Part shown: piece by piece, positions 1 through 20,000 of the stretch
Position numbering within the stretch: position 1 is the first letter of the stretch
Layout: every line of letters begins with the position of its first letter
Virus record (IMG/VR): IMGVR_UViG_3300020179_000022
DNA: 20,000 nt
Direction: 5' to 3' (one strand)
From: an uncultured virus (IMG/VR IMGVR_UViG_3300020179_000022)
Lineage: Duplodnaviria; Heunggongvirae; Uroviricota; Caudoviricetes
Program-made: the position numbers and the translations under genes
The notes under the pieces: generated by a model
The model's database searches: none
The model's input: only the letters and a program-made list of their open reading frames with translations
Told to the model about the DNA's origin: nothing

Positions 1-33
1 TTTATTGCATATTTTGCATTTTGATTTAGGCAT
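1..33 (-). CDS. 5' start of a gene running off the window edge (MPKSKCKICNK..., CxxC-containing protein)
   Basis: ATG at 33..31 lies 2 nt after the recA stop; the frame is open to the edge and encodes CKIC. Not in the ORF track; translated by hand. Confidence 0.6.
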   Translation of the reverse strand, partial: MPKSKCKICNK

Positions 34-35
34 TT

Positions 36-1061
36 TTATAATCCATCGTCTTCAGGTACCAACTCTACATTCTTAATACGATTAATAATTGTTTGCTTGA
101 TGTCTTCTTCTAGCTCTGGATTGTCTTCTAGTAGCTTTTGAAATCCATCATATTGATACTTCTCTTCTTTGTATGTAACTGTAGAGCCATACTTTCTAAG
201 AACACTATACTCAGTACCAAGTTCCATAAGCTCTGCGAACTTGTCAATACCCTGACCATACACAATATCAAAGGTAGTTCCTCTATATGGAGGAGACATT
301 TTGTTCTTTACAGCCTTCACCTTAGTGATGTTGCCATAAGTTACATCTCCCTCTTTTGCTAGAGATCTGCTCACTTCGATCCTACAATCTGAATAAAACT
401 TCAGCGCATGACCACCTTGCGTAGTAGTTGGATTACCAAACATAACACCAATCTTCTCACGATATTGAGAGATGACAATCACACAGACATTGTGTGTAGA
501 TAGAGCAGTCTTTAGTTTTGGATATGCATTACTGTTCAACACAGCCTTCTTACCAATAGCACTATCTCCTACATCACCATCTAACACCTTCTTAGGAATC
601 AATGAACTATCGCTGTCGATGATTACAAGATCTAGCTCTCCAGTGTTGATTAAGTCCATTGCAATTTGAAAACCCTCCTCACCGCAGCTTGGTTGAGCAA
701 TCAACATCTCATCAGTGTTTACACCCAGAGCTTCAAAATAGATTTTGTCAACAGCATGCTCGCCATCGATGTACAACACTCTACCACCCTTTGCTTGACA
801 TTCTGCTACAGTGTGACCACAGATGGTTGATTTACCTGTACCCTCCCACCCCATAAGCTCATAAAGTTTCCCTTTAACAAAACCTCCTACACCTAGAGTG
901 ATGTGATCAAACCCAAGAGAACCTGTGCTAATTAGGTCATAGGAGTTTTGATTCTTAGAATTCAGTGTTAGCACACTTCCTACACCATACGCTTTGTTCA
1001 GCTTGTCCAGAGCTGCTTGGAACTTACTTTGTTCCTCTTGATTTTCTTTCTTTTTTGCCAT
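36..1061 (-). CDS. recA: RecA recombinase (phage-encoded, bacterial-type)
   Basis: Motifs ISTGSLGFD, Walker A [16 protein letters not shown], Walker B [32 protein letters not shown] and KNKMSPPY. Start placed at ATG 1061 (MAKKK) because the 1115 TTG coincides with the putative promoter. Confidence 0.96.
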   Translation of the reverse strand: [341 protein letters not shown]

Positions 1062-1084
1062 TATTGAATTGAATTTAGATGTAA

Positions 1085-1115
1085 CGAATTTAATTAATTT
1101 TTTTAACATTTTCAA
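1085..1115 (-). promoter_or_regulatory. Putative Bacteroidota sigma-A type promoter for recA
   Basis: Minus strand TTG-N20-TAAATTCG resembles the -33 TTG / -7 TAnnTTTG consensus with one mismatch. It sits between a terminator and the recA ATG. Confidence 0.55.
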
Positions 1116-1117
1116 TT

Positions 1118-1148
1118 AAAAACCCCACAACAAAGTCGCGGGGTTTTT
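1118..1148 (-). terminator. Rho-independent terminator
   Basis: Minus strand CCCCGCGAC-TTT-GTTGTGGGG-TTTTT. The stem closes fully with two G-U pairs only on the minus strand. Confidence 0.85.
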
Positions 1149-1171
1149 CACTCAAAACACACTAACATTAA

Positions 1172-1417
1172 CTAATCGAATTTCCAAGGATAAGAGTGAA
1201 GTCTATAGTATTCAACATTTGCATACGCTGATCTGTATGGCTCACTAATTCTCACTGGATTTGCCAGCTCCTCTGGTGTATACACACTATTTCCAGGGAA
1301 CGATCCACATGTTACTAATATACTATTACCCTCATTTATAGCATTCTTAACTACATAATCTCTAATGTCAATGTTTCCTCTAAAGTCTTTTTTACAGTGA
1401 ATTTTTATTGTTTTCAT
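1172..1417 (-). CDS. hypothetical phage protein (81 aa)
   Basis: ATG start, overlaps the upstream gene and ends just before the terminator; no motif recognised. Confidence 0.75.
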   Translation of the reverse strand: MKTIKIHCKKDFRGNIDIRDYVVKNAINEGNSILVTCGSFPGNSVYTPEELANPVRISEPYRSAYANVEYYRLHSYPWKFD

Positions 1418-1616
1418 TTTGCTTTGTTATTTGTAATGTAGCGTTTTTATAAATTCTAATTTGATCTGACATGTAGTGTCTGACATGTCCTCCATCACAG
1501 AGCACAACACACCATATATCGTTTTCAAATGCTCCACTGTCTCTTACATAGAGAGCATACCCATCCTTGCCATTTTCTACAACAACAGGGATGGGATTTG
1601 CAAACTCATGTATCAA
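1392..1616 (-). CDS. hypothetical phage protein (74 aa, predicted small beta-rich domain)
   Basis: TTG start overlaps the upstream TGA stop (TTGA coupling) and fills the gap in the operon. Confidence 0.7.
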   Translation of the reverse strand: MIHEFANPIPVVVENGKDGYALYVRDSGAFENDIWCVVLCDGGHVRHYMSDQIRIYKNATLQITKQNENNKNSL

Positions 1617-2002
1617 TTTAACATCTGAAAAGCTCTCTCTATAGCAGCTCTTTCGCAGGGTATTCTTTCTTTGAAGAACTCTGCAAACATTTCTCCATTT
1701 ATCTTGTAATAGAATAAATAAGAATCAGGAGCTATATCTCCACCTATATCCCCAGCTATATCTCTTAACACCTCAATGAATATTCTATTATTATCAAGAA
1801 CATCAAAGAAGTTTCTAGGGCTCTGATCAAGCATGATTGCTAGAGTGATGTCAGACACTCCTCTAGACAACATATGCTTCTTGAAGTCCTCTGGAGCATT
1901 GTCTTGCTCAAAGCTTTCAATCATCTTTTTCAAGAACCAATCTCTTACAGTTTCTGTAGCAAGAGGGTAATCATTTAATATTTCAATTGCTAATTTCGAC
2001 AT
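1613..2002 (-). CDS. hypothetical phage protein (129 aa)
   Basis: ATG start overlapping the upstream gene, co-oriented; no motif recognised. Confidence 0.8.
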   Translation of the reverse strand: MSKLAIEILNDYPLATETVRDWFLKKMIESFEQDNAPEDFKKHMLSRGVSDITLAIMLDQSPRNFFDVLDNNRIFIEVLRDIAGDIGGDIAPDSYLFYYKINGEMFAEFFKERIPCERAAIERAFQMLN

Positions 2003-2546
2003 GTTGTTTTATGTTATTAATGTTTAATGTTTCTCTTTCTTCGTGGAATCCTTCCCAAACCTCCTGATCACTAGAGAATGTTACGCCTAATTTATCTTCC
2101 CAAAAGTTGATTAGATCCTGAGTTTTATTGAATATTCTATATTGCAGAGAAACTTCATCTCTGTATTTACCATTCTTCATGATCTTCACAACCTTTGGGA
2201 ATAAATTTTGAAAGTCTTTGCTGGTCTTGGAATACAATCCTTGTCTAACAAGTTGATAATCCTTCTTAAACTTTACATCTAGTTTGTACACCATCACTAC
2301 ATAACCACCTTCATAATCATAATCTTCTATAATAGATTTAGTTCTTTCATATTCAGAGTCTATGAAATCTCTAAACAAATCCATATCGTGAGGTTTAAAA
2401 AGCAAATACACACAATCTTCATAAGTGCAGTCGTGATCAACGTCTCTTATGAAACCATTAATGAAACCCACCCTGTCTAGTCTTTCAATACCTATACCAA
2501 GTGGTTTCACCATAAATAGCGCAGTGATGCTTCTTGTTAACTTCAT
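1983..2546 (-). CDS. hypothetical protein (187 aa) coupled to the exonuclease gene
   Basis: TAATG stop/start overlap with the PD-(D/E)xK gene at 2546. Confidence 0.85.
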   Translation of the reverse strand: MKLTRSITALFMVKPLGIGIERLDRVGFINGFIRDVDHDCTYEDCVYLLFKPHDMDLFRDFIDSEYERTKSIIEDYDYEGGYVVMVYKLDVKFKKDYQLVRQGLYSKTSKDFQNLFPKVVKIMKNGKYRDEVSLQYRIFNKTQDLINFWEDKLGVTFSSDQEVWEGFHEERETLNINNIKQHVEISN

Positions 2547-3598
2547 TAATTTTTAATGTTTACAATTCCTCCATTTTCAAAGTTTTTTCTTGACATGTTC
2601 CAAACACCATTGTAAAGTGCCCAATCAAGATCCTCAATTAACTCTTTTACACCTGAGTATCTTCTACTCTTGTGTTCGAATCCAACATAACAATCGTTGA
2701 TGTCTTCTTCTGCGAGTGTGTAGATGAGAGGATTATAGTAGTTGGTGCTATCACAAACAATAAATGCTGGATACTTTGCAGAATAACCAAACCACTCTGA
2801 CTTTTGATCAGTGACTAGATGAACAGTTGCTCGATAGTAAAGATATGCTTGAATATACGCACGTCTGTACAAATAATATTCATCATAGAAGTTTTCTACA
2901 CTCCATGTACATTTTAAGTCGTACACCTGCGCTGTCCTTTCATGATGATCAAAGATCAATTTATCAAACATGCTCTTAAATGTGTGACCATCTACAACAT
3001 AAGAGTCTATCTGATACTGATTTAGCACTGTATATCTTGGGCTACTCACTAGATTTACAAGATCTCTTGTGACAATGTTGTTTCTCAATTCTGTCACAAT
3101 TTTCTCAGCATTTGTGACATCATTACTATTAATCACTGTCAGGTTTTGAGACCTCACCTTTCTGATTTCATTGTAATATATTTCAGCATCAGTGCCAACA
3201 AACTTACTAATCACCTGCTCAATCTTAATCTTGAATCCAGAAGCTAAATAAGCATCTTTAGTGAGCTCATCAAAGGTTCTTGTCACTACACCAAAATCAT
3301 CTGTTGCTTCCTTTGTCACCTTGTAAAGAGCTTCTACAAAGTCTAGCATAAGTCCTGTTGGTGTGTTTGCACAAGCAGACATATAGAACCTATTGTCAAA
3401 CTCTTCAGGCTCAAGAAGAAGCGTTTCAACAATTCTGCCAATAGTGATAGCTTGATTGTCTTTGTCTTCTACATTTTCTCCTAGTATATACTTTTTGTAA
3501 TACTTCTTTCTATCCATTGAAAAATCTTTCAATGAACTAGAGCTATCTGTTTGAATAGCTCTGTAATTAGCTTCTGTTTTACTTTGTCCCTGTATCAT
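2546..3598 (-). CDS. PD-(D/E)xK exonuclease, RecE/ExoVIII (DUF3799)-like
   Basis: N-terminal SSSSLKDF and GRIVETLLLEPEEF; catalytic-type KSMFDKL...VYDLKCT; YIQAYLY motif. Confidence 0.85.
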   Translation of the reverse strand: MIQGQSKTEANYRAIQTDSSSSLKDFSMDRKKYYKKYILGENVEDKDNQAITIGRIVETLLLEPEEFDNRFYMSACANTPTGLMLDFVEALYKVTKEATDDFGVVTRTFDELTKDAYLASGFKIKIEQVISKFVGTDAEIYYNEIRKVRSQNLTVINSNDVTNAEKIVTELRNNIVTRDLVNLVSSPRYTVLNQYQIDSYVVDGHTFKSMFDKLIFDHHERTAQVYDLKCTWSVENFYDEYYLYRRAYIQAYLYYRATVHLVTDQKSEWFGYSAKYPAFIVCDSTNYYNPLIYTLAEEDINDCYVGFEHKSRRYSGVKELIEDLDWALYNGVWNMSRKNFENGGIVNIKN

Positions 3599-3818
3599 TT
3601 AGTGTTTGTTTGAATGCGTTAATAATAAGAGGATACATAGTCCTCACTTCTCTAGGAACTCTTTGGAAAAACCATCTCACTTCTAGCTCATATTCATTTC
3701 CATTTACATCCACTCCCTGTGGATAAATGAGCCAGAACCTGTGTATCTCTCCCTCATATTCCACATGACCCTCGTGCCATATTTCTGTAAATGATGGCTG
3801 CTTGTTGATTGAAATCAT
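3579..3818 (-). CDS. hypothetical phage protein (79 aa)
   Basis: ATG downstream of a terminator; overlaps the exonuclease start. Confidence 0.75.
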   Translation of the reverse strand: MISINKQPSFTEIWHEGHVEYEGEIHRFWLIYPQGVDVNGNEYELEVRWFFQRVPREVRTMYPLIINAFKQTLNDTGTK

Positions 3819-3849
3819 AAAATAACAATTTTAGTTAGTAATTGCAAAT

Positions 3850-3881
3850 AAAAAAACCTTCCCCCATTGAGGGAAGGCTTT
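3850..3881 (-). terminator. Rho-independent terminator
   Basis: Minus strand GCCTTCCCTCAATGGGGGAAGG-TTTTTTT downstream of the HNH gene. Confidence 0.85.
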
Positions 3882-3906
3882 ATCAAATTTAACCCAAATC
3901 TATTTA

Positions 3907-4308
3907 CTATTTACTCAATTGTTTTATATCATCCACTGTCTTCTCATCATGACAGTCCTTGCAGAGCACTTGCAAATTCTCCACTTCACAGAACAGTCTT
4001 TCAACAAATCCTGGAAGATCAGATGCTCTCTGCAAATTTCCAGCAGGAATAATATGATCAACATTTATAGATGTTGCAGGAAACCATTCCTTACAGCAGT
4101 TGCATTGATATTCATACTTCTGTCTCTTGTTTGGTCCATTATAGCGTCTCTTTGCGTTTTCTTTGCAGAGTGTAATAGGTTTCCACCATCTAGACTTTTG
4201 TCTCAATCCACTTCGTATGAATGACCAGAAACCACTTTCTGTCATAGTACCAGCATTTCTAGGCTTAGGTTTTAGACTAGCTCGCTTTTTGACTGGTTTT
4301 TTCTTCAT
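3907..4308 (-). CDS. HNH endonuclease (zinc-binding)
   Basis: YQCNCCKEWF...VDHIIPAG...NLQVLCKDCHDEKT. Start placed at ATG 4308 (MKKKPVKKR) instead of the track's 4356. Confidence 0.88.
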   Translation of the reverse strand: MKKKPVKKRASLKPKPRNAGTMTESGFWSFIRSGLRQKSRWWKPITLCKENAKRRYNGPNKRQKYEYQCNCCKEWFPATSINVDHIIPAGNLQRASDLPGFVERLFCEVENLQVLCKDCHDEKTVDDIKQLSK

Positions 4309-4900
4309 CTTTTTTAATCCTTTTCCAACACACCCACAGAGTTGATTGCAATTCATGTGGGATAATATCGAGTTCGTTGGCTAATATAATAGTATTTTTC
4401 TTTATGAACTCATATTGTTTTGTTGTACACACCTGAGCATCCCATCCAAGTGATAGATAAATGTGATGTCTGTCCACTGTAACATGGTCTTTAGAAGAAG
4501 GATTGTAAATATTATTGAAGAAATTAACAGTTTTTAATCCACCAAGAGAAATCTCAACATCCTTCTTTGTAGAAGCATAATTAAGAATCTTCCTAGCCTT
4601 AGAAGCTTGTGCAGACGTATGTCTACACATCATCCCTTTTGTTCTAATAAACTCTTCAGCCATTGCTTTGTTGAGTGTCCATTCTTTAAGAGGTGACAGA
4701 GCTGAAATTATACCAGCTGTCTTCATCTCTGACAATCCATACTTCTCAGACAGGGCTAAAGAAAAAAAGTTGGCACGATTGTACCAACCTTTCCCATACA
4801 TAAAGTCATCATCTATACACTTGTTGTAAACATTCTGCATGTTTTCAACTATTCTCTCAGGATGATTATACAACTTCTTTAACTCTATTGTCCAGCTCAT
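4277..4900 (-). CDS. helix-hairpin-helix DNA glycosylase-like phage protein (resembles DUF7178)
   Basis: GWY...ISALSP...W..N, HhH-like LGGLKTVNF, VTVDRH (compare VDTH of Nth) and LQSTLWVCWK. Start uncertain (4900, TTG 4873 or ATG 4840). Confidence 0.6.
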   Translation of the reverse strand: MSWTIELKKLYNHPERIVENMQNVYNKCIDDDFMYGKGWYNRANFFSLALSEKYGLSEMKTAGIISALSPLKEWTLNKAMAEEFIRTKGMMCRHTSAQASKARKILNYASTKKDVEISLGGLKTVNFFNNIYNPSSKDHVTVDRHHIYLSLGWDAQVCTTKQYEFIKKNTIILANELDIIPHELQSTLWVCWKRIKKDEEKTSQKAS

Positions 4901-6344
4901 TTCTCATCTTGTTTAGGGAATTGACAATTCTTCCAATTTCATTAGATGAAATAGAAGGAAGATTAAATTCATACTTCTTAACTTCTTGAGCAAATGCTTT
5001 CTCGGCTCTTTCAGCTAGAGATTCTAGTTCATTCTCTACATAGAAATCATCCAGATCAATCGTGTCAAAGTCCAAGTCATGAAGAATTCTTGTGGCATCT
5101 TCTCTGGGGACAGTGGAGATTGGTAAATACTCATAGCATCTACCCTTGTGCTCACCAATACCAACAACCTTCATTGGGTTGATGAGCATCAATACAGACT
5201 GATCACCACACCCTACATAATGAATCTGATCAGCAGTGAAATGCAAACCAGCAGCAGCGCAGTCCTGTGTAGACCAATTACACTTATCCATAGGCATGCT
5301 CACCACTTGACCAATACGAATGTCAAATGTCTTGGTCCAATCATCTGTAAATCTATTCTCTGCTCTGTTTGGAAGATCTAGATAGAGATCTGTAAGAGTG
5401 CCTAGGTCCTCTCCCTCATAGTTTTTACTATTTCGACTAACTATACCATTCTCATCACAATCCCAGCAGCATGTCCATCTTTCATCCTCATCATCCCATA
5501 CATCTCCTGTACCATCACAACCATCACATTTTTCTTCTTGATTGATGAACATCTTATCATAGTGCATGAATGTATAACTTCCATCAGGACGAAGAATCAC
5601 ATGATAATCATTAGGACTTTTCTTCCATACAGCTTTGATGTTTGTGTAGGTTTCGCTAACAAAACGAACAAGCTCATTTGATCCATGTAGAGTGACAACA
5701 TTTCGTAGAGCTACGAAGAATCCTTGCTTGGTTATTCTGAAGCTATTCTCTACAAGAAATCTATACAACTCATCAGCCACTTCAGCACGAGGATTCAAGC
5801 AGCACCACATGAAGAATCTCTTCAATGACAAATACTGCTCATCCTGGTAAACATCATCATGCACTTCATCCCCTGTTCTATACAGAGAAATTACATCAAT
5901 AAACTTTTCTACAAGAAGCTGAGGAATAGTTCTGTTAATACCTTTCAGTTTTACAGTTCCATTTTTAACATCAAAGTCTTGCATTGATCCTAACACATCT
6001 AGATTGTTAGAGATGTTCTCATAAACTTTCTGTTGTCTCACTTCTTTCAACATGCTTTCATTAACAAGTTTGGCTTTGAACAAAACAATGATCTCTGCCT
6101 CACTTCTAGCATTCTTTACGTTATCGAAATCATCAATGGTTGATGATGGTCTGGATAACACTTCTCCATTCTTCAAAACAACTGTGAGCACATCGTTCAC
6201 AAGTTTAAGTTTATCATATGGTTTTTCAGAAGTTTGTAGCTCTCTTCTCAGTAAGCTATTCTTTAGTGCTTGTTCTTCAATCTTTAGATTATCAAGCATT
6301 CTTTTTGCGTTGGACTTGAACCAATCGAGTGTGAAAATTGACAT
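4866..6344 (-). CDS. rIIB: rIIB-like protein with zinc-finger insertion
   Basis: Directly follows rIIA. Motifs LNP...ELYRFL...ITKQGFFVALRNV, IGQVVSMP...C...CAAAGLH and INPMKVV...KGRCYEY match the rIIB pattern. Confidence 0.85.
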   Translation of the reverse strand: MSIFTLDWFKSNAKRMLDNLKIEEQALKNSLLRRELQTSEKPYDKLKLVNDVLTVVLKNGEVLSRPSSTIDDFDNVKNARSEAEIIVLFKAKLVNESMLKEVRQQKVYENISNNLDVLGSMQDFDVKNGTVKLKGINRTIPQLLVEKFIDVISLYRTGDEVHDDVYQDEQYLSLKRFFMWCCLNPRAEVADELYRFLVENSFRITKQGFFVALRNVVTLHGSNELVRFVSETYTNIKAVWKKSPNDYHVILRPDGSYTFMHYDKMFINQEEKCDGCDGTGDVWDDEDERWTCCWDCDENGIVSRNSKNYEGEDLGTLTDLYLDLPNRAENRFTDDWTKTFDIRIGQVVSMPMDKCNWSTQDCAAAGLHFTADQIHYVGCGDQSVLMLINPMKVVGIGEHKGRCYEYLPISTVPREDATRILHDLDFDTIDLDDFYVENELESLAERAEKAFAQEVKKYEFNLPSISSNEIGRIVNSLNKMRNELDNRVKEVV

Positions 6345-6376
6345 AGTTTTTGTTTTAAATTATTTGGTTTTAAATG

Positions 6377-6402
6377 AAAAAGGGAGGATTTAGTCCTCCC
6401 TT
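6377..6402 (-). terminator. Rho-independent terminator/hairpin between rIIA and rIIB
   Basis: Minus strand AAGGGAGGA-CTAAA-TCCTCCCTT-TTT, a perfect 9-bp stem 3 nt after the rIIA stop. Confidence 0.8.
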
Positions 6403-6405
6403 AAT

Positions 6406-8730
6406 TTACTGATTTTCAAGTGATTCTAATAATTTTTCCTCCACTTTTTCTTCAAGCTTTGGTTTAGAATAATGTTCAGGATTAACCTTCATCTTGTGAT
6501 ATTTCATTAGATCCACTATAACTCTAGTTTGTTCTGGTGCACAACCATAGAAAGTATAACTTCTTATCATAGAGAATACAGTGTTCAAGAAATATGCTTT
6601 CTCAAGAATAGCTTTAACACTTACATATTCTGAATAGATGGAGTGATCAAACAAGTTATTTTGTTTAGCCACTTCAACCATAGCTTGATATACAAGCTTA
6701 TCGCTATTTGAAATGTAGTTTTTCTCTTTATAGTCTTGCAGCACTTCCAATCTATTAGCTATTTCTTCAGATATCTCTTTAAGAGTTGTTAACCTACCAA
6801 ACAATTGGTGATTTTTCATGTACAATTCATTGATCAGATATGCTGTGACAATACGTCTAAATGGTTTGTTATCACCTTCCATAAATTTTGAATAAGACAT
6901 TACATTTTTAAACTCTAGTTCTTCCAGCACTTTCATCTCTCTTGCTGAAAGCGTAATCACTTGAAGCTTCTGCTTACTATTAGCAGCAGCATATATGTGA
7001 TCAAGCTTTGCAGCATCTTCATGTGCACCATAAACTAACAGAGTTCCCATTTTGGGAATGTCTTTCAATTTCCATGTGTCTGTAACAAACTTGCAGTGTT
7101 TACCATCAACATATCTTTCCAAAGGAGCAGCCTTCTTAACGATGATGTCACCATCCATCTTCTCACGTCTAGTTGCAGTCACTCTACTAGAGGTCTGTTT
7201 TCTAGTTTGAAGAAAACTATCTGGAACAACTATAGCATCCAAGTCAATAAAGTTAGAAGTGATGCTATCGATGATCTTTTGAAACTCTACAATAGCCTCT
7301 CTCCAATGTTCTCTTTTAATAGTTCTTAGATTGAGAATCTTGTAGTAGTTATCATAAGCACCCATATTGCCAGCTTTTGGAAACAACTTGAAAGACGTGC
7401 TTTTTCTGATGAAATAATACGTACGACCCCAGTTACTTGACAGAGCTGTTCTTAGATAAGCTTTCTTAGTTTCTGACAGCTTTGATGAATATAAATAAGC
7501 ATTTTTATTGTCATCCAGATTAATGCTCGTTAGGTGTACATCAGCATCCCAGCTACGCTTTGTTTCTCTAAACTTACCTCTGCTGAAGGTTTGCGTCACC
7601 TTGTACTCTTTTAGTATGTAGTCATCATTCTTAACAAGCTTCTCAAGATCTAGATGTTTGACTCCTTCCATCTTAGGCTTGTTGATTACGATTTTACTAA
7701 ACACAGAAAGATATCCAGCGTTCAACTTTATTCCAGGAATAACTTCAACAGTTCTTTTGGAAGAGTTGTAATACTCTTTCAATTGCTGATAAGTTTGACA
7801 AGCAGTCATCTGCTCATTGTACTTATTGACAAAGAAGTCTGCCATTTGTGAAAGTCTATCCATGATGATCTGCTTAGCTTCCTGCGTATATCTGATTGCT
7901 TCTCTGTTTGGTGTAGGAAATATCCCATCTGTCAAACTAAATCTCAACGCTACAGGAAACTCTAGCTTAGGAATCTCTAGCTTACTAAAGTCTAATGGAT
8001 AGTAAACGTTATCTAAGCAGATGTGTAGATAATCATCACTTGCTAGTTCAGAATGCTGAAAGTGCTCACTACGATAGATTGTAAATGTGTTATCAATGAC
8101 ATAATTACTTACATTGACATCAAAATACACATCTTCAAAGTATGCAAGTTGCTCTTTCATCTTTCTGAAGAACTGGTCTCTATCACTCCATCTCACTGGA
8201 ACAATCACTTTTACACCATTTCTTTCAGCTGTAGGTCTTTCATACAGACGATCGATAGTGTTTGTATCCTCGCCTTCGTACATCATATACTTACGCTCCA
8301 TCCCATCCTTTCTACAGATGAAATAGAAACTAGATGAATAAGCAAGAGGGGCCTTGAAGCCAAGACCCATCATACCTAATTCTGTATCAGAGTTACGCTT
8401 TGTACTCTTACCATACTTACTAATGATGTTCTTTACATCATCATCATTTAGACCAATACCAAAGTCTTCTACAGAGAAGTCATAGTTTTGGCTGCTGTTC
8501 ATTCTGAGACTAACAACAATTGGATCTTTCACTCCAGCTCGTCTGTGGCTATCTAGTGCATTACTAGCGCACTCTCTGATAGTTGAGCCTATTGAATCTG
8601 AATAGAGATTCTTACTTAACATCTGCATCAAAATTTGAGCAGAATCCAAGTCTAGTGACATTCCAATTGATTCATTCATTTCGTCACCATCAGTGACAAT
8701 CATTGCTTCTTTTTGTTTTTCTAAGATCAT
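6406..8730 (-). CDS. rIIA: rIIA-like protein (N-terminal GHKL/HATPase_c ATPase)
   Basis: LSKNLYSD...IRECASNALDSH, VEDFGIGL, STKRNSD..GMMGLGFKAPLAYS, NGVKVIVPV and PTPNREAI. ATG 8730 is preferred over GTG 8751. Confidence 0.9.
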   Translation of the reverse strand: MILEKQKEAMIVTDGDEMNESIGMSLDLDSAQILMQMLSKNLYSDSIGSTIRECASNALDSHRRAGVKDPIVVSLRMNSSQNYDFSVEDFGIGLNDDDVKNIISKYGKSTKRNSDTELGMMGLGFKAPLAYSSSFYFICRKDGMERKYMMYEGEDTNTIDRLYERPTAERNGVKVIVPVRWSDRDQFFRKMKEQLAYFEDVYFDVNVSNYVIDNTFTIYRSEHFQHSELASDDYLHICLDNVYYPLDFSKLEIPKLEFPVALRFSLTDGIFPTPNREAIRYTQEAKQIIMDRLSQMADFFVNKYNEQMTACQTYQQLKEYYNSSKRTVEVIPGIKLNAGYLSVFSKIVINKPKMEGVKHLDLEKLVKNDDYILKEYKVTQTFSRGKFRETKRSWDADVHLTSINLDDNKNAYLYSSKLSETKKAYLRTALSSNWGRTYYFIRKSTSFKLFPKAGNMGAYDNYYKILNLRTIKREHWREAIVEFQKIIDSITSNFIDLDAIVVPDSFLQTRKQTSSRVTATRREKMDGDIIVKKAAPLERYVDGKHCKFVTDTWKLKDIPKMGTLLVYGAHEDAAKLDHIYAAANSKQKLQVITLSAREMKVLEELEFKNVMSYSKFMEGDNKPFRRIVTAYLINELYMKNHQLFGRLTTLKEISEEIANRLEVLQDYKEKNYISNSDKLVYQAMVEVAKQNNLFDHSIYSEYVSVKAILEKAYFLNTVFSMIRSYTFYGCAPEQTRVIVDLMKYHKMKVNPEHYSKPKLEEKVEEKLLESLENQ

Positions 8731-8734
8731 TGCT

Positions 8735-9055
8735 TTAAAATTTAATTCCACTTCTTTCTAATCTGGCTAGTGCTCCCCAGTAATATTCTTGAAACTTATC
8801 ATCCAAAAATGAATGGTGTAGTTTCGTAATTCTGGTTTCATGAGGAGCATTTACATAAGCCTTGTGATATTTTCTAATTGTTAAACCTCCTGGGTTTGAT
8901 TTTTCATCATCACCAAGTCCTAAAACAGAATAGTATTGAACTGTTCCTGTTTTACCTCTACCTACGAAAATTCCAAGGATCATATAATTGTTATACGCTA
9001 CGACAATCAAGTCTCCTTTTTCTATTACACCAGTGTATCTAGTTTCAAACATCAC
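8735..9055 (-). CDS. hypothetical phage protein (106 aa)
   Basis: GTGA overlap with the upstream stop; IEKGDLIVV is an SH3/KOW-like start. Confidence 0.75.
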   Translation of the reverse strand: MMFETRYTGVIEKGDLIVVAYNNYMILGIFVGRGKTGTVQYYSVLGLGDDEKSNPGGLTIRKYHKAYVNAPHETRITKLHHSFLDDKFQEYYWGALARLERSGIKF

Positions 9056-9354
9056 CCAATTACTTTAAGTACAGGATTACAAATACGTATATACTTAGTT
9101 ACATTGAACTCGTCAATGCTGAACTGTTGCTCTGCATACGTACGATTCTGTGGATTGTATCCAGGAATTGGTTTGTATTCAACATTCACCAGACATCTAG
9201 TTGTTTTGTAATAGTCATATTGACCATTAGCATACGTTTTAGTAATCTTAGCAGGCTTCTTTACAATCTTTGCTGTTCTCATTTCAGTTAGAGAAGGATA
9301 GATGATTACATCTCCTGGCTCTAAGTCTTCTGGATTAATTAGTTCTGTTAACAT
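9052..9354 (-). CDS. hypothetical phage protein (100 aa)
   Basis: ATG with A-rich leader 10 nt after the ung stop; LEPGDVIIY is an SH3/KOW-like start. Confidence 0.78.
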   Translation of the reverse strand: MLTELINPEDLEPGDVIIYPSLTEMRTAKIVKKPAKITKTYANGQYDYYKTTRCLVNVEYKPIPGYNPQNRTYAEQQFSIDEFNVTKYIRICNPVLKVIG

Positions 9355-9364
9355 GTGTTTTTAT

Positions 9365-10084
9365 TTAAAATGGTAAATCTTCATCCAACCAACAGATTGG
9401 TGTTTTCTTTTCGTCTTGTAATATTCTATTCATCTTAGTGAATACACCTTCTGAATCCCATTCAGTCTGCTTATAAGAAGCACTGGCTGGGTGACTCAGC
9501 TCAAAGCTCCATGTCAAAGGGCCCATAAATCTTTTGAACTTACTAGCTTCTTTGCCAAGGAATACTACTGGCACTCTACTTTGAGCAATAGGTCCTTCAA
9601 ACAGAAACTTGATGAATGATTCCCAGATTTTCAAATGAGAACCAGCTTTATTAATTTCTGTTGTTAGAGCTGCGTTAAGCATAAGCACTCCTTGCTCTGC
9701 TAGATATTTTACATTAGGATTCTTCTTATATTTCAAATTCAATCCTTTGTAACAATCTTTCTCTACAGCATTATAAAACTGTTCTAGAGAAGGTTGTAAT
9801 TTATCTGTGACAGAACATCCCATCAATAAACCATCTGCCACTGGCACACCATTAAACTGTGTGTGATAGGGACACATACCTAGTAGCACAACCTTCATCT
9901 TATTTAACGGTGTCTCTTTGAAACAACGATAGGTGTCAGAAGAAAGAGGGGCAATCTTCTTACCCCTCCTAGATTCTGCTTTTAGATATGCGTAGATTTC
10001 ATCACACTGCTCACTTTCAATGAATGGACGAATTAATTCATGCCAACTCTCATGAAAGTTTTCTTTGAATTTATCCCACAACAT
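9365..10084 (-). CDS. ung: family-1 uracil-DNA glycosylase homologue with atypical active site
   Basis: KVVLLGMCPYH (canonical GQDPYH), ADGLLMG, LQPSL, AEQGVLMLNAALT, GSHLKIWESF, VFLGKEA and SHPASAS. Start at ATG 10084 (MLWDKF). Confidence 0.9.
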   Translation of the reverse strand: MLWDKFKENFHESWHELIRPFIESEQCDEIYAYLKAESRRGKKIAPLSSDTYRCFKETPLNKMKVVLLGMCPYHTQFNGVPVADGLLMGCSVTDKLQPSLEQFYNAVEKDCYKGLNLKYKKNPNVKYLAEQGVLMLNAALTTEINKAGSHLKIWESFIKFLFEGPIAQSRVPVVFLGKEASKFKRFMGPLTWSFELSHPASASYKQTEWDSEGVFTKMNRILQDEKKTPICWLDEDLPF

Positions 10085-10880
10085 CTGCTTCTTGTAATTG
10101 ATCAAAGATTGTAAGCTGTCTTCTTGAAGAAGGCGCTTCAAATCCTATGTTAATTGATTTACTTTTTAATTCACCAGCGGCGGTCACGAAGAAGTCATGA
10201 GCATCAATATGATTACCCATCCATAATGTTGGATGCACTTCTTTCATAGCAAATGTAGTGTATTGATACAACTCCCATAAACTCTGTGGAGCACCATAAT
10301 CATGTGTTGGTTTGTTCAACTCACGCTTGATGATGTTTAGCTGTGTAGACTCAATGAACTCTTTCTCAAGAATCATTCTACCTACAAGCTCAGCTGTTAT
10401 ACGAGCATCAATTTGAACATGCTTCATAAGCTCACGATCATCTTGCATCTTTCTGAATCCATCACCAGCAGATTTAATGTATTCCACTATAGCAGCTGGT
10501 GTAAACTCTTGTACATCTCCCTGATGCTTCTTCTTGAATGCACCATAGTCACCACTCACCATACCATTTTGGCAAATGAAGATTTGTGTACCAATAGCAA
10601 ACTTCAAGCTTAAGCTCTTGTCATAGCTGTTTTGCCAGCCAATCTGTAGCTGCATCTCTTTATCAGCTACGTTGCTGATGGTAAACTTGCCATTGGCAAT
10701 ATTACCTTCTCTTGCAGATGAATAGGTTTCTGTATCAAGTCTGAATCCTGCTTGATGAATGCTCTCCAGGGTGAGGTCAATTAGTTGACCATGTGAAACA
10801 GGCTTATACGTGCGTGTCTCTTTAGGAAGTTCTGTACCTGTGAGAAAATATTTAGTTGTTGAATAAGTTTTGTTTGACAT
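10071..10880 (-). CDS. DUF932-like phage/plasmid protein
   Basis: TYKPVSH, NSYDKSLSLKFAIGTQIFICQNGMV...KKH and SLWELYQYTT follow the DUF932 (NSxDG...vC.NG...H) pattern. Confidence 0.75.
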   Translation of the reverse strand: MSNKTYSTTKYFLTGTELPKETRTYKPVSHGQLIDLTLESIHQAGFRLDTETYSSAREGNIANGKFTISNVADKEMQLQIGWQNSYDKSLSLKFAIGTQIFICQNGMVSGDYGAFKKKHQGDVQEFTPAAIVEYIKSAGDGFRKMQDDRELMKHVQIDARITAELVGRMILEKEFIESTQLNIIKRELNKPTHDYGAPQSLWELYQYTTFAMKEVHPTLWMGNHIDAHDFFVTAAGELKSKSINIGFEAPSSRRQLTIFDQLQEADVVG

Positions 10881-10881
10881 T

Positions 10882-11079
10882 TTAATTACAGTTTTCTTTG
10901 ATTAATTCTTCTACGTCTGACATACACAAATCTATTTCATGAATTGCTGATCCTCCATCTTCGATTTCAGTTACAGCAAGATCATAAAGATCCATGATGT
11001 CATGTTTTAATTTAGGACAATGTGCAGCTTTTTCTTTGCACCATTTTCTTAATTGTAATAGTCTTTCTTCTGTCGTCAT
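10882..11079 (-). CDS. hypothetical phage protein (65 aa, helical)
   Basis: ATG 11079 overlaps the primase TGA (ATGA); the stop is 1 nt before the next ATG. Confidence 0.78.
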   Translation of the reverse strand: MTTEERLLQLRKWCKEKAAHCPKLKHDIMDLYDLAVTEIEDGGSAIHEIDLCMSDVEELIKENCN

Positions 11080-12092
11080 GGTATTATAAATTGTTGTTTT
11101 AGATAATGTTCGATAATTTGTAGTCCATACTTCTTTGCCAGATCTGCCCAATCTTTGATTTCTTCTTGTAGATAATACCTTGGTACATTACAATAATCAA
11201 AGTTGAACATCTCTGTTACCAATTTAGAATTCTTAACACCAGCCACATCGCTGTCAAAAGAAAGAATCTGCCTGCTTGAGTAGTGTTTTAAATAGTCTAC
11301 ATTCTCTTCAGAGAAACAAGCAACGCCTTCATTTTGAACAGCACATGTATATGGATAGAGTTTTCTTATCACCATATAATCTTTCTTGCTCTTATTAATA
11401 AAAGCAGGTTGATCTGTTTCAAGATTATCTTTCCCATCCATCATAGTGATGGGAGTGTTGTTAGGAAACCATTTTAAATCCTTACTGAAAGGTCTGTAAA
11501 TCTTCCAATGCCCATCATAGAAGTAGCCAAATCTCAATTCAGTTTCTTTGAGATGAACTAGTCTTCTGTTTAGATAGAGCTTCTTAATAGAATACACATT
11601 GTTCTCTTTCAAGTCTTCTACATCTTGATAATATTGATTCCAATACTCAAGCTCTTCGTTTGTGAACTTTCTAGTTATCACTTGTATGTGTGAATACCTC
11701 TTTTCCAAATTCTTAGGCTGTTCGTATTTAGATATAATCTCTGTATAGCTTGGAAGATCTTTTCTTTTCTTTGCTCTTATTCCTAGATTGAAGTCTCTAT
11801 CAATCATTTCAAGACATTCGTTATGTCCTACATTAAATAGCTGCTTGACAAGATCAAAGCAGCCACCTCTATAATGTGGATCTGAATGATCCATATAGAA
11901 GAGTCTATTATCTTTGGAATAAATAACAAATGAGGGATTGGATTCTTTTCTGAATGGAGAATACGTGGCTTTGTTCACTTGCCAATTTTTATTTGGCATA
12001 TACCATCTGAATATATCATACTCAGATACCTTGGACAAAATAGTTTCAAATACAAGCTCTTCTTTTTTTACTTTCTTTTCTCCAGCAATCAT
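11076..12092 (-). CDS. dnaG: DNA primase, DnaG/TOPRIM type
   Basis: N-terminal SPFRKESNPSF (degenerate CHC2-like domain), KIYRPF, INKSKKDYMV and TOPRIM DxD in SFDSDVAG; IKDWADL; replication-module context. Confidence 0.82.
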   Translation of the reverse strand: MIAGEKKVKKEELVFETILSKVSEYDIFRWYMPNKNWQVNKATYSPFRKESNPSFVIYSKDNRLFYMDHSDPHYRGGCFDLVKQLFNVGHNECLEMIDRDFNLGIRAKKRKDLPSYTEIISKYEQPKNLEKRYSHIQVITRKFTNEELEYWNQYYQDVEDLKENNVYSIKKLYLNRRLVHLKETELRFGYFYDGHWKIYRPFSKDLKWFPNNTPITMMDGKDNLETDQPAFINKSKKDYMVIRKLYPYTCAVQNEGVACFSEENVDYLKHYSSRQILSFDSDVAGVKNSKLVTEMFNFDYCNVPRYYLQEEIKDWADLAKKYGLQIIEHYLKQQFIIP

Positions 12093-12481
12093 TGATATTG
12101 AACATATTGTTTCACCTCATTTATTCTAGATCCTATAGCGTTGTTGATTTTACTCTTCAGTTCAAATCTTCTGTCATTAAGGAAATAAACACTTCTGGCT
12201 TTCGCAATAAATTCTTCATCAAATTTTTTATCAGCTTCCATTTTTCTCAGGACATCTTCTACGTCCCAAAGATTCTTGTTTACCATCAGAAGAAGATCAT
12301 AAAGCTCTTCCACTTCTTTGTTTCCAAAAAAAGGATGTGCTACATCCATTAATTCTTGTAGCTCGTCCTTTACCATTACTAGCTTCTCTGTGTCAGTGAT
12401 CATGACACGTTTAATGTTGAGGATGCTCACTTTATCAAGCAGTTCCCCAACGCTCCCAGGTATCCAAATTACTTTTGCCAT
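12089..12481 (-). CDS. DUF6165-like all-alpha protein
   Basis: SVGELLDKVSILNIK...VNKNLWDVEDVLR...FIAKARSVYFLNDRRFELKSKIN...INEVKQY; ATGA-coupled to primase. Confidence 0.75.
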   Translation of the reverse strand: MAKVIWIPGSVGELLDKVSILNIKRVMITDTEKLVMVKDELQELMDVAHPFFGNKEVEELYDLLLMVNKNLWDVEDVLRKMEADKKFDEEFIAKARSVYFLNDRRFELKSKINNAIGSRINEVKQYVQYQ

Positions 12482-12491
12482 AGTGTGTAAT

Positions 12492-12520
12492 AAAAAAGGC
12501 CCTCATAAAATGAGAGCCTT
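12492..12520 (-). terminator. Rho-independent terminator
   Basis: Minus strand AAGGCTCTCAT-TTT-ATGAGGGCCTT-TTTT after the putative SSB gene. Confidence 0.85.
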
Positions 12521-12539
12521 CAATATAAAAGATTATTTA

Positions 12540-13433
12540 TTAATAATCAGCATCATCATCAGCAATCACTTTGTCTGATGCAGCAATATTCATTTCTGGA
12601 TCATAGTCATGTAAGTCTTTAAATACATAATAGTCTTTGCATCCATACTCACCAGCAATTTTCACAACAAACTTCTCATGAGGTCTTAAATCTTTTGACT
12701 TCTTATTCAGTAATGCAGACAATCTGGATTGATCGTTATAATCATTATCCTTCAATCTGAATTGCTTCAAGGAATATGCTGGAAGAAACGCTTTGTTATA
12801 AACGCTTTGATATTCTTTAGTCTCCCCATCTTTCTCTCTTGTAGTGATTGTGGCCATTGCTACAAAGTTTCCACACCACTCTCCATTAATCTCACTGGTT
12901 AGCTCTCTAACATTACCTTTAATAAGTTTTTTAAAGTCTGCTGATAAGATTGTTTTACGATGCGTATAATCTAGATTACACATCCAATTTCTCATAAACT
13001 CATAAAACTCTTCTTCGCCAACATATGCTACTCTAAAATCTCTTGGAGCATCAGAGTTACCTTTGAACCATTGTGGAAGATCGTCTTCACTAGCAGCCCA
13101 AGTACACATTCCTATACTGTTAATATATTGCTTCTTAGTGCCATCTTTATTCTCACGCTCTTTATCTTCTAAATAATAGCTCACATTAAAGTTTTGCTCA
13201 GATTTAACATCTTTTAACCAGACACTAATCCTAACATTGGCATTACCATCTCTGCTTTCACCAAGATACTCAGTTGCTTTGCTGTCTTCTTTTAGCTCTA
13301 TTCCAAGAATGTCTTTATACTGCTCAATCGTTGGATTGATTGTAATAACACTAGCTTCAAATAAGCCAACCTTCTTTGGAAATTCTCCTAGATTTTCTTT
13401 TTTTTCTCTTTTTACTCCACCAATTCCTGACAT
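12540..13433 (-). CDS. putative single-stranded DNA-binding protein (297 aa)
   Basis: Lies directly after the AAA_24 ATPase, is rich in aromatic and beta-strand residues, has an acidic/aromatic C-tail (IADDDADY) and its own terminator. The CDS is secure; the function is inferred. Confidence 0.55.
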   Translation of the reverse strand: MSGIGGVKREKKENLGEFPKKVGLFEASVITINPTIEQYKDILGIELKEDSKATEYLGESRDGNANVRISVWLKDVKSEQNFNVSYYLEDKERENKDGTKKQYINSIGMCTWAASEDDLPQWFKGNSDAPRDFRVAYVGEEEFYEFMRNWMCNLDYTHRKTILSADFKKLIKGNVRELTSEINGEWCGNFVAMATITTREKDGETKEYQSVYNKAFLPAYSLKQFRLKDNDYNDQSRLSALLNKKSKDLRPHEKFVVKIAGEYGCKDYYVFKDLHDYDPEMNIAASDKVIADDDADY

Positions 13434-13455
13434 AATTTTAATTGTTTAATTGTTT

Positions 13456-14127
13456 TTATTTATAATACTCATTTACACTATCCACTACAACTTGTAGGTT
13501 GTTTGGAATCTTTAATTCAGCAAACATACCCGCTGGTGATTTTGCTGGCATCTTTCTAAATCTATTAGTGATGAAGTTGTAAGAAGCTGTACCATCCTTC
13601 TGTTCTTCTACAAGAGTGTACAAACACACAGTCATCAAACCTTCTAGCAACACTTGATTATCAATCAATTTACCAGCTGTCTTGATCTTGTAGCCAATGA
13701 TTTCGCCACTATCCTCAATCACTTCTGGGTGAGTGAAATAAAACACAATAATGTCATCTCTGAGCATTCTTGCTGTTCTGAACAAATCAACCATGTCTTT
13801 TGCCATAATTGAGAACTTCTGATAGCCTGTTTCTGTGGCTTTTGACACCATTGTAAAACCCATGATGTAATTAGAGTCTTCGATAACAATGTTCTTGATG
13901 TGTGGTGCTTTCTCAGAAATGGTTTTTAGAAGCCTAGAGATTTCATTAGCGTCATCCACTTCCTTGTAGTTCTTCTTTTCTGCATTGTACATCTTCTCAG
14001 AGCCTTTGAAAGGAAGTTCTTTCTTAGCCACATTAATGATGTACGTCTCATCTGAATTTAAGTGTTTGATTGATGTTGATTTTCCTGTACTGGTTTCTCC
14101 TACGATACCAATTAGTTTACTTGCCAT
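13456..14127 (-). CDS. AAA_24 / Sak4-like P-loop ATPase
   Basis: Walker A GETSTGKSTS, INVAKKELPF, Walker B IVIEDS, KTAGKLID and AKSPAGMF. Confidence 0.85.
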   Translation of the reverse strand: MASKLIGIVGETSTGKSTSIKHLNSDETYIINVAKKELPFKGSEKMYNAEKKNYKEVDDANEISRLLKTISEKAPHIKNIVIEDSNYIMGFTMVSKATETGYQKFSIMAKDMVDLFRTARMLRDDIIVFYFTHPEVIEDSGEIIGYKIKTAGKLIDNQVLLEGLMTVCLYTLVEEQKDGTASYNFITNRFRKMPAKSPAGMFAELKIPNNLQVVVDSVNEYYK

Positions 14128-14160
14128 TTGCTTTGATTTTTAGGTTTTAACTTTTTTCAT

Positions 14161-14195
14161 TATAAATATACACTTTTTTAGTTATAAATTCCTAC
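14161..14195 (-). promoter_or_regulatory. possible promoter upstream of the ATPase-SSB pair
   Basis: TATATTTA (14170..14163) is one mismatch from TAnnTTTG in one of the few intergenic gaps; no clean TTG at -33. Confidence 0.3.
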
Positions 14196-15276
14196 CTTCA
14201 ACAAACTTAATTTTACTTCTGTCAAAGAATTCTAGAGCCTTCTGCAACCACTTCAATTCCACCTGTTCATTGCTAGATATGATGTATATCTGAGCCTTTT
14301 TATCAGGATTGTTGTATTCCATTGCAGTGCATCTCTGTATCTTCTGAGCCAGGTTCTCACTATTGCTATCAAAGTAGTTTATAACAACACGATTCAAGGG
14401 TTTGTATGTCACACCAGTGTTGCCAATCTTGACAACAGCCATGTGATTACCTTTCCCCTCAGCGAAGTCAGCAAACATTTGCTTCTCACTGGATTTGCTG
14501 TGATAGGAAGGAATTCCTAAACCATCAGCCACCTTTGTCACTCCACAGAATATCAACATTCTCTCATCAGCATGCTTACTAATTAGCTTCTTAGTCAAGT
14601 TTATCTTTGCCAAAGAAGATTGTATCAGTCTCATTCTTGCTAGTCGTAAGAACATTGTGTCTCTGTATTCTGACTGCATCTTATTAATCACCCATCCATA
14701 GCTATCAAACTGTTGCTTCTCTGTCTTCATCTTACCACCATAGTTCTGTTTGGCGATAGTATCAAGAGGGGTGGTTATAACAGTGATTTGATAGTCTACA
14801 ATGATGCCTTCTTCAATTGCTCTTTCTAGAGGATATTCAGCATTCACATACAGAGCAAGATGATCTTCAAGAGCTATTCTTGTAGAAGTTGCTAGTGTAC
14901 CAGTGAGCCCTAAAACCCTCTTATTTTTCTTGAACAACTCTTCACACACTTCTATCTGAGCCTCAGACAACAGATGTATCTCATCAATGATGATGATGTT
15001 AAATGCTTTGTCTACATACTTCTTAAGTGATAGATGTGTGGTGAATGATACATTTGGATTATCATACCCAACAGCTTCGAAATCATCCAACCAGAATTGC
15101 TTAATCTTGTTATCTGGATAGGCAACTAGAACAGAACAATTCTTGTCATAATGCTTCAGTACATTGATGGACGTTCTGATTTTACCAAACCTTGGACATA
15201 GATAGAGAATACCATACTCTCCAGCATCAATCCACTGTTTGGCAAATTCAGATTGTCGTTTGTCTCTAAGTGTCAT
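14182..15276 (-). CDS. superfamily 2 (DExH) helicase-like protein
   Basis: Q-motif-like RDKRQ, motif I CPRFGKIR, motif II IIIDEIH, motif III GLTGT, motif IV LIFC and a divergent motif VI QKIQR. Confidence 0.85.
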   Translation of the reverse strand: MTLRDKRQSEFAKQWIDAGEYGILYLCPRFGKIRTSINVLKHYDKNCSVLVAYPDNKIKQFWLDDFEAVGYDNPNVSFTTHLSLKKYVDKAFNIIIIDEIHLLSEAQIEVCEELFKKNKRVLGLTGTLATSTRIALEDHLALYVNAEYPLERAIEEGIIVDYQITVITTPLDTIAKQNYGGKMKTEKQQFDSYGWVINKMQSEYRDTMFLRLARMRLIQSSLAKINLTKKLISKHADERMLIFCGVTKVADGLGIPSYHSKSSEKQMFADFAEGKGNHMAVVKIGNTGVTYKPLNRVVINYFDSNSENLAQKIQRCTAMEYNNPDKKAQIYIISSNEQVELKWLQKALEFFDRSKIKFVEGRNL

Positions 15277-15278
15277 TA

Positions 15279-15590
15279 TTACACTTCAACAAGTTCTGTT
15301 TTATAAATCTTGTATCCGTTTGACTTTAAAAGAGAAATAGCTTCTTCAATCTTAGATGGTTTATATTCCATCTCAGTTATAATAATTTCAGCAGGTTTTA
15401 CATTGTCTGTTGAAATTCTTTTTCTCCATGTTTTTGAAGTTATTCTTTTACATCTTTCTGCCAGAAAATCAAGATGGTGACCTTGTTCAATCACATTCTT
15501 TGGCAGATTTGACTTTCTTAACACATCTAGGTAATGATGAGATGTGAATACGTCTGGTAATTTTTCTAGGGTACTTTCGTAAGCATTCAT
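15279..15590 (-). CDS. hypothetical phage protein (103 aa)
   Basis: ATG with A-rich leader; C-terminal IEEAISLLKSNGYKIYK; stop 2 nt before the helicase ATG. Confidence 0.8.
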   Translation of the reverse strand: MNAYESTLEKLPDVFTSHHYLDVLRKSNLPKNVIEQGHHLDFLAERCKRITSKTWRKRISTDNVKPAEIIITEMEYKPSKIEEAISLLKSNGYKIYKTELVEV

Positions 15591-15703
15591 AGTTTTATTG
15601 TTTTGGTTTGTTTTTTACATTTTAAGCATACTATCACACCATTATTCAGGGTGTGACTTGTTACATTTTTACATTTATCGCAATGTTGAGCTATGCTGAT
15701 CAT
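15587..15703 (-). CDS. 38-aa zinc-ribbon microprotein (not in ORF track)
   Basis: Hand translation MISIAQHCDKCKNVTSHTLNNGVIVCLKCKKQTKTIKL*; CxxC-x14-CxxC; ATGA overlap with the downstream gene. Confidence 0.7.
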   Translation of the reverse strand: MISIAQHCDKCKNVTSHTLNNGVIVCLKCKKQTKTIKL

Positions 15704-16757
15704 TTAAGAAGAAGCTTTTGTTTACAACATTTTCATAATCTACATCTGTAATATCCTTCCTCTTGGGAAGTTCTCTGAACATACCTATTGAGCCTAAGAA
15801 GCCTAGACCAATTCTTACATCATCTTCACCATAGCTGTTCTTAATGAGTCTTAGTGATCTAAAATACTTACCACCATACTCATCAATCAACTTGTCAAGA
15901 TTATATCCACTAGGATCAGTCACCTTATATCTCATAGGATCGAAGAGTGCAAGCACAACATCAGCATCTTCTTGAGGCACTGATGATTCTTTGAAGTCTT
16001 CTAGCTGTGGTTCTACATCACCATTCTTGATTCTGATGGGATTTGATATGTCACGATTAAACTGTTGTACAGCTACAATAGTGTAGCCATAGAAGTCCCT
16101 AGCATGTCTTAGCTCATCACTCATCTTATCAATGGTTTGCTTCTTGGTAGTGAGCTCTTTGGTAGTCTTAAGCAATCCTAGGTGATCTACAACAACAATA
16201 GTCACTTCATTCTCATCATTGGGAATATAGATCTTGTTGTACTCATCTAACTGTTCGATCACACCATTCTTCATTGCATGAGTTCTTAAGTCTTTTGCAA
16301 TGCCAACAGGATTCTCTGGACCATCAATGATTGTAATGACATCATCCATTTGTTCCATGTAGTCTTTGTACAATAGAAATATGTCATGCTCATCCTTCGT
16401 CATCTTATCAGTCCAACCCAACAACTTACTTACAGGAATGATGTAGCCATGATCTAGAAAGATCTTTCTACATATCCATTTAGCAAGCTTGTAAGTTCTG
16501 CTACGCTCCATTGAACGATATATGATTCGTAGCTTGAACTTTGGATTTTTCTGATTGATGTACCAGTCATAGGGATTGAGAACAAATGCATCATCGATAA
16601 AGCTTGTCTTACCACTACCAGTGAGACCACCTGTTACAAAGTACATTCTCTTACGAATACCTATGTATCTGTTGAGACGATTAAATCCCATTGGTATTCC
16701 AGAGTTTCTACCCTGTAAACCATCCTGCACTTCTTTTCTTAGAGTTTCAAAGCTCAT
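15675..16757 (-). CDS. dnaB: DnaB-like (SF4) replicative helicase
   Basis: GIPMGF..LN, Walker A GGLTGSGKTSF, YRSME, Walker B VVVDHLGLL, VQQFNR, DFKESS...EDADVVLAL and IKNSYG. Confidence 0.92.
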   Translation of the reverse strand: MSFETLRKEVQDGLQGRNSGIPMGFNRLNRYIGIRKRMYFVTGGLTGSGKTSFIDDAFVLNPYDWYINQKNPKFKLRIIYRSMERSRTYKLAKWICRKIFLDHGYIIPVSKLLGWTDKMTKDEHDIFLLYKDYMEQMDDVITIIDGPENPVGIAKDLRTHAMKNGVIEQLDEYNKIYIPNDENEVTIVVVDHLGLLKTTKELTTKKQTIDKMSDELRHARDFYGYTIVAVQQFNRDISNPIRIKNGDVEPQLEDFKESSVPQEDADVVLALFDPMRYKVTDPSGYNLDKLIDEYGGKYFRSLRLIKNSYGEDDVRIGLGFLGSIGMFRELPKRKDITDVDYENVVNKSFFLNDQHSSTLR

Positions 16758-17377
16758 ATATCAATAGATGTTTTTGTTTGTGCATTAGGAATTTCCATTC
16801 CTGTTTTAATCATTTCAATAAAGGGCTCAAAGCTTCTCTGTGTCAGATAGGTGAGACTATTCTGCAAAAAGCTAAGCTTGTTATCACTTGTCCTTATAGA
16901 AGCTTCTTTCTTTAGATATACATCTAGATTGGTAGCATCTATAATATCCTTTGCCACATATTCTCCTTCAGCAAGAATCTTGTTGAATTTTATTCGACAG
17001 TCATCTCTGCTTCTCTTAAGAGCTCTTGATCCTTGAAACTTCTTTGATTTGTGCTCAAAGTTATCTGTAGAAGGAAATGCATTCCACCAAGCATCGAAGT
17101 CTTCAGGCTTCTGCTTTAGCTTCTTGATTGGCTCTTTAACTTCTGAATCAGCAAATGTTAACAACTCTCTTCCTTGTTGTGTAATCTTCTCTGTTACATC
17201 AGAGACAAGACCTTTTCTAACCAAAGACTGATAGAGGCCAGCTATCTTCATACTTCCATCAATCAATGGTTGCATGTCAATATTGGCCTCTATGAGCTTC
17301 AGTAAGAAAATGTGATCTAGACTATAGGATTGCTTGAGAAGTTGTTCAAAATGGGAGGGTGTCACATTGAACTTCAT
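16754..17377 (-). CDS. putative replication initiator / helicase loader
   Basis: N-terminal winged-helix-like segment (LYQSLVRKGLV...ITQQGRELL), then FDAWWNAFP and FLQNSLTYLTQRSF as in phage replisome-organizer C-domains; ATGA-coupled to dnaB. Function inferred. Confidence 0.55.
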   Translation of the reverse strand: MKFNVTPSHFEQLLKQSYSLDHIFLLKLIEANIDMQPLIDGSMKIAGLYQSLVRKGLVSDVTEKITQQGRELLTFADSEVKEPIKKLKQKPEDFDAWWNAFPSTDNFEHKSKKFQGSRALKRSRDDCRIKFNKILAEGEYVAKDIIDATNLDVYLKKEASIRTSDNKLSFLQNSLTYLTQRSFEPFIEMIKTGMEIPNAQTKTSIDI

Positions 17378-17525
17378 TGTTCTTCTCTGTGGTTATGATG
17401 ATTTTTGCAGATTTTCTGGTTGATTCATATTCGTGGTTTGCTTGTTCCACTTCATCTCTCTTTTGCAATTGAATAATTGCAGCCTCTCTAATAGGCACGT
17501 GTTCGTGATCTTCGTTTATGTTCAT
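17346..17525 (-). CDS. 59-aa hypothetical protein ending DTLPF (not in ORF track)
   Basis: Hand translation MNINEDHEHVPIREAAIIQLQKRDEVEQANHEYESTRKSAKIIITTEKNNEVQCDTLPF*; ATGA-coupled to the upstream small ORF. Confidence 0.7.
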   Translation of the reverse strand: MNINEDHEHVPIREAAIIQLQKRDEVEQANHEYESTRKSAKIIITTEKNNEVQCDTLPF

Positions 17526-17614
17526 CGTTTTCTATTTTGTTTAATTGCAAATTCTATTAATAATGAAAAAACCAAAGTGCTGAAAAAACAGAACAATAAA
17601 AGAAAGCCAGACAT
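17522..17614 (-). CDS. 30-aa single-pass membrane peptide (not in ORF track)
   Basis: Hand translation MSGFLLLFCFFSTLVFSLLIEFAIKQNRKR*; ATG 3 nt after the upstream stop; ATGA overlap downstream. Confidence 0.62.
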   Translation of the reverse strand: MSGFLLLFCFFSTLVFSLLIEFAIKQNRKR

Positions 17615-17617
17615 AGT

Positions 17618-18094
17618 TCAAATGGTTAATAATCCAAAATTGTTATCAAAAAACTCGTAGGTTTCACGAGCTTTTGCGCCATTGAATCTAAAGACTTTTT
17701 TTAATATTCCAATGGAATATGACTTAAATATTTCCTTTTGTTTTTTAGTCAATTTCCATTCTTTCTTCCACTCTGGTTCAGTGATGGTATTACCCATTGT
17801 TTTTCCCAATATGTTAAACTGATACTCCAGAAGATGTTCTGCAACATTAGTTCTATTTATTGGAGGGTGTGGAATGTTTATGAATCTTAACAGCTTCACT
17901 TGATTTCTAAAGTCTTCCACTTCCCAAACATCAATCATTGCATTCTTCTTGATGGGCATTAATTTGATTAAGTCTTGTTTGGAATATACTATTACATATA
18001 TCACACCATTCAAATCAAAATATCTGCTTCCTCTTGTGATTGGAATATAATTTTGTGGAGGCAATGTCTCCACTTGTGAATAGGTATTTTTCAT
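17618..18094 (-). CDS. hypothetical phage protein (158 aa)
   Basis: ATG 2 nt after the polymerase stop; no motif recognised. Confidence 0.8.
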   Translation of the reverse strand: MKNTYSQVETLPPQNYIPITRGSRYFDLNGVIYVIVYSKQDLIKLMPIKKNAMIDVWEVEDFRNQVKLLRFINIPHPPINRTNVAEHLLEYQFNILGKTMGNTITEPEWKKEWKLTKKQKEIFKSYSIGILKKVFRFNGAKARETYEFFDNNFGLLTI

Positions 18095-18096
18095 AA

Positions 18097-20000
18097 TTAA
18101 AACAAAGAAATTTGGTTAGCTATTCTCTCCACCTTTTTCTTCTTCCCCTTAGTGACAATCTTCAATACAAGACCTTCTGCTTTATCAATGTAATAATCAT
18201 AGTTGATATTCATTGATATAATGTCTGTGTCTTTTGGAAGATGATTAACCACTTTGCACAACCAATCACCAGCTTCCACTTGTGAGCTGTTAGGTGCTGT
18301 AGAAGTTGAATCCTGGTTCTTGATTTTAAGTAGCTTCTCACCATCACTACTCTTTGTGATGTAATATCGAATCAACTTATTATAAATTGATGGCTCCATT
18401 CCTCTTCTATATCCCTCGTAATGAAAATCACTTGTTGACTTTTGTCTTATACAAAAATCAAAAGGATTTTTATGAAGAGTAATAGTCTGAGAAATAGGAA
18501 TGTTATCAACATAATAACGCTCAAGAGCAATAGGAACAATTCTGGAGGATTTGTTTTTATGAAGTTCAAAATCTGTGAGAAAATCCCCTTTCTTTTTAAT
18601 TTCTCCATCTGTCTTAATAGCTAGGTAGTCATTCACTGTTGAGAAGATAATTTTCCTGTAATCAGCTCTTTCTAGTTCATATCCAGTTAGCTTACACCAC
18701 CAGGCATTAATCCTATCCATCTCAGCAAGTTTGCTTTTGTGAATGTAGATTGTTACACCATCAGTATTAGCTGATATGACACGTATGTCTTTGGTTTCAT
18801 ACGCTTCGATGAGCATCATCAAAGATAATTCCCCTGTGATGGTTGTAAACATAGTGAGTTGTCTATCATATATCCAACTATTCATGTCACTAGATTTACC
18901 ATACACAGAGTTTACAGCAAGCTTCAACGCACCAACAATACCCTTAATCTTCTTGTCTTTCTTGGCAAGAGGCTTTAGTTCTAGACGCTTCTCATACATC
19001 TTTTTATAGCCTGTGAGAAACTCTTTTCCTAAATGATATGGATACTGCTTGTTATTGATGATGATGGCAGGATAGTAGCTAGAAACGTCCCAGTCAATGA
19101 TTAGATGATCTTCATCCTCTTCAAACACTTCTGGTTTGTTTTCAGTATGTAAACCGCCCTTCATGAAAGAATACACATTGTCATAGAAATGTATGTGTTC
19201 TTTGAAGTCATCATTTATGCCTAGACGTAGCTTCTTTATCTTCTTGAGAAACTGATCAAGCTGTACAGTTTTGAATTGCACATAAGGAGCAATGCATTGA
19301 CTGATAAAGATGTACTTTCTGAAATGACCCTTTCTAGGAAGTAGTTTGACATCCATTCTCTTCTCTTCACAATAGTATTTCTTGATGATCTCATCACCAA
19401 TCTTACTATCTGAATAGTTTATGCATGGAATACCAAACTCTTTCTCTATATCCAATCGTAATTGAATCTGATCATTACCCTTGTACAACGGATGTTCTGT
19501 TTCACCAATAGTCACCTTGTAAAACTCATAGGTGGCCATTACATCATTTTGACAATACTGACGTGTGAGTTTTCTATCTTCTAGAGTCATACCAATCTTT
19601 GTATGATGAATAGGCATCTCTTCAATGTTCTCGAGATCCATTTCAAACTCTAGTCTCTTTAGACTAACACGTCTGTTTTTGTTATCAAAGTGATGCACCT
19701 TGAATAGATCAATCTGACTAAGTGTAAGCTCTTCTTCACGATATTCAGCAAATACATCATAGTTTGCATCATCTATTACATCCTGAGCTTTCTGAGCAAT
19801 CATGGCTGTCACCTCAAGATTGGATTTTTCACCCCAATCCTGGCATTTTCTCAAGATCCATTCAACTATTTGGCTGTCAAATCTTAGATTATTGTAGCCT
19901 ACCCAGTAGAAATGTTTATGTCTTTCTGCAAACTCTGCAAACAATTCTATTTCATACTTGCTCTTGCTCACCTCAAACTCTCGATATGTATTCTCGTGAG
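18097..20000 (-). CDS. polB: family B DNA polymerase (5' part outside the window)
   Basis: ExoII GYNNLRFD, ExoIII YCQNDV, motif A DWDVSSYYP, motif B KLAVNSVYGK and motif C SANTDG. The frame stays open from 19971 to the window edge and ExoI is absent, so the true start lies upstream. Confidence 0.95.
   Translation of the reverse strand, partial: HENTYREFEVSKSKYEIELFAEFAERHKHFYWVGYNNLRFDSQIVEWILRKCQDWGEKSNLEVTAMIAQKAQDVIDDANYDVFAEYREEELTLSQIDLFKVHHFDNKNRRVSLKRLEFEMDLENIEEMPIHHTKIGMTLEDRKLTRQYCQNDVMATYEFYKVTIGETEHPLYKGNDQIQLRLDIEKEFGIPCINYSDSKIGDEIIKKYYCEEKRMDVKLLPRKGHFRKYIFISQCIAPYVQFKTVQLDQFLKKIKKLRLGINDDFKEHIHFYDNVYSFMKGGLHTENKPEVFEEDEDHLIIDWDVSSYYPAIIINNKQYPYHLGKEFLTGYKKMYEKRLELKPLAKKDKKIKGIVGALKLAVNSVYGKSSDMNSWIYDRQLTMFTTITGELSLMMLIEAYETKDIRVISANTDGVTIYIHKSKLAEMDRINAWWCKLTGYELERADYRKIIFSTVNDYLAIKTDGEIKKKGDFLTDFELHKNKSSRIVPIALERYYVDNIPISQTITLHKNPFDFCIRQKSTSDFHYEGYRRGMEPSIYNKLIRYYITKSSDGEKLLKIKNQDSTSTAPNSSQVEAGDWLCKVVNHLPKDTDIISMNINYDYYIDKAEGLVLKIVTKGKKKKVERIANQISLF

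Follow-up and report, generated by a model that had tools for sequence, protein, structure and literature searches.

What does a uracil-DNA glycosylase (UDG) do once its catalytic aspartate has been exchanged for cysteine and the residues that read the base have been kept? The question is raised by a gene of an uncultured virus of the Caudoviricetes, located in a 20,000-nucleotide stretch of DNA (IMG/VR record IMGVR_UViG_3300020179_000022) that was analysed as a whole and is called the window here. The uracil-DNA glycosylase of family 1 (UNG) belongs to the DNA repair enzymes that are understood best, and its Asp-His pair is regarded as a defining feature. An asparagine of family-1 UNG reads the uracil and a tyrosine excludes 5-substituted pyrimidines; other UDG families function without an acidic residue in motif A. 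Family 1 is defined by five motifs, including motif A, GQDPY(H), with the catalytic aspartate (PMC5538708). This aspartate positions and activates the water, its substitution severely impairs the enzyme, and the histidine of motif B stabilises the departing uracil anion (PMC13708272). The preliminary description of the window, made from its letters, had read motif A as GMCPYH and had proposed that several coordinated substitutions in an intact gene reflect neofunctionalisation.

The gene is located on the minus strand, which the preliminary description did not mention. Its features are the following, in the order of the protein chain:

9365 to 10084, minus strand: UDG-F1-like gene of 239 amino acids, with its ATG start at 10082-10084 and its stop at 9365-9367 (phmmer against the PDB, AF2 model, Foldseek)
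9863 to 9880, minus strand: motif A, the water-activating loop, GMCPYH for GQDPYH (codons GGT ATG TGT CCC TAT CAC; phmmer alignment)
9815 to 9838, minus strand: ADGLLMGC, the strand with the base-stacking residue, Met where UNG has Phe (phmmer alignment and conservation in near homologues)
9788 to 9802, minus strand: KLQPS, counterpart of the Pro-rich loop PPPPS, with the Ser retained (alignment; motif definition from PMC5538708)
9674 to 9685, minus strand: LMLN, the uracil-recognition strand (LLLN in UNG), with the Asn retained (phmmer alignment)
9551 to 9556, minus strand: GK replacing the Gly-Ser loop (WGS in UNG, LGK here; phmmer alignment)
9473 to 9493, minus strand: HPASAS, then Y204, replacing the Leu-intercalation loop HPSPLS (His retained, Ala at the Leu position)

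The mechanically listed open reading frame is longer than this gene, running from 9365 to 10141 with a TTG start and encoding 258 amino acids. The best 120 of 1,303 homologues are 234 to 244 amino acids long and cover 88 to 94% of those 258 residues; from this it follows that translation begins at the ATG at 10082-10084 and yields 239 amino acids. The frame is open from end to end, with neither a frameshift nor an internal stop, in agreement with the earlier statement that the gene is full length. The codon of Cys71 is TGT (window positions 9872-9874) and the codons of His198 and Pro199 of motif B are at 9488-9493. When the protein is aligned by phmmer to the UNG of D. radiodurans (PDB entry 2boo), GQDPYH pairs with GMCPYH, GLSFS with GLLMG, LLLN with LMLN, WGS with LGK and HPSPLS with HPASAS. 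Together with the codons, this alignment bears out the earlier readings of GMCPYH, GLLMG, LMLN and HPASAS, as well as the retention of the pocket asparagine and the motif-B histidine.

The AF2 model, based on a 125-sequence alignment, has a mean pLDDT of 96.9 and a pTM of 0.92. In a Foldseek comparison with the PDB, the best 50 matches listed are all family-1 UNGs, with TM-scores, normalised to the query, of 0.74 to 0.83; the enzymes from D. radiodurans (2boo, 4uqm), E. coli (1eug) and man (1akz), at 0.78 to 0.83, resemble our protein in fold and length. Family-1 UNGs also rank first when phmmer is run against all PDB sequences (2boo, E 8.8e-19), the poxvirus D4/E4 chains being far weaker matches (E 1.5e-04 and weaker). 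Against BFVD, the best Foldseek matches are UDGs of giant viruses, herpesviruses and entomopoxviruses, and a Marseillevirus 'NADAR domain protein' at rank 17 also has the UDG fold of the window protein. By its fold and topology, its significant sequence similarity and the motif-B His and LLLN Asn, the window protein is thus a homologue of family-1 UNG, with which it also has in common Pro-Tyr-His in motif A, the Pro that follows the motif-B His, and the Ser in the Pro-rich loop. Unlike family-1 UNG, it has Cys for the catalytic Asp, Met for the preceding Gln, Met for the stacking Phe, Ala for the intercalating Leu and Gly-Lys for the Gly-Ser loop. Five NCBIfam ung equivalog models score it at 77 to 124 bits, missing their cut-offs of 143 to 237, and Pfam model PF03167 gives the 258-residue reading 23.8, under its cut-off of 24.3 (the orthologue in the related genome G003 reaches 24.8). 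Because motif A lacks the Asp and the equivalog cut-offs are missed, the protein should not be filed functionally as a uracil-DNA glycosylase; 'UDG-F1-like protein', a label used in two deposited phage records, is a more accurate name.

Is the cysteine a peculiarity of this one sequence? A word-indexed protein search returned 1,303 proteins at E<=1e-5, the best 120 of which (64-94% identity) were aligned with the window protein. Of these 121 sequences (64-100% identity with the window protein included), 119 have Cys at position 71; the two with Ser are P0040 (GISPYP) and P0113 (GFSPFH). Residues G69, P72, D84, G85, L86, L87, N137, G177, H198, P199 and Y204 are the same in all 121 sequences, Y73 and H74 in 120, K178 in 118 and M88 in 117; the pocket is conserved to the same degree as the protein core. 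The invariant Tyr204, directly after HPASAS, is a candidate for the wedge residue. At the DNA level, all 14 genes compared (the window and 13 IMG/VR loci, at 60-92% identity) encode GMCPYH, with the Cys codon being TGT in 12 and TGC in two and with synonymous changes in the adjacent codons. Nei-Gojobori dN/dS values are 0.05 to 0.13 for pairs with unsaturated synonymous distance and reach 0.21 in distant pairs. The homologue is kept by purifying selection. Sequencing error and pseudogene were considered as explanations and are ruled out by the conservation, the use of both Cys codons and the dN/dS values: Cys71 is neither a private mutation nor an error, and close homologues read GMCPY, not GQDPY, contrary to what the preliminary description had named as a refutation.

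The pocket for a uracil-like base is retained and the carboxylate is missing, so the protein would be expected to bind uracil or an abasic sugar and to hydrolyse slowly or not at all. Our preferred reading, held tentatively and at a little short of an even chance, is that the protein binds uracil or abasic sites, is crippled in hydrolysis and acts together with the phage replisome. An equally strict conservation of the pocket would be expected of a still-active enzyme, which argues against this reading. The protein may then be a working uracil-DNA glycosylase in which a Cys71-His74 (or Ser71-His74) pair, or His74 alone, positions the water, with the motif-B His and the DNA phosphates giving most of the catalytic power and with slow, product-inhibited turnover of the MUG/TDG type. 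The invariant pocket, from Tyr73 and His74 to Asn137, His198 and Pro199, is in its favour, and the severe impairment of family-1 UNGs by substitution of the Asp (PMC13708272) is against it; we regard this alternative as possible, if rather unlikely.

The range over which the aspartate is missing was established in a wider sample. Of 1.84 billion representatives searched exhaustively and without a profile, 5,984 matched at E<=0.001, 125 of them at E<=1e-30. A set of 145 rows was composed of the best 150 of the 5,984, minus 17 shorter than 215 or longer than 290 amino acids, to which the window protein, four near homologues, six annotated phage UDGs and, as outgroup, the bacterial-type ung L027 were added. 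In these rows the Asp column contains Asp 69 times, Cys 23, Ser 19, Glu 15, Ala, Asn and Gly four times each, Pro, Thr and Lys twice each, and Val once; the Asp is missing in 76 of the 145 sampled rows. It is retained, as GQDPYP, in the UDGs of the Steigviridae phages crAss001, DAC15, cr111_1 and cr116_1 and of Flavobacterium phage Fpv1, and Cellulophaga phage phi14:2 has GKEPY and has lost the motif-B His too.

A tree was calculated with FastTree (LG+CAT); its supports are SH-like only and 68 of its 142 inner branches are unsupported. The clade containing the window protein has a support of 97 and comprises 20 rows, 11 with Cys, five with Ser and four with other residues, which include Ala, Gly and Lys, and none with Asp. 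By parsimony the state of the Asp position changes 17 times on the tree, and at least eight of these changes are forced by supported branches. From the supported clade without Asp and these changes it follows that loss of the Asp is old in the lineage of the window protein and recurrent in the family, which suggests that catalysis may have been repeatedly dispensable among phage UDG-F1-like proteins. Scans for loci with single proteins gave one locus for P0127, none (zero relatives) for P0125 and 80 for P0149, most of the last being canonical UNGs of unrelated viruses together with members of the window's clade.

The other pocket residues were tallied by the residue at the Asp position. Rows with Cys retain the motif-B His in 22 of 23 cases, the Asn in 23 and the Tyr in 21; for rows with Asp these numbers are 68, 69 and 69 of 69, for rows with Ser 16, 17 and 19 of 19, and for rows with Glu 10, 13 and 15 of 15. 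Rows with any other residue retain the His in 8, the Asn in 16 and the Tyr in 16 of 19. In some branches the His and the Asn have also been lost (for instance in P0134, P0148, P0177, P0220 and P0253), as would be expected of a purely structural subunit, a replisome scaffold or clamp-like part in which the base pocket goes unused. Such a constraint as that on the pocket in the window's own clade, invariant or nearly so, is not needed by a scaffold, and we consider a structural role of this kind decidedly improbable for the window protein, even with the dead UDG domain of N4-like phages as a precedent (PMC13697223).

A His at +3 from the Asp position, as in PYH, is present in 20 of the 23 rows with Cys and in 8 of the 19 with Ser, but in only 6 of the 69 rows with Asp, 47 of which have Pro there. 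This could mean a functional Cys-His pair, which would favour a working glycosylase over a protein that binds without cutting. Taken by themselves, however, the PYH association and the strict conservation of the pocket agree with activity no better than with binding. Whether Cys or Ser co-evolves with the +3 His, with a stacking-site Met or with a lost Gln can be judged from only three independent pairs on supported branches, a number with which significance is unreachable; the association of Cys with the His is a raw one and may reflect shared ancestry. The Ala, Gly and Lys found at the same site within the supported clade also speak against a water-positioning role of Cys71.

The same substitutions bear on covalent chemistry, which the preliminary description had proposed among its options. 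A residue capable of acting as a nucleophile (Cys in 119 and Ser in two of the 121 near sequences) is placed where the oxocarbenium ion forms, and Cys71 might attack C1' and link the protein covalently to DNA at uracil as a suicide trap, comparable to the His of UdgX. UdgX of Mycobacterium smegmatis recognises uracil in DNA and binds it rather than turning it over, forming SDS-stable complexes (PMC4787834), which shows that the superfamily is capable of them. However, UdgX resembles family 4: it has GEQPG as motif A, contains an Fe-S cluster and makes the link through a His of its KRRIH loop; none of these features is present in the window protein, whose best matches all belong to family 1. 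A DNA-protein crosslink would also be costly inside the phage's own replication module, and Cys and Ser are replaced by Ala, Gly and Lys in sister lineages. The presence of Ser, Ala, Gly and Lys at this site within one clade speaks against a reaction with an absolute need for a thiol, and the proposal of a Cys-specific covalent mechanism is weakened accordingly, Ser and Ala occurring in sister lineages of the supported clade. A suicide trap is, to our judgement, the remotest of the possibilities considered. In a related and highly unlikely scheme, Cys71 (Ser in sister lineages) and His74 would act as a nucleophile-base pair forming a covalent deoxyribosyl-enzyme intermediate, used either for base exchange, in which a transglycosylase swaps the uracil for a different base, or as a regulated covalent trap at uracil in replicating phage DNA.

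As for the coordination of the substitutions, HPASA[SA] at the site of HPSPLS and an ADG preceding the stacking strand both recur across the phage family, members with GQDPY included, and Met is present at the stacking position in 10 of 23 Cys rows and also in 10 of 69 Asp rows. Since HPASA[SA] and ADG occur in Asp-bearing members, the substitutions are not all coordinated, and these two are family traits. Of the proposed neofunctionalisation by coordinated changes, the coordination is thus not upheld; a changed function of this Asp-to-Cys homologue remains likely, as far as its sequence indicates.

The location of the gene gives a further indication of its role. The neighbouring features referred to below are:

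10071 to 10880, minus strand: DUF932-family gene, directly upstream of the UDG homologue (Pfam PF06067, E 4.8e-09)
11076 to 12092, minus strand: DnaG-type primase (phrog_12622, E 1.2e-33; Toprim_2)
18097 to 20000, minus strand: family-B DNA polymerase (PolB), with its N-terminus cut at the window end (phrog_1252, E 2.5e-127)
6406 to 8751, minus strand: rIIA-like protein, downstream of the UDG homologue (phrog_612, E 5.4e-58)
8735 to 9055 and 9052 to 9354: two small open reading frames between the UDG homologue and the rIIA-like gene

All long open reading frames of the window are on the minus strand and, according to Pfam and PHROG, form a replication and recombination module. It comprises PolB (655 amino acids in the full-length orthologue of G003), a DnaB-type helicase, an SNF2-type helicase, a Sak4-like ATPase, the DnaG-type primase, the DUF932 gene and the UDG homologue, the start of which is overlapped by 14 bases by the stop of the DUF932 gene. 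It also comprises the two small frames, rIIA- and rIIB-like genes, DUF7178, an HNH endonuclease, a PD-(D/E)XK exonuclease and RecA. At 21 related loci, one of which (L035) encodes a canonical GQDPYH enzyme, the primase is upstream of the UDG homologue in all 21, rIIA is downstream in 18, and a DUF932 gene is located between primase and UDG homologue in 14. As the DUF932 adjacency is inconstant, gene order shows no fixed partner, a point against a binding protein of the replisome. PADLOC matched the UDG homologue and three of its neighbours to none of its defence-system families.

Facts at the level of the genome were drawn from five related IMG/VR records (G001 to G005). One of these, G003, has 108,291 bases and direct terminal repeats, is rated 100% complete and contains a UDG homologue 85% identical to that of the window; it encodes a Crassvirus major capsid protein, tail ring proteins 1 and 2 and a muzzle protein, which places the window phage in the Crassvirales. 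Among 50,697 deposited phage records there are no relatives with more than 36% identity to the PolB or the UDG homologue of this phage. The Pfam UDG model finds a single UDG-superfamily gene in each of G001 to G004 and none in G005, where it misses the genome's own copy. The possibility that the phage carries another UDG, of canonical type, was also considered; with this model none is found in G001 to G005. No dUTPase was detected in any of the four genomes G001 to G004 (95-100% complete), and one is present in G005; its absence from the four makes uracil in the phage DNA a plausible problem and, in a phage with this one UDG homologue, favours an enzyme that still works.

Retargeting to another substrate would also be conceivable, the protein being then a glycosylase or binder directed away from uracil to a modified pyrimidine in the DNA of phage or host, or to a base adduct left by a host defence. 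Three of the replacements, Met for Gln, Cys for Asp and Met for Phe, are situated along the pocket, and its more hydrophobic floor (Met70, Cys71, Met88) would fit another base. A Ser-type relative, P0141, is fused to a NADAR domain, which recalls the Marseillevirus protein of the same fold. A Pfam scan of G003 (106 ORFs, E<=1e-4) detects a MazG-type pyrophosphohydrolase and several glycosyl- and methyltransferases with unassigned targets, which would fit such retargeting; the glycosyltransferases could equally serve surface glycans. The same scan detects no thymidylate synthase, hydroxymethylase, amidoligase or dUTPase, so that nothing points to a replaced base. Moreover, the Tyr of the PY motif, which in UNG excludes 5-substituted pyrimidines, and the uracil-reading Asn are both kept. 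We consider such retargeting improbable.

When the protein is compared with known viral systems, the UDGs of other cultured or curated Crassvirales (crAss001 gp74, DAC15, cr111_1 and cr116_1; Steigviridae, Asinivirinae) resemble it in setting: they come from phages of the same order, are stand-alone and UDG-F1-like, are encoded in the replication region and, like our protein, have an HPA-type motif B without the Leu. However, they are just 25-31% identical to it and retain GQDPYP, and their genomes encode PolA where the window encodes PolB. Poxvirus D4/E4, which act as processivity subunits of the PolB holoenzyme, are likewise viral family-1-like UDGs with an altered Leu loop in a virus with a family-B polymerase, and the role of the vaccinia UDG in replication is independent of catalysis (PMC1936997). 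Unlike the window protein, poxvirus D4 retains the Asp (GIDPYP), is an active enzyme, which weakens it as a model for binding without cutting, and is tethered by A20; no counterpart of A20 is known for the window protein, and none was recognised in the window by the Pfam and PHROG scans. In N4-like phages, the UDG domain fused to PolA has lost the residues for catalysis; for UDGs encoded in trans, the authors predict docking on the polymerase where the template comes in (PMC13697223). The N-terminal domain of N4-like PolA is, like our protein, a phage module of the UDG fold with loss of catalytic residues, but it is joined in cis to PolA and lacks a larger number of these residues, whereas the window protein is encoded by a separate gene beside PolB and has lost the Asp only, with His, Asn and Tyr retained. 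No fusion to a polymerase is seen among the best 120 of 1,303 homologues, which, like the 239-residue protein itself, have the length of a stand-alone UDG. The phiLo polymerase has a UDG domain that is active with Glu at the Asp site (PMC13697223); this is evidence for a working glycosylase and, by the same token, against binding with crippled hydrolysis. Against the latter also counts that the acid of motif A is not universal to UDG families.

A role in replication is suggested by the fixed place in the module together with the vaccinia precedent and the dead UDG domains of N4-like phages, and by analogy the working mode of the window protein is most likely to resemble that of poxvirus D4 or of these dead domains. 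In the preferred reading, binding with crippled hydrolysis, a uracil-like base or an abasic sugar would still be flipped into the intact pocket. With the loss of the carboxylate, by which the attacking water is positioned and the oxocarbenium ion stabilised, hydrolysis would be slow or absent. Selection would act on a lesion-specific binding of DNA inside the phage replication machinery (PolB, primase, DnaB-type helicase), with the protein serving either as a sensor or shield of uracil or abasic sites on the template, or as a polymerase accessory that grips DNA.

A literature search, covering few subscription journals, found no paper that describes a stand-alone phage UDG of the Cys or Ser type. 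A UDG is named among the genes of crAss-like phages by Yutin et al. (2021), in passages that do not comment on its active site (PMC7886860). What the present case adds is the Cys-type clade, its size and conservation, and the family-wide tally. To judge from the sequences, the window protein represents a textbook enzyme in a natural and conserved form with Cys for Asp, and the phage UDG-F1-like family to which it belongs often dispenses with the catalytic Asp: about half of this large phage branch (the 76 of 145 sampled rows) is without it, and one well-populated subclade has fixed Cys with the other pocket residues strongly selected. Whichever reading holds, the annotation 'uracil-DNA glycosylase' given by pipelines overstates what is known of such proteins. 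If they are active, they would represent a new catalytic solution in a textbook fold. If they bind uracil or abasic sites without cutting, they would be natural counterparts of the "dead UNG" proteins engineered as uracil sensors and could explain how uracil is handled in the replication of the abundant crAss-like phages, several of which are without a dUTPase.

The gene coding for the uracil-DNA glycosylase (UDG) homologue of the window phage, a member of the Crassvirales, is surrounded in the replication module by the following genes:

12089–12481, minus strand: small DUF6165-matching protein, between the primase gene and an unannotated gene for a 297-residue protein
10071–10880, minus strand: DUF932-family gene, overlapping the start of the UDG gene by 14 bases
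6406–8751, minus strand: rIIA-like gene (GHKL ATPase fold)
4866–6344, minus strand: rIIB-like gene

The rIIA-like and rIIB-like genes are located directly downstream of the UDG homologue. The DUF932 gene lies between the primase and UDG genes in 14 of the 21 related loci and is absent from the other seven, and its product is a candidate partner of the UDG homologue.

When polymerase type is compared with the state of motif A, PolA is encoded by 13 of 15 database phage genomes that gave a UDG match, all 13 belonging to Steigviridae/Asinivirinae or to unclassified gut phages. The PolA-carrying phages that were checked contain GQDPYP, a check from which motif A of loci L110, L112, L114 and L115 was excluded, because there the motif regular expression matched an upstream xLCPYx sequence instead. 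PolB is present in Cellulophaga phage phi14:2, where the homologue is of the Glu-type (named for the residue at the catalytic aspartate position) and has lost the motif-B histidine, and in the Cys-type clade of the window. The independent lineages are too few for an association between polymerase type and motif A state. Directly upstream of the degenerate phi14:2 homologue, an amidoligase gene is located; a Pfam scan revealed no member of this family in G003, a complete related genome.

No dUTPase was found in the four closest near-complete relatives of the window phage (G001–G004), and one is present in the more distant G005. No thymidylate synthase was found in G003 by Pfam scan, while a MazG-type pyrophosphohydrolase gene (L022:8070–8375) adjoins RecA in this genome. 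In the same scan, glycosyltransferase and Methyltransf_24 genes formed two clusters (L021:7670–13170 and L022:5313–7159), and their products may act on DNA or on a surface glycan. On the plus strand of G003, one uninterrupted reading frame longer than 4,123 codons extends from L025:7630 to beyond 20000, past the end of the analysed piece; it presumably encodes the giant protein, of the virion or the RNA polymerase, that crAss-like phages typically have.

Two relatives of the UDG homologue carry an additional amino-terminal domain. In P0138 (524 residues, Cys-type, GMCPYH) this is a GIY-YIG nuclease domain, which may reflect either fusion to a homing endonuclease or an error in gene calling. 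In P0141 (385 residues, Ser-type, GLSPYH) it is a NADAR domain, and the same UDG fold is located inside a 723-residue Marseillevirus "NADAR domain protein" (BFVD entry A0A481YV43, rank 17 in the Foldseek search). NADAR enzymes remove ADP-ribose from DNA bases, and the pairing of the two folds raises a possible link to the reversal of base modification.
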